Virus record (IMG/VR): IMGVR_UViG_3300032007_000023
Coordinates: 32,001 to 96,000 of that record
Source of the DNA: a virus
Taxonomy: Duplodnaviria > Caudoviricetes
Strand: one strand, 5' to 3'
Length of the DNA stretch: 64,000 bases
The translations under genes and the position numbers were made by a program. The notes beneath the pieces are model-generated. The model searched no databases. It saw only the letters and a program-made list of their open reading frames with translations, and had not been told where the DNA came from. Positions 1-64,000 of the stretch are shown here, piece after piece; the first letter of the stretch is position 1, and each line of letters begins with the position of its first letter.

Positions 1-1
1 T

Positions 2-2002
2 CGTGATATAAAGTTCAAGAGAACAAACTTATCCGAATCAGAACAAGAGACAATCGTATCAAAAATAGAAGAGGTTGAGGATAGATTGGAGTTGCATTCT
101 ATAATCAAAAACCATATCGTGTTCAACACTCTTGAATATGGTGAAGGTTATATTTATGCAATCCCATATGCCAAAGTATTCCAGGATCTGTATAAGTACA
201 GATTATCAGCAGGAGATAAACAGAATTCTTTAACCGGAATGGATATGTCAGATACATCATCTGTTCTTAATGGTTTTGGATATGGTGAATCAGCCGTTGA
301 AATATCTTTGAATGATACTATTGTAAATGATGCTGTTGACAGTCGTAATCGTAAGAAAGGAAAGTCCGGTGTATTTACAGAAGCTGAGATTATTGAGATA
401 GATCCTCAATATCGTACAAAGATATTCAATGAAGATGGCTCTGAAAACAAAAAAGCTTCTGCTGAGCAAGATGCATTGGTTGATGATGTTCTCGAATATG
501 TTTGTCATAATATCAGATATATCGAAAAGGACATTGCACTTCCAGTAATCGAAGAATCAGCATGTGATCTTCGTGCTGTGTATAATACAAAATATCATGA
601 TCATGATGGTTTTGTTCAAGAAGTTGATAACTTATTCAACAGAGTTATGAATGATTCTATCTATCAAGAAGATGGTGAGAATCCGGAGGAAAGTATCTCA
701 CATAACTTTGAAGACATTAAGGGAATCTATCTTAAGATATTACCTGCTACAAAACTTATTCCTATTCGTGTTGATAGAAACATTATAGGATATTACTACA
801 TATCAGATCTTACCCGTCCTGAGGAAACAGGTCAACGTCGTAACAGTGGTCTTACTGGTTATACACTTAGATCACCCTCAGTTGGATATGATACATTCTC
901 ACCAGACAGAATGTTCTGTGAGAAACTTGCATCAAAGATTATCAATAACTTCAACATGAAGTTTATGAAGGATAATCTCGCACTGCATGCTCAGATAGTT
1001 TCTATCCTTCAGGCTCATAAATTTAATGACGCTATGATGCGTTTTATTTTTATTCCTGCAGAACATGTCATCCAATGTTCTATCAATAAAGATGGTATAG
1101 GTAAAGGACATTCTATGCTTGAACCAGGATTGGTAACTGCAAGAATGTATATGTTCCTCAAATTATATTCTATTTTATATCAGATCAATAATTCACAGGT
1201 TCGTGTATATAACCTTAGAATGTCTGGTCTTGATACAGACTATCAGAAAATGGTTAATGACACCATTCGTAAGTTTGCTGCACGTAGAGTTACTGTAAAT
1301 GATATCTTCAATTACAGATCATCTATGACAAAAGTCAGTGGTGGCTCTGAATTGATTATGCCGATGGGTGCTGGCGATATAGCTCCTATTACATTTGATA
1401 CAATACCTGCGGCCGAAGCTCCAATAAACAATGATTTACTGGAGCAACTCAAGAATGAATCTATCAATTCAACTCCTGTTCCTTCATTGATGGTTCAAGG
1501 AGGAAATGAATCTCAGATAGAGTTTGCCAAGGAAACTGAATTGGCTAACACTCGTTTCAATACAATGATATCTTCATTCAAGATGGACTTCAATCATGAT
1601 ATAACCAAGCTTTATCGTAAGATACTCAGATGGGAAACAGATATTGATCCTGAAATAATAAGAGATCTTAAGTATGTATTAAGAATGCCAACTGCTAAAA
1701 CATTGAATGTTACAGTTGATATGATTAATAACTATAATTCTCTTCTTGAGGTTCTTATGGATACATTCCTTAAGGATGATGAAAAAGAACAAGATGACAA
1801 ACCAACAGAAACAGCTCGTCAGTTCAAGAAGCTTGTACTTCATGAATATATTCCACAAATCGATATTGATCACTTTGAACAGCTTGCTGCTGATGCTCGT
1901 ACTAAAGCAAATGAAATCAGAATGGAGCAGACTGGTAGAGGCGAAAATATTATTGATTCTGGTCTTGAGGAAGGTATGGAAGAAGAAGGAGGCGAATTTT
2001 AA
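2..2002 (+). CDS. Portal protein (jumbo phage type), 5'-truncated by the window edge
   Basis: Frame is open from base 2 (RDIKFKRTNL...), so the TTG at 86 is not the true start. Contains a portal-like 'NTLEYGEGYIYAIPY' segment, 'KILPATKLIP...IGYYY', 'G.G.S.LE', 'STPVPS', 'EFAK...ANTRF' and an acidic C-terminus; terminase is nearby. Confidence 0.7.
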   Translation, partial: RDIKFKRTNLSESEQETIVSKIEEVEDRLELHSIIKNHIVFNTLEYGEGYIYAIPYAKVFQDLYKYRLSAGDKQNSLTGMDMSDTSSVLNGFGYGESAVEISLNDTIVNDAVDSRNRKKGKSGVFTEAEIIEIDPQYRTKIFNEDGSENKKASAEQDALVDDVLEYVCHNIRYIEKDIALPVIEESACDLRAVYNTKYHDHDGFVQEVDNLFNRVMNDSIYQEDGENPEESISHNFEDIKGIYLKILPATKLIPIRVDRNIIGYYYISDLTRPEETGQRRNSGLTGYTLRSPSVGYDTFSPDRMFCEKLASKIINNFNMKFMKDNLALHAQIVSILQAHKFNDAMMRFIFIPAEHVIQCSINKDGIGKGHSMLEPGLVTARMYMFLKLYSILYQINNSQVRVYNLRMSGLDTDYQKMVNDTIRKFAARRVTVNDIFNYRSSMTKVSGGSELIMPMGAGDIAPITFDTIPAAEAPINNDLLEQLKNESINSTPVPSLMVQGGNESQIEFAKETELANTRFNTMISSFKMDFNHDITKLYRKILRWETDIDPEIIRDLKYVLRMPTAKTLNVTVDMINNYNSLLEVLMDTFLKDDEKEQDDKPTETARQFKKLVLHEYIPQIDIDHFEQLAADARTKANEIRMEQTGRGENIIDSGLEEGMEEEGGEF

Positions 2003-2145
2003 TGGCATATAATGACGACAGAGATCCATATGATGTTGAATATGATGCAAGACTCAATCCGTCTGAAAGATACGAGATGGAAAGTGATTACTCATATATG
2101 GGATCATTAGATCATTTTAGATATGGAACATCAGATGATGATTAA
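2002..2145 (+). CDS. Small acidic hypothetical protein (47 aa, MAYNDDRDPYDVEYD...)
   Basis: ATG overlaps the portal TAA (TAATG), GGAGG lies upstream, and the ORF fills the gap to the helicase RBS. Too short for the ORF track. Confidence 0.6.
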   Translation: MAYNDDRDPYDVEYDARLNPSERYEMESDYSYMGSLDHFRYGTSDDD

Positions 2146-2156
2146 GGAGTGATATA

Positions 2157-3608
2157 ATGAAACTTGAAAAAACTACAACGGGTCTCATTATACATAATCC
2201 AGATGATATAACCAAGAGAAAGATACTTCAATATTTTTCTCTTGTTAATCCAGTAAGAGAATTTTTTATCTATTCTGGTAATGATACATCCAAACGACCT
2301 ATATTCGGAAGAGAACATGATGTCGTTTACATATCATCTGGATTTCTTAATCTGAATGATCAATATATTCAAAGACTGCCTCGTCCATCAGTTATACAAC
2401 CAATAACTCCTAAGAGAATAACTCTCACTATGAACAGACAACCTCGTTCAAAGTTACAGGAAGACTGTATAAATATGATGATCGATCCATCTCGTAAAAC
2501 GAATAAAATCACTATTGAACTAAAACCCGGCGTAGGCAAAACGTTCATTGCAACATATGCGATCTCAAAATTGCAATTGAAACCATTAATTGTTGCACCA
2601 ACAACTCTTTTGAAGAATCAGTGGTGTGATGAATTCAGAGATGTTGGTATTCCAAGATCTAATATAGCTACCGACATATACGATGCTCCAAATAAGGATG
2701 TATGTGTTGTTACTATATCTTCTATTGAGAATGCTTTACGTGATGACTGGGAAGGATTGATGGATGTTGTTCGTAGAGCAGCATTTGGTATCAAGGTAGT
2801 TGACGAAGCACATCTTCATCTAAAGGGAAATCTTAAGTTTGATGCAATATGTAATATACCAAACAACTGGTATCTTTCAGCAACTCTTGGTCGTTCTGAT
2901 TATCAAGAAGACAATATTCTCAATAGGGCATTGTCCGATGCATCAAGATTCATAGGCAATCCTAAATATGAAGAATATCAAAAGCAATATGTAAATGTCT
3001 TCTTCCAGGATATATACTATTATCCATCGACTAAGTTATGCATGGAACATTTCCGTTATGGTAGTAAGGGTCTCATTAAAGCTACCTACTACCGAATGTT
3101 AATGGAATACAAACAAGGTATACCATTCTTAAACAATCTCATTTATATGATGAAAGTTGCAAAGAAGACTACGACATATGATGGAAAGATACTTCTTCTT
3201 GTACCATTGATATCCATAATAGAAAGAGTTATGGAAATGATGAAACGAGATCCTTTCTTCTCACAATATTCTTTTGCTGGTGTTGATGGTAGTATGCCAT
3301 TGGCTGTACGTAAACAAGCAATGGAATCAGATTTCATATTATCAACATCATTGTCAATGGGTACTGGTGTAGATGTTAAGAATCTTGCAGCTGTTATAAA
3401 CTTTGATCAATATTCATCTCCTATAATAGGTGAACAGATATTCGGACGTTTACGTGATAGAGGTAAAGAGACCTGGTATTTTGATATAACCGATCACGTA
3501 CGTCAAGCAAGAATGTTTGAATCATGGGGACGTAAAAGACATTCACTTATTCCATATTATCCGGGAGCTCATGATAATATCAAACAGCTTCCAAATATAA
3601 AGTGCTAA
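2157..3608 (+). CDS. Superfamily 2 DNA/RNA helicase (UvsW-like)
   Basis: Walker A LKPGVGKT, motif Ia IVAPT, DEAH box (VVDEAH), motif III SAT, motif V GTGVDV, motif VI QIFGRLR. Confidence 0.88.
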   Translation: MKLEKTTTGLIIHNPDDITKRKILQYFSLVNPVREFFIYSGNDTSKRPIFGREHDVVYISSGFLNLNDQYIQRLPRPSVIQPITPKRITLTMNRQPRSKLQEDCINMMIDPSRKTNKITIELKPGVGKTFIATYAISKLQLKPLIVAPTTLLKNQWCDEFRDVGIPRSNIATDIYDAPNKDVCVVTISSIENALRDDWEGLMDVVRRAAFGIKVVDEAHLHLKGNLKFDAICNIPNNWYLSATLGRSDYQEDNILNRALSDASRFIGNPKYEEYQKQYVNVFFQDIYYYPSTKLCMEHFRYGSKGLIKATYYRMLMEYKQGIPFLNNLIYMMKVAKKTTTYDGKILLLVPLISIIERVMEMMKRDPFFSQYSFAGVDGSMPLAVRKQAMESDFILSTSLSMGTGVDVKNLAAVINFDQYSSPIIGEQIFGRLRDRGKETWYFDITDHVRQARMFESWGRKRHSLIPYYPGAHDNIKQLPNIKC

Positions 3609-3645
3609 TTCTTTCTTTCTATTTTAAATTCCTCCTTATAACTGC

Positions 3646-3667
3646 GAGTGGGCCAAACGGCCCACTC
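3646..3667 (+). terminator. GC-rich hairpin after the helicase
   Basis: GAGTGGGCC-AAAC-GGCCCACTC 9-bp stem. Confidence 0.6.
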
Positions 3668-3673
3668 AATGTT

Positions 3674-3715
3674 ATATCTATTATTTTGATGCTTCATATA
3701 AATATTATTAATATG
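3674..3715 (+). promoter_or_regulatory. Tandem early-type phage promoter motifs
   Basis: ATATCTATTATTTTGATG (3674-3691) and ATAAATATTATTAATATG (3698-3715) match the recurrent AYAYATATHATT-N5-G motif. Confidence 0.6.
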
Positions 3716-3783
3716 AATAAAGAATAGAAACGAAATCTTTATCAACGTTTCACATCACATCTTTATTCGGAAAGGAACAAATT

Positions 3784-4872
3784 ATGCGACAGTTTATTGA
3801 GTTCGCTGAGTCTGTTAAGGCTCTGGCAGCAACAACCACAAACCTCACACCCGAACAGGTCAATGCACTCTCTGTGCTCGACCCCGAGTTCAAAGAGAAC
3901 GCGGAGAAACTGTATAATGTTTTCTCGGTTCTGTTCACAACACCTATTGTCGAGGAAACAGAAACAGCTGAAATATTTGCTGAGACAGAATCAGGCCCTG
4001 AACCAACCAAGAAGACAGCTAAGAAGAAGACATCCAAAAAGAAGAGAACTCCCAAGCAGAAAGAATATGAGATCCCCGAGGGATTCTATAGACATCCTGT
4101 CTATGAAGAAATCTCGGCCAATAAAGAGGGGACTGTATTGGCATCTGGAAAACCGGTTTCCCTATGTTATTCAACCGGATACCCACAATTTAACAGTCGA
4201 GGAAAAAGACTCATGGTCTCTAGGATGGTATATGAATGCTGCACAGGGGCTGTAATTCCTAAGGGACTGTTTGTCAATTACAAGAATAACGTCAAATCTG
4301 ATGTTAGATTTGAAAATTTGACGATTTCGAAGAAACACGTAAATGGTGCTAGACTCGAAGAATATACCGTTGTTGAGGTTTCTGAGAAAATAGTTGAATA
4401 CACCCAGGCTGGACTTCCCATGTATAAAATACCTGGCAAGATCGCGAGCGAAGTCAACGTATCAGTACACGGAGTTCAATCGATCTTATCCGGAAACTAT
4501 TCCGCAATATCCGGAAAATACTTTTATGTAGGACCGGAAAAGAAAATAGTTGTAGTAAAACAGCAGCCGGAAACAAACCAGAAGCCTATCGTAGATCCTT
4601 GTCAGGCTGTACTGGAAAAGGGTCTTAAAGAAGGAATCGAAGCATTCGATACAAAATTCCTCTCGGGAGAGAAGATAACAAACGGAGACCTCATTGTACC
4701 GATCGTAAGATTTATGTATAACGACGACGGTTCTATGACTTCCTCTGCCACTATAAAGGATAAAATCCGTTCCGAATACGGTTCGGATATAATGCCGTCA
4801 GATAAATTGATCAATGATGTTAAAGAGAAACGTCTCGGCAAGGCAGTTATAGAAGCTGCTCTTAAGAAGTAA
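3784..4872 (+). CDS. Degenerate NUMOD4/HNH-family protein, probably DNA-binding
   Basis: GFYRHPVYEEISANKEG.V (NUMOD4-like), GYPQ...LMVSRMVYE, and VNYKNNVKSDVRFENL (HNH_3 pattern with the catalytic His replaced); Lys-rich linker. Confidence 0.6.
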   Translation: MRQFIEFAESVKALAATTTNLTPEQVNALSVLDPEFKENAEKLYNVFSVLFTTPIVEETETAEIFAETESGPEPTKKTAKKKTSKKKRTPKQKEYEIPEGFYRHPVYEEISANKEGTVLASGKPVSLCYSTGYPQFNSRGKRLMVSRMVYECCTGAVIPKGLFVNYKNNVKSDVRFENLTISKKHVNGARLEEYTVVEVSEKIVEYTQAGLPMYKIPGKIASEVNVSVHGVQSILSGNYSAISGKYFYVGPEKKIVVVKQQPETNQKPIVDPCQAVLEKGLKEGIEAFDTKFLSGEKITNGDLIVPIVRFMYNDDGSMTSSATIKDKIRSEYGSDIMPSDKLINDVKEKRLGKAVIEAALKK

Positions 4873-4884
4873 TCATCTATATAC

Positions 4885-4912
4885 ACGGCCCCGTAATGGG
4901 GCCGTAATTTTT
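4885..4912 (+). terminator. Intrinsic terminator
   Basis: ACGGCCCC-GTAAT-GGGGCCGT followed by AATTTTT. Confidence 0.75.
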
Positions 4913-4932
4913 TGATAAGAGGTGTTTATTAT

Positions 4933-5730
4933 ATGGAAGATATAATTAGAATAAAGCAAAGAGCTTTTGAAGAAATGATACTCTATAAATATATTCTGGA
5001 AGATACACAGGATACTATGAACGTGTTAGGTATTACTAAGATGGAATCACCTAAAGAGTATCCATGGAATCTTTTAGGAGAAATAGTATATTTACCCGAT
5101 ATGATAAAGGAATATGGATCGTATTCTTTATTATCAAATAAAAAACTCATAGAGGTTTTCCTTGATAAATGGATCAGTATGCTTTTTGGAGAACTTCCTT
5201 GTGACTTCGATCCATCAAACTATATCTACAAACATAATAGAGACATATATATTTTGCTACAGAGATATCATAACAATGAAAAACTTACTGTTATTGGTAA
5301 CCAGGTGAATTTATCAAAAGAGAGAACTCGACAGATAATTTCAAAGCTTCTTCGTGAAATGCGTCGGGTTAGAGCATTTAACCAACATGGTATGATAATA
5401 TCATCAAGGACAATTATTAAAAGAATACTACCATTATTCTTTCAACAACGTATTGATCAATTAAATTTTCTTGCAAATCCAATTCCTCAAGAATATATGC
5501 CATATCATAAATACAATGGTAACTTTTGCTTTTTCTGTATATGCTTATTAGATAAAAAATTCAGAGACTTCTACTTTGGAGATATACCTGATTATGATAT
5601 CCACAGGATTACTGCACAGGAGTCGCATGTTCCGGGAGATGATCCACGAGATGAGTATGGCTTTTATGAAGAAACGGCTGTAGTCGACATTGAACATAAC
5701 GCAATAAGAATATCAATAAATCATGATTAA
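4933..5730 (+). CDS. Protein with a sigma70 region-4-like helix-turn-helix
   Basis: RDIYILLQRY...LTVIGNQVNLSKERTRQIISKLLREMR matches the sigma r4 pattern (TLxEIG...LSxERVRQI). Start moved to ATG 4933 behind GAGGTG. Confidence 0.6.
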   Translation: MEDIIRIKQRAFEEMILYKYILEDTQDTMNVLGITKMESPKEYPWNLLGEIVYLPDMIKEYGSYSLLSNKKLIEVFLDKWISMLFGELPCDFDPSNYIYKHNRDIYILLQRYHNNEKLTVIGNQVNLSKERTRQIISKLLREMRRVRAFNQHGMIISSRTIIKRILPLFFQQRIDQLNFLANPIPQEYMPYHKYNGNFCFFCICLLDKKFRDFYFGDIPDYDIHRITAQESHVPGDDPRDEYGFYEETAVVDIEHNAIRISINHD

Positions 5731-5735
5731 TTGTA

Positions 5736-5763
5736 ACGGCCCCTTGATGGGGCCGTATTTTTT
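5736..5763 (+). terminator. Intrinsic terminator between convergent genes
   Basis: ACGGCCCC-TTGAT-GGGGCCGT followed by ATTTTTT; near-identical to the 4885 hairpin. Confidence 0.75.
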
Positions 5764-7980
5764 TTAATATAAACCGAAGAATCCTCCACCACCGATACCA
5801 TTATTACCATACGTATCAAAACCATTGGCAACATTATTTACTTCTCGGAAGAAGGATAAATTAGCAGCGGTAGCATGTGCTACAGGAGCTTGTTGTAATT
5901 GACCATACTGTTGATACTGATTGTGTTTGTAACCATAATCATCATATCCACCGGGATTAGAATATTCATCTCTCAATTGAGATGTTATATCCGATAACAG
6001 TTGTGCTTCATAAGAGTCAGTTAATAATCCAGCAGTATTATCAACACGATCTTCTATTACAGATTGAACATAATCATGCATTATCTCAGGAGCTTTTGAG
6101 TAGCTGCATAGATTTTTGTCAACGCCAAATCTGCCAAGATCAAAACCATACTTGAGAATATACAATGTATGCAAATAAGCCATAACCATATCATCGTGTT
6201 CACCAGAAGCAGCAGCCATCTTACCATTCTTCTGTTGTACAAGGTTACATATATCCTTTACCAAGAATTTGGTATTTATCAGATGACGATATTCATGAGT
6301 AGTTTCTCTCAGGATATTGAACATCATTCTTCTAACCTTATCACCAACAGTTGTTCCATAATAACGTTTAGCATGTGCTCTTTGTTTCATCTTTATTTCT
6401 GTTGGTGTATTTGGATTAGTAACATTCTTTGTTATTTCAGTAGCACGAGGATCATGATAGAATCTGTTTTCGAGCTGAGATTCTTGAACAAAGTCAATTA
6501 TATCAACACCTGTCATATTAGACTCAATACAGAACAATGCTTTCGGTAACATCTTAGCCAACATTGTTACGACTCTCATCAAATCTAATCCACCCATTAA
6601 TGGTGATAATAATTCACCAACAACTTCAAGTGTATATGGATTTAAAATACATATTGCAGTATTATCCCCATCCTTACCAGTTGCACAGTCTATACCAATG
6701 AAGTACGGAATGGTCATATCAAAGTAAGGTGTTGATGAGTTCAGATCAGGTACCTTTATATTATGCTTATAAACATACAGATGATATTTGTTCATTAAGA
6801 ATATATCATAGTCAGGTTCTCTAATATTATTCTGAATGAAGTCAAGATCTTCTTGTCTGAAGAATGCTCCTTCTCCACCACGGAATCTTTGTAACAACAC
6901 ACCACGACGATATTCTCCGAGTGTTCCTTTTTTAAGAGCTTCAGTATATTGCTCTCTAAGATACTGTCCATCCTTACGTAATTGAACGTGGTTGAACTCA
7001 ATGTAGAGCATAGTTACGGCAACTCTATCTTGATCCGGATCATCTGGTTTAGGAACGGACTTCATATGAGCAATTTGTTCAGGTGTATAGTCATAGAACT
7101 CTTCTTTGAACACAGGCATGTTATCCAAAATAGCTTGCCATTCTTTTCCTTCATTTGTTTCCAAATCTCCAGGAGTTGAAGCATACATCATACAAGCACG
7201 TATACCCATTTCACGAGCAGTAATTCTAGCTTGAACGATTGTAGGGTTAGCACCATCGAGAACGGCTTTCATGAAAGGTATGAACTCACACTCATCAGCA
7301 AACCATGTAAACAGAGAGTATCCACGAGTTTTATCAGGAGCATCTACTTCTGACTTGGCTGCTGAAAGAACTGCAATATTTACCTTGTGTGCGTCATACT
7401 TGAGTGATTGCAATCCTGGTGGTTTCTTATCCTTAGCCCAAGGATTCATATACTTAGGAAGTGCCATGACATAATCACGAAGAATACCAACGTTATCGGT
7501 ACAACGTGATTCCTTTGTATGCATGTATGGAATATCACAATTTCGATATTCGAATAACAAAGCATATGCCATTATACCAGTAATGACAGTTGTCTTATAT
7601 GTTTGACGAGGTTGTACTAACTCAAAATCAATACTATTCAACCAACACCAGATAGCAGCACATCCAGCTCGATGTAAATAAAGAGGTAACGTACCAGCAC
7701 CACGAACAGGAACTCGTAATACTTCTCTAAAAAAGAACCATGGATTCTGTTTACATTCACCAAGAATCTTTCCTATGTCCTCAGCGGATATATTTGGATT
7801 ATATGGATCTATATCTTGAACTTTTAAATCAGGTCTTCGTACTTCCAACATGAAATACCAATTCTTTATTCCAAGTTCTTTTAATTCTTTTGCTGTTAAC
7901 AAAAAAGATTTATTCTTCGTTCCAAAATCGTAATATCTTGGTCGTCCTCTATAGTCATCTATTCGGACAATATTAGACAT
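5764..7980 (-). CDS. terL: Terminase large subunit (phiKZ/AR9 type)
   Basis: ECKQNPWFFFREV, Walker A QPRQTYKTT, Walker B FTWFADE, motif III ASTPG, RNase H-fold IGID, IESN and HDDMVMA. Confidence 0.92.
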   Translation of the reverse strand: MSNIVRIDDYRGRPRYYDFGTKNKSFLLTAKELKELGIKNWYFMLEVRRPDLKVQDIDPYNPNISAEDIGKILGECKQNPWFFFREVLRVPVRGAGTLPLYLHRAGCAAIWCWLNSIDFELVQPRQTYKTTVITGIMAYALLFEYRNCDIPYMHTKESRCTDNVGILRDYVMALPKYMNPWAKDKKPPGLQSLKYDAHKVNIAVLSAAKSEVDAPDKTRGYSLFTWFADECEFIPFMKAVLDGANPTIVQARITAREMGIRACMMYASTPGDLETNEGKEWQAILDNMPVFKEEFYDYTPEQIAHMKSVPKPDDPDQDRVAVTMLYIEFNHVQLRKDGQYLREQYTEALKKGTLGEYRRGVLLQRFRGGEGAFFRQEDLDFIQNNIREPDYDIFLMNKYHLYVYKHNIKVPDLNSSTPYFDMTIPYFIGIDCATGKDGDNTAICILNPYTLEVVGELLSPLMGGLDLMRVVTMLAKMLPKALFCIESNMTGVDIIDFVQESQLENRFYHDPRATEITKNVTNPNTPTEIKMKQRAHAKRYYGTTVGDKVRRMMFNILRETTHEYRHLINTKFLVKDICNLVQQKNGKMAAASGEHDDMVMAYLHTLYILKYGFDLGRFGVDKNLCSYSKAPEIMHDYVQSVIEDRVDNTAGLLTDSYEAQLLSDITSQLRDEYSNPGGYDDYGYKHNQYQQYGQLQQAPVAHATAANLSFFREVNNVANGFDTYGNNGIGGGGFFGLY

Positions 7981-8016
7981 TAAAATATCTCCTTTCTAAA
8001 AAATAATAAGAGTATA

Positions 8017-8035
8017 CCGGGGCATATAGCCCCGG
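8017..8035 (-). terminator. GC hairpin between RNAP betaC and terminase
   Basis: CCGGGGC-ATATA-GCCCCGG with a T-rich tail on the minus strand. Confidence 0.6.
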
Positions 8036-8059
8036 AACACCCTATACAGTTTCGTTACA

Positions 8060-10321
8060 TTAGTTATACTGTTTTCTCTGCTGTAATACGGGCAGAAGTT
8101 CTGTGAACTTAGTGAAGAGATAGTTAATATACTCTTGACCTAAACCCATAAAGGTATTGGTTTTACTCATCTGATCAAGGAAGTCTACCATGTCGATCGA
8201 TCCTTGCTTATAAGCAGCATACTGTAAATAGTATGAATGCATAATAAGCATATAGTGGAGATCCGGTATAGATATCGTAACATCCACATTTCCAATCTTA
8301 ACGTCATGAAGTTCATCGATATTACCGATGGTATCATACCAATAAACATCAGTCTTGAGTTTAGTACCTAACAACTTCAGAATGTTCTTCAGATTATCAA
8401 GTTGTGGGAATTGATTGTATTTTGTCGTATCAATTCCGATACCATTCAACTGGCTCATGAGCATTGAGTTATCCTCATACTGTGAACCACGATAGTATGT
8501 TGAAATCTTAGCAAATGCTTTAACTCCCATTCCCGCAAGGAAGTTATAAGTATCATATTCACCGTACTTGATGGGGTTATCTGAATACGGTATAAGATTC
8601 TTATTGTAACGACGTGTTTTAACAGGCTGATCGTAGAGAGTTGTTCTACCTGTTGCAACAGTTGACATAGCCTTTGATGGTTCCTGTTTGAGTACCCATG
8701 TGTACTGGTAACCTACCGGATACTCACCATCAAGTTCTACCCATCTGTGACGAAGTTTTGCTTCGATCTTATAATACTTCATAATGTCAGGCCATTTCTC
8801 ATAGCTTTCAATTAATGAATCACGAACACACTTTTCATTCAGAGGTTGGATCTGAATATAGAATCCGTTTCTAATAAGATCAGCGTATGTTTCTTCAGGA
8901 GCTTCATTATAGACACGCTTTAATTCTTCACCCTGTTCGGGATTGAATGTTGATACAAATTCAATTGCAAGATTCATAATAGATTCATGTGATTCTTTGT
9001 TCTTATCCATTTCAAGGATATGATCCCACATTCTTTCCATCATGAAAGTCATTGATGATTCATATGTTGCAAATGCAATGATTCTATTAGGAACCGCAAG
9101 AGCATTGCATAACATATCAATCGGTCTGCCATCCTTAGTACGAGGCATCAGCTGCCACGGAATTATCTGTGCTATAACAGACTTGTTTCCATAACGTCCA
9201 ACAACCTTCTGTCCTACATGAATATCCTTAGGCTGAAGTATTGTGAACTTTATTACCGTATCAACAATATCTTCCTTGGTTACCCATTTAGATGTATTAA
9301 GGTACTTCTCTGCCTGATGGTATATATCAAGTAATGATGTATCATCCTGATATGGATCAACAACAATAGTTGAGATGAATGCATATATATCAGAATACCA
9401 GTCACGTATCTGACCAAGATAATAGTTGTACTGATCATTATCAACATCGACATTTGAATATATGTCCATATCAACAACGATACCATGTGAGCAGTAATTT
9501 GTATCGTTTATGTGAGGTATTAAAGCCTCGGATGCAGAAGATAGATAAGAATTTTCTCTGATAGAACAGAGTATATCATTCTGAATTTCTTCTCCAACAT
9601 TTGGGAATGGTTTATACAGCTGATCATTACCATACTTATTCAACAAGAATGAACTCTGTTTGATGTTAACAGTAACGATATCAACCATGTCATATGCCAA
9701 AGCTTCAGCTGCTCTGTCTGAGATAACAAGAGCATCTTCTGTAAGCTCAGGCTTAACAGTATATACCATACGAAGATTTCTTCCTGCACAGTAATTATCA
9801 TTTACATATGAGGATGATTGTGCTATCGTTGTTCCTTTTGGTAAAATGTCTCCATCATTAAACTTACCATGAATAGCATTATTCATACGGAAACCATACT
9901 TCTCAACAAGGTGATGTGCAGGTTTAACGATCTCACAAGAATATTTTCCTGTACGGAGATTCTTGAAGATGTAAGCGACTGGAGACACAGCCGAATCCTT
10001 GAACTTTCTGAATGTCTTTACCAGCTTATAGTCATCCTTGGCTTTTATATTCCAAGATGATCTATCACCGAACTCATTCTCAGCACCTGTGAATACACGT
10101 GCGAATTCAGGATTACGAAGAACAACTCTTTGTGATGTATGACGCGTGCCCATAACACCACGAACTGTAGATATCTTGTCTGGGAACACCATTGCTGATG
10201 CACCAAACAAAGACATTGGTGATACTTCTTTAGCTCTTTTTTCGATTTCAGAAGCATTGTTCATCGTACCACGACGACGACGTATTTTGTTGTTTACAGT
10301 GTTAATCTCTTTCTGTTCCAT
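8060..10321 (-). CDS. rpoB: Phage multisubunit RNA polymerase beta subunit, C-terminal half (probably non-virion RNAP, phiKZ gp71-73/AR9 gp089-like)
   Basis: R..M..RH.SQ...P...VFTG.E, GRNL, TEDALVIS, GQKVVGRYGNKSVI, MPRTKDGRPIDML.N...VPNR, YGEYD. About 750 aa and preceded by an early-type promoter. Confidence 0.9.
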   Translation of the reverse strand: MEQKEINTVNNKIRRRRGTMNNASEIEKRAKEVSPMSLFGASAMVFPDKISTVRGVMGTRHTSQRVVLRNPEFARVFTGAENEFGDRSSWNIKAKDDYKLVKTFRKFKDSAVSPVAYIFKNLRTGKYSCEIVKPAHHLVEKYGFRMNNAIHGKFNDGDILPKGTTIAQSSSYVNDNYCAGRNLRMVYTVKPELTEDALVISDRAAEALAYDMVDIVTVNIKQSSFLLNKYGNDQLYKPFPNVGEEIQNDILCSIRENSYLSSASEALIPHINDTNYCSHGIVVDMDIYSNVDVDNDQYNYYLGQIRDWYSDIYAFISTIVVDPYQDDTSLLDIYHQAEKYLNTSKWVTKEDIVDTVIKFTILQPKDIHVGQKVVGRYGNKSVIAQIIPWQLMPRTKDGRPIDMLCNALAVPNRIIAFATYESSMTFMMERMWDHILEMDKNKESHESIMNLAIEFVSTFNPEQGEELKRVYNEAPEETYADLIRNGFYIQIQPLNEKCVRDSLIESYEKWPDIMKYYKIEAKLRHRWVELDGEYPVGYQYTWVLKQEPSKAMSTVATGRTTLYDQPVKTRRYNKNLIPYSDNPIKYGEYDTYNFLAGMGVKAFAKISTYYRGSQYEDNSMLMSQLNGIGIDTTKYNQFPQLDNLKNILKLLGTKLKTDVYWYDTIGNIDELHDVKIGNVDVTISIPDLHYMLIMHSYYLQYAAYKQGSIDMVDFLDQMSKTNTFMGLGQEYINYLFTKFTELLPVLQQRKQYN

Positions 10322-10367
10322 GCCTTATCACTCCTATGTTTTAGATTTTAACAAGATTTCCTCCTTT

Positions 10368-10385
10368 CGGAAGAATTATATATGT
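10368..10385 (-). promoter_or_regulatory. Early-type phage promoter upstream of RNAP betaC
   Basis: Minus strand ACATATATAATTCTTCCG matches the recurrent motif. Confidence 0.6.
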
Positions 10386-11210
10386 TCATATTTTAGATAA
10401 AACCTCTCTCACATATTTTGCACATGGAGAGTCTTCTGCTTTCTTATTGTTAAAATCAGACATAGCAAATGATATGATAAGATACACACCGAGTATCAGT
10501 ATGATATCATTCTTGAGAACCATGTTGTTTACAAGTCTCATCATAAGATTTACAACATCCAACTTAGGAGCATCCTCGGATGTATTATAGTATTTATAAA
10601 CAGCGGATATATCCGGATTGAATAATACATCCTCACACTTTGAAGCATACTTCTCGGGATTTGTTTTATTCGTTTTGATATAATCTTTCCAATCCTTAAG
10701 AGTTATATTTTCAACAATATACTCAATGATTGGTGTGTAGTTAGAAAATATATTCAAACGAATAATGTCTATCTGGTCAAGATACTTGAATAACATGAAA
10801 TACAAGAAAAGATCGTCATGAAACTTTTCAACATTTTTGGGATCTTGCTTAAGAAGGATCACCAATGCGTTTGCCGGGCCATAAGTCTCTTCAATGAGAG
10901 ATAATGGCATTCTTTTTGTAATCTCTATATATTCCGCAGCCAACTGATTGATCATGAACAGTTCTTTCGTTTCTTTCATTTCGTTTGAATCATTGGGAAC
11001 GAAAGCATCAGTTGGTGATGTTACGAGCTCAATATCACTGAGAGCATTTCGGAATTCCTGGTCAAACATTTCTCTTGTAATAATATCACTCTTTTTATGA
11101 TTAAGCATAATCATTGTGTGGTAAAATATATTACAAGCAGCTATGTTAGCCTTATGAGTATTAAATCTTCCTACGAACTCTTCAAGCATTTTATTTGGGA
11201 TAGTTATCAT
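10386..11210 (-). CDS. Hypothetical protein
   Basis: 274-aa ORF with AGGAGG RBS. Confidence 0.75.
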   Translation of the reverse strand: MITIPNKMLEEFVGRFNTHKANIAACNIFYHTMIMLNHKKSDIITREMFDQEFRNALSDIELVTSPTDAFVPNDSNEMKETKELFMINQLAAEYIEITKRMPLSLIEETYGPANALVILLKQDPKNVEKFHDDLFLYFMLFKYLDQIDIIRLNIFSNYTPIIEYIVENITLKDWKDYIKTNKTNPEKYASKCEDVLFNPDISAVYKYYNTSEDAPKLDVVNLMMRLVNNMVLKNDIILILGVYLIISFAMSDFNNKKAEDSPCAKYVREVLSKI

Positions 11211-11236
11211 CCTATAAACCTCCTACATATGGAAGC

Positions 11237-11368
11237 CTATGTTGTTCTCAAATAATATTGGTCTCGTAAGGCACAATAGTTATCAATAACATAGGGCCAT
11301 CCATTATTTTGTATATACCAGCAAATGTATTCATTTAACTGGGAAAAACCTGACATATTATCATTCAT
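11237..11368 (-). CDS. Small hypothetical protein (43 aa, MNDNMSGFSQLNEYICWY...)
   Basis: GAGGTG RBS upstream; fills the intergenic gap. Not in the ORF track. Confidence 0.5.
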   Translation of the reverse strand: MNDNMSGFSQLNEYICWYIQNNGWPYVIDNYCALRDQYYLRTT

Positions 11369-11394
11369 TCAACTCACCTCACATTTTAGATGTA

Positions 11395-11676
11395 TTAGGT
11401 AAGTTCATCTATGATATCTTCGAACGGTGTTCCGGCGTACATCGCAGGATCTCCAGCATATCCACCCATATTATTTGTCTGAGGTGGTGGCTGCTGATTT
11501 GCATAACGTTGCATTGCATTATTACGACGAGCCTCAGCTTGACGCATCTGCAATTCCTGTTGTCTGTTTGCTTCTTCAATCTGCTTAATTCGAATGTCTC
11601 GAAGGCGATGCACGAATGGAAGCGGCATTCGTGCAAGCATCTCCATAGGGATTAGTTTGTTAAACATTAATCCCAT
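11395..11676 (-). CDS. T4 gp51-like tail/baseplate assembly protein, possibly the -1 frameshift extension of the upstream gene
   Basis: MEMLARMPLPFV..L..IRIKQIEE resembles the gp51/tail-chaperone 'LE.M.P.ER' helix. No clear RBS; frame is open back to 11763. Confidence 0.5.
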   Translation of the reverse strand: MGLMFNKLIPMEMLARMPLPFVHRLRDIRIKQIEEANRQQELQMRQAEARRNNAMQRYANQQPPPQTNNMGGYAGDPAMYAGTPFEDIIDELT

Positions 11677-11687
11677 CTCAACGATTT

Positions 11688-13553
11688 CTAATCCATCTCG
11701 ATTAAGTTTATCTGAGTATTGCTGAGCCTTCGAGATACCTGGAAAAGCAACGATGTTCCTATATCAGTGATCGGTATAAAGTCCTCATGTCTACCGCATG
11801 AAGGGCAGTTTATATTCTCAACACGGAATGAAATAGGAGAAACTGTTTCTCTTGTTTTCTCGATCAGCTTGAGAAGTATACCGGAATCATATGAATCAAG
11901 AGACTTTGTGATTATCTCTTCGATCTGTTCCCAGTTAGTGAAACGATATTCCTTGTTCTTTCCTGTCTTAGGATCAGGACGAACGATTGTCATTGCAGAA
12001 ACGAACAATGCGTTTGCAGAAAGATAATCGAACTGAGCCATTGATACATCATTCGGATCAAGTTCTGTCATGTTTCCGTCAGGACGGAATCTCTTATAAA
12101 GGTCATTGATAAGAGGAAGCTTCTTTGTAACGAAATCGTATGCAGAAGGTTCATTAAGCTCTGCAATGATTCCAGTGTGAGGAAGCTTGAAACGTCTTCT
12201 ACGACCATTTACCTTTTCCCAGATCTTAACCGCATCAGGACCGACAGATGCGTCATAAGAAGGAACATACCAGTCAGGTACATGCTCTTCATCAATATGA
12301 AGAATGCTGCGAGGATGATAATTGATCTTGATCTGCTTCTTACAGTTAGGATTTCCACATGTGATAGAGAGTGTCTCTTCATCATCAGCTGTAGCAACGA
12401 GAAGACCCCACATAAGAAGTTCACGATCCTGATACTTTGTCTTCTTCATGAAGTCTTCAAGATCCTTGAATTCTCCGATAGAAGGACTCTTAAGGTGTTC
12501 ATAGATTACAGACCACTTCTTGAGTTCGTTATCAGAACCATTCTGTGATGCAGGTGCTGTGAGCTTGATAAAGTCAAACCAGTTGATGGATCTCATTACA
12601 CAACGATATCCTGACAGAGGAAGTGTTATAGGCGTATCATTTATACCAGAATCATAGACACTGATGATACCTTCCTGATCTGAGTTCTCAACGATAGTTG
12701 TTGAAAGCAGCTCATCTTCAGTGACTTCCTTAACGAAGATATTTACTTCATTGGATTCAACTGTTTCAGGAATAATAGATTCGTCAACCTTAACAGTTAC
12801 ATTTGCACCCTTCTCAACATTAATATTGATCTTAGGTGTTTCCTGTTTCACATTGTTTGTTATAGTGGTTTCGGGAACAGTATTTGTGTTGTTTGCTGCA
12901 GGAGCCTCTGTATCAACAACAACACCATTCTGAATATTATGAATAGCCAGAGTTCCGTTAGGCATTACCCAGTTCCTAAGAATTGTTTCTTCGAACTCCC
13001 TGGTGATCTTTTCACCATTCTTGTGATAGATATCAATGAGTTCACCCATGACAGCCATCTTTCCAAGAGTACCAAGCTTAGGATCAGGTAATTCATTGAT
13101 ACCACCGGAGATAAGCTTATACTTAGCAACAACTCTGTTTACCATAGCTGATACAATATTGAGTTTATCAGACTGATATGATACAGCTGTATCATTATAC
13201 TTCATATCATGTTCATCGGGTGGCATGAAAGGTGTTGCAGCTTTCTTGATCTCCTTCTGTCTACGTAATTCTTCACCAGCAGCAATACGAGCATCCTTAT
13301 CATGTGCTTCCTCAGCAGCGATCTCATCATCAAGATCGTTATCACCATAGATATCCTCATCAGGAATCATAGGAGGAGCAACTTCAACAGGTTCTATAGG
13401 TGCCGGTTCATCAGACGATTCATTGAAAGTAATAGGCTCAACTTCTTCTTCGATTACACTGGGCTTGTCTTCAGGAATGGGAGTTCCATCCTTAGCAGCC
13501 TTAGTACGATTCAGAAGTCTTTCCAATGCATCATCATTTTTATTATTGGCCAT
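11688..13553 (-). CDS. T4 gp26-like baseplate hub/tail assembly chaperone with a long acidic N-terminal extension
   Basis: ITLPLSGY, DRELLMWGL, ITCGNPNCKK, FKLPHTG, C-terminal CPSCG Zn motif. Confidence 0.55.
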   Translation of the reverse strand: MANNKNDDALERLLNRTKAAKDGTPIPEDKPSVIEEEVEPITFNESSDEPAPIEPVEVAPPMIPDEDIYGDNDLDDEIAAEEAHDKDARIAAGEELRRQKEIKKAATPFMPPDEHDMKYNDTAVSYQSDKLNIVSAMVNRVVAKYKLISGGINELPDPKLGTLGKMAVMGELIDIYHKNGEKITREFEETILRNWVMPNGTLAIHNIQNGVVVDTEAPAANNTNTVPETTITNNVKQETPKININVEKGANVTVKVDESIIPETVESNEVNIFVKEVTEDELLSTTIVENSDQEGIISVYDSGINDTPITLPLSGYRCVMRSINWFDFIKLTAPASQNGSDNELKKWSVIYEHLKSPSIGEFKDLEDFMKKTKYQDRELLMWGLLVATADDEETLSITCGNPNCKKQIKINYHPRSILHIDEEHVPDWYVPSYDASVGPDAVKIWEKVNGRRRRFKLPHTGIIAELNEPSAYDFVTKKLPLINDLYKRFRPDGNMTELDPNDVSMAQFDYLSANALFVSAMTIVRPDPKTGKNKEYRFTNWEQIEEIITKSLDSYDSGILLKLIEKTRETVSPISFRVENINCPSCGRHEDFIPITDIGTSLLFQVSRRLSNTQINLIEMD

Positions 13554-13626
13554 AGTATTTCTCCTTTACTAAGATTTTATATTTGCAATATGCAAATAAA
13601 TCATACATGTAAAATTTAAAAATTAT

Positions 13627-13644
13627 ACATATATCATTTATATG
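13627..13644 (+). promoter_or_regulatory. Early-type phage promoter
   Basis: ACATATATCATTTATATG upstream of the 13690 operon. Confidence 0.6.
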
Positions 13645-13689
13645 CATATGACAGAATTATACTAATTTAAAAAAAAGGTTGGTGATATA

Positions 13690-14385
13690 ATGAATGAAAA
13701 ACTTATGTGGTTTAACCAAGACATCCAATTTATGTTTCATTCAAATATCGTTGAATATGATATGAGAGCAATGTCAGTATCTATATCAGAAAAATATGGA
13801 TTACTTGATGAAGAAACAATAAGGGTGTTAAAGTTATTACCAAAAGAACAAAGAACGAAAAGAGTGGGTCTATTACAGAAAGACGATAAAAACTACTCAG
13901 AGCGTCTAATACAATGTGAGCTTGAAACCAGAAGAAAATTCCTGGAAACAAATGGTTTAGACAAAACCAATGTTATATCTCTCCATTCAGATGCATGCAT
14001 ATTCAATTCTAAAAAGAAAGTAATTAACAATATTGAAGGTATTGAATTTAAACATGCTAACACATGGACTGCATATATGATATATAAAGGAATCGAAATG
14101 TTCTATGCAGATGGAGTTATTACATACAAAGGCATACCAAAAGAGATGTTAAATAAACATACTCTTGGTATTCATAAGTACCTGTGTACTGTATTTGATA
14201 AAGTCGAAAACTATGATCCTGAGATTCTGGATTTCTTATCAAAGTTCCAACGTAGATATCTTCAGGATAAGTTACAAGATTTCTTTTACATTCCATTCGG
14301 TAGAATGGGTGATTATAAAATGAGCAATCTTGGACTACTGTCATTTGTGGCGAAAGTTGTATTAGAAGAAATGAAGGGATGGTAA
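13690..14385 (+). CDS. Small DNA-polymerase-palm-like protein
   Basis: IVEYDMRAMSVSI (motif A-like) and VISLHSDACIF (motif C-like) in only 231 aa. Confidence 0.5.
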   Translation: MNEKLMWFNQDIQFMFHSNIVEYDMRAMSVSISEKYGLLDEETIRVLKLLPKEQRTKRVGLLQKDDKNYSERLIQCELETRRKFLETNGLDKTNVISLHSDACIFNSKKKVINNIEGIEFKHANTWTAYMIYKGIEMFYADGVITYKGIPKEMLNKHTLGIHKYLCTVFDKVENYDPEILDFLSKFQRRYLQDKLQDFFYIPFGRMGDYKMSNLGLLSFVAKVVLEEMKGW

Positions 14386-14386
14386 C

Positions 14387-15028
14387 ATGGAAGAATATTA
14401 TTTCAAGTTTGAATTCTCTTCTGTACATTGCAAATCAAAAAGTATAAATTATTATGTACTGGCTAAAAATATGGATGACTTGAAATTATTCTTATCACAG
14501 CACGGATTCAATAATGTACCGCCTGAAGCAATCAAGTTAATTCCTAGGAATAAAACCGGTAAGTATGATGAAAATTGTGTGCTCGAACCTTATAGGTTTA
14601 AATCAAATTCATCATCAGAAATATTTACAGTGATGACATGCTGGCGATACATAGACGAAGCTGTATCAAAAGTAGCATCTGATCTATCACAGTATATGTT
14701 ATTTGGTGAAGCAATTGTACGAAGAGATATCGAAATATTCAAAACAATCGGAGATCTTATACAAAATTTGGGTGTAGCACATGTTATAGATTTCTCATTG
14801 TGTGATGTCGATGATACGAATGACTCAATCTTGAGTAGTAGAGAAATTCGTGATATGCATAAAAAATATTGTCAACGTGTAGGAGCACCAACAGAAGATA
14901 CAGATGTTGTTCTTACATATGAACGATTATTTGAATCAGTTGATAATGAGTATGATGACGTACTACCTATAACAATTGAATGTTACATCAGTAACTTTAC
15001 AGAAATGATGATGGACGTATTCGAATAG
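14387..15028 (+). CDS. Hypothetical protein
   Basis: 213-aa ORF tightly coupled to the upstream gene. Confidence 0.75.
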   Translation: MEEYYFKFEFSSVHCKSKSINYYVLAKNMDDLKLFLSQHGFNNVPPEAIKLIPRNKTGKYDENCVLEPYRFKSNSSSEIFTVMTCWRYIDEAVSKVASDLSQYMLFGEAIVRRDIEIFKTIGDLIQNLGVAHVIDFSLCDVDDTNDSILSSREIRDMHKKYCQRVGAPTEDTDVVLTYERLFESVDNEYDDVLPITIECYISNFTEMMMDVFE

Positions 15029-15041
15029 GAGGTTATATAAA

Positions 15042-15434
15042 ATGGCGAAAAAAGAAGTGACACCAGTAGAACTTGTTGAATCTCATAAACCCAAAAACTT
15101 CAAGTTCAAGTATATCTTTACGGATGAATCATTATTAAAAGAATTGATGGAGAGCGATTTCGATATAGGAACACTTGACACAATATGTGATGATGCTCTT
15201 GTTGAAGCAGCACTTGGTGCTGAGTTTACAATGTATGAAAGAGATATCGTCGGTAAAGCAAAGAATCCGACAATAATGGATGATGGAATAATCATCTCAA
15301 AGAAAATGGTTACGAAAGCCGATAAGAAATTATTGGGTGTCTATATAGGATTCTTTGATTATAATACAAAACATGTCGCAATCAAATTACATTATGAGAG
15401 ATTCGACATAATAGAAATATTCAATTTAATATAA
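15042..15434 (+). CDS. Hypothetical protein
   Basis: 130-aa ORF with GGAGG RBS. Confidence 0.75.
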   Translation: MAKKEVTPVELVESHKPKNFKFKYIFTDESLLKELMESDFDIGTLDTICDDALVEAALGAEFTMYERDIVGKAKNPTIMDDGIIISKKMVTKADKKLLGVYIGFFDYNTKHVAIKLHYERFDIIEIFNLI

Positions 15435-15442
15435 AATAAGAT

Positions 15443-15478
15443 GCGGGGGCTAAATGCCCCCACACCTTTATTTTTTTT
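15443..15478. terminator. Terminator between convergent operons
   Basis: GGGGGC-TAAAT-GCCCCC followed by a T-tract on the plus strand. Confidence 0.65.
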
Positions 15479-16608
15479 TATAATGGGTTAGCACCTGTAG
15501 CATACGGATTTCCAATATCTGTGTAGTTATTGAAAGTCTCGTCGTTATAGATCTTAGAGTGATCCTCAGGTGTAACTGCATGAGGAGTCGGTGAATTACG
15601 AACAACAGCGTCAGTATTTGCATACATAACAGGAGCATTACCAAGACCTGTCTGAACAGAGTCGAGGTTAGGTCTCTTACCACCGTTGAAGATAGCAGTG
15701 TTGATGTCACCGTAAGGAGCTTCCTGAGCAAGATCGAAGAATGCATCACCAGCACCAGGATTGTAGTTAAGTGAGTTACCGAATACAGCGAACTGCTTAA
15801 CGTATCTGGTAGCGATATCGTTTACATATGCAGACTGTACGTACTGACAGTTGTATGTAAGCTGGAGGTTCTGGATCTGTGACTGACCTGTGTTGTTTGA
15901 ATTGAATATGTCATTACCAACCTTTGCAGAAGGTACACAGCCGAGTGCCATTGTAGCAGCTTCAACACGAGCACCTGATCTGTCAAGAGCGATGATAAGG
16001 AACTCAGCAACTTCCCAAGCCGGAGAAGGATCAAGAGCTACACCTGAAGCAGATGCAAGAGCATTACCGCCAGTAACAGGTGAGAAGATTCTCTGAGGTG
16101 TCTGGTCTTCAGCAACTGAACCAGCTACGAGACCATGGTAAGTTGTAAGGCCTGTGATAGGATCTGCAATACCGTCGATCCACATATTATGGAAGTTTGC
16201 AACAGGACGACCTACCATTTCAGGAACCTGGATGGTGAGAGTCTGACCAGACTGTGCATTCTGAGTTGTAGGGATAGAAATGCTTCTACCCGCAAAACCA
16301 CCCTGGAGAGTAGCAGGAGCGAGAGAAGCATCTCCAATGTTACAAGTGATGCCAGTATTGTAATACTCAACGATCTTCTTGTAAGTACCGAACTCATTCT
16401 TCGGATCATATGCGTTATTCTCATCACCACCGAAGTAGTGCATGAGGAAGTAAGGACCACGATACATTACGCAGAGTACGCGGTTGGTAGTGAGAGGATT
16501 AAGACTTCTGAGGGTATGCACGTCAGGTGTGAGACCACCATACATACCTGTGTACTGTGAAAGGTCACCGTTGTATTCACGGATGCCTGTCTGTAAACTG
16601 ATAGCCAT
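15478..16608 (-). CDS. Tail tube protein (phiKZ gp30/AR9-like)
   Basis: Directly downstream of the sheath; PEMVGRPV..FHNMWIDGIADPITGL is typical of jumbo-phage tube proteins; high-expression codon bias. Confidence 0.7.
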   Translation of the reverse strand: MAISLQTGIREYNGDLSQYTGMYGGLTPDVHTLRSLNPLTTNRVLCVMYRGPYFLMHYFGGDENNAYDPKNEFGTYKKIVEYYNTGITCNIGDASLAPATLQGGFAGRSISIPTTQNAQSGQTLTIQVPEMVGRPVANFHNMWIDGIADPITGLTTYHGLVAGSVAEDQTPQRIFSPVTGGNALASASGVALDPSPAWEVAEFLIIALDRSGARVEAATMALGCVPSAKVGNDIFNSNNTGQSQIQNLQLTYNCQYVQSAYVNDIATRYVKQFAVFGNSLNYNPGAGDAFFDLAQEAPYGDINTAIFNGGKRPNLDSVQTGLGNAPVMYANTDAVVRNSPTPHAVTPEDHSKIYNDETFNNYTDIGNPYATGANPL

Positions 16609-16631
16609 AAATTATATCTCCTTTCCTACCA

Positions 16632-19600
16632 TTATTCAGAGTCTGTACGTCTCTGTACGTTTACGATGATCGGAACTCTGAGTATGAGACCACGGAATGT
16701 AACGTTGCAGTAGCAAACTACGATCTCACCACCATCGAGAGGATTGATGTCTCTCTGGAATGTGATATCAAGAGCCTGTACAAGATTACCTACCCAGTTT
16801 GTGAACAGGTTATCAACGTCATCCTTAAGAGTCTTGAGAACGCCGTCATCATTATACTCAAGCAGATAAGAATCGATCTTGTTCTGGAGGAGATATACGA
16901 GCTGAGAAAGTGTTCTCATGTTGTTCTCCTGGATCAGATCTGAAGTATCGCCTTCTCTGTAGAGTGTGCGCTGTGACTTTCTCTGGAGGTTTCCATTAAC
17001 ATCCATGATCCAAGCGTTACCACCTGAATTGTAGAGAAGTTCTCTCTCTTCCCAGTCAGTAGTATCGATATCCGGGAAGAATGAGATATACTGATCAGGA
17101 GCGATGTTAGTGTACTTACCTGTGAAAGGCTTATTGACTGTAAAGCGCTTCATGTGTCCGATCATGTTATCGACGAGCGCCTTAGTATATGTGTATGCAA
17201 TGCCATCAGCAGATGATACATAACCACCGATATCCCAAGAAGCATTCGGGTTAGAGAACTTCTTAGAGAATGTCTGGTTAATAAGCATAGCTGTATTAGC
17301 ATCAGTAACACCAGAGTCAAGATGGAGTGAGAGACCAGAACCAGGTCCGATAGGTCTCTTATCCTCAGGAATACCCTGATAGCAACGACGGATCATGAGA
17401 TCATACATTGCCTGCTTAACGTCTATATCAGTAAAGTCCTTGATATTTGAAATCAAGTCATTGTTAAGAAGGATTGCCTCCTTCTCATCGTCTGTATAGA
17501 TTGTTGAAGCATTTATGATATCGATTGGCTTGTAAACCATGTAAGGAAGAATGGTCTGACCAACGATAGTATTCGTACCACCGTCGAAGAGGTACTTAGC
17601 AGGACATCTTGTGGTTGAGTTGATACGAGGATCTTTCTCACCCTTATATGCCTGAACGAGGAGTTCGGAATAACGCCACTTGAATTCGATATCAGAGATA
17701 TCATCATCGAAGAAGCCAGCATAACCGTTCTCGATCGGAATACCACCCATCTCAGTATTCGGGTTTACACCGTAATTCTGTGAGTAGTAGTTAGCAGGAA
17801 TCTCAGTAGGATCCATACCATAACGGTAGATAGAACCCTGAGTACCAGCGATAGTATAACGCTTGATCATTGTAGGATCAGCATTAGCAGGATTGATCTC
17901 AACAGCTATATCTGATTCAGTGATCTTGATTGTAAGACCAGATGCAGTACCATTGGTATATACATCAGTAACTGTAGTACCCCAACCATCAGCACTTGTG
18001 ATGAGATTATATTCATATCCGTTTTCAGTATAAACTGTTTTGATAGTGTCACCCCAACCGGTTGCTGATTTAACGAGAGTGTATACATAAGGATCGCCTG
18101 CAGTATCAGTACCAGTTCTTGTGTAATACCTGTTCTCTTCGAAAGGAGGTACATAAACAGGTTCTGTCTGAGTACCAGTATTCTCAATTGTTATACCTTC
18201 GCTGTATGCCTTGGAACGAGAATAGAATGTATTCACAGCAAATTCCGGTTCATAGTGAGGAGCAGCTTCAGGATCTGTCTCAGTGTTTACGATCTCAACA
18301 TGAATATACTTATCATATGGAGTTGTTGCATATTCACCGGGAACGATCTTAGTTGATGAAGCATCTGAAGATTCGAAAGCAACTTCAACATTCTTCATAT
18401 CCTTCTTATCCCCTGTATCCGGAATAGGAGTTACAGCAGTAACTTTGAATGAAGTTTCGGGATAAGCAGCAAGAGTAACGATATCATTTACTGCATAAGG
18501 ACCTGTACTCTTAGGAGCTGCAGCAGTATCAGTAGAAGCACCGCCGTTTATCTTCCATGTCACATCGAAACCTGTTTCACTAGAGCTGTCATCAGAATCC
18601 TGATAGAGCATGAGATCGTATGAAGTTCCAACGATTGGCTTAGTAACAGCGAATGATGTAGGACAGATACCTACATAGAATGGTGTATTAGTCTGAGTAA
18701 CTACCTCTGTTCTATCTTCAACACCCTTGTAGCCGTTTACATATACCTTACCACAATTTGTGGTGTCTGTTGTGTCGATATTGATATATGTTGTACCAGG
18801 AGTCTTGTAGAACTCATCAGTTTCAGATGTAGCAAAAGAAGTGATCTTAGATGAAGGATATGCAAGCATTGGATAGATTTCTTTCTTGGTTGTATATACA
18901 ACAGAATTATCAGAATCTATTGTTGGAGTACCAGTAGTTGAAGCATCCTTATCAGCATAAGCAATCTTCGCAATGAAGAAATTGTTGAGCTTATTAACAG
19001 GATCAACTGATACCTTATTTTCAACAAGAATGAAATCAGGCTGGTATTCAATGTATGTCACATCTCCATCTTTCCTTGTGGACTTCTTACGAGGAGCAAG
19101 TTTACCACGATTGATGAGATCTGAAACCTGAGCAGTTACCTTTTCCAGAGTCTTTCCTTCAGTAGAAATATATGCACGGAACATATCCAGAATAGGCTTA
19201 GTTCCATCTGTTCCACCAGTCTTAATCTGAGAAATCGGTATAGAAGTGATAGCACCAGTATACTGATTGATGGTTGTAATGAGAGTAAGTGCCATTGTTG
19301 CTGTGTTAGTAACAAAGAGGTCACCTACGTGATACGGGTTATCAGGATTTGAAACACCGTATGTCTTTGAATCGAGATAAGCATTCAATGCGTCCGGCTT
19401 TTCGATGTATTCAGCAGCTGATTCATCAGTACCGAGGAATACCTTGATTCTGTTTGCAGTATCAAGCTGAGGAATATCAAGATCGAACATGTCAACCTGG
19501 AAGTATGGGAGCTTAACATCAGAGTCACCATTGTAAATATAACGACCATAAATAGGATCGAAGATATTAACATTCATGGTTACATATACATCCTTAACCC

Positions 19601-20504
19601 ACTTCATTGAATCTGAGTTTGAAGGAAGGATATCAGCATCCATCATTTCCTTAACCTTAGCCATGTACTCGTTGTAGAGTTCCTGTACAGCTTCCTCATT
19701 GATATAAGGCTTGATGATAGAAGAACCCTTTTCACGCTGACCAACCTGAACGTTAGCAGTCTCGATCGCATCAGGACGATTACCGTTGTTCTGATTTACA
19801 AGTGAAGCGTAGAAACGCTCAACTGTCTGATCAGTACGAGTATCGAGTGTAGCGAACATATACTTTACATTCGGAGGTCTACGACTCTGAGATGTAGGAT
19901 TGATAGCATAGTTGAAGTTATCGTATATCTTACCACGACCAGCACCGATTGCAGTCATGAATACACGCTGCTTCCAAACACCATCTGCCTCTTCCTTATT
20001 ATCATCAGCAAAGCCGCGTACAAGTGCAGAGTTAAGACGATCTGTATTCTTGAAGCTTGAGTGAACAATACCAAGAGGAAGTCCGTTATTACCGTTTCCA
20101 GAAGTTGTCTTGAAACGAACATGCATTGTAGAACCGTCCCATCTCCACTGGATGAGGAGACAAGAGAAAGCATAAGTACTTCCATCAGGAGTTACACGCA
20201 TGAACTTTATAGGAGCATCCTGAGAGAGTATAGCATTCGGATATGTAACCGACTGACCATACTTCTTAATATCGCCAGATGAAAGTGATGCCATACCATA
20301 TGCAACATTAAGAATGTCGCTTCTGTTGATAGGAATCATTTCATTATCAGCACCCATAGGAGCACCAGAAACAACAATAGTTGCATACAATGAAGGATCA
20401 TCAGTTACGATAGTAGGTAACTGTCCTGTATACATTGAATTATCAACAATATGGACAACGCTGTGAGGCATTGAATACTTCATACCATATTTTGTTTCAA
20501 GCAT
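16632..20504 (-). CDS. Tail sheath protein (about 1290 aa, large insertions)
   Basis: Start reassigned to ATG 20504 behind AAGGAG. N-terminal PHSV..I.DNS, YG...KKYGQ, MRVTPD; C-terminal SQRTL...SDL.QENNMRTL and VYCNVTFRGLI match sheath patterns; tube gene follows. Confidence 0.8.
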   Translation of the reverse strand: MLETKYGMKYSMPHSVVHIVDNSMYTGQLPTIVTDDPSLYATIVVSGAPMGADNEMIPINRSDILNVAYGMASLSSGDIKKYGQSVTYPNAILSQDAPIKFMRVTPDGSTYAFSCLLIQWRWDGSTMHVRFKTTSGNGNNGLPLGIVHSSFKNTDRLNSALVRGFADDNKEEADGVWKQRVFMTAIGAGRGKIYDNFNYAINPTSQSRRPPNVKYMFATLDTRTDQTVERFYASLVNQNNGNRPDAIETANVQVGQREKGSSIIKPYINEEAVQELYNEYMAKVKEMMDADILPSNSDSMKWVKDVYVTMNVNIFDPIYGRYIYNGDSDVKLPYFQVDMFDLDIPQLDTANRIKVFLGTDESAAEYIEKPDALNAYLDSKTYGVSNPDNPYHVGDLFVTNTATMALTLITTINQYTGAITSIPISQIKTGGTDGTKPILDMFRAYISTEGKTLEKVTAQVSDLINRGKLAPRKKSTRKDGDVTYIEYQPDFILVENKVSVDPVNKLNNFFIAKIAYADKDASTTGTPTIDSDNSVVYTTKKEIYPMLAYPSSKITSFATSETDEFYKTPGTTYINIDTTDTTNCGKVYVNGYKGVEDRTEVVTQTNTPFYVGICPTSFAVTKPIVGTSYDLMLYQDSDDSSSETGFDVTWKINGGASTDTAAAPKSTGPYAVNDIVTLAAYPETSFKVTAVTPIPDTGDKKDMKNVEVAFESSDASSTKIVPGEYATTPYDKYIHVEIVNTETDPEAAPHYEPEFAVNTFYSRSKAYSEGITIENTGTQTEPVYVPPFEENRYYTRTGTDTAGDPYVYTLVKSATGWGDTIKTVYTENGYEYNLITSADGWGTTVTDVYTNGTASGLTIKITESDIAVEINPANADPTMIKRYTIAGTQGSIYRYGMDPTEIPANYYSQNYGVNPNTEMGGIPIENGYAGFFDDDISDIEFKWRYSELLVQAYKGEKDPRINSTTRCPAKYLFDGGTNTIVGQTILPYMVYKPIDIINASTIYTDDEKEAILLNNDLISNIKDFTDIDVKQAMYDLMIRRCYQGIPEDKRPIGPGSGLSLHLDSGVTDANTAMLINQTFSKKFSNPNASWDIGGYVSSADGIAYTYTKALVDNMIGHMKRFTVNKPFTGKYTNIAPDQYISFFPDIDTTDWEERELLYNSGGNAWIMDVNGNLQRKSQRTLYREGDTSDLIQENNMRTLSQLVYLLQNKIDSYLLEYNDDGVLKTLKDDVDNLFTNWVGNLVQALDITFQRDINPLDGGEIVVCYCNVTFRGLILRVPIIVNVQRRTDSE

Positions 20505-20594
20505 ATTAGTCTTCTCCTTTTCTGTAGAATTTAATTGCAATTGAGGGGAATTCTTAGCATGGAGAATCGCGATCCATAATCGGAATCCCGCAAT

Positions 20595-20606
20595 TATTGT
20601 TGTGTT
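20595..20606 (-). promoter_or_regulatory. Late-type promoter (AACA-N6-TA) for the sheath/tube operon
   Basis: Minus strand AACA-CAACAA-TA, matching the AR9 late promoter consensus. Confidence 0.5.
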
Positions 20607-20618
20607 GAAAATAAATGT

Positions 20619-20644
20619 ATTTGGGGGCACAAGGCCCCCAAAAT
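20619..20644 (-). terminator. GC hairpin terminator
   Basis: TTGGGGGC-ACAAG-GCCCCCAA directly after the stop of the 20646 gene. Confidence 0.65.
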
Positions 20645-20645
20645 A

Positions 20646-21632
20646 TCATCTTTCTTTCAAAGGATAAGACACGAGTAATGTATCTGTTGCAGTGTGAGAC
20701 TCACGATCGATCTTCGCAATCGGAGTATTAGGTTTCGGATAATCAGGAATGATGTCACCGTCAGAAGAGTAAGTAACATACTCAACATCATCATCAGTAT
20801 CACCAACAACGACATATGTTGTGGGTTCCCGATTTTCAAACTTAAGGCTATCATTTACATCAGTAACAAGTGCGTCAACAATTGATGCAGCAGCATCAAC
20901 ATTAGCAGCAGTATACTCAACAGATGTTACAGGAATATCAGATTGTACAGAACCAGAGCTACTACCACCAGGAATATCAAAGATATTATCCATGATAGAT
21001 CTACCTACATCAAATGATGAAACACTACTTCCAGTAGAACCAGTACCAGTACCATTTCCAGAACTATTACCATTCTGAGCCTGTTTGATTTTGATGTCAG
21101 CAATGTTCTTCTTAATGTTAACCTTCTCACGTTCAATACCAGCAAGAGTACTACGTGCAGAATTTATAGCAGCCATTGCATTGATATCTTCTTCAGTCAA
21201 GCCAACCTTTCCTTTCTCAGTAAGAGATTCAACAAGTTTTCTTTCAAACATCTTAAGCATCTTAGCCTGGTCGGCTTCAATAGCTCTAAGGCCATTAACT
21301 TCAGAAGAAAAAATCTTATTTGGATCGATCTTAGCTTCATTACCAGGAACACGATATGATTCATCGATATACTGAAGAATGTTTGATGTACCACCCCAGT
21401 TGTTACAAGAATATGGAGAAATGAAACCATCCATATTATATAATACAGGTCTGGTTTTAAATCCATTAAATGCTTCTTCCCAACTCAGTGGTCTTGGATT
21501 CTCTTGAAATGTGGGTTGATATTGAGATGATATAGGACCGGAAAATGATTCCGAAGGAATAGACTGTTCATCATAAGGATTAGATCTAGATCCTAACATA
21601 CTGAACATTGAACTATAATCCATACTCAACAT
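20646..21632 (-). CDS. Hypothetical protein (coiled coil plus Ser/Gly linker; possibly late)
   Basis: 328-aa ORF with AAGGAG RBS (start may be 21623); AACC-N6-TA motif at 21655-21666 upstream. Confidence 0.75.
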   Translation of the reverse strand: MLSMDYSSMFSMLGSRSNPYDEQSIPSESFSGPISSQYQPTFQENPRPLSWEEAFNGFKTRPVLYNMDGFISPYSCNNWGGTSNILQYIDESYRVPGNEAKIDPNKIFSSEVNGLRAIEADQAKMLKMFERKLVESLTEKGKVGLTEEDINAMAAINSARSTLAGIEREKVNIKKNIADIKIKQAQNGNSSGNGTGTGSTGSSVSSFDVGRSIMDNIFDIPGGSSSGSVQSDIPVTSVEYTAANVDAAASIVDALVTDVNDSLKFENREPTTYVVVGDTDDDVEYVTYSSDGDIIPDYPKPNTPIAKIDRESHTATDTLLVSYPLKER

Positions 21633-21745
21633 ATCTCCTTTCTAATTATAATAGTACTAATCGGTTCTTGATTTTCCTTATTATTTATTATCATATAATA
21701 AACAGACTCCCGTCTGTTTAAAGACATATATTTCAAGATTAAAAA

Positions 21746-22282
21746 TTACCATATATCAGAATTCATCCATTTCTGTATACATTCTTCACATTTGATCATC
21801 TGTAACTTACTTGGATGAAATTGATGAATATATATATGACATAATCTATCATGCCACTCTTTATCTGTTTCATCACGATAACCAAATTCAGTTTCTGATA
21901 TACGATAGCTTACCCGTGCTCTTGGATGTGTTTCTTTGAAATCATCAGGCATATACTTTTCAGCAAACTGACGAATCCTTCTTGTAATGGTTTCATTATT
22001 ATTGATGCACTTATGATCTTCATTAGTAATCATTTCAAGAATACATCTACCATTGAGAGAAAGTGTTTGCTGGATATGTATAAGTAAATCATAATCATTG
22101 ATATTGTTGATACGATGTCCATTTGTAGTACCAACAATATGTTTTAACTTTTCAACATCAGTATGTCTTTTTCTTCTCAAGATATATGGTACTTCTTCTT
22201 TACTTTGATCAAGCATAAGTTGTGTCATAAATGCATCTCCTGAGATACTGTCTTTACCATCCTCGGTAACAAATTTTGCCAC
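21746..22282 (-). CDS. Hypothetical protein
   Basis: 178-aa ORF, GTG start behind AGGAG; C-terminal CEECIQKW. Confidence 0.7.
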   Translation of the reverse strand: MAKFVTEDGKDSISGDAFMTQLMLDQSKEEVPYILRRKRHTDVEKLKHIVGTTNGHRINNINDYDLLIHIQQTLSLNGRCILEMITNEDHKCINNNETITRRIRQFAEKYMPDDFKETHPRARVSYRISETEFGYRDETDKEWHDRLCHIYIHQFHPSKLQMIKCEECIQKWMNSDIW

Positions 22283-22318
22283 TGGAAATCATCTCCTAAC
22301 TAATCGACTAAATTAAAC

Positions 22319-23827
22319 TCATTCATTCCTTTTAGTCAGTGCATAAAGACCATTCAAGCATTCAATCTCGATAACATAAACAGAGTCACATTCAGCCTTA
22401 ATATTGTATATCTTTGAATACATGAGTTCTTCGGCACGTTTATTTGCTTCATCACTCCACAGACCGATACTCTTAACAGTATCACCATCATAGTCTGCTC
22501 CGAGTGCTTTAAGACGAGAGTTACTCATGTTTATAGTTTCAATAAATGAAGTAGCTACTCTGTTATGAGGTCTTTCGATATCTATGACTGGATAATATTC
22601 CATGGTCTCACCACGGAATTGAATTGCTGTTGTTTCCAGTGTAGAAAGGATATGTACTTTGGTGAAGAAGTTACCAAGGTAATCACCTATAGGATATCGA
22701 ACAGTATAAACCATTCTACCAGCATCCTCAATTGCCACCTTGCAGCATAGATAAATTACATCGGTTAATGTAACAGGTCTTGTTACGGTTTGATTCTTCT
22801 TGATATCAAGATACTCCATTTGCATTGGTATTGTATTCTCGGCATCAAGATACATAATACGGAAACGAGATCCAGGGTTTTCCATATAGATATTACAAAG
22901 ATCCTCGATCATCTTGTTATCGTAGATATTATTCAATACACCTGGTTTTACTTCTTCCTTATTAGGATGAATATCCTGAATATTTGAATAAGAGAAGAAC
23001 TGTTTCATTTGGAATAAAACCAAAGGTCTAAATAATGTTGCACATGTATGAAGAGGATAACCTGTTCTAAAGATACCAACCGCAGGATGTTCGTTATTAT
23101 AACGAGGAGCCGAGATAACATTTCTCGCAGTGAAGGTTGTTGTTTTAGCAAGAAGATTCTTTTGGAAGAATCCGTTCTTTGATCCAACATAGTCATGAAT
23201 ATAAGTATAGATATTCATCACAGCATCTTGGAACTTTGCGTATATTTGATATACGTTTGATGTTGTGTGAGCAGTAACACTCTTAAGACCGATGATATGG
23301 GTATAAAGAGAATTCAACTCATTTTTTGTTCTACGACCATTACGCATACCGATTGGTCTGAAGGCAGGTGGTAATACAAGAACCTTATCATTGAATATAA
23401 GTCTCTTTGGTGATTTTGTGAGGATGTCGATATTATCATTTGATCGAGTAGATAAAGTTTTTCTTATATCGATCTGATCCCAGATATTATACAAATCCTT
23501 GAGACCACAATATTGTCCCTCTTTATCTGCTACAAGAACACCATCCTTGAGATTACACTTTGTTTCACCATAAGCCATCTTACGGATGATACCACCAGAT
23601 CTGGCGATTATTGTTTTTGCTACTGATGGATTGAATACATGTACAGGAAGTCTTATGTAGCCACATCTATACTTTTGCTCTTCTGCTGTTTGTCCAAATA
23701 TCTCTTCTGAGAATAAACCTTCTGGATTAAACATGTTCTGAGTTCTGTATATATGCTGGGATTTAACTTCCATCAATTGATTGACCTGGATATATCTATC
23801 GATATCAAACAACTCTTGAATTTTCAT
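22319..23827 (-). CDS. rpoC: Phage multisubunit RNA polymerase beta' subunit, N-terminal catalytic half (probably virion RNAP, phiKZ gp180/AR9 gp057-like)
   Basis: EGLFSEEIFG, GYIRLP, VLPPAFRP, KNGFFQKNLLAK, RNVIS, RYP and the catalytic GADYDGD motif. Preceded by a late-type motif AACG-N6-TA (23857-23868). Confidence 0.9.
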   Translation of the reverse strand: MKIQELFDIDRYIQVNQLMEVKSQHIYRTQNMFNPEGLFSEEIFGQTAEEQKYRCGYIRLPVHVFNPSVAKTIIARSGGIIRKMAYGETKCNLKDGVLVADKEGQYCGLKDLYNIWDQIDIRKTLSTRSNDNIDILTKSPKRLIFNDKVLVLPPAFRPIGMRNGRRTKNELNSLYTHIIGLKSVTAHTTSNVYQIYAKFQDAVMNIYTYIHDYVGSKNGFFQKNLLAKTTTFTARNVISAPRYNNEHPAVGIFRTGYPLHTCATLFRPLVLFQMKQFFSYSNIQDIHPNKEEVKPGVLNNIYDNKMIEDLCNIYMENPGSRFRIMYLDAENTIPMQMEYLDIKKNQTVTRPVTLTDVIYLCCKVAIEDAGRMVYTVRYPIGDYLGNFFTKVHILSTLETTAIQFRGETMEYYPVIDIERPHNRVATSFIETINMSNSRLKALGADYDGDTVKSIGLWSDEANKRAEELMYSKIYNIKAECDSVYVIEIECLNGLYALTKRNE

Positions 23828-23903
23828 TATATCATTCCTTTCTGAATAATAAAGATTACCTGGTCGTTTGTAAATGCGAACAAATCAAAAATAATAAAAG
23901 AAG

Positions 23904-23925
23904 TGTGGGGGTATTAACCCCCACA
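23904..23925 (-). terminator. GC hairpin terminator
   Basis: TGTGGGGG-TATTAA-CCCCCACA with a T-rich tail on the minus strand. Confidence 0.6.
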
Positions 23926-24042
23926 AATAAATACAAACAGTTGGGTCGACGCACTAAAATCGACCCATTCGGAGGATACATTCCATGTCAGTAGAATGCA
24001 TAAAAAATATCACCGGCGAGTGATAAGGTTCATAGATGAACT
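23926..24042 (-). ncRNA. Candidate structured small RNA
   Basis: Intergenic run of four hairpins with no substantial ORF, bounded on the minus strand by AACA-N6-TA (24043-24054) and a terminator (23904-23925). Confidence 0.35.
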
Positions 24043-24062
24043 TACGAATTTGTTTTCAAAAG

Positions 24063-24080
24063 ACATATATTATTTTCGTG
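24063..24080 (+). promoter_or_regulatory. Early-type phage promoter upstream of gyrB
   Basis: ACATATATTATTTTCGTG. Confidence 0.65.
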
Positions 24081-24132
24081 CTACGGAAGATAACTATCAA
24101 AATAGCAAATAAAACGAAGGAGGAAACTTTTC

Positions 24133-25854
24133 ATGCCAAAGATTAAAGATGATAAATATAATATCATCAAGAATGATGTTGAGAAGATCCAGGCCCGCCC
24201 AACAATGTACATTGCCAATCTTGGAGACTTAGGTGTATTCCATCTTTGTAAAGAATTAGTTGATAATTGCAAAGATGAATGTAGTAATGTTGAATCACCA
24301 GGTGACAAGATTGAAATCACGATGACTGATAAACAGATAACAGTTCGTGATAACGGTAGAGGTATTCCAACAAATATAATCCGAGAGGTATATGAAACAA
24401 TTCAGGCCGGTACAAAAATGACAAGAGCTCATGGTGAAAGTACTGGTGAAAATGGTGTAGGTGGATCAACCTGTGTTCTTGCATTATCATCATATCTCGA
24501 AGTGGTGACAATACGTCCAACCGAAAAATGTAAGATGACTCTTATCTATAAGAACGGCGTTCTATTCGATGAGAAGAAGGAAACTTACACAGGAAATGAA
24601 CATGGTCTCATTGTAACATTCAAGCCTTCAAGAAAGTTACTTGGTGTTGATACAATCCCCACTGAACTCATGAGAACATGGCTTGCTGATGCAGATTATA
24701 CATTACCTAGATCAACTAACATGGTTTATACAATCAATGGTGAGACAACAACAGTTCGTCATAAAGAACTCTTCCAGTTCTTTGAACAGTTCATTCCATT
24801 GGATGCAAGATTATGTAATGATCTCGTGTTCGAATGTTCTGGTCAGCTGAAAGAAGAGTTTGATGAAGAAGTATTCGATAGACATTTCGAAGTATCTGTT
24901 GCAATCACATATTCTGATCCGGATAAATATAAAGGCGATGATGTCCGTCATTCTTGGATGAATATGATTCATACTCCTCAGAATGGTGCTCATGTTGATG
25001 GAATCATCAGAGGTTTCAGTAAAGCGATAACAGAACGAGTTATTCGCAAACAGAAGAAACTTGAGGGTGTTGATATCAAGAGAGATATTCTTGCACACAT
25101 GAATATCGTTGTAAAAGCAGGAACAAACTGTGCACATATGTTTACATCACAAAGCAAACATTCTGTTGACAACAGGGTACTTGGTAAAGCAATTGAAGAA
25201 GCTGCTTATAACGTATTATCAAAGTCCAATGATTCGGTACTGAATGAAATGGCTGAAGTTGTTATCGGTAACCATCGAGCTCGTATCGAAGGTGAAAAGA
25301 TGAGAAACGTTGCATCATCTACAAAGGCTTTGAAGACATGGCAGAAACCTGATTCATATTATCCTTGTGCAACAATCAAAACACCTGAACCAAAAGAGTT
25401 GTTCCTTGTTGAAGGTACCTCTGCTGGTGGTGGTCTTAAAGGTGCGAGAAATGCAAAGTACCAGGCTATCTTGACATTCAGAGGTAAGTCACTTAATGTA
25501 TGGGATCTGTCACTTGATAGAGCTTTACAATCAACACCATGGTTGAATCTCGTAAAGGTTCTTGGATGTGGTATTGGACCAACATTCGATATCAAGAAAC
25601 TCAATTTTGATAAAATCATTATAGCAACTGATGCTGATATTGATGGATATCATATTCGTGTTGGTATATGTGCATTCTTTGTTAAGTTCTTACCCGATAT
25701 TATTAAGGCTGGTAAATTGTATATTGCAGAACCTCCGCTTTATAAACTTGCAAAGGATAAAGACATTTATTATGTTGCATCACAGACAGAATATCTCCAG
25801 ACATGTGTTAATTCTATCGGTGGTATGACACTTGAATTTCCTACAGCAAAATGA
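24133..25854 (+). CDS. gyrB: DNA gyrase/type IIA topoisomerase B subunit, N-terminal part (GHKL ATPase plus TOPRIM)
   Basis: RPTMYI, ELVDN, DNGRGIP, GENGVG, LFLVEGTSAGG, FRGKSLNV, IIIATDADIDGYHI, LYIAEPPLY. Confidence 0.95.
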   Translation: MPKIKDDKYNIIKNDVEKIQARPTMYIANLGDLGVFHLCKELVDNCKDECSNVESPGDKIEITMTDKQITVRDNGRGIPTNIIREVYETIQAGTKMTRAHGESTGENGVGGSTCVLALSSYLEVVTIRPTEKCKMTLIYKNGVLFDEKKETYTGNEHGLIVTFKPSRKLLGVDTIPTELMRTWLADADYTLPRSTNMVYTINGETTTVRHKELFQFFEQFIPLDARLCNDLVFECSGQLKEEFDEEVFDRHFEVSVAITYSDPDKYKGDDVRHSWMNMIHTPQNGAHVDGIIRGFSKAITERVIRKQKKLEGVDIKRDILAHMNIVVKAGTNCAHMFTSQSKHSVDNRVLGKAIEEAAYNVLSKSNDSVLNEMAEVVIGNHRARIEGEKMRNVASSTKALKTWQKPDSYYPCATIKTPEPKELFLVEGTSAGGGLKGARNAKYQAILTFRGKSLNVWDLSLDRALQSTPWLNLVKVLGCGIGPTFDIKKLNFDKIIIATDADIDGYHIRVGICAFFVKFLPDIIKAGKLYIAEPPLYKLAKDKDIYYVASQTEYLQTCVNSIGGMTLEFPTAK

Positions 25855-25858
25855 TATA

Positions 25859-25878
25859 TGGGGAGCATATGCTCCCCA
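25859..25878. repeat. Perfect 20-bp palindrome between the two gyrB halves
   Basis: TGGGGAGCATATGCTCCCCA. Confidence 0.85.
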
Positions 25879-25943
25879 ACATATTTATATCGTTTAAATT
25901 TGATACTACTCATTACTATTAATATTGAACGGAGGAATATGAC

Positions 25944-26585
25944 ATGGGTAAAAAAGAAGATGCTAAGGACTTCGTGACAAAAGCATTTGACTATCGTAAC
26001 ATCTTAACCGAGGTAAGTATAAACCGTTCTACCAACGTTTATCTCCTCGAGTACATTGCTTATGGCTTTGCAAAGTACGGCGATACTGTGGAAAGCTTTG
26101 AAGACAATGCTGATGATTGGGTAAGAATGCTTTGTAAAACTTATCCGGAGTTAACCTATAGCAGAAAGTCACATCAGATCAAAGCTGTTATTGATCTCAT
26201 TGATCAACTCGTAGTTGTTGATAATGATTTGATAGAACAGCTTAGATACATTATCGATATTCAGAAGGAATATGGCTTGCTTGTCAAATATGTTGATAAG
26301 AACAAACAGCCTGTACAGACAACTATTCTGAGATACTTCGAATATATTGAAAGATTATATCCTTCTATAAAGGCTCGTTATAAAGGTCTTGGTTCTTCAG
26401 CGGCATCTGTATCAAGAGAAGTTCTTATGGACCCAAAGACAAGAAGACTTCTCCGTGTTACAATGGATGATGCAGAAATAATGAAGACAATGGGTATGCT
26501 TGTTGGTGATGGTAAGGAAAACAAGAATGCTCGTAAAGAAATGCTCATGGGATTCAAGTTTGACATGAGCATGATTGATAACTAA
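25944..26585 (+). CDS. gyrB: GyrB C-terminal part (insertion domain plus tail), encoded as a separate gene
   Basis: RYKGLG, LMDPKTRRLLRVT, LVG...ARKE...IDN; own GGAGG RBS; different frame from the upstream half. Confidence 0.88.
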   Translation: MGKKEDAKDFVTKAFDYRNILTEVSINRSTNVYLLEYIAYGFAKYGDTVESFEDNADDWVRMLCKTYPELTYSRKSHQIKAVIDLIDQLVVVDNDLIEQLRYIIDIQKEYGLLVKYVDKNKQPVQTTILRYFEYIERLYPSIKARYKGLGSSAASVSREVLMDPKTRRLLRVTMDDAEIMKTMGMLVGDGKENKNARKEMLMGFKFDMSMIDN

Positions 26586-26603
26586 TGTTGGGAGGGATAT
26601 ATC

Positions 26604-28646
26604 ATGATAAACTATAATATCGATACAACCGTGAACGAATCACAATTCCCTGATCTTGCACAGTTAGAAGAAATCACCACCAAGGACCAGATTTTCGAAT
26701 TCCTTGGTGATACGGTTCTCATTAAGAGATATCTTCATGACTATGATTATCTGTATAATCGCGTTGTTGATGTTGCTGCATTGTGTTGGAACAACAGAGA
26801 TGAGAATGGTGAAAAGCTTCAGCACACATTTATCAAGTTCAAGAAAGATATTGATGATAAGATCACATACGAACTTCCTCTCAACAGATTCATGATAAGT
26901 CTTGTGTTCTTAAGAACCGTTGTTGAATACATTGACTATATCGATATCAATGATTATGTCCTTCAAGATTTCCTCTCTAAAAAGGGAAGAGTTAAGATTC
27001 AGGATAAGATCGTTGAAACTCTGACTTCGTATGGTAAAACAATCAGAGAAATTCAGGTTATCATGGCAAGAATGTCTCTCGATCTTAAGGAGCTTCTCTT
27101 AGTATTCTCTGCATCAGATATGCAGATCTTTACTGCTGAGAACTTATTCCTTGATCATTATCGTGATTCTGAAATCATTCGTGATATCAACAATACTGAA
27201 TATCCACCTGATATGCAGACATCCGATATCGTTGAAGCAAACGCCGAGAAGTATAAGATACTCGAAGCTGAGATGCTTAAACGTGGTAATCCATTCTTTG
27301 TTGACAATAAATATACGCCTATCATCAAAGCAAAGCAGATGGAAGAATTGTACATCAACTTCTCTCAGATTCCTGATGGTAAGAATATCGTTCCTGTAAT
27401 CATGAATGGTAATGGATTCCGTGCAGGTTATCACGATATGCCTGTAATGTATGCAGGTGCTATTGCTGCACGTGTTCCTGATATCATGAATGAAGAGTAC
27501 ATGGGATCTGCAGGTTACTTTGCAAGAAACCTTTGGATTCTCACATATGGTACTTTGTCAAAGACTGTATGGGATTGTGGTTCTGTTAATCCGATTGAGA
27601 TCGAGATTGATGAAACAATGCTTGATATGATGGATGGACGTTATTATCAGAATCAGAAGAACGTTGGTTCATATAAGATATTCTCTAAGAATGATAAACA
27701 TCTTCTCGGTAAGAAGTTATGGTTTAGATCTCCTTGTACATGTAATCTTGGTGAGGATTGTTGTCATGTTTGCTATGGTACAAAGGCTCTCAAGGTTGGT
27801 GAACTTGAAGGAGGATTTATCTATACAACTGAACTTCTCACAAAGGATGTTGGACAAAAGATTCTGTCTGCAAAGCATCTTCTTAAGACAAATGCAGAGA
27901 AGGTTGAATTCTCTGATGGATATGAGAAATGGTTCGTTATGGAGAACTCAACACTCATTCCTACTGATGAGAAGAAGTTTGATATTTACCTCAAAGAAGA
28001 TTACCTCGATAATATATCCGAATCTCTTACTGTATATATCGGAAAGGATCTTATTCCTGTAACGATATCAAAGTATGCATCAATACATATTCCCGATTCT
28101 GTTACAGATGCATTCAAAGAGGTTCTTATTGATGATCAAACATATTACAAGGTATCATCTCATAAGGCTCTTGAGGCAGGAATGTTCTGTGACATTATTC
28201 CTGTAAATATTATGATGACTGCTAAGTACATGAATATCATGAAGCTTCTTGAGAATGAGATATCCAAGTTCACAAGAATCGAGGATGCCGTATCAGAGCT
28301 CACACATCTTATTCATGGAATCATCCCGATCCTCTCTGTACATGGTGAGATCATCATTGGTCACCTTGTTCGTTCTGTGGAAAATCGTTTACTTCGTCCT
28401 GATTGGACAAAACCTGATCCGGAATATCAGCTCATGCGTCTTAAGACTGCATTGGCAAATCATGAGTCTGTTACAGTTGCTCTCGCATTTGAGCAGACAC
28501 GTCATCATATCCTTCATCAGATCTTTGATGAGAGAAACGAGATCAATCGTGTTGGTCCTCGTTCATTTGAAGACTATATATTCGGACTTCGTGAAGGTGA
28601 TCAGAAGAGAATAATAAATAACATTGTTCAGAAAGAAGGATGTTAA
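26604..28646 (+). CDS. rpoC: Phage multisubunit RNA polymerase beta' subunit, C-terminal half (probably non-virion RNAP, phiKZ gp74/AR9 gp154-like)
   Basis: Bridge helix AARV...SAGYFARNL, DCGS, GRYY, Zn site RSPCTC...CCHVCYG, trigger loop GQKILSAKH; 680 aa. Confidence 0.88.
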   Translation: MINYNIDTTVNESQFPDLAQLEEITTKDQIFEFLGDTVLIKRYLHDYDYLYNRVVDVAALCWNNRDENGEKLQHTFIKFKKDIDDKITYELPLNRFMISLVFLRTVVEYIDYIDINDYVLQDFLSKKGRVKIQDKIVETLTSYGKTIREIQVIMARMSLDLKELLLVFSASDMQIFTAENLFLDHYRDSEIIRDINNTEYPPDMQTSDIVEANAEKYKILEAEMLKRGNPFFVDNKYTPIIKAKQMEELYINFSQIPDGKNIVPVIMNGNGFRAGYHDMPVMYAGAIAARVPDIMNEEYMGSAGYFARNLWILTYGTLSKTVWDCGSVNPIEIEIDETMLDMMDGRYYQNQKNVGSYKIFSKNDKHLLGKKLWFRSPCTCNLGEDCCHVCYGTKALKVGELEGGFIYTTELLTKDVGQKILSAKHLLKTNAEKVEFSDGYEKWFVMENSTLIPTDEKKFDIYLKEDYLDNISESLTVYIGKDLIPVTISKYASIHIPDSVTDAFKEVLIDDQTYYKVSSHKALEAGMFCDIIPVNIMMTAKYMNIMKLLENEISKFTRIEDAVSELTHLIHGIIPILSVHGEIIIGHLVRSVENRLLRPDWTKPDPEYQLMRLKTALANHESVTVALAFEQTRHHILHQIFDERNEINRVGPRSFEDYIFGLREGDQKRIINNIVQKEGC

Positions 28647-28649
28647 ACA

Positions 28650-29693
28650 ATGAAAGAATATAGCATTGGACCAATAGCAGGTAAAGCTCTTAAATTGAGA
28701 TATGCTGCTATTAGTACTTTCCTCGGTGGAGATACATTCGATCCTATAAACGGATTTGATATATTCATCGATCTTAATGTGCTGGTGTCGAGTTTATCGA
28801 CATCAGCCAAATTCTTAAACTCATTACCATTCTCCGATGGTGATGCGGTTGAAAGAGATCTGATATCAAATGTATTGTCTGTTGTGAAACATTGGAAAGG
28901 TTTCACAAGTAAATATAATGATACCAGAATCTTCCTTATGGTAAATGATTTTGAGATGGCTGGTTTACCTGAACAAAACATCATCAAATCATATATGATG
29001 CCGTATATAAATAAATTCGAGCAGGAAAGATTTGCACAGTTCAATTACTTCTGGACTGAAGCAATGAAACGTGTAGAAATAATTCTTAAGTATGTACCTA
29101 AGTCATATCTCATCAGATGTAATCGTGTTGATAATTATATCATTCCTAACATCGTAGATGATTATTCAAAGAATGGTCGTTTTAGATTAATTATATCTGG
29201 TGCACCTATAATGACAACATACATGCTCGAACCAAACACAAAGGTTATCCTTTCAAAGTTCAATCATCAATTATCTGACCCAACAATGATTTGTCAGTCG
29301 GTATCATCAATCAGTGATGAGATAATGAATACATTTGTTCAGAACAAAGTATTCTATTCATTATTGAACTCTGTTATCGGTGACTTCGATAGAGGCATCA
29401 TAGGTATCACACAGCTTGGTATATCATCATTTGCGAATGATTTGTTAAGAGCAGTTGAACGTGGTGAGATTCCATCAGATCCTAAGTCAATAGAAAGTGT
29501 CCTTCCTATAATAAATACAGGATATCATGATTATATTAAGAAGGCATATCAGCTTATAGACATATCTTCTCACACACAACTCATACCTCCATCTATAATT
29601 GAAAAGATTAAGAGTAACATGATTGATCTTTACGATATTGATGGTCTTCAGAGTTTATCTGTAGATGGTATGAATCTGATAGAATTGTTATGA
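28650..29693 (+). CDS. 5'-3' exonuclease/flap endonuclease-like (PIN plus H3TH) protein
   Basis: N-terminal IFIDLN.L and an H3TH-like SVIGDFDRGIIGITQLG motif. Confidence 0.5.
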   Translation: MKEYSIGPIAGKALKLRYAAISTFLGGDTFDPINGFDIFIDLNVLVSSLSTSAKFLNSLPFSDGDAVERDLISNVLSVVKHWKGFTSKYNDTRIFLMVNDFEMAGLPEQNIIKSYMMPYINKFEQERFAQFNYFWTEAMKRVEIILKYVPKSYLIRCNRVDNYIIPNIVDDYSKNGRFRLIISGAPIMTTYMLEPNTKVILSKFNHQLSDPTMICQSVSSISDEIMNTFVQNKVFYSLLNSVIGDFDRGIIGITQLGISSFANDLLRAVERGEIPSDPKSIESVLPIINTGYHDYIKKAYQLIDISSHTQLIPPSIIEKIKSNMIDLYDIDGLQSLSVDGMNLIELL

Positions 29694-29702
29694 GGTGATT
29701 AA

Positions 29703-30167
29703 ATGGATAATGTTAAAAATGATGAATACTATTTGAAGAAAGACCGAGAAAATAAGTATCGTGAACACTTCAAGCATATGTGTGAATCTGGGTATGATCC
29801 GTTGTTATGTTTAAACAGAAAAACACAGGTCATATCATACTCCGGAAATCATGGAGGAATGGATGCACAATCTGCAAAGATGCATATTGACACAATAGAT
29901 ATGACTCAGTTCATAGATAGGATAATAACAGAAGAAAGATATGCGGATCTTCTTGAACAGGCTAAAACGCCTTCGTCGAAGCTGGATGACATAATATCAA
30001 TTCCATTAAATCTTGTATGTGTTTCTGGTCCGACAACTCCATATATTGGTGGATCGGCAGCAATATTCTGGTTGTACCCTTCTGGATGCAGAAACCTTGG
30101 TGATCTTTATAAGAAATATGAAAAGAAAATCAAGGATGAATTGAGATCAATGATCATCACATATTAA
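29703..30167 (+). CDS. Hypothetical protein
   Basis: 154-aa ORF with GAGGTG RBS. Confidence 0.75.
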   Translation: MDNVKNDEYYLKKDRENKYREHFKHMCESGYDPLLCLNRKTQVISYSGNHGGMDAQSAKMHIDTIDMTQFIDRIITEERYADLLEQAKTPSSKLDDIISIPLNLVCVSGPTTPYIGGSAAIFWLYPSGCRNLGDLYKKYEKKIKDELRSMIITY

Positions 30168-30170
30168 AAT

Positions 30171-30198
30171 ACCGGGGCGTAATGCCCCGGTTTATTAT
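30171..30198 (+). terminator. Intrinsic terminator
   Basis: ACCGGGGC-GTAAT-GCCCCGGT followed by TTATT. Confidence 0.7.
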
Positions 30199-30211
30199 TC
30201 TTATTTTTTAT

Positions 30212-30229
30212 ATACATATTATTTATATG
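30212..30229 (+). promoter_or_regulatory. Early-type phage promoter
   Basis: ATACATATTATTTATATG. Confidence 0.65.
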
Positions 30230-30252
30230 AAGAAAAATTAAGGAGGCTATTT

Positions 30253-31440
30253 ATGAAAAAACTCATAAATCCAATCATCAACAAAGCAGTTGGTAAACTT
30301 GGTCAGTTTATCAACAATCAAAACATGTACATCATCAATGTTGATGACATCATGTTCAAAGCACAACCGATTCTCAACAAATGTTTCTGGAATATTCCAG
30401 AAAATATAACAGCAACACAATCGTCACAAATCAAAGGAACTCTCGATTTCAGATATGAGACACTTGTGAATGAGGAACTCATGATGACATGCATTACCAT
30501 GTATCATGGAACGCCGATTTGGCTGTGGAGTATCACAAAGAAATCTGGAAGACACTCATATCCTTGTCATTTCATGAAAACAATTCGAACAAAACGTAAT
30601 GTCAAGAATCTTCATGAGTTTCTTGAGAAGATCACTGTCAAAGGTGTCAAAGCTCAGGAAAAGAACTGGGGTAAAAATATAATGATTCATAAGAACAATG
30701 AAACATTTGTTTCTTATTGTACTCCAAAGCTGAGATCTTTTGATGATGTATTCTTAACATCAGAACAGAAGACTCAGATAATTGATTCTCTTGATAAGTT
30801 TATCAGCAGAAGAGATTGGTATCTTGAAAACGGAATACCGTATCACTTCGGAATTCTGCTTTATGGTCCTGCTGGTACTGGCAAATCATCTATTGCGCAA
30901 GCGATCGCAAGATACACTAAATCTACTGCTGATTTCATATATGGAGATGACGTCTTCGATCTTCCTAGAATGCTGGGTAGAGATATTCCTACCGACACAA
31001 TGACAGAACATTCTTACAGAACAATCGTTATTGAAGATATTGATTGTGGCTTCAAGGATGCGAGATCCTTATTTCTGAATAAGGATATCTCACCAGAGAA
31101 TCAAAAGGAAGAATTAAAACGTGGCTCAGGATTTGCTTCACTGCTTAATTCACTGGATGGTATCAATGCACCGACGAATACGATCTATGTGTTCACCACA
31201 AATCACATAGAGAAGCTTGACCCGGCTCTTGTTAGACCTGGACGTATTGATCTCAAGCTTGAGATTGGAGACGTTTGTAGGGAGACATTTGATATGTTCT
31301 GTCTCCGTCATTATGGTAAAACATATGATGGTGATATAAACTTTAAATCCGGCATAACATTTGCTAAACTGCAAAATGAAGTTATGGTGGGTAAATCATT
31401 AGACGAACTTGTGAAAGGGGTTTCGGATGATAATAACTGA
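30253..31440 (+). CDS. AAA+ ATPase, BCS1-like
   Basis: WY...GIPYHFGILLYGPAGTGKSS, Walker B IVIEDID, LLNSLDG, TTNHIEKLDPALVRPGRID. Confidence 0.88.
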   Translation: MKKLINPIINKAVGKLGQFINNQNMYIINVDDIMFKAQPILNKCFWNIPENITATQSSQIKGTLDFRYETLVNEELMMTCITMYHGTPIWLWSITKKSGRHSYPCHFMKTIRTKRNVKNLHEFLEKITVKGVKAQEKNWGKNIMIHKNNETFVSYCTPKLRSFDDVFLTSEQKTQIIDSLDKFISRRDWYLENGIPYHFGILLYGPAGTGKSSIAQAIARYTKSTADFIYGDDVFDLPRMLGRDIPTDTMTEHSYRTIVIEDIDCGFKDARSLFLNKDISPENQKEELKRGSGFASLLNSLDGINAPTNTIYVFTTNHIEKLDPALVRPGRIDLKLEIGDVCRETFDMFCLRHYGKTYDGDINFKSGITFAKLQNEVMVGKSLDELVKGVSDDNN

Positions 31441-31693
31441 TATAGTTCATACACGTATGAACGACTATTCTGAATTAGAAAATCTCATTGAACAGGAAGA
31501 CGGTAAAGGTGTAGTAACCTACAATGCATGCTACGGCTTAACGTATAAAATAATTCTTGAAAACCCCAGCGAGATATTATGGGTAAGAAGTATTATCAAT
31601 GACAAACCGGTTCCTGGTGAGTTTTTAAACAAGTTCGGCAAGGCGTTAAGTCTCGCACTTGGTGAATTTGTTAAGAAGACATTATTAGATTAA
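31427..31693 (+). CDS. Hypothetical protein
   Basis: 88-aa ORF overlapping the ATPase stop. Confidence 0.65.
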   Translation: MIITDIVHTRMNDYSELENLIEQEDGKGVVTYNACYGLTYKIILENPSEILWVRSIINDKPVPGEFLNKFGKALSLALGEFVKKTLLD

Positions 31694-31714
31694 TAAAAGA
31701 GGAGGTAACACGTG

Positions 31715-31870
31715 ATGAAAAAAGTTTTAATGCTTTTAGCTGGCATAGTATCATTAGCTACAGTCGCTTCGATTGCTGTAATAAGCTTGTCATGCGATAA
31801 GGTTGTTGACGCAGATGATGACGATGATGATTACAATGACGATGATTGCATCTACGTCAATTGTGATTAA
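31715..31870 (+). CDS. Small membrane-anchored acidic peptide (51 aa, MKKVLMLLAGIVSLATVASIAVISLSCDKVVDADDDDDD...)
   Basis: GAGGAGG RBS, N-terminal hydrophobic helix ending near LSC, poly-Asp tail. Not in the ORF track. Confidence 0.65.
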   Translation: MKKVLMLLAGIVSLATVASIAVISLSCDKVVDADDDDDDYNDDDCIYVNCD

Positions 31871-31881
31871 GATGGATATGA

Positions 31882-31903
31882 AGGGGTGGTTTAAACCACC
31901 CCT
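31882..31903 (+). terminator. Palindromic hairpin terminator
   Basis: AGGGGTGGTTTAAACCACCCCT perfect palindrome. Confidence 0.6.
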
Positions 31904-31921
31904 ACTATTCATTTTTTTCAT

Positions 31922-31939
31922 ATATATATTATTATAATG
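31922..31939 (+). promoter_or_regulatory. Early-type phage promoter
   Basis: ATATATATTATTATAATG. Confidence 0.65.
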
Positions 31940-31994
31940 CAAGAACAGAAAATATTCAACTCTTGCAAAATATAAATAAAGGAGGTCATCTATT

Positions 31995-32855
31995 ATGATG
32001 ACAATAAGAACAAGAGAATCAGATAAGAAAGAACTCGTAAAGGCTGTAAAGTATGCTGAAAAGCTTGGCTTTATTACAGCTGATCACCCGCGCCATCAGC
32101 CCAGTGTAAAAATTGTCACTGGTTCTGATATAAAAGTAATCACGCCTATTCATTTCGAAATAGGTGCTGATCGCCTGGTTGATATGTATCATCAGGTTAA
32201 AACACTTGGCCTTACAGGCAGAATCTGTCTTAAGGCTTTAGTTGATGCATGGAGTGCATTAACGAAATCACAGGCAGACGATCTGAGAAATTGCTGCTGG
32301 GTTTCCAGTTACTCAGCAACAGATCTGTTGACCTTCTTCTATGGCTGGTGTATCAATCAGATAGAAAAGCAACAGATTCAGATATCGTCACAGATATCAA
32401 AGTCCACAGCAAGGAATCTTTGGTATTCCTTAGGCGGTTATAAAGGACTTAAAACATTCTTTGCCGATGGACTGGAAATAACTTTAGTAGAATTCAGGCG
32501 CATAAGACGTCTTGAAGAAAAGTTAGAAGTTGCAAAGGATATCATCATTGATAATCCTGAGCTCAAAGGTGTTGAAACATACACCGAATTTAACCCATGT
32601 CTCACTTGCAAAAACTGCAAGGTGGACAAATACGGATGCAGAATCTGTAAGAATTATCTTATAGATATTCCGGAGACCATGACAGTTAAAGAGGTAAATA
32701 AGATTTATCCTTCCGCAGCTGTTATAAATTGCGGTAAATTAAAATCACAGTTTGTATTCCACAATCTTGGCGACTGCCAATTCCGCCAAGAGCGTATTGG
32801 CTGCAAGTCCAAGAAGTGTGAAACATCAATAATCAAATATTGTATAAATAATTAA
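31995..32855 (+). CDS. Hypothetical early protein with a Cys-rich C-terminus
   Basis: AAGGAGG RBS; PCLTCKNC...GCRIC and several further Cys residues. Confidence 0.75.
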   Translation: MMTIRTRESDKKELVKAVKYAEKLGFITADHPRHQPSVKIVTGSDIKVITPIHFEIGADRLVDMYHQVKTLGLTGRICLKALVDAWSALTKSQADDLRNCCWVSSYSATDLLTFFYGWCINQIEKQQIQISSQISKSTARNLWYSLGGYKGLKTFFADGLEITLVEFRRIRRLEEKLEVAKDIIIDNPELKGVETYTEFNPCLTCKNCKVDKYGCRICKNYLIDIPETMTVKEVNKIYPSAAVINCGKLKSQFVFHNLGDCQFRQERIGCKSKKCETSIIKYCINN

Positions 32856-32954
32856 CGAAATGGGATGTACCCAACACGGAGATCACGGACAAGTGGTAGC
32901 GTGTTGGGCAGACTATCGTAGGCAAGATAGGTATCAAACATCAGAAAAGAAAAG

Positions 32955-32996
32955 AAGAATTTACGGGGGCGTACAAGCCCCTACGAATTCTTTTTT
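32955..32996 (+). terminator. Intrinsic terminator
   Basis: AAGAATT..GGGGC-GTACAA-GCCCC..AATTCTT followed by a T-tract. Confidence 0.65.
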
Positions 32997-33014
32997 GTCT
33001 TTTAAAAGGTATCG

Positions 33015-33026
33015 AACGCTTTCATA
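33015..33026 (+). promoter_or_regulatory. Late-type promoter (AACN-N6-TA) for the tail-fibre operon
   Basis: AACG-CTTTCA-TA directly upstream of the structural operon. Confidence 0.45.
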
Positions 33027-33053
33027 AATGCTAATATGAAAGGAGTTGTTTTT

Positions 33054-33245
33054 ATGGCAAGAGATGCTAAACAACCTGTCACTTTTGATCTTACAGATAA
33101 TGATCAAGTTGCATTAGTACCATGGGAGTTCATTGTTGATAAGTTTGATACAATACTCTCTGGTGTAGTTTCAAATCTCGGTTCCATAGAAAGAGATCTC
33201 GGTAGAATAGAAACTAAGATTGATGAATGGATTTCTGAGCAATAA
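33054..33245 (+). CDS. Small hypothetical protein (coiled coil)
   Basis: Start reassigned to ATG 33054 behind AAGGAG. Confidence 0.7.
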   Translation: MARDAKQPVTFDLTDNDQVALVPWEFIVDKFDTILSGVVSNLGSIERDLGRIETKIDEWISEQ

Positions 33246-33270
33246 ATTTATAAGAAGGAGGTAAATCCAC

Positions 33271-33723
33271 ATGGCTGATCAGATGAATCAGATGGAAGAA
33301 ATATTCCAAAGTTTAAATGATGTTATAACAGCATTGGCAAGACGCGTCAATAGCCTTGCTAATAAAGTTGAACAACTCGAACACGGAGGCGGTGGTGGTG
33401 GAAATGCTACCGTAGAAGACTATGAGAGTGGTAAACTTTATAAAAGAAATACATTACTTGTTGACACAGCTACAGAAACACTGTATCGTGTTTCTTGCCA
33501 AACAGAATATACTTCTGTTTCGGTTGAATCCGATAGAATAGCTGGTAATCTTAAACTCATTGGTTTCGAATCTCAAGTTATTACTATTAACCACGAACCA
33601 TCACAGGCAGAACTCGATATGTTGCCAGAAGATTCACTTGTTGCTATATACTCAACATCTGCAAACAGATATATTCCTGTTATAAATGGAGACAATCCTA
33701 TCCAAGGTGATAATAATGGTTAA
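33271..33723 (+). CDS. Putative structural protein with a CBM5/12-like module
   Basis: Coiled coil, poly-Gly linker, then YESGKLYKRNTLLV...LYRV...YTS. Confidence 0.45.
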   Translation: MADQMNQMEEIFQSLNDVITALARRVNSLANKVEQLEHGGGGGGNATVEDYESGKLYKRNTLLVDTATETLYRVSCQTEYTSVSVESDRIAGNLKLIGFESQVITINHEPSQAELDMLPEDSLVAIYSTSANRYIPVINGDNPIQGDNNG

Positions 33724-33754
33724 TCTTATTTTTTGTAAAGAGGAGGTGATATAG

Positions 33755-36700
33755 ATGAGTGATATCTACGTTTACAAAGGAAAACTTTGGAAACCCGCAT
33801 TCACATTTAACTACACTGGATCACCACAAAAGATCACATTGGAACCAGGAGAATATCTTTTTGTGTGTAATGGTGCCAATGGCGGACTGTGTGCTGATTC
33901 TCCTTATGTAAATGAAGCACCCCATGGTGGAACATCATATGGTATTCTTGATCTTAAGAAGACATCAGATTTCTATGCCGTTGTCGGCGGAAATGGTGGT
34001 GACGGTTCAAAACTATCAGTTGGTACCGGTGGATATAATGGAGGTGCAAACGGTGGTGAAGGATATACTGGGTATTCTCATGGTGCTGGTGGTGGTGGCG
34101 CTACTGATATAAGACTCATTAATCCAAATGAAGCAGAGCCTGCTTCTGTTGTGTTAAAAAGATATGGGGTTCCTGATGAATATCAACCAGTTGAATATAT
34201 CGAATCATCGTACACGGGTCATCAATGGATAGATACACAATATATCCATGCAGCAAATACAAAAATCAAATTTGATATATTTACTACATTAGCCGGAGAT
34301 CATTATGATTTTGAGACACCTTTTGGTGCTCGAAATAATAGTGTGAGTTATAATGCATATTATATGTTTACGACGAACGTTGGTCAAAAACAAGTTGTTT
34401 ATGGAAGAACTGGTCAAGAAGCAATTAACAACGAATTTCCTTATGATGAGAAAATTCATGTAGAAGTATATCTCGCTGACATGAATATATATGACGAAAC
34501 CGGGACAACATTACGTACCACTATACACAATACTGGCACAATAAACAATGGTGTATGTAGTATGACATTATTCAATCTGAATATTGCTAATAGTAAAAAA
34601 ACATCTCTTTATGGTAACCAAACAGGATTCGTTGGTAAAATGTATAATTTCGGTATATATGAAGATGACGAACTCAAACATTATTTTGTTCCTGTGAGAA
34701 GGAAATCAGAAACATACGAATTCGATCTTGATATAACAGATATCGAACAAGGTACTGTCAGTAGTTCTGGTGATGACAGTTCATCAACCCGAATCAGAAC
34801 AAAGAGTTTTTACAGGGCTGATTGTTTTAAGGGTACACTCACATATGAAGCGTATGATATAAATGATAATCCACTTCAGTTATGTATTTCTGAATATAAC
34901 ATAGCAGACAAATCATCATCATATTTGATTGAGGATGGAGATTGGATTTCTGCGGGGTCATCTTATACATTCACAAGTCAATATACATCATACATCAGAT
35001 TTATATTTAAATACCCATCAGGTTCGTCTTTGAATCCATCCAAAATCAAATCATGTCATATAACAATATCAGATTGCCATTATGGAATGTTTGATGTAAT
35101 AGATCAATCATTCCATGCTAATAAATCTATGACCGAAAATTTCACATGTGGTGAAGATATAGAATTTGAAGATATCGTTGAGACAATAGAAACAGACACA
35201 TCCACATTATCCAGAATAATCGTTGCTGGTGGTGCTGGAGGTACTGCGGCACAAAAAGGACAGGATGTCGGTATTCCATCATATTTTGGTATAGGCGGTG
35301 GAGCCGTAGGCGGTGCTGTTGCATCCAATGCACAAGATACCAACAATGCAAAATATGCAGACCAAATATCTGGATATAAATTCGGTTCTGGTATGGTACC
35401 TGTCCCCAAAACAGAAATCCGAAACTGGGGTGCTGAAGGCGCCGGTGGTGGAGGAGGAGGCTGGTACGGTGGATATGCATCAGCCGCATCTGTCATGGAA
35501 AATTCTTGTTGTAATGGCGGTGGTGGTTCTGGATATGTTTTAACAGAAGAATCATATAAGCCTGAATGGTATGAAGAATATATCAGTAATGAATATTATT
35601 TTACATATCCATGTATGACAGGAGGTACTTCTGACAACCCATCAGTTATAATATGCAAACGAAGAAGCAGTTACAATACCGGAGATAAACTCATTTTCCC
35701 GTGTATCGGTGATTATGAACAATGCACCCTTGACATCGGTAATTATCTGATAAAATGTTGGGGTGGTGATGGTGGTCCTCGATATGCTATATCATCAACA
35801 CCTCGTGGTGGATATGCTGAAGGAAGATTAAGTTTAAAAGAACCGACACAAATATTTGTGAATGTCGGTGGTTCTGGAATAAGATCCACTTTCGATTACC
35901 AAAGTTCTTTAATGTGTACACCATCTCTTATTTTTAATGGCGGTGGTCCTGCACCGGAGTTAAACGACATAAGATCGTCCTTTGGTGGAGGTGGTACTGA
36001 TGTAAGATTATTACAAAATACCTTTTATCATCGTTTAATTGTTGCCGGTGGAGCTGGAGGACATGGTGCTGGAGAAACCGCCAATAATAGTTTCGGTGGA
36101 GCAGGTGGTGGTCTCTCGGGTGGTAATGGAGCAGGATCATACGGTAGTGTTCCAGGACCAGGAACACAAACATCATCACCACAAGGATCTGACGTTGGTG
36201 GCGGTTTCGGTTATGGAGGAACTGGATCAACACGAGGCGGTGCTGGTTTTGGTGGATCAGGTGGCGGAGGCTGGTATGGTGGTTCTGGCTGTTATCCTGA
36301 CAAATATACTGATGATGACCGTGGTGGTGCAGGTGGTTCTGGATATGTTTTAACAGAAGATTCATATAAACCCGACGGATATATGTTAGGTGAAAAGTAT
36401 TACCTGACAGACACGTTACTTGTTACGGGAGACACATCACATCGTTATGGACAATCCAAGGTAGAAATCATCGTTGAAGAAGTGCATAACCAAAAGATGT
36501 TGTGTTATGATGAGGAAGGTACTAAGACTTTTAATACAGAAACACAATCTTGGGAATTCATTTCAAATACACCACCAACTAGTGATGATTTAAATACATA
36601 CGGTGTTTATCTTGTTAATTCCGATGAAGGATTATTGGATAATTATTCAATATATATTTATGATACCGGAGGTAGTGGTATCAACGATTGTTCCTTTAAT

Positions 36701-38257
36701 GTAATACCTACAAAACAGACTATACTTGTTGATGAAAAAACAAATAATTTTGTTACGGATTTAATATTAGACGGTGATGTTGATGAAGAAACTGTTGATA
36801 TATCATTGACAAGTACACGTAAATATATCGATAATGAATCATATGTTGAATTGATAATGAATGTGGATATCAAGGATATTCCAAAGATAGACACAAAAAT
36901 CTATGCTGTATACGCATTCACCAAAGGTATTATGAATCACGATCCTACACCACATCCTAAGCCAAAGACTCTGGAACATATAGATCTATTGTCTGTTGGT
37001 ATTGGTAATAGAATGCCATATAGGTATAAATCATATCTGGGTGGATTTATATCTGATGGACAAGAAGCAATAACATCAATAAATTCATCTATTTCATATG
37101 AACACAACAGAAATGTTTATTCTGCAATATTATGTAATGATAAGATAGTTAGGTTTACAAAATTAAATCTTCTAACGAACACATCAACTATCATACGTGA
37201 TGTTTCCAAGGCTGTCTTAGGAAATGCATATTACGGTGGATTTGTTGTTGATGATAATTTCATGTATTTAACATCTTCTAATGAAGATAATAGAATATGG
37301 AAAATACCGTTAGATCCAACTGACCAGAATATCGAAACTATTGCAACACCCGACTCTAATAAAGCTATAGTATGTTATGGAAAAATAGATTGGTATGACG
37401 ATCACACAATTGTTATGTGTCACCGTCGTAGAGGTATATGGTTATATGATACAATTAAAAATAAATGGACCGAAAAACCTCAGGGAGAAAATACAAATGA
37501 TATTCGTGGCGATTTCGCAATTGGTGATAAATATCTAATATCAACATATTATGATTCATCGAAGTCTGTATGGATTGTTGATGTCGAAAATAATCAATGG
37601 TATGATATGACAAAAACATATTATACATTTCCAAACAATGAAATCAAGATTGTTTGTTATGGTGATGGCAAATTTTATTTTGCACAAAAGTCATACATAT
37701 ATGTCATGGATGAAGAAAATATCAAGAATCATTTGGAATCTGGTGTTGAAGTAAATGTAAAACGAATAGCGGCATCATACGGATCATCAATACCCAGGAC
37801 AATAAGCTATGTCAATGGATTATTGTATATAACATTGAGGAGTTCCAATCTGTTATATATCTATGATATTAAAACAGATACCTTTAGATCCACACTACTG
37901 GAGTTCACACAATTATGGGACTATCCATATCGTGCGGGTTATCATATACCAACAACGGTTGATGGCGGCTATTTCTTTATTGCCGATTTACGATTATTCG
38001 TAATAAATCTCGGTGACTATGCAAAATATAACATGGGATACAAATTTAATCAAATTCAATATATAATGAATATTGATAATATCGATAAATTTACATACGA
38101 TGATAGATTTGTTTCATTCCATGATTCATATATTTTGATTCATGCTGGAGATATTATCAAACCGGCAATTAGAATTGACGAAAATGTATACCGTGTTGAT
38201 ATTAGTAAAACCGAGTATAACAAACTCATTAGTTTTACTACAAACATTAGTGATTAA
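33755..38257 (+). CDS. Glycine-rich tail fibre/receptor-binding protein (two ALK/LTK-like Gly-rich domains, LamG-like insert, C-terminal beta-propeller-like region)
   Basis: FNYTG..Q..TL..G.Y....GA.GG, GYNGG, GGGG.TD.RL, RIIVAGG.GG, GGGGGWYGG and GGSGYV each occur twice; YQPVEYIES...QWIDT is LamG-like. Confidence 0.75.
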   Translation: MSDIYVYKGKLWKPAFTFNYTGSPQKITLEPGEYLFVCNGANGGLCADSPYVNEAPHGGTSYGILDLKKTSDFYAVVGGNGGDGSKLSVGTGGYNGGANGGEGYTGYSHGAGGGGATDIRLINPNEAEPASVVLKRYGVPDEYQPVEYIESSYTGHQWIDTQYIHAANTKIKFDIFTTLAGDHYDFETPFGARNNSVSYNAYYMFTTNVGQKQVVYGRTGQEAINNEFPYDEKIHVEVYLADMNIYDETGTTLRTTIHNTGTINNGVCSMTLFNLNIANSKKTSLYGNQTGFVGKMYNFGIYEDDELKHYFVPVRRKSETYEFDLDITDIEQGTVSSSGDDSSSTRIRTKSFYRADCFKGTLTYEAYDINDNPLQLCISEYNIADKSSSYLIEDGDWISAGSSYTFTSQYTSYIRFIFKYPSGSSLNPSKIKSCHITISDCHYGMFDVIDQSFHANKSMTENFTCGEDIEFEDIVETIETDTSTLSRIIVAGGAGGTAAQKGQDVGIPSYFGIGGGAVGGAVASNAQDTNNAKYADQISGYKFGSGMVPVPKTEIRNWGAEGAGGGGGGWYGGYASAASVMENSCCNGGGGSGYVLTEESYKPEWYEEYISNEYYFTYPCMTGGTSDNPSVIICKRRSSYNTGDKLIFPCIGDYEQCTLDIGNYLIKCWGGDGGPRYAISSTPRGGYAEGRLSLKEPTQIFVNVGGSGIRSTFDYQSSLMCTPSLIFNGGGPAPELNDIRSSFGGGGTDVRLLQNTFYHRLIVAGGAGGHGAGETANNSFGGAGGGLSGGNGAGSYGSVPGPGTQTSSPQGSDVGGGFGYGGTGSTRGGAGFGGSGGGGWYGGSGCYPDKYTDDDRGGAGGSGYVLTEDSYKPDGYMLGEKYYLTDTLLVTGDTSHRYGQSKVEIIVEEVHNQKMLCYDEEGTKTFNTETQSWEFISNTPPTSDDLNTYGVYLVNSDEGLLDNYSIYIYDTGGSGINDCSFNVIPTKQTILVDEKTNNFVTDLILDGDVDEETVDISLTSTRKYIDNESYVELIMNVDIKDIPKIDTKIYAVYAFTKGIMNHDPTPHPKPKTLEHIDLLSVGIGNRMPYRYKSYLGGFISDGQEAITSINSSISYEHNRNVYSAILCNDKIVRFTKLNLLTNTSTIIRDVSKAVLGNAYYGGFVVDDNFMYLTSSNEDNRIWKIPLDPTDQNIETIATPDSNKAIVCYGKIDWYDDHTIVMCHRRRGIWLYDTIKNKWTEKPQGENTNDIRGDFAIGDKYLISTYYDSSKSVWIVDVENNQWYDMTKTYYTFPNNEIKIVCYGDGKFYFAQKSYIYVMDEENIKNHLESGVEVNVKRIAASYGSSIPRTISYVNGLLYITLRSSNLLYIYDIKTDTFRSTLLEFTQLWDYPYRAGYHIPTTVDGGYFFIADLRLFVINLGDYAKYNMGYKFNQIQYIMNIDNIDKFTYDDRFVSFHDSYILIHAGDIIKPAIRIDENVYRVDISKTEYNKLISFTTNISD

Positions 38258-38282
38258 TAAAACAATAATGGAGGATGATATA

Positions 38283-41090
38283 ATGAGACAGTACGATGAA
38301 ACATTCGAACGTGCAATGAAATTCGTTAAAAATTCTCAAGATATGCATCCGGGTATATCCAATATCTATGTATTTACATCAGTTGATAAAGATGGAAATA
38401 TTGTAGATGAAAAGTATGGAATGAATCTTATGACAAATAATGGATTCAAGGCCATCTATCAGGATAATGAAACATTCGCTGCGTCAGATACAATACATCT
38501 CTATGTCGGATCAGGTGTTAGTACTAATCCGGGAATAAGAGTTGAAGATACAAGTCTTGAAGTTCCCTGTTTTAATGGTCTTGCTGCCACTAATTCAGAT
38601 ACTACAAAAAACTTTTCGTATCCATTGTATTATGCCGTAAGTGATCAACCGAATCAGGGTTTAATAACCCTGATTTCTCGGTTCTTGAAATGTTATTATC
38701 CAGAAAATATAACAGGATTCCCGGACCAGACTCGAATCGACGAGTATGGTATTGGTAAAGCTTGGAATAACATATGGACACATTCTCACACTTATAATCT
38801 TAAGGGAGAACGAGCATCTGTTTTCAAGACACCAAGCACACGTCTTGAGATATCCGTTTATATGTGTCTTTCTATAAATGAAAGCGTGATAGTAAATGGA
38901 TGGGCTAACGATAGATATACAATGATAACTACAAATGCTATCATGTATCATCGTATGTTTGAATCATATCTCAAGACATATAAAAGAGATGATATCGTTT
39001 ATACGAGAAAAACGTATGATTATAATGATGGATATCATAATATCAATAATACAGGCGGTACATATGAAAATTCAACCGTATTACCACCGGTGACATTAAC
39101 AGACGGATCAAATCCAGAATCTGCGTATATAGATGGATTTATATATCAAACTGATGGATTTATTATCGTTGAACCACAATATCTCGATGTACCGGAAAAT
39201 GTTAATTTAACAAACTTCTATTCAAAAACACCATATGAATATTCGGGATTCAGTGATAAGTTTGGAACGTATCCAAGAAATAGTTCCGGTAATGTTGATG
39301 CTTCTTCATATTCAAAAGCACAATGGCCTCCGTTTACACGTTTAAGATCTGCAGCTGCATATTTATTTGATTGGAAGACACAGGAATGGGATAATCCATT
39401 AAGTGTTTATAATCCAAACAATCGAGTTTATTCAGACACTCCGGGTCAGACTAACTGTGGTTTACCGTTAACATATTATGGAAACGGAACATATATCACT
39501 GGATATGTTCATCAGAATATCGATACATCAGATCCAATAGTTGCAATCTTGGGTAATACGATCAGTATCACCTTATATGCAGCAAATAAATACTGGGATA
39601 AGCAAACATGGATACCGATAACAAACAAGAAAAACATTCCTGTCGAAGCAAGGAATTGTCGGTATTGGATAACCGATGACAACACCAGTGCTAACAAACT
39701 CATATTCCAAAGAGAATCTGACGTTTTCCAATTATTGGAAAAAGGTGGCACTACTCCTGCTGATAATGGTTTTGTCACATATGACGGATTTGCAATTGAA
39801 AAGGGTGTTCAGTCTCAATGTGATGGAAACGGTTGGTATATGAAGAATAATAAGCTTTATACGCCAATAAATCAAGCAACATATACAATTGGTAATTCAA
39901 CCGAAACAGAATCATTTACTTATGGAAAATATATAGTAACCTTTAATTCTGTTAATAACAAAATTATCGTTACTGATGTTTCTAATGCAACTACATCTGA
40001 TCCTATACCAGCTCCAACAGAAATAACAATCGATTGGGGTTCTGGTAATAATGTCAATTCATATACCGGTTGTTATATAACAGAAACAGGAACGGGTATA
40101 ATATGCATGCAGTCAATTACATCTGGAGTCGAAGCGTGTGCAATTATTGACATGCGTGATTCATCCGGTGTGACAGTTACTGTTAAACCATGGAAATTAG
40201 CATGTGCTATTTGGGGTACAAATAAACTCGCATATATTCCATCATCAACTCAGGAAATCCATATATATAATATACAGAGCCAGTCTGATGACGGAAGTAC
40301 TATTCCTTTTCCTTCAACAATATCAAATATACCATTCATGTTTGGTCATACCAAATATGTGTGGTTTACAGATGGATCAACATATTCATATTATGTTGAT
40401 ATCACATCCGTTGATAGAACACCGGTTGGTTATGATAATAATATCTTATATACATCTAATCTTCATCAAGTCAAAATCACAAATGTTGATGATGTGTTTA
40501 TTGTATATAAAAAGAATGAAGCCAGTAAAAATAATGTGAAGAATGCTCATTATATAACATTATCAAATCCGGGCCATCCAATATCAATGACCGATTTTGA
40601 ACTCAATGTTGATGATCTGGGTACAAGAATAGATTTCATATTAAGATATGTACAAAAATATTCATCCGGTAATACACAACATGGTGCTCTGGCACTTATC
40701 ATAACGAGACATTATTCATACAGATCATCTGTAGGTGCACAAAATCAAGTTATTGATTTCGGTCAATACTTATCAACAGGCAATGTTGTAAGATGGACTG
40801 ATTTTAGGACTAACGGATCTGGAATAATTCTCTATGGCGAGAATGTAATATGGGACACACATATCAAAAGTCCATTGATAAATTGGCTGCCAATAAAGCT
40901 TGTTGGTACGACCGATACAATAGGTGCTTTAAATAAAATAAAAAGCATTACAAACAAGCAATATATCATATCATACACAAATCGTCCTTCATGGGGAGAT
41001 GGTTCATCTAACTCAAAGGGTATACCTCCTGGAAAACCATTGGCTGTAACTGATGGAACGGGCGATATTATCGGTTGGACAGATTTGTGA
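38283..41090 (+). CDS. Putative tail/baseplate structural protein (paralog of 41117)
   Basis: Start reassigned to ATG 38283 behind GGAGG; beta-rich and T/N/Y-rich; shares motifs with the next gene. Confidence 0.6.
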   Translation: MRQYDETFERAMKFVKNSQDMHPGISNIYVFTSVDKDGNIVDEKYGMNLMTNNGFKAIYQDNETFAASDTIHLYVGSGVSTNPGIRVEDTSLEVPCFNGLAATNSDTTKNFSYPLYYAVSDQPNQGLITLISRFLKCYYPENITGFPDQTRIDEYGIGKAWNNIWTHSHTYNLKGERASVFKTPSTRLEISVYMCLSINESVIVNGWANDRYTMITTNAIMYHRMFESYLKTYKRDDIVYTRKTYDYNDGYHNINNTGGTYENSTVLPPVTLTDGSNPESAYIDGFIYQTDGFIIVEPQYLDVPENVNLTNFYSKTPYEYSGFSDKFGTYPRNSSGNVDASSYSKAQWPPFTRLRSAAAYLFDWKTQEWDNPLSVYNPNNRVYSDTPGQTNCGLPLTYYGNGTYITGYVHQNIDTSDPIVAILGNTISITLYAANKYWDKQTWIPITNKKNIPVEARNCRYWITDDNTSANKLIFQRESDVFQLLEKGGTTPADNGFVTYDGFAIEKGVQSQCDGNGWYMKNNKLYTPINQATYTIGNSTETESFTYGKYIVTFNSVNNKIIVTDVSNATTSDPIPAPTEITIDWGSGNNVNSYTGCYITETGTGIICMQSITSGVEACAIIDMRDSSGVTVTVKPWKLACAIWGTNKLAYIPSSTQEIHIYNIQSQSDDGSTIPFPSTISNIPFMFGHTKYVWFTDGSTYSYYVDITSVDRTPVGYDNNILYTSNLHQVKITNVDDVFIVYKKNEASKNNVKNAHYITLSNPGHPISMTDFELNVDDLGTRIDFILRYVQKYSSGNTQHGALALIITRHYSYRSSVGAQNQVIDFGQYLSTGNVVRWTDFRTNGSGIILYGENVIWDTHIKSPLINWLPIKLVGTTDTIGALNKIKSITNKQYIISYTNRPSWGDGSSNSKGIPPGKPLAVTDGTGDIIGWTDL

Positions 41091-41116
41091 TAATGAAAAT
41101 GTAAGAGGTGATATAA

Positions 41117-44100
41117 ATGAATGAATATCCAAAAATATTAGAAACATTCAAAAAGAATTGTCCTACTGCAAAATTTTCAAATCTGTATGTATGTGAATCA
41201 GTTGATATGGATGGCAATGTTATTGAAACAAAAATTGGTAAAAACATTGTCACAAATTATGGTTTACCAACTGCTGTTGATGGTATTATATATAGCAACA
41301 CACATATGGCTCTTGGCAATGGATATGCTATATCTGATCCTGATAACATTGATCCTTCTGAATCAGCATTAAAAGCATATTTTTCCGACCTCGGTTTTAG
41401 TTCTAATCATAGAGATAAAAGTGTGACTACATATCCAATCGAATATGATTCACAGACACATCTGATGACACAATCAGTTCGTGGCGGTTCTTATATGTGG
41501 GATTATACAGCAGGTAATAATGGGACATATGAAGCAACTGAATTTGGCATAAACTATTATGAGACATATAATAATAAAAATATGCTGGTTCATGCAAGAG
41601 TCTATGATGAAAATGGTAACCTTTCGAGTATAACAAAAAGACCAAATACTCGTTTATATATTACTTCCTTTTTCACATATGCTGTTAATATTGATTTAAT
41701 AAATCAATTATATCAACAGAAAATATATTTTATGTGTTCACCATTAATTGCTACCAACGATGCAATGGGAAAATCTTATAGTACGATGTATGCAATCCCA
41801 CTTTCTTCTGGCTATATGTATCAGGTCAGTACTCAGGACGCACCAGGTATAACAAAAAACTGGGAACGAATAACAACTGATGACGGTAGGTCATTACTTT
41901 CTCGCACTGTTGATACTGGACAAAGTTATTACTTTAACTCATTATTTTTCGAAAATAACAGATGGTACTGTACGGGATTTTATTATGGTGAAGCCGGTGA
42001 TGTATACCGTTCATATTGGTCGAGTTTTCTAAATGAAACAACTCTTGTTGAAAATAACAGAAGAATTATTTTTTCATATAACGAACTTCCATCAACGGGT
42101 TATGATACTATAAAAAATATAGAATCAAAATTCGTCGCTGTTAATAATTCTCATGAATTTACCCAATCAGGTACTGTTAATCAGACTGAAAATATTTTGT
42201 CATTGAAGTATAATTTTGGATCATGTAATCAAGACGACAGTGATAGAAATTATTATGGTAGAATACCTTGTTCCCAATTTGATATTTCTTCATTAATGAT
42301 GTATAACTATGACACACATGCATGGGATATTCCCGTTGGTCATATTAATGCACCTTTAACAAGATATAATAATTCACATTGGAAATTTGGATTAGAATTA
42401 AAAGTCACATATGGTGGTGTAGCCAAGTATGTGTGTATATTTACGAATCCATATACCCAGTATACTATTACGGGATTCGAAAACACTGGAATTAGTATTG
42501 TTGCAACAGATGAGTATTGGGACACGACAACATGGAATGTTATACCAAATTTAGCAGATATTCCTTCTGAATTGAGAAATAAAAGATATTATATCATAAC
42601 AGATGGTGAACACCAGGCATTGAGACCAAAATACGATATAACAACAAGACCAATACATCGTATAACACCGCCTATCGAACCATATGAAATGACAGCAAAT
42701 GGTTGTCCACTTAACAAAGAACCATCCCAGCTGCATTATGGTAGCATTCAGAGTTCCTCGATAACGAACATACTTTTTAATCCAATATCATCTGATAAAT
42801 ATTCGTATTTCTTTACATCGGCAGATCTTGTTTATTATGATATTGAAAATAAAGAACTGAAGGCATCATATCCCTTGGTATTTGATAATGATACGTACCC
42901 ACATGGTCTATTCAGATACAAGACAGAACAAGAAGATCGAATAATTGCCGCAAAAATTTATCGTTCGTCACCATATTCAAATCCATCAGGTTCAGCCATC
43001 GATAACGGGGCTTCGGTATTAACAAACGAATTTAGAATATGGACAGTTGGTGATTATGATGTTGAACCGACAGCGGTTGATATAAAACTCGAATGGTCCA
43101 TACCATTTACCGACGGAATTAATAACCCAAATATCATATCATTCTCTGATATTGGATACATGTGTATTCAGCGTCATAGTGAAATTAATGAAGGAGCATT
43201 CATTGATGTGTATAATGGTACACAACATATAATTTCATCAAACTGTGATAAGTTGTGGGCATTAAACAGAACATCACATTGTGTATATCAAGACCTTGAT
43301 GCAACAACAGGTACTAATTATGTATTTAATGTATATGACATGGAAACCAAACAGGTCATAGATACATTCTCAATTAATACCGGTGTTACATATACTATAC
43401 ACGGAGTTGTCGGTTGGCGGAATTATATATACATACAAACCGCTGATACCGCACAAAAAATAGTATTCATGTATGATACAATCAAACATGAATTAACAAC
43501 AACAACTCTTGATATGGATAAAAGACTTGATAATGACAAATTCAATCAACAGTATTCCTGGATGACAACAAACATTTATTCTACTGATGATATATTAATT
43601 ATTGGAGGATATAGTAATAAATACAACAACGGTTACATCGGACTTCTTCCTGTAATTAAATATACCGATCCAACACATACAATGGATTTGTCAGAATCTT
43701 ACTATGGCGATGTGTTTAGAAGAACACGAATAGATCAAACGCAAATAAAACGTTGTAAAAATGGACACGCTTTAATTCTACTCAACAGACAACCTGGTTC
43801 ACCTGCCGTAACGCATGTGATTAACCTTGGTGAAGTTTTTGATGAGGGTATAAAACGATATCCATCAGACCAGCTGTATCTACAAACAACGGATGGATAC
43901 AAAGATTGGCCTTGTATAGATGGTTGTGCCATGTTATATAAGGATGGAATAATTCTTGTATCTGCTACAGAGAATTCTGCATTACGAAATAAGATATTCT
44001 ATATACCCATCGAATGTATGTCGACTTTTAAAATCACAGGAACTACGGATAATATTAATGCATATAACAATCCCGTCAGATTTTCTGGGTTGAATATATC

Positions 44101-44149
44101 ACATAAAATGACTAATGATCTTAACCGTATAATCAACGGTGATACCTAA
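41117..44149 (+). CDS. Putative tail/baseplate structural protein (paralog of 38283)
   Basis: SVD.DGN, N..TN.G, EFGI, TRL.I, YWD..TW, GTTD.I.A.N motifs shared with the upstream gene. Confidence 0.6.
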   Translation: MNEYPKILETFKKNCPTAKFSNLYVCESVDMDGNVIETKIGKNIVTNYGLPTAVDGIIYSNTHMALGNGYAISDPDNIDPSESALKAYFSDLGFSSNHRDKSVTTYPIEYDSQTHLMTQSVRGGSYMWDYTAGNNGTYEATEFGINYYETYNNKNMLVHARVYDENGNLSSITKRPNTRLYITSFFTYAVNIDLINQLYQQKIYFMCSPLIATNDAMGKSYSTMYAIPLSSGYMYQVSTQDAPGITKNWERITTDDGRSLLSRTVDTGQSYYFNSLFFENNRWYCTGFYYGEAGDVYRSYWSSFLNETTLVENNRRIIFSYNELPSTGYDTIKNIESKFVAVNNSHEFTQSGTVNQTENILSLKYNFGSCNQDDSDRNYYGRIPCSQFDISSLMMYNYDTHAWDIPVGHINAPLTRYNNSHWKFGLELKVTYGGVAKYVCIFTNPYTQYTITGFENTGISIVATDEYWDTTTWNVIPNLADIPSELRNKRYYIITDGEHQALRPKYDITTRPIHRITPPIEPYEMTANGCPLNKEPSQLHYGSIQSSSITNILFNPISSDKYSYFFTSADLVYYDIENKELKASYPLVFDNDTYPHGLFRYKTEQEDRIIAAKIYRSSPYSNPSGSAIDNGASVLTNEFRIWTVGDYDVEPTAVDIKLEWSIPFTDGINNPNIISFSDIGYMCIQRHSEINEGAFIDVYNGTQHIISSNCDKLWALNRTSHCVYQDLDATTGTNYVFNVYDMETKQVIDTFSINTGVTYTIHGVVGWRNYIYIQTADTAQKIVFMYDTIKHELTTTTLDMDKRLDNDKFNQQYSWMTTNIYSTDDILIIGGYSNKYNNGYIGLLPVIKYTDPTHTMDLSESYYGDVFRRTRIDQTQIKRCKNGHALILLNRQPGSPAVTHVINLGEVFDEGIKRYPSDQLYLQTTDGYKDWPCIDGCAMLYKDGIILVSATENSALRNKIFYIPIECMSTFKITGTTDNINAYNNPVRFSGLNISHKMTNDLNRIINGDT

Positions 44150-44177
44150 TTAGATATGAAGTGTGTGGTGATATATC

Positions 44178-44711
44178 ATGGCTAATATATTTCAATCTAA
44201 AGAGGTTTTAAAAAAGACAAGGAATGCTCGTGGTGAGGCGGTAATAGTACCTGTATATGGAATGTATGTAACAGGTGAATATAAACCTCCGTATTATAAT
44301 AATAACAATGGTGTGTTTATAAATTCAATAAGCACAACAAAAGCAACAGTTGCTGACTTTACCGAAGATTCAGTAGATGTTAAAGACCCTTTTGCATGTG
44401 GTCTTGCTTCTGCTGAATTCAATATAGACTGGAATATTCAACTGTACGAGTCCGAAACAGCCCCAGATCAATACGTGGGCTTTTCATGTGGTATATGTAA
44501 TGCATCATTTGATATAAACTTTTCTATCGAAGAATATGAACGTGATTATTACGATCAACCACCGACATTTTCATGCGGAATATGTACACTCGGTATATCA
44601 GTAGCTGATTCGATAATACCAGTTCCAACAATTATTGCTGATCAAACACCTGAGTCATTGTTGTTATTAACAAGCATTCAAACAACGAAAGCAACTATAT
44701 CTGATGTATAA
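44178..44711 (+). CDS. Hypothetical structural protein with internal F(A/S)CG repeats
   Basis: PFACGL, GFSCGIC and TFSCGIC at about 30-aa spacing; termini share SI.TTKAT..D. Confidence 0.65.
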   Translation: MANIFQSKEVLKKTRNARGEAVIVPVYGMYVTGEYKPPYYNNNNGVFINSISTTKATVADFTEDSVDVKDPFACGLASAEFNIDWNIQLYESETAPDQYVGFSCGICNASFDINFSIEEYERDYYDQPPTFSCGICTLGISVADSIIPVPTIIADQTPESLLLLTSIQTTKATISDV

Positions 44712-44720
44712 CGTGTAAAA

Positions 44721-44749
44721 TATTACGGGGGCATATTGCCCCCGTAATA
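44721..44749. terminator. Bidirectional terminator between convergent operons
   Basis: TATTACGGGGGC-ATATT-GCCCCCGTAATA. Confidence 0.75.
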
Positions 44750-44756
44750 AACTTAT

Positions 44757-47700
44757 TTATTTTACGATATTGATTACGATGTTATCATCATCCATAACAA
44801 ACATTTCAGGAGTATATCTTTCAAGCTCAGATTTACCTCTGCTATCTTTGATCATATCTTCAAATGTTTTCCATTTACGAATGATTGCCTGTGTGTTGGC
44901 ATCCATATAGTTACCACCACGACCCTTATCGTTTGTATACCAACCTTTGAACTTCATCCATGCAACATTATCATGTGCTTCCATCTGTTGTATTACATGA
45001 GATATGTAGATATTATTATCCATACTGATCTCGTCGACAGGGGTGTGTACACTTGTTATACGATTGAAATATGATTTAACAATCAATCTCAATTCGTTAA
45101 TAGTGTTTGTTGCAAGAGCTTGGTTATAAAGTTTAACATCAAACTCGAGTTGGATATTCAAATCAGGCCAATATGCTCTATCGTCATCAGGATCAAGATT
45201 TACATTCAAATCAGATGAATATGAATGAGGTCTACCGTATGTTGCAATGAGTTTGCAATCAAGGTAATTGTTTCCTTCAAGACGTTTAAAGATAACTGGT
45301 TCGATTGCTTTGTGAACCTGAGTAAATGATGCAACAAAGTTTTCGAATCTATCAGAATTCATTAATGAATACTGAACAAATGGAACGAGTTGAATCGTGA
45401 GATGTCCGTTGATATTGACTGGTTCAAATGCATCATTTACATTTGCTTGATATGCACTGAATGTGTGATATATAAGATTCCAGTCGAGATGCTGTTTGAT
45501 ATCAACATAGTAGTTTGTATATGCACTATCCCAGTTAGAAGGTTCTTCTGTAAGTAATATATAATTACCATGAGAATCCTTGGTATAATATTTACCCTCT
45601 TCCCATTCAGGAGCTATGTCGCCTGTTATTGGTACGATTTCAGGATCATCATTGTCATAATGAATTATTGTATCCAATATGTCAGTGAGTTGACCGAACC
45701 ATTCGGGAATTCCATAGTCTTCCATGCATTTGCTGTACGAATTAAAGTAATCTTCTAATATTGCTTTATCAGAAACACATGCTGTCTGGAATGTAACAAA
45801 AGGATCATCAGGATCAACAGTACCTATGTACTGATTATATGCATAATCTGTGAGATAATACATGTTGAATGGTTGATCCTCATTATAGTCTGCAAATGCC
45901 ATCATATTCTTATACAGATCTATCTGTTCTTGTGATGGAACTGATGTATCACCAAATTCAACAACACTTCTCATTTCCTTTAATTCCTGAACCAGATCAA
46001 CGTCATCTAACATGAACTCATCTATGACTCTGAAACCAGTGAAGTCATCACCGAGTTCAATTTCTGAGTCTCTGTTGGGGTCATCTGATCTAACAAGTAT
46101 GGTTAACTTGATTTGAGGATCTGTTGCACTGATGCTTACAACATTACCATTTACAGCCTTCCATGAACCACCACCATTTTCAGATGATGCAATATCAATA
46201 CGATTATCAATATCAAGTAATTCTGTCAATGGATACATTGTTGCTTCGAACTTATATGAACCATCATCTTCAAGAGATACAGGTTGCATTTCGATACGTC
46301 CGGTTTCAGAACCATTGACGATTGAATGCATAAGAACACGAAGATTATTAAGCTTAAGAGGAAGCTGTTCTGAATAAACATAGAACATTGCTTCACCTTT
46401 ATCGAGTGCTGAGAAAGGTATTCTGTAATATGCTATAGCTCCACTCTCTGGTGCAGGCTTCATATCAGCATAAAGAATAATTGATGTAGAACCAAGTTGA
46501 TTGAGATCAAATACATATCTTCCTGGTTCAGATTGTTCTTCACTCCATTCATATGGAATGTAAACATTAGCAGCATTGGATATGGTATAAGTAACCTGTC
46601 TCTCAGATGAAGTATGTGTTTCTTCATCTTCGACTGCATAATATACGTTGATGTATACTGCAGAAGCATAACTCTTGCCAATCTTAATAAGCTGGCTTTC
46701 ACCATACTTTGTGAGTTCTGTTTTTGATGCTTCACCAACGACGAGTTTTGTTATCGTACCACGTGGAGCATTTTCAGAAAGACGCATCTCATAATAATTC
46801 TGAGTCTCGACTCTCTTGAATGTTATGAGATCTTCGGTAGTCAGTTTAGGAAACAGACCAATCTCAGTATCACCAGACACAGGAATATCTTGACGACTTG
46901 AACTGTTGTTACCCCATACTTCATCAGTACCATAAAGAATCATTCCAGGAATTCTTACAGGAGTTCTTTTCTTGTCAGGTGTAGAAGTATTTCCTTCTTC
47001 AATCCATATGTCACCAGAGAATGTCCACATATTATCATTCGTTCTATCCTTGGAAGTAACGCAGAAATACGTCTCCTTAGGATCGAATGGTAAGAAACCA
47101 TCGTCTTCATCAAGAGGAAGAAGTGGTATTGCTTCAGCATACATGTCCAAAGGTTTCTTGAAATAATTCCACAATACTGATTCAAAAGCAGGAGCAACCG
47201 CATTAACACGTAAATACTCAACAAGACTTTGACCATTATTCATTCCAGGTATATTAGGAAGAATATATGATGTGATGGTATAATGATCATCCTTATATGT
47301 TCTCATGATATTTGTAATGATTGGGTATGCATGATAGATATAAGAAATATCCTCGGTATTATTATCAACAGCAGCTGCAGAATTTGTCTTGTTTATTTTT
47401 GTTGCAGTAACATATTCGTTTACCCATGGATTGAAATATCCAATTGCAAACGGATCCTTCTGAATTCTTATACCAAAAGGATTTGCAAAAACAAACTTAT
47501 CTGCTATACTTGCTAATGTTGATGCAGTTTCAACAGTAACACCATTTCCTTTTGTATACGGAGTAACAGTATAAAGATGCTGATGATCCTTGTAGTTTGT
47601 TGTATATACCCAGATCCAACCTGGAGGAATTATAATCTCATTGTTGGAAACTGTGTTGTTATTGTTATTATACAATACCTCATATGGAATTTCAGCATGA

Positions 47701-48977
47701 AGTGTATTTGTCCTGTAGATGTAATCATCATTATCTGTCAAGGCAATATAACCACTCCAGATTCTACCCCATGGATCATCACGTCTCTTGAAGAAGTATG
47801 GATACAATATATTCTTGAAATAGAATGTATTGAACCACTCATCAATATCATGATCAGTTGATAAAACATTGGCAGTATTATATGCCTCAATAGTTTCTCT
47901 ACGAGTTGTTTCAACAGTACCAATGTCAGCACCACCAAGACAACCAGAAATGATGAATGCAGCTTTCATTACATTAGCATTATTAGAATATCTATTAGCT
48001 GCTGTAATTACACCAGGCTGTTCTTCATTTTTGTAGCTAGGAGCATTTGCTGCTTTACCATGACATGTGTAGATGGTTATTTCAAATGAAGAGTTTGTTT
48101 CAGGTACGAAATAACGATTACCGTTTAATTGCCACATGAAACGTATTGTCTGTGGATTGTCCATTATGTAGTGAACATATGGATTATTGTCAGTAACAGT
48201 ATCATGTATTGCAAGTATGTGATCTCTTGGTAATATTGATTCATTACCTTTACTATCGATATACTTTACATCGAATCCTGCAATATGATTTTCACACATA
48301 ATCACAGTATCTTCATTAGGTATACCATTCGTTGTATTATTTACAACAGTATGAACCTGACGTTCATATTCATTTGCCTGAATCAATAAACATAACCAAA
48401 CATCAGTAACACGATATGTGATGTAAACATTCTTGTTTGTTGCACATACATTTGCATCATTTCTATTAATATACTGAATATTCCATGCGGGAATAGATGC
48501 TTCAATACTTGATGTTGATATATCCTTATACTGGATAAGAATATCATAATCAAGAGAATACACAAATCCTTCAGGAAGATTAAACTTGGTATTCTTATCA
48601 AGAATGAATTCGTATAATCCATTATCTGCATTGAATACCGCGTTATCATAGATATCCTGAATCTTAAGTTCCAATAAGAAATTTGTTGATGCAGGTGTTG
48701 CAAATGAATAACCGATGTTGAATATTGCGGCTTCGGCATATATAGAATCCGGAAGAACCGCTTTTGTTATAAATGATTCATTGAAGTAGAATGACGATGT
48801 GAAACCGAGCTGTTCTGTTATCTGTGAAATATACTCACTGACAAGAGAGAAGAAACCTGTATTCAAAACATTCAATGGAATGTCATGAAATACTCTCGGT
48901 GCAAGCTCATCAAACATAAACTTTTTTATCTGACTATCATCAGAATAATTGTTAAGTAAGATTGATTCATCAGCCAT
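44757..48977 (-). CDS. Baseplate wedge-like structural protein
   Basis: NESFITKAVLPDSIYAEA, FATPA, PETNS...ITIYTCHGKAAN, GG.D, FFKRRDD resemble T4 gp6-like jumbo-phage wedge proteins; 1406 aa. Confidence 0.6.
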   Translation of the reverse strand: MADESILLNNYSDDSQIKKFMFDELAPRVFHDIPLNVLNTGFFSLVSEYISQITEQLGFTSSFYFNESFITKAVLPDSIYAEAAIFNIGYSFATPASTNFLLELKIQDIYDNAVFNADNGLYEFILDKNTKFNLPEGFVYSLDYDILIQYKDISTSSIEASIPAWNIQYINRNDANVCATNKNVYITYRVTDVWLCLLIQANEYERQVHTVVNNTTNGIPNEDTVIMCENHIAGFDVKYIDSKGNESILPRDHILAIHDTVTDNNPYVHYIMDNPQTIRFMWQLNGNRYFVPETNSSFEITIYTCHGKAANAPSYKNEEQPGVITAANRYSNNANVMKAAFIISGCLGGADIGTVETTRRETIEAYNTANVLSTDHDIDEWFNTFYFKNILYPYFFKRRDDPWGRIWSGYIALTDNDDYIYRTNTLHAEIPYEVLYNNNNNTVSNNEIIIPPGWIWVYTTNYKDHQHLYTVTPYTKGNGVTVETASTLASIADKFVFANPFGIRIQKDPFAIGYFNPWVNEYVTATKINKTNSAAAVDNNTEDISYIYHAYPIITNIMRTYKDDHYTITSYILPNIPGMNNGQSLVEYLRVNAVAPAFESVLWNYFKKPLDMYAEAIPLLPLDEDDGFLPFDPKETYFCVTSKDRTNDNMWTFSGDIWIEEGNTSTPDKKRTPVRIPGMILYGTDEVWGNNSSSRQDIPVSGDTEIGLFPKLTTEDLITFKRVETQNYYEMRLSENAPRGTITKLVVGEASKTELTKYGESQLIKIGKSYASAVYINVYYAVEDEETHTSSERQVTYTISNAANVYIPYEWSEEQSEPGRYVFDLNQLGSTSIILYADMKPAPESGAIAYYRIPFSALDKGEAMFYVYSEQLPLKLNNLRVLMHSIVNGSETGRIEMQPVSLEDDGSYKFEATMYPLTELLDIDNRIDIASSENGGGSWKAVNGNVVSISATDPQIKLTILVRSDDPNRDSEIELGDDFTGFRVIDEFMLDDVDLVQELKEMRSVVEFGDTSVPSQEQIDLYKNMMAFADYNEDQPFNMYYLTDYAYNQYIGTVDPDDPFVTFQTACVSDKAILEDYFNSYSKCMEDYGIPEWFGQLTDILDTIIHYDNDDPEIVPITGDIAPEWEEGKYYTKDSHGNYILLTEEPSNWDSAYTNYYVDIKQHLDWNLIYHTFSAYQANVNDAFEPVNINGHLTIQLVPFVQYSLMNSDRFENFVASFTQVHKAIEPVIFKRLEGNNYLDCKLIATYGRPHSYSSDLNVNLDPDDDRAYWPDLNIQLEFDVKLYNQALATNTINELRLIVKSYFNRITSVHTPVDEISMDNNIYISHVIQQMEAHDNVAWMKFKGWYTNDKGRGGNYMDANTQAIIRKWKTFEDMIKDSRGKSELERYTPEMFVMDDDNIVINIVK

Positions 48978-49016
48978 TTTTCAAAACCTCCTGTTATTGT
49001 ATTAAATATGTTATTG

Positions 49017-49028
49017 AACCTCGAGGTA
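49017..49028 (+). promoter_or_regulatory. Late-type promoter (AACN-N6-TA)
   Basis: AACC-TCGAGG-TA upstream of the 49120 operon. Confidence 0.4.
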
Positions 49029-49119
49029 AGTTCTACCGTATAAGGTTAAAACATACATTATGGTTTGGTCGGGAATCATCGACAATCCATAATAATTTTA
49101 TGAAAAGGAGATGTTAATT

Positions 49120-52100
49120 ATGGCTGAAGATAGGGTTCAACTTAAACAAGAAGAAATCGTTGGTAACGAAGTTGTTCTCAGCGATATAAACCCTAAGTCA
49201 AATACCAAGTCAATAGATGACCCCACGACAGGTGCTTCATTGGATAAGACTCTTGAAAGAATGTGGCAATCAATAAACAACAAACTTTCACGTATTGTCA
49301 ATAGTGTTAATGGTCGTACTGGTGTTGTCGTTCTTGATTCATCTGATGTCGGACTTGGTAATGTCGATAACGTTTCATTCGCCGATATCAAGCAATGGGT
49401 TATAACAAGAACTGCCCAGGAATTTGGTTTCAAGAGACTTGCATTATTCAATTCTCTTCGTGAACTTGATGATACTATAAACCATGAATGGTTACATGAT
49501 GAGGTGTATGCAAATAAACCCTTCTATTCACATCATGGTTATAAATCAAATGGTGTAATGGATAACCGTGGTTACATAGGTTACATCTATTACGATTCAT
49601 CTGTTAATAAGCTTAAGCATACTGAGATGGTTCTTGACACTATCGGTTCTGCTGATAATTCTATTATATATAATGAGCAAGGACATCAGAATGGTGAAAC
49701 TCGTGACTATAGTGAAAGCGGTCGTATAGGTGTAAACATCTGGACATATGAAGATGCTCTTGAGGTATATAATAATATATCCTCTGAAAATAAGGCTGAC
49801 TCGGGTCTTCGTATAAACAAAGACAATATCGCACCTAAACTTTATTTCTTTGATGGAGTATATGGTGATGGTGCTACTTCACGGGATCCAAATGCGTTAC
49901 TTTACTATGCTGCTAAGGATATCGAACAGGATAAACCAAATGCTGTTGATATTTATATCGATGGAACCAAGATAGAATATAATAGATCAAACAGTCTTGG
50001 ACAGAATCTGTACAATAATACGAATTACATCAAGCAATCATTCAAAGTAAATGATCTCATTCTTTGTAATTTCAATGATGAGAATTATCTCCAGCCGGTT
50101 GATGCTAGTCATGCTAATGATAGGGTGCTCAATATTGAAATGAATCCATTGCTTATGCTTAAGAGACCTTGTATTGGTCAGGTTACAAAAGCACCGACAG
50201 CACAAGATCCTTCGGTTAATTATGAGATTAGATTCTATTCAATAAGACAGAATATATATCGCGGTCTCAAATATGATACTATACATACTAATGATTCAGA
50301 CTATCCTAATGGGGCTTTAAGTGTTGATCTGCTTACAACAACCACTATCAAAAAAGGAGATGATCTGATTTATGTGACAACAGTACCAAATCAGAAATTC
50401 GTCAACTTAAGTGGTATGAATGCAATGCGTCCATATAATCCGAAATATCAGCATACAAATAATGGTGCTGGTGGTAAACGAACATTCAGAACCATATTGC
50501 CAACAGGTGTTATTACTGATATCTATCAGGATGATACAACTGGCTTACCTAATGAAGAAGGTTCAATGTTTATCTTACCAAACTATTCATTGTGTGTAAT
50601 TCCATATACAGCACATGTTGAACAAAACAATCAGCTTGTAAGTAACTGGCCTATGTCTGCTCCTCCTATACCCAATGAACCAAATTGGGATTATGGAAAT
50701 AATGATACCACCTTATTGGGTATTAACCTTGTTAAAGGTGTAAATAAATCATCTTCTGATACTCGTCCTGGTTTTGTAACAAACCTTTCTGGATTAAGGA
50801 TAGATGATGAGGTAGACCCAATAACTGGTAAATGGCTTGGTATTGGTGATAATTCCGGTATATCAATACAAAACCATTCAGGTGGTTTATCAGTAAATGT
50901 GGGTAGTTTCCTTGAAATAGGTAGCTCTGACGCATCATATGCAAAGAATAGATCGGATATTTTCTTCTATGAGGAAGGTAAGGTTAATGTTCGTATTGAT
51001 AAGATGCGAGGTTTACATGAATCATATGATAATAAACTTTCTGTAAATATATCAGAGAATACAGCGCCAAAGGATCATGATGCGAACCATCTCTCTGGTG
51101 GTTTGAAATTTACTGATGACTATGGTGACGAAGCTACACCACAATATGGTGTTCTCTCCGTGAATACCGGAGGAAATGCAAGAGGTTTATCAATAAAGAA
51201 TAATACTCCTTGTGATGTAAAATATAATATAGCAGGTAATCCTATACATGTCATCAATGAAAGTAATGTATTAGGTGTTCAGCTGTATGATTTAACAAGA
51301 GAAATATCTCAAACCACATCAGAAACAATAACACCTTCCGGTCTTGAAATAAAGTATGGAATCTTTGAAGAAGACATTGTTCCATTACTTCCGAACAGTA
51401 ATGTTTATTCTAAAAAAGTATGGAACACTGTATTTGATCTGGATTATGAACTCAATTTGGATCCAGCACAATATCCAAATCGAACACCATTCAAAGATAA
51501 TGAAGTATATATTGCAGCAGGTTCAAGGTGGATAGTTAGTACATCAGAACTTGTTTATCATCCCTACGTTGTATTCTATTCTGACAAAGATCAGTATGAT
51601 CAAGTTCTCGATTCAATAAGATCGGATCCTACCATATGGCCTGAATCAAAACAATGTCATGTACTTATTGAAGATTCATCAGATCCGGATGTATATACCA
51701 TAACCGGAAAAGCATATGGTGATATTATTAATTTACATTTACCAGATACTGATTTCAATGGAAGAATATTTGCAGATGATGCATCTTTTGTAAGACGTAT
51801 GACAGCTATCATGTCAAGTGCCTTACCATCAATCTATGTTAAAAAAGATGCAACAACCGGTGGTATTGAAGGATTCTATAGTGATCCTGAAAAAACAACT
51901 CCGTTTGTCATTCCATCTACTGCGGTTGAAGGTGATCTTTTTACCACTATGAACTATGTTGAGGAGTTTAATATTCCTGGTAATAGTGAATTATTATATG
52001 AAATACTTTATGAATGTTATAAACCTCAGGGATCTGATAATCTTGAATTGCGTGTGTATAAACCATCTGGTTTAGGAGATCAAGCACCAGATCCATGGAC

Positions 52101-52881
52101 AGAGTCTTCATTCATTGAGATGCTTCGTAGATCAGATGCAGATCAGAATGGTAGAATTACTACTGTTGATTCAACATGGATTCTCTCTTTTTATGCAGAG
52201 TTACAAAATGAATATCGTGGTATGTCATTGACAGATGCATGGATTGCATTTTTGGATGCTCACGGAAAGACTGTCAGTGATGATCCTATTATAACAATAT
52301 TCAGTTGTAAATATGAAAAGGGTGTTCGTATAAAATATGATGAATCGCGTGGTATAACGTATTCACCTATATTGATCGAAGGATCATTAATTGATGGAAC
52401 CGATAGATCTGATTATGATATTAATACACTTAGGGCTAATGCAAAACATGATGCTATCAGTATTAAAATCGCAGATCCTTCTTCAGGTGTTTTGACATTC
52501 GACAAATATATTTGTGGAGGTCTTAGGTTTGGCACAAATGGATATCTCGGTGTGCGTATAAATAATTCAAACAAATATAATGCAGCATTACCATCAAAGA
52601 ATAATGGAACACAGAGTGATGATCTCTCCATAGGAACCCGTGGTCTTCATATATATGACAAGAATATTCTCGGTATTCAGTTAACTAATGACGGCAGAAT
52701 CGATAATGGTGAGTTATATTTTGATGAAGACGGTAATCTTCGTATATCTAAAGCATTTAATCCGGGAAAAGAAAACATGACAATTTCAGGAAAATTGAAT
52801 GGAGTAACAACAAATGTTTCTTATAATGGATCTGAAGATGTTACAATAACACTTGGTCCTGGATTGTGTTTTAGTGAATGA
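49120..52881 (+). CDS. Tail-fibre-like protein with an embedded dockerin-like domain
   Basis: N-terminal VNSVNGRTGVVVL...DVGLGNVDN fibre motif; repeated GL...L.V/I fibre-shaft segments; paired Ca-binding loops DTDFNGRIFADDA and DADQNGRITTVDS..ILSFYA; C-terminal YNGSEDVTITL. Start at ATG 49120 behind AAGGAG. Confidence 0.7.
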   Translation: MAEDRVQLKQEEIVGNEVVLSDINPKSNTKSIDDPTTGASLDKTLERMWQSINNKLSRIVNSVNGRTGVVVLDSSDVGLGNVDNVSFADIKQWVITRTAQEFGFKRLALFNSLRELDDTINHEWLHDEVYANKPFYSHHGYKSNGVMDNRGYIGYIYYDSSVNKLKHTEMVLDTIGSADNSIIYNEQGHQNGETRDYSESGRIGVNIWTYEDALEVYNNISSENKADSGLRINKDNIAPKLYFFDGVYGDGATSRDPNALLYYAAKDIEQDKPNAVDIYIDGTKIEYNRSNSLGQNLYNNTNYIKQSFKVNDLILCNFNDENYLQPVDASHANDRVLNIEMNPLLMLKRPCIGQVTKAPTAQDPSVNYEIRFYSIRQNIYRGLKYDTIHTNDSDYPNGALSVDLLTTTTIKKGDDLIYVTTVPNQKFVNLSGMNAMRPYNPKYQHTNNGAGGKRTFRTILPTGVITDIYQDDTTGLPNEEGSMFILPNYSLCVIPYTAHVEQNNQLVSNWPMSAPPIPNEPNWDYGNNDTTLLGINLVKGVNKSSSDTRPGFVTNLSGLRIDDEVDPITGKWLGIGDNSGISIQNHSGGLSVNVGSFLEIGSSDASYAKNRSDIFFYEEGKVNVRIDKMRGLHESYDNKLSVNISENTAPKDHDANHLSGGLKFTDDYGDEATPQYGVLSVNTGGNARGLSIKNNTPCDVKYNIAGNPIHVINESNVLGVQLYDLTREISQTTSETITPSGLEIKYGIFEEDIVPLLPNSNVYSKKVWNTVFDLDYELNLDPAQYPNRTPFKDNEVYIAAGSRWIVSTSELVYHPYVVFYSDKDQYDQVLDSIRSDPTIWPESKQCHVLIEDSSDPDVYTITGKAYGDIINLHLPDTDFNGRIFADDASFVRRMTAIMSSALPSIYVKKDATTGGIEGFYSDPEKTTPFVIPSTAVEGDLFTTMNYVEEFNIPGNSELLYEILYECYKPQGSDNLELRVYKPSGLGDQAPDPWTESSFIEMLRRSDADQNGRITTVDSTWILSFYAELQNEYRGMSLTDAWIAFLDAHGKTVSDDPIITIFSCKYEKGVRIKYDESRGITYSPILIEGSLIDGTDRSDYDINTLRANAKHDAISIKIADPSSGVLTFDKYICGGLRFGTNGYLGVRINNSNKYNAALPSKNNGTQSDDLSIGTRGLHIYDKNILGIQLTNDGRIDNGELYFDEDGNLRISKAFNPGKENMTISGKLNGVTTNVSYNGSEDVTITLGPGLCFSE

Positions 52882-52899
52882 GAAAGGAGATTTTGTTAA

Positions 52900-53412
52900 A
52901 TGAGTAATATTAAAATCACTCTTGCTCTTGATAATTCACTTGAATATGGTAATAAGGGTACAGGTCCATTACGAATAAAAGCATCAAAACTTGACGAAGG
53001 TACTTCGCGTGCTAATACATTAGAATTTAAATCTGATGGATTATATGCTCAAGCAAAGCCAGGAGACCCCGGTTCTACAGGAACCGGGTATCCTGACAGA
53101 TATGAATCATATAATGGAATAAAGTCCGGTGTCACAACACCGCATTCAGATGATTCATACCCGCGGAGAATCGTTGCAGATTGTTTTATTCATCGAGTCT
53201 TTACTGGAGTATGGAGAAATAATACTGTTGAAGATCTTGACGTACGAGATTTCGATAGAATATATCCTGGGGATCTCGTGCGATACAAAAATACAGTAGA
53301 CAATAAATGGGTGTATCATGTAATCACTGCAGTTGATAATACCGATCAACATATTCTTGAATTATCTCGAGTAATAGCATTTATTCCTTTTACAGAAACA
53401 GAGGTTAATTGA
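52900..53412 (+). CDS. Small fibre-like structural protein (paralog 1 of 3)
   Basis: MSNIKITL...NTLEFKSDGLYA..KPGDPG. Confidence 0.55.
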   Translation: MSNIKITLALDNSLEYGNKGTGPLRIKASKLDEGTSRANTLEFKSDGLYAQAKPGDPGSTGTGYPDRYESYNGIKSGVTTPHSDDSYPRRIVADCFIHRVFTGVWRNNTVEDLDVRDFDRIYPGDLVRYKNTVDNKWVYHVITAVDNTDQHILELSRVIAFIPFTETEVN

Positions 53413-53429
53413 TTTAGGTGGTGTGATGA

Positions 53430-53837
53430 ATGAGTAAAAATATAAAATTAACAATAGACGCATTACCAACATCTTCAACGGGACTCGGGTTTGATGATAA
53501 TAAATTAGTAGTTAAAATATCAAAGACTGCTAATAACGGACTGAGTATTGTTAATGGAAAGCTTGTTGCTACAAAAGCACCTGATGGTACACCAGGTGGT
53601 GGAACAATGAATCTTCCTGGTAATGCAATTGGTCCGACAACAGCATCAAGCACTACAGCTCTTGGTACAGTGGGTTTAAATAAAACGGTATCAAGAAAAC
53701 AAAAGGCAGGTAGTAATCAAAGTCAATTTGTAAAAGATTCTGATGGTCCTGTAATGACAAAAGTGTCAAACGGTTCATTGGTCTCTAATAAATCCATTGC
53801 ATCATACATGATTCGTTATAATCAAGAAAACCCATAA
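53430..53837 (+). CDS. Small fibre-like structural protein (paralog 2 of 3)
   Basis: MSKNIKLTI...GLGFDDNKLVVK...NGLSIVNGKL...PDGTPG. Confidence 0.55.
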   Translation: MSKNIKLTIDALPTSSTGLGFDDNKLVVKISKTANNGLSIVNGKLVATKAPDGTPGGGTMNLPGNAIGPTTASSTTALGTVGLNKTVSRKQKAGSNQSQFVKDSDGPVMTKVSNGSLVSNKSIASYMIRYNQENP

Positions 53838-53864
53838 ATATAAATGCGAGGTGATATATGAATC

Positions 53865-54596
53865 ATGAGTAAAAATATTAAAATCAATTTGGATCTTGGC
53901 GACGGTTTAAAAACCGAAAATGATAAATTATGTGTTGATTTTGAACCCAACTCATATATCCGATTAGATACTGATTCTGGTATCCCAGGACATAACGGTT
54001 TACACGTATCTAATTTAAATGGTGAAGATGGAGCTGGTGGTAGATCAACCTGTGACAATTGGACACTCGTTCCTGGTAATGGTGTAAAAATACCAAAGGT
54101 TTGGAGTGACCAAATAACAAATTTCTTGGACGTAAGTAGAGATGTCATAACCTGTATATTTAGTATGGGTTTATATAGAATATCCAATAGGAGAACATCT
54201 TCTCCACAATACACTTCTAATGTCAAAGATGTTAGAGCTATGTGTAATGAAATTGATGCTCCAAGTAGATATTGTTCGGGTACATATTATAGACCATGGA
54301 TTGGTGATATAATTCAGCTCGTTGAATATCCAAGTCTGAGGTATGATACAGGAAAAGGTGACTATTCCGGACAGAATTTCTGGTGTGAATCATTACGTCG
54401 TGAAGGTCTGGATAAAGATAATAACCGTCAGAAAACCAGAGTAATGTTCGTCATAACAAGTATAGAATATGGTGGTTCTGATGGAGCATGGATAAACAGT
54501 TTATCTTTACAATGTATATATTCTAAAGACGTTGGCACATATGTTGTAGGAAATACATACACAGGAAGTTATGATTTTTCTGCACCTTACGTTTAA
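53865..54596 (+). CDS. Small fibre-like structural protein (paralog 3 of 3)
   Basis: MSKNIKINL...GLKTENDKLCVD...NGLHV...NGEDG. Confidence 0.55.
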   Translation: MSKNIKINLDLGDGLKTENDKLCVDFEPNSYIRLDTDSGIPGHNGLHVSNLNGEDGAGGRSTCDNWTLVPGNGVKIPKVWSDQITNFLDVSRDVITCIFSMGLYRISNRRTSSPQYTSNVKDVRAMCNEIDAPSRYCSGTYYRPWIGDIIQLVEYPSLRYDTGKGDYSGQNFWCESLRREGLDKDNNRQKTRVMFVITSIEYGGSDGAWINSLSLQCIYSKDVGTYVVGNTYTGSYDFSAPYV

Positions 54597-54623
54597 TCAT
54601 CATATAAGTAGGAGGTTAATAGA

Positions 54624-55964
54624 ATGGATAAAATAAACCTTAAAGATCAGCTCTCTTTTGCTGATGATTCTAATATGAAACATGGTCTCAGAGGTCATGT
54701 TAAAATAGAGCTTGAAAATACCGAAACAAAAGAAAGGAAATTCTGGTATGAAGATGATAATATCATACCAATATCAGGTTACCAATGGATTCTGATGAAG
54801 ATGTTCGGTTTACATCTTGACTCTGTTCATGACCCTAATGTGAAATACGAAGAGATTGGTAAAGATACATCTCTTGTTATCCCGGATCTCAATGAAGTTG
54901 GTCAACTCGGTATCGGCAGAGACCCTCAGGATACTCGTGAAGGATATGGATATACCCCAATGGATGACGACATATCATCGAATCATTTCATCCAGGGATT
55001 CCTCGTTGGTAATGGTGGTGCCGCTGAAGATGTTATAACAACTAAGAATACAGATTATTCTTATACAAATCTTCGTTCTCCTATACCGTTCCAGCAGGTA
55101 TCTGCTATCGAGGGACTTGATTCTTCTATGGCTGGAAAATACCTTGGCGTATTCCGTCAGTCATCAACAGATCAGAAATCTTATTTCATAAAGAAATTTG
55201 ATTCAAGAGCTCATATCTATCACAACTGGTGGAGAGACGGTCAGCGTTGGGATTACCTCGATCCTGTTGTTCCATCCGAACTTGGTCCTGGCAGAAATGG
55301 TGATAACAATGTTACTCCTAAGACAAACAGAATTGAGACATATGCAGAGGTAGAAATGTCTATCGATGTTAAGAACGGTGACTGCATGGGTTACTTTGCT
55401 CATTCTGGTAATAATGAAACTGCAAAGATCAATGAGCTCGGTCTTGTTGCATTTGATACTGTTCCCGGTGAAAGATCTACTGTAGAGCAGTTATACAATA
55501 CTCTTATCAAGAGAATGATAACTATCATCTTTGATGAAGATCGTGGTGAATATGCTGGTGAAGAAGTTGTATCTCTTGCAGGCGACATATCCACAGTACT
55601 TCAAGAAAATCTTATCTATGAAAAGGGTCAGACCAATATCAATAATTTCATAGATAACGTTGTAAATGTTCTTGCTAATGCATCTCCTGCTGATATTGAT
55701 TATACTGCAATGCAGGTAGAATTATGTCGTGTTGATGAACATGATAATCCTACTAATATCGGTGTTCAGGCATATTACAATCAGAATCATGTATTCCAAT
55801 ACTTCACAGACAAGTTCCTTGATTATCTTGCTGGAGAAGAGTTCTCAGCTCTCACAACCGACGAAGCTCAGAGAATTAAGCTTGTAACATATTACACCTT
55901 TAATTCTATACCTCTTCAGGAAAACTGGAAGGTTCTTATTTCATATAGAATTTATGCTAACTGA
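54624..55964 (+). CDS. Putative baseplate/tail structural protein
   Basis: LRGHV...DN.I.I.G, GF.VGNGG, PIPF, YFIKKF, INELGL and C-terminal YRIY, typical of jumbo-phage tail proteins. Confidence 0.5.
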   Translation: MDKINLKDQLSFADDSNMKHGLRGHVKIELENTETKERKFWYEDDNIIPISGYQWILMKMFGLHLDSVHDPNVKYEEIGKDTSLVIPDLNEVGQLGIGRDPQDTREGYGYTPMDDDISSNHFIQGFLVGNGGAAEDVITTKNTDYSYTNLRSPIPFQQVSAIEGLDSSMAGKYLGVFRQSSTDQKSYFIKKFDSRAHIYHNWWRDGQRWDYLDPVVPSELGPGRNGDNNVTPKTNRIETYAEVEMSIDVKNGDCMGYFAHSGNNETAKINELGLVAFDTVPGERSTVEQLYNTLIKRMITIIFDEDRGEYAGEEVVSLAGDISTVLQENLIYEKGQTNINNFIDNVVNVLANASPADIDYTAMQVELCRVDEHDNPTNIGVQAYYNQNHVFQYFTDKFLDYLAGEEFSALTTDEAQRIKLVTYYTFNSIPLQENWKVLISYRIYAN

Positions 55965-55981
55965 TGAAGAGGTGTTTAACT

Positions 55982-58297
55982 ATGGAAAATACACAGTTAT
56001 TATCTATGATAGACTGTATTACTGAACGGCAGGAAATGGCCGAATTAGAAGTGGCCATTTCCATAGTTGAACAGTGTGTCAAGATGTGGGAAATTGATGA
56101 TCTTCATCGTGGTGATTCTCTTGATGATTTCGCCATATTCCAAGAAGGACAGCTACTTGATGATGCAACTGGAGCTGGTAAACAGGAATCATTGATTAAG
56201 AAAGCAATGCTTCTTCTTCCTCGTTTACTCGGTGCTATAATAAAAGCAATCAAGATGAAGTTGACAGTCAAGGCATCTGTCAAAGAAACATCTCCACGAA
56301 GTGCTTTCCTTAAATATGGAGAAGTTACAACAGAAAGTCTGTCTAAGAAAGAAATCGAAAAGATCAAAAAACAAAAGAAAGATAGTCCTGTATATAAAGC
56401 TATTCTTGGTGTTGGTTGTGCTAGCATTGCTATAGCTGGTGCTGGATTTGCATTCAGAATATCAGACTATTCAGAAGCAGTCGAATTCAAGGATGATGTA
56501 TCGTTTACTATATCCGAAGACCTTAAGGGTATTCGTGTTGTATTCCCATTCTATAAGATCGAAGCTATTAAGAATTTCAATGTCAAGTTTGACGGAATTC
56601 ATCAATCACTTAAAACAGATTTCTTTGGTAATATTGATCAGCTCATGAATCTTATGAAGACTATTGTCACAAACCAGGCTCGTGTATCTGAACGTGACTT
56701 TGCAGATCCGCCGGCATGGACTGCTTATTATCAAAATGAGATAAGAGGTGAATTTAATAAGTTCGCTGATAATCTCGAAAAGATAAAGAATATTCTTGGC
56801 GAGCATAAGATCAATAGCAATACTGTTGCTATTGGTAAAACTCAAGTCAAAGAATTCGTCAAGAAAGTTGAAGAGCTCACAAAGAAGCTCCCAAATGATC
56901 TCGAACTCATTGAGAAGTTTAATGATAAGCTCATCAAGGTATACGATATTCTTGCAAACCCTTCGCTTCACACAAAGCGTGAGATAAAAAAGGCTAACAA
57001 ACTTACATTCAAGCCTATATTCAGTAAAGATGAAATCAATATCTATAAGCTTGATACATCTGAATTATCTGCAGCTATTAAACTCTTTAATGAGTTTGCT
57101 GCTGATAATAAGGGTGAAACTTATGCTGGAATGCTTAAAGCTGCAAAAACATCATCTAAGTTTGCACAAGGTGTAAAGCACATAGAGAATCAATTCAACT
57201 GTTCTATTGATTATACCATATATGGAAAGGGTGGAGCTACCGCCACATATAAAAATAAACCGGGTGATATGAAGGTTACTTTCAATAAGCAACGTGGTTT
57301 TGATCTCGGTGGTGCTAGACTTAATATATTTCTTGATCCAGCCTATTCAGATTCAAAGGCTGGTTCATCCGGTGTTATGGGTCAAATGTTTTGTAGCATA
57401 ATATGCCATGAGATATTCCATAATATAGCAATGCTTGTTCATGTGTATAACACAAAAACTGGTGATGCTATCAGTAAGATCTTTACTAATGTTTATATTG
57501 GTTATGAGAAACTAAAGTCTCTGATTCTTTATATAATGACAGGATATGCGATTTCTCTCGGAGTACAAGGTGTTGACGATATTACTACTCAGAAACGTCT
57601 TGCTTTTGTAATAGAGAATTTTGAAGATAAACAGAAGATGCAGGATTTCATGAATAAGATTACGACTGATTCAGACAAGGATCTTATTGAACCTATAAAT
57701 GTTGATAATGGTGATTCTTCAAAAGCAGCCGTATTCATATCTAAAATACCTAATTTCATGGCCAGTCCTGAATTCAAGACTGTTTGCTCTGCTATAATCG
57801 CGATCATGTATAGATATAACTTCAAGCTCGGTGGTATGTTTGCTATATCTGCATTATTCATGTCTATCTACGGATTAACAGATGTTAAGATGGAGAAGAC
57901 TAACGAAGAAACAATGTGTGATATGTGTGCTGCTATATACAAGCTTCCTGTATACCTTGCAGATGTAAGTTCACAGCGTAAGAATAAAACTGCACGTGAT
58001 ATGTCTACACACGGTAGATTTGATGTACATAGTGCAACATTCGATAGACAGACCGTTTCACTCGGTCTTGCTAAGGAAATGCTTAATTCTGGTGAACAAC
58101 TCGATCCTGATGTTAAGAAGTATCTTGAATTCATCGTTAAGGAAAACGCAGGAAATCAGTATGTTGAAAGGAAGTTCACCAAGAAGCAGATGAAGAAGTC
58201 TGCTCCTGCATTTACTGAAAATATTAACAGAGCTATCACAAACTTTGTTAAGGATCATAATATAACTCTCACAGATGATGAAGGAGATACTACATAA
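55982..58297 (+). CDS. Putative internal head protein with a HEXXH zinc-metallopeptidase-like motif
   Basis: IICHEIFHNI, downstream EE.MCD..A and DVH; N-terminal acidic propeptide-like region ending FQEG. Start at ATG 55982 behind GAGGTG. Confidence 0.5.
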   Translation: MENTQLLSMIDCITERQEMAELEVAISIVEQCVKMWEIDDLHRGDSLDDFAIFQEGQLLDDATGAGKQESLIKKAMLLLPRLLGAIIKAIKMKLTVKASVKETSPRSAFLKYGEVTTESLSKKEIEKIKKQKKDSPVYKAILGVGCASIAIAGAGFAFRISDYSEAVEFKDDVSFTISEDLKGIRVVFPFYKIEAIKNFNVKFDGIHQSLKTDFFGNIDQLMNLMKTIVTNQARVSERDFADPPAWTAYYQNEIRGEFNKFADNLEKIKNILGEHKINSNTVAIGKTQVKEFVKKVEELTKKLPNDLELIEKFNDKLIKVYDILANPSLHTKREIKKANKLTFKPIFSKDEINIYKLDTSELSAAIKLFNEFAADNKGETYAGMLKAAKTSSKFAQGVKHIENQFNCSIDYTIYGKGGATATYKNKPGDMKVTFNKQRGFDLGGARLNIFLDPAYSDSKAGSSGVMGQMFCSIICHEIFHNIAMLVHVYNTKTGDAISKIFTNVYIGYEKLKSLILYIMTGYAISLGVQGVDDITTQKRLAFVIENFEDKQKMQDFMNKITTDSDKDLIEPINVDNGDSSKAAVFISKIPNFMASPEFKTVCSAIIAIMYRYNFKLGGMFAISALFMSIYGLTDVKMEKTNEETMCDMCAAIYKLPVYLADVSSQRKNKTARDMSTHGRFDVHSATFDRQTVSLGLAKEMLNSGEQLDPDVKKYLEFIVKENAGNQYVERKFTKKQMKKSAPAFTENINRAITNFVKDHNITLTDDEGDTT

Positions 58298-58866
58298 TGG
58301 ATATAAATCAGAAAAACGTTGAGCAAATGCTCCATGATGTTTCTGGTAATATTCAAGCAAAAGTCTCAGATATACTTGGTGTCTTTTCAGGTATTAAATG
58401 GAACAAGGTATCGTTTACAATTCCAACGGTACCTGTTCCATCACATCGTCCTCGTCTTTGTGGTTACCGGGTCTATGTACCCGGTGCTGCAAAGAACCAA
58501 TCTTTTTTCAACAGAAATGTTTTACCTAAACTCAATGGTTTATTCATAACCACTCCTTGTAAAATGAAGGTAGATATCTTTTGTAAAACTCCAACGTCTT
58601 TTACTAAGACACAACAGATACTTGCCGAAATGAAGGTTATTCGTCCATGGGGGAATACTGGTGATGTTGATAACTTTGCAAAAGCCGTAATGGATCAAAT
58701 GATGCCAAACGAAAAAAGAGGACATGTGGGTATATTACGAGATGATTGTCTTGTAACAGATCTTGATGTAAAAAAATATTATTCTCGTACTCCGAGATAC
58801 GAGGTTACGATTACTTATATGGAAGAATTACCAGATAACGTCAAGAAGACTATGCGATTGGATTAA
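58297..58866 (+). CDS. rusA: RusA-family Holliday junction resolvase
   Basis: PVPSHRPR, RP...GDVDNFAKAVMD, ILRDD..V, KYYS..PR.EV.I. Confidence 0.85.
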   Translation: MDINQKNVEQMLHDVSGNIQAKVSDILGVFSGIKWNKVSFTIPTVPVPSHRPRLCGYRVYVPGAAKNQSFFNRNVLPKLNGLFITTPCKMKVDIFCKTPTSFTKTQQILAEMKVIRPWGNTGDVDNFAKAVMDQMMPNEKRGHVGILRDDCLVTDLDVKKYYSRTPRYEVTITYMEELPDNVKKTMRLD

Positions 58867-58964
58867 TGGGGTATAATGAGTAACGACTGCTTGATAATTG
58901 AATCCCATACGAATAAGTATTATTCTCGTACTCCGAGATACGAGGTTACGATTACTTATATGGA
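58777..58964 (+). repeat. 47-bp perfect direct repeat (58777-58823 and 58918-58964)
   Basis: TATTATTCTCGTACTCCGAGATACGAGGTTACGATTACTTATATGGA occurs twice, 141 bp apart. Confidence 0.95.
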
Positions 58965-59013
58965 TTCTGTACCAGAGTCTGTCGCTAAAGTAATGCGACT
59001 TGATGACAAATAA
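58870..59013 (+). pseudogene. Duplicated, diverged RusA C-terminal fragment, in frame behind the rusA stop
   Basis: GIMSNDCLIIESHTNKYYSRTPRYEVTITYMDSVPESVAKVMRLDDK versus the RusA end GILRDDCLVTDLDVKKYYSRTPRYEVTITYMEELPDNVKKTMRLD. Confidence 0.8.
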
Positions 59014-59040
59014 TAAATATTACAAGGAGGCTTAATAAAT

Positions 59041-61044
59041 ATGGCAAAAAATGATGATGTTTTGAGCCGCTTTGCGTCTGCCGGTGATAATGCTGTGGGT
59101 CTCATTAACAGGGTTGATGATGCTACTGCTAAATTTCAGCCCGGGATGCGCAGAGGATCAATTGTAAAAAGCGCTCAGGGTAACGTATTTGAGTTCCCTG
59201 TATTTATATCTAACTCTATTCCGTTAGATTATGCAACTGCAACGACATCACTTCTTGAGCAGATTTATGCTGCATATACTCAGATGGCTATATCAATAAA
59301 TCCCGTTGTTGATGCTGCATCTGTTAAGAATGGTCTTCAGTTTGCTGACTTTAAGACTAAGACAAACAAGTATCTCGAGTACACAGATACATCATATCAG
59401 CATGATGCATGTCATGCTGTCTACCAGGAAGATGGAACTCAGTTTGAATTCAATATGCTTTCTATTGAAGATGCTGATGCCCGTCTTATCAATGAAGCTG
59501 TTGATCATCAGCCACTTTCCGAATTTGATCACTTCTTCCAGGAGGCTGTTGGTGACAATCCTGATGACTATACCGCATCATATCCAATGCCAGTTGTTGA
59601 TAATCATGGTAATATTGAGACCCCTCTGCAGTTCCAGCCAGATCCCAATAATCCCAACGGGGTTAGATATGTAACATTGGCAGAACTCAATAGAGAAATA
59701 AATAGTGATCCTACTGTCACATTTAATTTCACAGGAAGACGTGATGAACCACAGCTCAATGGTTATATAAATTGGGTAAATAGTAATCATCTCACAAGAC
59801 CATCAACAGCGGAGATGAACAACTCTCCTTCTGCTAGCGGTGATGTAACATATGATGATGGTCATGGTAACAGACGTACAATATCAGCACAAGAATTAGA
59901 GGCTGCAAATAGAGCATATGCTTTACAAAGAGCTACTACAGCAACAAGAGCAAATGCTGATATTCAGTATACTGATGGTCGTGGTAGAACAGAAACGATT
60001 ACACCTGATCAACTGGAAGCTGCTAATAGAGCATATAGTATTGCACAGGCTGATGTAGCGAGAAGAAATGCAGAAAAAGCTAATTCGAACTATTACAGAG
60101 GTGCTGACGCTATCAGTACTGGTGCAAAAACTGCATCTGATGTACTCGGTGCTGTTAATACGGGTGCTAATGCTGTTGCTAATGTTGCTACACTTCCTGA
60201 CCAGATCAAACAGGCTAAATATAAGACCAAGATCGATAAGGACCGCTTAGATCATCTTGATGAAGATAGAGCTCTCAAAAAGACAGAAGTATATGGTAAG
60301 ATGAAGACTTCTGATATACACTACATCGATGATAGTAAGTGTCAGAAGCTCAATACTATGAAACCTCTGTTGATGAGTGTTACTATCAACATGCTTAACA
60401 AGGATGATTCACTCCAGCCTATCAACTACATCATTGGTGTTAAGACACATATGCGTGTAATTCCTGCATCTATTCTTCCTGAGGTTGCAAGATATCCTCT
60501 TAAGGAAATGGATAAAATTTCTCGTAAGGTTAAGTGGCGTGCTGGTGAACTCAAGTTCCTGAAGGATCTTGTATTCCGTATCAATGAAAAGAAACAGACT
60601 GCTGCTGATTCTCGTGATCCTAACAGAAAATGGTATCGTCGTCTTTATGAACTTGCACATATGAAGGGTGATGCTCCAACAGAAGCAGTTGTTCAGGGCA
60701 AGTCTATCTTCGGTGCATTCATTCGTGATAAACAGGGTAAGGGTAAGCTTAAGAATGGTCTTATTCCTAATGCTTCAATTATCATGTCACAGAATGATGT
60801 TGATAATATCAAGAACCAGACAGATATAGATCTTCTCAAGGCATCTAATGCTAAGAAGTTCTGTGGTGAACTCTTCCTCATCTCTCTCATCATTGTTGAT
60901 ATCGATGCTGAATCAATTAAGATTCTTCTTCCTGATCAGAACAATGATTACGATGTACATTCTCTTGCTGCCGTTCAAAAGCAGTTGGCTACTCTTGATA
61001 CATCAGGAACCAAGACAAGAGATATGTTCAAATTACTCGGCTAA
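59041..61044 (+). CDS. Putative virion (head) structural protein
   Basis: N-terminal FEFPVFIS..I...ATAT..LLE and C-terminal IGVKT...GELKFLKDLVF...IPNAS..IVD, as in AR9-type virion proteins; strong AAGGAGG RBS. Confidence 0.55.
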   Translation: MAKNDDVLSRFASAGDNAVGLINRVDDATAKFQPGMRRGSIVKSAQGNVFEFPVFISNSIPLDYATATTSLLEQIYAAYTQMAISINPVVDAASVKNGLQFADFKTKTNKYLEYTDTSYQHDACHAVYQEDGTQFEFNMLSIEDADARLINEAVDHQPLSEFDHFFQEAVGDNPDDYTASYPMPVVDNHGNIETPLQFQPDPNNPNGVRYVTLAELNREINSDPTVTFNFTGRRDEPQLNGYINWVNSNHLTRPSTAEMNNSPSASGDVTYDDGHGNRRTISAQELEAANRAYALQRATTATRANADIQYTDGRGRTETITPDQLEAANRAYSIAQADVARRNAEKANSNYYRGADAISTGAKTASDVLGAVNTGANAVANVATLPDQIKQAKYKTKIDKDRLDHLDEDRALKKTEVYGKMKTSDIHYIDDSKCQKLNTMKPLLMSVTINMLNKDDSLQPINYIIGVKTHMRVIPASILPEVARYPLKEMDKISRKVKWRAGELKFLKDLVFRINEKKQTAADSRDPNRKWYRRLYELAHMKGDAPTEAVVQGKSIFGAFIRDKQGKGKLKNGLIPNASIIMSQNDVDNIKNQTDIDLLKASNAKKFCGELFLISLIIVDIDAESIKILLPDQNNDYDVHSLAAVQKQLATLDTSGTKTRDMFKLLG

Positions 61045-61064
61045 TAAGGAGGTTAGTATAAGAT

Positions 61065-62078
61065 ATGTTATTCGATAAAAAGAAAAAGGATGCCAAAGAA
61101 GAGAGTATCAATGATGTGTATATCGAAAAGATACTCGGTGATCTTAAGGATGTCTATACTAATAAAAGTACCGATGAATATAAGAGTAAAGGTGACATAA
61201 CAAAGTCTCCAAACTATGAAAACATCGAGTACCAGCTTGCTCAGCTTTCAACCATTAAGGGTTATCCGGAGAATGATATTAAGGCTCTCAAGGGATGCTT
61301 TAATGTACTTCACAGACCCGCTTTCAAAAAGCAGGTTACAGAATACATGGCTAAACCTAATGAGAAAAACATAGTTTTTGCTATGGCATATTCAGTGGGT
61401 TACAGACTCCTTATAGGCGAACTTGCCCGGGTTATTGCTTCATCTGAGGCAACTGATAAGGGCTTCGTATATAAAGAGGGAAAAATAACCAAAGAAAAAG
61501 ACTACATGCCTATGATAAGAAAGTTTGCTGACGATATCGATAAGAAACTCGATAAGGCAGTTCTCCAGGCTCATAAGTATGTAACACCAGTTCAGGAAGC
61601 TGCTACACTTAAAGCTATAGGTGTTGCTGCTGATATGGTTGTTGGAACCGTTGAAGGTGTATTCAAGGTTATCAACGGAATCTTCCGTGGTGCTGCTTCT
61701 CTTAATCCGATCTCTCTCATAAGTGCTATATTGACAAGATCTTATGATAAGAAGGTTGAAGAGTATGAGAAGATCTCCAAGGAATATGAGATAGCCAAGA
61801 AAGCATATGATGACTATAAGAAGATTCCTGAAGCTCAGCGTAAAAAACGTATCGAGCATAACTATACAAAGATGATCGAGAAGTACAATATTAAGATGAA
61901 TAATCTTAAAGCTAAGATCGATCATTATGATCTCAGATCTCAGAATGATGCAAAGGATAATAAAAAAGAATCCGAAAAGAAGAAGACTGAGACAAAAACA
62001 ACGTCAACATCTACCACAGCAAAAAAGACTGATGGTAAAAAAGATGATGACAAGGGTAAAGATGATTTCGATTTTTAA
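61065..62078 (+). CDS. Putative virion structural protein (coiled coil, Lys-rich tail)
   Basis: KSKGDITK motif, internal VQEA, C-terminal coiled coil; same operon as 59041. Confidence 0.5.
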   Translation: MLFDKKKKDAKEESINDVYIEKILGDLKDVYTNKSTDEYKSKGDITKSPNYENIEYQLAQLSTIKGYPENDIKALKGCFNVLHRPAFKKQVTEYMAKPNEKNIVFAMAYSVGYRLLIGELARVIASSEATDKGFVYKEGKITKEKDYMPMIRKFADDIDKKLDKAVLQAHKYVTPVQEAATLKAIGVAADMVVGTVEGVFKVINGIFRGAASLNPISLISAILTRSYDKKVEEYEKISKEYEIAKKAYDDYKKIPEAQRKKRIEHNYTKMIEKYNIKMNNLKAKIDHYDLRSQNDAKDNKKESEKKKTETKTTSTSTTAKKTDGKKDDDKGKDDFDF

Positions 62079-62080
62079 AC

Positions 62081-62122
62081 AAAAAAGAATCCGGGGTTAT
62101 ACCCCGGATTCCTCTTTCTTCT
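62081..62122. terminator. Bidirectional terminator
   Basis: A-tract, GAATCCGGGG-TTATA-CCCCGGATTC, then a pyrimidine tract. Confidence 0.75.
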
Positions 62123-62377
62123 TTAGCCGTTATCTGTTGCGGCATTCGCAGCGTTCTCGGGCTGCTGTGCGTTCTGCTGATCAATATTCTCCTGCTCTCC
62201 CATTGCCTTAAGCACTCTGTTGATTCTGATCTTGTTGATCGGATATGCAACAATGCTTGCTGCAAGGGAAATGCCTGAAGCGATGTAGCATGTTCCTGTG
62301 AATACGGGATGCTTGCGCTCGAACTTAGTTACCTTTCTTGTGATGCGCTTACATGTCTTCTTATAAGTATTAGCCAT
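62123..62377 (-). CDS. Small single-pass membrane protein (early)
   Basis: Basic N-terminus, hydrophobic VFTGTCYIASGISLAASIVAYPI segment, GAGGAGG RBS. Confidence 0.7.
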   Translation of the reverse strand: MANTYKKTCKRITRKVTKFERKHPVFTGTCYIASGISLAASIVAYPINKIRINRVLKAMGEQENIDQQNAQQPENAANAATDNG

Positions 62378-62470
62378 ATGGGCCTCCTCTCGTGGGTTTG
62401 TCAGGTTATTCCTTCCTGTATTTTTATTTCAGAAGTCAAGAGGTGAAAGGGTCACCTTTCTTTTCTTCTT

Positions 62471-62488
62471 CACAGTAATAATATATAT
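62471..62488 (-). promoter_or_regulatory. Early-type phage promoter
   Basis: Minus strand ATATATATTATTACTGTG. Confidence 0.65.
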
Positions 62489-62565
62489 ACGAAAAACATA
62501 AATAATAGGAATTTTAGGTGGTGTTTCTGGGTAGCATAGAAAAGTTGAGGATTAAGAATACTTAT

Positions 62566-62583
62566 ACATATATAATTTTATCG
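62566..62583 (+). promoter_or_regulatory. Early-type phage promoter
   Basis: ACATATATAATTTTATCG. Confidence 0.55.
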
Positions 62584-62597
62584 GAAGGAGGGATATT

Positions 62598-63008
62598 GTG
62601 AATATTGAAAACATATTACCCTTGATAACTTATATATGTACATATTACTACGATTCGTATTATAATAAAATATTAAATCATGGCGTTAACATACCAGATA
62701 AAATCGTTCCTGCATTAATGAATAGGATATATTCAGATTATGTTAAAACATATGAAACTGAATATGTTCATGACATTTGTATTTTCCCAGGAAATCTGGT
62801 ATATAATAAGACATATGTTTTAGATGAACAATGTCCATCCATAGAAGATATAATTCAAGATATAGATTACTTCATGGATAATTATGATTTTTATAGTGAA
62901 AATATAATACCTATAAATGTAATAAATATAAGTGATCTACCATTTGACAATGGTATCACATATACAAATGAATGGATAAAGCAATTCATTGATGTGTATA
63001 GATTTTAA
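62598..63008 (+). CDS. Hypothetical protein
   Basis: GTG start behind AAGGAGG; 136 aa. Confidence 0.7.
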   Translation: MNIENILPLITYICTYYYDSYYNKILNHGVNIPDKIVPALMNRIYSDYVKTYETEYVHDICIFPGNLVYNKTYVLDEQCPSIEDIIQDIDYFMDNYDFYSENIIPINVINISDLPFDNGITYTNEWIKQFIDVYRF

Positions 63009-63049
63009 ACGAAAGGATGTCACTACAACGAAAGGAGTGTATTCTTATA

Positions 63050-63247
63050 ATGGGAACTTATTCGATAGAAATATTCGATCATAATAATAAGAAGATTGGT
63101 GAATTACCAACAGCAACATCTTCTGAGATTCTCCAGTTTATAAATAAAGGATTTATCGTTATAGATAGAATGACTGGTAATCGAATGACCGAATCTTCTA
63201 TTACTTCAACCATAGGTGTATCAGATGGTCTTATTAATGTAGGCTAA
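63050..63247 (+). CDS. Small hypothetical protein
   Basis: Start reassigned to ATG 63050 behind AAGGAG. Confidence 0.65.
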   Translation: MGTYSIEIFDHNNKKIGELPTATSSEILQFINKGFIVIDRMTGNRMTESSITSTIGVSDGLINVG

Positions 63248-63262
63248 TTTTGTAAATATGAT

Positions 63263-63280
63263 ACACATATTATTACAACG
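63263..63280 (+). promoter_or_regulatory. Early-type phage promoter
   Basis: ACACATATTATTACAACG. Confidence 0.6.
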
Positions 63281-63337
63281 ATTATGGTCTAGATAATTGG
63301 CCATAATAATAAATTTATTTATCAGGAGGAATTATCA

Positions 63338-63763
63338 ATGGCAACTAACAAACCCTTTTCATTCGCTGCTCTTGCTAATTACGGCAACAGCACAGCAGCT
63401 CCCGCTACTAACTTCCAGAAGGCTTTCGTACAGGATGCAAAGAAGTTCGTAGCAAAGTGTGGTTATCCTGGAAAGGATGAGATCGGCATCATGGATGAGA
63501 AGACACCTGATGTAACAAACACAGTGTCTGCAATTCCTGAGTTCGTGTCAGGCTTTATGCATGATGAACAGAGAGCTTTCGATCTTCCTGCACCCGATAA
63601 GAACACTGCTCCTGCAACAATCAAGGTTGAACATGTTGAGGAGAAGAAGTCCGAGGGTATCCAGGCAATGGGTCCTAACAAGGGACAGAAGTGGACTTCT
63701 GTTGTGGCAGCTCATGATGAACCTAAGATCAAGGTTAAGCGTGACGCTTTCAAGAAGAAGTAA
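63338..63763 (+). CDS. Abundant basic protein, possibly a divergent HU/IHF-like DNA-binding protein
   Basis: High-expression codon bias, own promoter and terminator; helix followed by FDLP...ATIKVEHV(arm)GQKWTSVVAAH..PKIK...FKKK recalls the HU beta-arm layout. Confidence 0.4.
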   Translation: MATNKPFSFAALANYGNSTAAPATNFQKAFVQDAKKFVAKCGYPGKDEIGIMDEKTPDVTNTVSAIPEFVSGFMHDEQRAFDLPAPDKNTAPATIKVEHVEEKKSEGIQAMGPNKGQKWTSVVAAHDEPKIKVKRDAFKKK

Positions 63764-63779
63764 TTAATCAAAGAAACAT

Positions 63780-63812
63780 TAACAGGGGATTCGTCCCCTG
63801 TTATTTGTTTTT
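63780..63812 (+). terminator. Intrinsic terminator with a UUCG loop
   Basis: TAACAGGGGA-TTCG-TCCCCTGTTA followed by TTTGTTTTT. Confidence 0.8.
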
Positions 63813-63841
63813 ATAATTTTATGTAGAAAGGACTGATAAAC

Positions 63842-64000
63842 ATGAGTGATCTAATGTACAATCCCCATCCGGTAGATATTGTTGAAGATAGGTTCGCACC
63901 TATAGAGAAACGTCAACGTGACTTAACTAAGATGCTTCTTGCTAAAGATGGTCTCTTATTGAAATTCATAACTAATCCAACGAATGACGAAATAGCTATA
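63842..64000 (+). CDS. Hypothetical protein, 3'-truncated by the window edge
   Basis: AAAGGA RBS; MSDLMYNPHPVDIVED... stays open to the end of the window. Confidence 0.6.
   Translation, partial: MSDLMYNPHPVDIVEDRFAPIEKRQRDLTKMLLAKDGLLLKFITNPTNDEIAI

Follow-up and report, generated by a model that had tools for sequence, protein, structure and literature searches.

A group-4-type dockerin predicted within the tail-fibre-like protein of a rumen jumbo phage

Fibre gene and its surroundings

The window analysed is a stretch of 64,000 nucleotides (positions 32,001 to 96,000 of the virus record IMGVR_UViG_3300032007_000023). It carries a large gene whose product resembles phage tail fibres, followed by three smaller genes on the same strand:

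49120..52881, + strand: tail-fibre-like gene, 1253 aa; N-terminal ~650 aa conserved, C-terminal half variable
49288..49425, + strand: N-terminal NSVNGRTGVVVLDSSDVGLGNVDN motif, common to phage tail-fibre and minor tail proteins
52900..53412, + strand: 170-aa small fibre-like protein, first of three genes co-varying with the C-terminal half of the fibre
53430..53837, + strand: 135-aa small fibre-like protein, second of the co-varying cassette
53865..54596, + strand: 243-aa protein, third of the co-varying cassette, with no cohesin fold detected

The first ATG of the fibre ORF is an in-frame one at 49111; the start was placed at the ATG at 49120 because the N-termini of the homologues (MAxDxVQLK) fit there. 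Four PHROG families of tail-fibre and minor-tail proteins (phrog_8780, 13892, 23595, 35419) match the protein with E-values of 1.8e-5 to 4e-4, these matches covering residues 57-102 only, and the residues of the NSVNGRTGVVVLDSSDVGLGNVDN motif are invariant in the alignment of full-length homologues. A total of 142 homologues were retrieved. Architectures were counted from the 120 listed, where 47 have the N-terminal 650 aa only, 42 combine the N-terminus with the C-terminal shaft and 30 possess all parts. The 30 full-length homologues are 35-96% identical overall, and synteny of the fibre locus with large structural-type genes is kept. The protein has the sequence features of a tail fibre, with a conserved N-terminal anchor and exchangeable C-terminal parts, and its short N-terminal motif and modular architecture suggest that this putative fibre is located on the virion.

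There are hints of a beta-spiral shaft in the form of G-L-x-V motif repeats and weak Av_adeno_fibre matches in three homologues (E 0.05). Shaft-like motifs of the form G[LIV]x[IVLFY] occur at residues 558-741 and 1068-1248, with none in residues 742-1067. A first-pass annotation of this DNA had proposed that a dockerin module interrupts a run of GL...L.V shaft repeats, and such an interruption is indeed present, the gap being wider than the dockerin itself. The dockerin sits ~200 residues before the C-terminus of the fibre, which places it laterally and not at the tip.

With regard to the downstream cassette, the low-confidence model of the 243-aa protein (pLDDT 61.6) contains an alpha/beta domain, for which no cohesin came up as a match (best Z 3.6). 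All three downstream genes are also found in the related locus L005, whose fibre has no dockerin.

The phage had been annotated as a jumbo phage, which agrees with a record of 165 kb at 61% estimated completeness and with relatives of 231-263 kb; its genome is put at roughly 270 kb. It was found in bovine gut metagenomes (16 runs, ~8 further studies), in addition to two runs of its likely source sample.

Dockerin module

The following features were identified in the C-terminal half of the fibre:

51622..52344, + strand: whole folded module, residues 835-1075, with flanking beta strands, dockerin and beta insert
51730..52275, + strand: dockerin core, residues 871-1052 (37-218 of the model), the span aligning with solved dockerins
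51745..51819, + strand: repeat 1, with Ca loop DTDFNGRIFADD and then a helix
51823..52056, + strand: beta-rich subdomain between the repeats, residues 902-979, with strands at model residues 68-145
52102..52203, + strand: linker helix and then repeat 2, with Ca loop DADQNGRITTVD and helix STWILSFYAE; aligns with the Dockerin_1 match of homologue P0004
52228..52260, + strand: extra C-terminal helix LTDAWIAFLDA, common to prophage tail dockerins and CttA/ScaB XDoc tails

The two Ca-loop repeats reported by the first-pass annotation lie where it had put them, their starts 130 codons apart, namely DTDFNGRIFADDASFV at nt 51745 (residue 876) and DADQNGRITTVDSTWILSFYAE at nt 52135 (residue 1006), as counted from the ATG at 49120; AWIAFL begins at nt 52237. 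They are duplicated segments of ~22 residues, each with a 12-residue Ca loop (D1, N/D3, D/N5, D12) followed by a helix. Their fit to the dockerin loop pattern was also borne out, D.[DN].[DN]G.[IVLM]...D occurring exactly twice in the protein; when the protein was shuffled 20,000 times, one match was obtained in 98 cases and two matches in none. Both loops are present in all 30 full-length homologues, with conservation of the Ca-ligand positions 1, 3, 5 and 12 and of Gly6; D1 never varies in either repeat, nor does D12 in repeat 2. Highly variable among these homologues are positions 7, 10, 11, 15, 18 and 22. Position 9 of the repeat 1 loop is Phe in the window's protein.

That the module is a dockerin, as first proposed, is supported by Pfam matches of homologues, by profile comparison with solved structures and by the predicted fold. 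Pfam Dockerin_1 (PF00404, gathering threshold 22.9 bits) gave no match to the window's own fibre protein even at E<=10; the model matches 23 of the 30 full-length homologues at E<=1 (best 1.5e-6), with scores of 26.3 bits for P0004, aligned at the same place, and 25.5 and 25.0 bits for family members P0029 and P0043. The membership of the window's protein is therefore established by profile and fold rather than by Pfam. Against PDB sequences, the profile of the module alignment (A2) best matched the ScaH dockerin (3.6e-10) and the CttA XDoc (1.4e-7); Clostridium thermocellum dockerins (at least 4.6e-5) and EF-hand proteins (at least 0.05) followed at weaker values. ScaH and CttA are the top matches by module profile, whole-protein profile and predicted model alike. 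Neighbours in the ESM Atlas are dockerin proteins, the top one being a half-viral cluster. In close relatives the module is conserved at 97% and 86%, compared to 96% and 83% for the whole protein.

An AlphaFold2 model computed on the same alignment (residues 835-1075; pLDDT 82.4, pTM 0.71) has the two repeats packed together as in the ScaH dockerin, which is what had been expected of them, here in a predicted structure. VIA-align superposed it on 8ajy_B (ScaH dockerin) with Z 7.7 and rmsd 3.0 over 84/84 residues, followed by 4wkz_A (Z 6.4) and four more dockerins (Z 4.7-5.0), with unrelated chains at 3.5 or below. Dockerins make up all six of the top structural matches, and each alignment spans the insert; Foldseek also returned 8ajy_B as the best match (prob 1.0, TM 0.75 by target).

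The repeats are not joined by the short linker of about 8-20 residues expected in dockerins, as ~100 residues separate the repeat units (helix 1 to linker helix), of which ~80 are spanned by the strands of the beta insert. This insert is large, conserved and without known counterpart, and an alignment of the module with a contiguous dockerin from a prophage of Ruminococcus flavefaciens FD-1 has the insert as its one gap.

The resemblance to R. flavefaciens group-4/CttA-type dockerins, suggested in the first-pass annotation, is upheld by ScaH and CttA being the best solved relatives and by the helix after repeat 2, Y.G....EAW..FL, whose counterpart in the alignment is the tail of CttA. The partner of group-4 dockerins is the ScaE cohesin, and they carry Gly-Arg at the recognition site in one or both repeats (PMC5301203). 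The closest relatives of the module in sequence and fold are group-4 members; at recognition positions 10/11, however, the Gly-Arg pair of group 4 is absent from the window's protein and replaced by Ala-Asp and Thr-Val, and for this reason a ScaE-type partner should not be assumed for it. Some other members of the fibre family have Gly-Arg, Ser-Arg, Ala-Arg or Ile-Arg there. Profiles and predicted fold identify residues ~871-1052 of this rumen jumbo-phage fibre as a genuine dockerin of the group-4 (ScaH/CttA/ScaB) kind.

Within the family, the dockerin behaves as a cassette placed within the shaft region of fibres that are modular in build, in keeping with the insertion first suggested: homologue P0012 is colinear without the module, other members carry contiguous dockerins, and the single gap relative to FD-1 has been mentioned. 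Split or contiguous, a dockerin is present in 56 of the 120 listed family members, or about half.

Relatives in Ruminococcus prophages

Ranked by best single-domain score, the closest relatives of the module outside the fibre family are small (~240-aa) dockerin proteins that share the N-terminal domain of P0269. Their genes sit between the tape-measure and Prophage_tail genes (TMP - X - Prophage_tail) of Ruminococcus prophages, the R. flavefaciens FD-1 copy (234 aa) being on contig C47. By its gene position the FD-1 protein is a putative Dit (distal tail) protein; no PHROG or Pfam match was found for its N-terminal domain. Such a prophage dockerin tail protein appears to be new here, as no description was found in the literature searched, nor was any of dockerins in phage fibres. 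Full-length homologues are present in 22 of the 161 genomes examined from the FD-1 genus and in 0 of 300 from elsewhere in the order (Fisher 3e-11).

In hhalign, alignment A2 matched the FD-1 prophage dockerin at 99% (E 2.5e-18), the aligned region including both repeats as well as the STGxYxGLSxxEAWxxF tail, and BLASTP of the window's own module against this protein gave 38% over 48 aa (E 8e-9). The phage profile gives the prophage protein 69 bits and the best cellular dockerin of FD-1 42 bits. The recognition positions of the prophage dockerin are Asn-Arg and Gly-Arg.

Host and cohesins

The bovine gut habitat, together with the occurrence of the nearest dockerin relatives on prophage tail proteins in the genus sample and not in the order sample, gives indirect support for a Ruminococcus-like host. 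A CRISPR link was sought with one 20-kb piece against 151 Ruminococcus genomes; all matches were short and AT-rich, and none was to a CRISPR array. The C-terminus of the fibre had no match in 161 Ruminococcus genomes. Almost every genome of the FD-1 genus (157 of 161) encodes cohesins. In six-frame searches with the Cohesin model (PF00963), no match was found in the 165-kb record (61% complete), in five dockerin-bearing relatives (25-64% complete) or in five near-complete relatives, and the FD-1 prophage contig likewise had no cohesin match.

Possible role in attachment

The best overall explanation, to which we give about an even chance, is that a group-4-type dockerin cassette in the fibre plugs into cohesins of the Ruminococcus host. 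The phage would infect a Ruminococcus of the R. flavefaciens group that bears cohesins, and dockerins would project from the side of its fibre, three on each if the fibre is a trimer. Loaded with Ca2+, these may plug into unoccupied cell-surface cohesins, whether of the cell-wall-anchored ScaE type or on a scaffoldin, which would give a high-avidity first attachment or tethering. Final contact may come from the tip of the fibre, together with the three small proteins that co-vary with it (52900-54596). The high variability of loop positions 10/11, the cohesin-recognition pair of group 4, would reflect the tracking of differing host cohesins. The same phage-type dockerin is carried by tail-tip proteins of Ruminococcus prophages, and therefore phages probably dock onto the cellulosome anchoring system of their hosts. 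A wider and more tentative proposal, which we would put somewhat short of an even bet, is that jumbo phages (~270 kb) and temperate siphophages of cellulosome-bearing rumen Ruminococcus share a dedicated phage-type branch of group-4 dockerins with which they plug their tails into ScaE-type or scaffoldin cohesins, so that the anchoring system would itself serve as a phage receptor and selection by phages would be among the causes of the unusual diversification of cohesin-dockerin specificities in the genus.

Other readings of the module have to be considered. Two unrelated EF-hand-like loops could have arisen by chance with no dockerin present, for which the missing Dockerin_1 match of the window's protein might speak; against this stand the family-wide conservation, the profile matches and the fold match, and coincidence is barely credible. 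As far as sequence and predicted structure go, this chance or artefact reading is refuted. A dockerin by descent might, on the other hand, have taken on a role free of cohesins, as a Ca2+-stabilised knob on the shaft or, together with the beta insert, in binding polysaccharide or another surface protein. Modules resembling dockerins are found widely in non-cellulosomal settings, many of them without a known cohesin partner, the conserved beta insert could be the real functional surface, and the window's protein deviates from the group-4 consensus in helix 1 and at the recognition positions and is not matched by Pfam. Yet the recognition face is the most variable part while the Ca ligands are fixed, a pattern more readily expected of a surface that binds protein than of a purely structural element, and dockerins recur in several fibre architectures and in unrelated prophage tail proteins of a genus that almost universally encodes cohesins. 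A cohesin-free role is considered rather unlikely, though it deserves to be taken seriously.

The co-variation of the C-terminal half of the fibre with the three adjoining small fibre-like genes would also suit a dockerin that connects parts within the virion, by plugging into a phage-encoded cohesin-like socket on another fibre, the baseplate or an accessory adhesin instead of binding the host. Such a socket could lie outside a record that is only 61% complete, and the divergence of cohesins can be so great that sequence models miss them (PMC13463774). However, PF00963 matched nothing in six frames of this record or of ten related ones, FD-1 carries a prophage with a sister dockerin on a contig without a cohesin match, and L005 has the three downstream genes together with a dockerin-free fibre. 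We regard an internal connector as improbable. Finally, the dockerin might stick virions to cellulosomes in general, be they cell-free, on plant particles or on non-host cells, and would then not serve a host-specific step. Its lateral position, which leaves the fibre tip and the small fibre proteins free for specific recognition, is compatible with this; cohesin binding would still be required, and the present data fit docking onto host cohesins equally. We regard such general sticking as very unlikely. It would keep virions in the fibre-attached biofilm, comparable to Ig-like domains in the adherence-to-mucus model.

If the dockerin does bind a host cohesin, the adsorption of this phage would exploit the high-affinity assembly system of the host itself. 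Its receptor would then be a protein socket which the bacterium can hardly discard, because it anchors the fibre-degrading machinery, and phage predation would be linked directly to cellulosome architecture and to the digestion of plant fibre by ruminants. Docking of this kind could also explain part of the cohesin-dockerin diversity of R. flavefaciens, and the phage-type dockerin with its EAWxxF tail would be a sequence signature by which uncultured rumen phages could be linked to Ruminococcus as host. For strain FD-1, libraries of recombinant cohesins are available, as are microarrays (PMC5301203). Engineers of cohesin-dockerin parts may take an interest in a dockerin that is split and yet accommodates a folded insert.

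Comparison with known systems

The nearest relative of the fibre dockerin, the FD-1 prophage protein, is likewise on phage adsorption hardware, and the host of that phage is known since it is integrated as a prophage. Its dockerin differs in being contiguous, in its C-terminal position on a small siphovirus-type prophage protein and in having (N/G)-R at the recognition positions.

With the group-4 dockerins of R. flavefaciens (ScaH 8AJY; CttA/ScaB 4IU2/4IU3, 4WKZ), which bind the cell-wall-anchored ScaE, the fibre module shares two F-hand Ca loops and the helix motif DA(S/T)xIL.(F/Y)Y. CttA/ScaB also have an extra helix after repeat 2, as in the fibre module, and insertions of their own that break the symmetry of the repeats. 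These are smaller, ~55 aa in CttA compared to a folded beta subdomain with ~80 residues of strands in the fibre. The fibre module has no X module and no signal peptide, and its carrier is a phage fibre instead of a scaffoldin or enzyme.

Dockerins without known cohesin partners are reportedly common in non-cellulosomal organisms, as Peer et al. are said to have found in 2009. In viruses of ANME enrichments, dockerin domains occur beside a viral NosD-like protein and an adhesion role has been proposed (PMC13452462). Both cases resemble the present one in lying outside classical cellulosomal enzymes; they differ from it in that the dockerins are not within a tail fibre and no tie to a specific host cohesin family has been shown.

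Siphophages of lactococci and Lactobacillus have 'evolved' Dit proteins and carbohydrate-binding modules, and Ig-like domains are found on phage capsids and tails. The logic of such decoration is the same as here, an accessory binding module being grafted on conserved tail hardware for avidity to the host surface. However, those modules bind glycans, whereas the fibre dockerin belongs to the host's own protein-protein coupling system.

Fibre protein and its calcium-binding loops

The tail-fibre-like ORF ends at 52881 and its first ATG is at 49111; the ATG at 49120 was taken as the start because it suits the N-terminal sequence of the homologues (MAxDxVQLK). The two calcium-loop repeats reported for this protein by the first-pass annotation were located at the sites claimed, and are the only two occurrences of the dockerin-loop pattern in it:

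49120-52881, plus strand, tail-fibre-like protein, 1253 aa
51745, plus strand, first Ca-loop repeat (residue 876)
52135, plus strand, second Ca-loop repeat (residue 1006), with the AWIAFL motif at 52237

Among 20,000 shuffles of the protein, one match to the loop pattern was seen in 98 and two matches in none. The observation of paired repeats is confirmed, and both loops are retained across 30 full-length homologues (35-96% identity), repeat 1 with the family consensus PDxNxDGxVDxxDASxI and repeat 2 with ADxDRDGxIxxxDxSxILxFY. Homologues of the fibre protein in metagenomes number 142. In the family alignment the Ca-ligand positions are near-invariant and positions 7, 10, 11, 15, 18, and 22 are highly variable. 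Conservation of the module (residues 835-1075) is that of the whole protein among the closest relatives.

Dockerin identity of the module

With the Pfam model Dockerin_1 the window protein itself gave no match even at E ≤ 10, but 23 of the 30 full-length homologues match at E ≤ 1, and one of these relatives (P0004) exceeds the curated cut-off (26.3 versus 22.9 bits) at the site aligned to repeat 2 of the window protein. When a profile of the module alignment was compared with all PDB sequences, the Ruminococcus flavefaciens ScaH dockerin ranked first (3.6e-10) and the CttA X-dockerin second (1.4e-7), these being followed by other dockerins, with EF-hand proteins appearing only at E 0.05 or weaker. 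All matches of the whole-protein profile below E 0.05 are dockerins, and the ESM Atlas neighbors of the module are dockerin proteins as well.

Structure prediction of the module alone (AlphaFold2 on the same alignment) gave a model with a pLDDT of 82.4 that matched the dockerin fold. Its best Foldseek match is the ScaH dockerin (prob 1.0, TM 0.75 by target), to which VIA-align aligned all 84 residues with a Z of 7.7; the CttA XDoc follows with 6.4 and four further dockerins with 4.7-5.0, unrelated chains reaching 3.5 at most. Together, the Pfam matches of the homologues, the PDB-profile matches and the predicted fold bear out the proposal that the repeats constitute a dockerin, and this assignment of the fibre module is considered supported. 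Since the structural matches to dockerins all cover model residues 37-218, and thus bridge the insert, the predicted arrangement is a single dockerin in which the two widely spaced repeats pack together and the beta subdomain separating them is looped out.

This subdomain (window 51823-52056) is inserted between the dockerin repeats and is conserved across the family. It was modeled mostly with block-mean pLDDT values of ~82-94 and has one low-confidence loop; no structural match was found for the insert itself.

Modular architecture of the fibre and its neighborhood

Matches of the fibre protein to PHROG tail-fibre and minor-tail families are confined to its N-terminal motif. Among the 120 homologues listed of the 142, 47 have only the N-terminal ~650 aa in common, another 42 have the C-terminal shaft as well, and 30 possess all parts. 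In one of the 120 (P0012) the protein is colinear and keeps the flanking strands, with the dockerin absent. Shaft-like G-L-x-V motifs occur on both sides of the dockerin region, in agreement with the earlier suggestion of an insertion into shaft repeats. The repeat-2 HMM matches 56 of the 120 homologues. Five homologues (P0029, P0031, P0037, P0043, and P0045) were seen to carry ordinary contiguous dockerins, their loops 39 residues apart, within different C-terminal architectures, and the fibre family has therefore either acquired dockerins more than once or remodeled them.

A number of other genes of the window lie near the fibre gene:

33755-38257, protein of 1500 aa matching the ALK/LTK glycine-rich domain strongly (PF12810, 1.1e-69)
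44757-48977, minus strand, 1406-aa gene, adjoining the fibre gene divergently
52900-53412, plus strand, 170-aa gene
53430-53837, plus strand, 135-aa gene
53865-54596, plus strand, 243-aa gene

The 1500-aa protein is encoded upstream of the fibre, and both genes belong to one block of large genes of structural type. The 1406-aa gene is the best-conserved neighbor, being present in 19 of 19 related loci at 48-79% identity independent of the fibre C-terminal type; its only match is phrog_18960, a family with no function assigned.

Across related phages, variation in the C-terminal half of the fibre is accompanied by variation in the three small genes downstream, which also occur beside a dockerin-less fibre. 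All three proteins begin with fibre-like repeats (xIxLxLD..LxVKxS..DGLYA) and a Gly-rich stretch. None of them could be assigned to a family or fold, and a PHROG search of these proteins and of the prophage dockerin proteins described below returned no match. For the 170-aa protein the atlas offers no more than weak leads (score 0.80), to viral clusters of collagen-like or tail-fibre type. For the 243-aa protein a PDB sequence search gave no match, and the structural matches of its AlphaFold2 model, of low pLDDT (61.6), include no cohesin (best Z 3.6). The three proteins look more like short fibres than cohesins, and their genes probably encode short accessory fibres.

Dockerin relatives in Ruminococcus prophages

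A profile search of 1.84 billion proteins was ranked by best single domain. Among its best 150 matches, those ranked highest outside the fibre family are proteins of ~240 aa with one common N-terminal domain and a C-terminal dockerin, which matches the full repeat-2 profile, extra helix included. Their gene is located between the tape-measure and Prophage_tail genes of siphovirus-type prophages. Of 161 genomes from the genus to which R. flavefaciens FD-1, a model cellulosome bacterium, belongs, 22 encode a full-length homologue, as against 0 of 300 from elsewhere in the order (Fisher 3e-11). The FD-1 representative is:

L088:8354-9058 (G011:C47:33353-34057), R. flavefaciens FD-1, P0272, 234 aa, canonical C-terminal dockerin, Dockerin_1 32.5 bits

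The gene order of this prophage is Gp15, tape measure, P0272, Prophage_tail, further genes and an M15 peptidase (putative endolysin), and it adjoins the bacterial lgt gene. The fibre module aligns with P0272 in hhalign at 99% (E 2.5e-18, 88 columns) with a single gap exactly at the insert, while BLASTP of the window module gives 38% identity over 48 aa (E 8e-9). Across more than 70 dockerin repeats of FD-1, the phage profile scores the prophage protein at 69 bits and the next best at 42 bits. No primer for the 3′ end of the P0272 gene is present in the supplement of PMC5301203, and P0272 therefore seems to be absent from the dockerins assayed in that study.

Phage, habitat and possible host

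The source IMG/VR record is 165 kb and estimated to be 61% complete. Its description as a jumbo phage, of ~270 kb when complete, is supported, as relatives measure 231-263 kb at 89-100% completeness, one of them with terminal repeats. The fibre gene is present in 18 metagenome runs (bovine-gut, gut or unlabeled) from ten studies, two of the runs being from the likely source sample; tblastn against 50,697 deposited phage genomes gave no match.

Comparison of 20 kb of the window with 151 Ruminococcus genomes yielded only short AT-rich matches, together with a 24-mer matching exactly and a match of 34 nt. No repeat array lay beside the matches at the two loci inspected, a search of low power in which two candidates per genome were scored. 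The fibre C-terminus (residues 1060-1253) had no match in 161 Ruminococcus genomes. Two short AT-rich stretches of the window, 62465-62516 and 63300-63350, show 80-90% identity to many Ruminococcus genomes; they are of low complexity, and neither an RNA family (no genuine Rfam match) nor a spacer was identified there.

Cohesins are present in 157 of the 161 genomes of the FD-1 genus, with none found on the FD-1 prophage contig. A six-frame search for Cohesin (PF00963) in the 165-kb record (61% complete) and ten related phage records, some incomplete, gave nothing above E 0.02. Prediction of a complex between the module and the FD-1 ScaE cohesin (L071, residues 30-232) with two Ca ions scored 0.18 and 0.13, where the mark is 0.32; these values speak neither for nor against binding. 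We infer that the phage has a Ruminococcus-like host, that its virions carry the fibre and that the module would bind a cohesin. Adsorption through host cohesins, as first proposed, is plausible and in our judgment stands at about even chances, the comparative support for it being independent.

Comparison with known dockerins

The literature searched held no account of dockerins on phage tails, the sole near case being a dockerin adjacent to a NosD-like gene of viral origin (PMC13452462). The group-4 dockerins of R. flavefaciens (CttA, ScaB, ScaF, ScaH, and ScaI) bind the cell-anchoring ScaE cohesin, have a Gly-Arg recognition pair in their loops and, in CttA and ScaB, contain long insertions (PMC5301203). 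The resemblance to this group noted by the first-pass annotation is upheld, as the best solved relatives of the module are exactly group-4 and the helix following repeat 2 lines up with the tail of CttA; a group-4 affinity of the module is thus supported. In a scan of 185,579 species genomes the motif DGRDA[ST]x.LT[FY]Y was found in only 34 stretches, all from R. flavefaciens FD-1 or from rumen Ruminococcus/Oscillospiraceae MAGs. At the recognition positions, however, where group-4 dockerins have Gly-Arg, the window protein has Ala-Asp and Thr-Val, and some other members of the fibre family have GR, SR, AR or IR.
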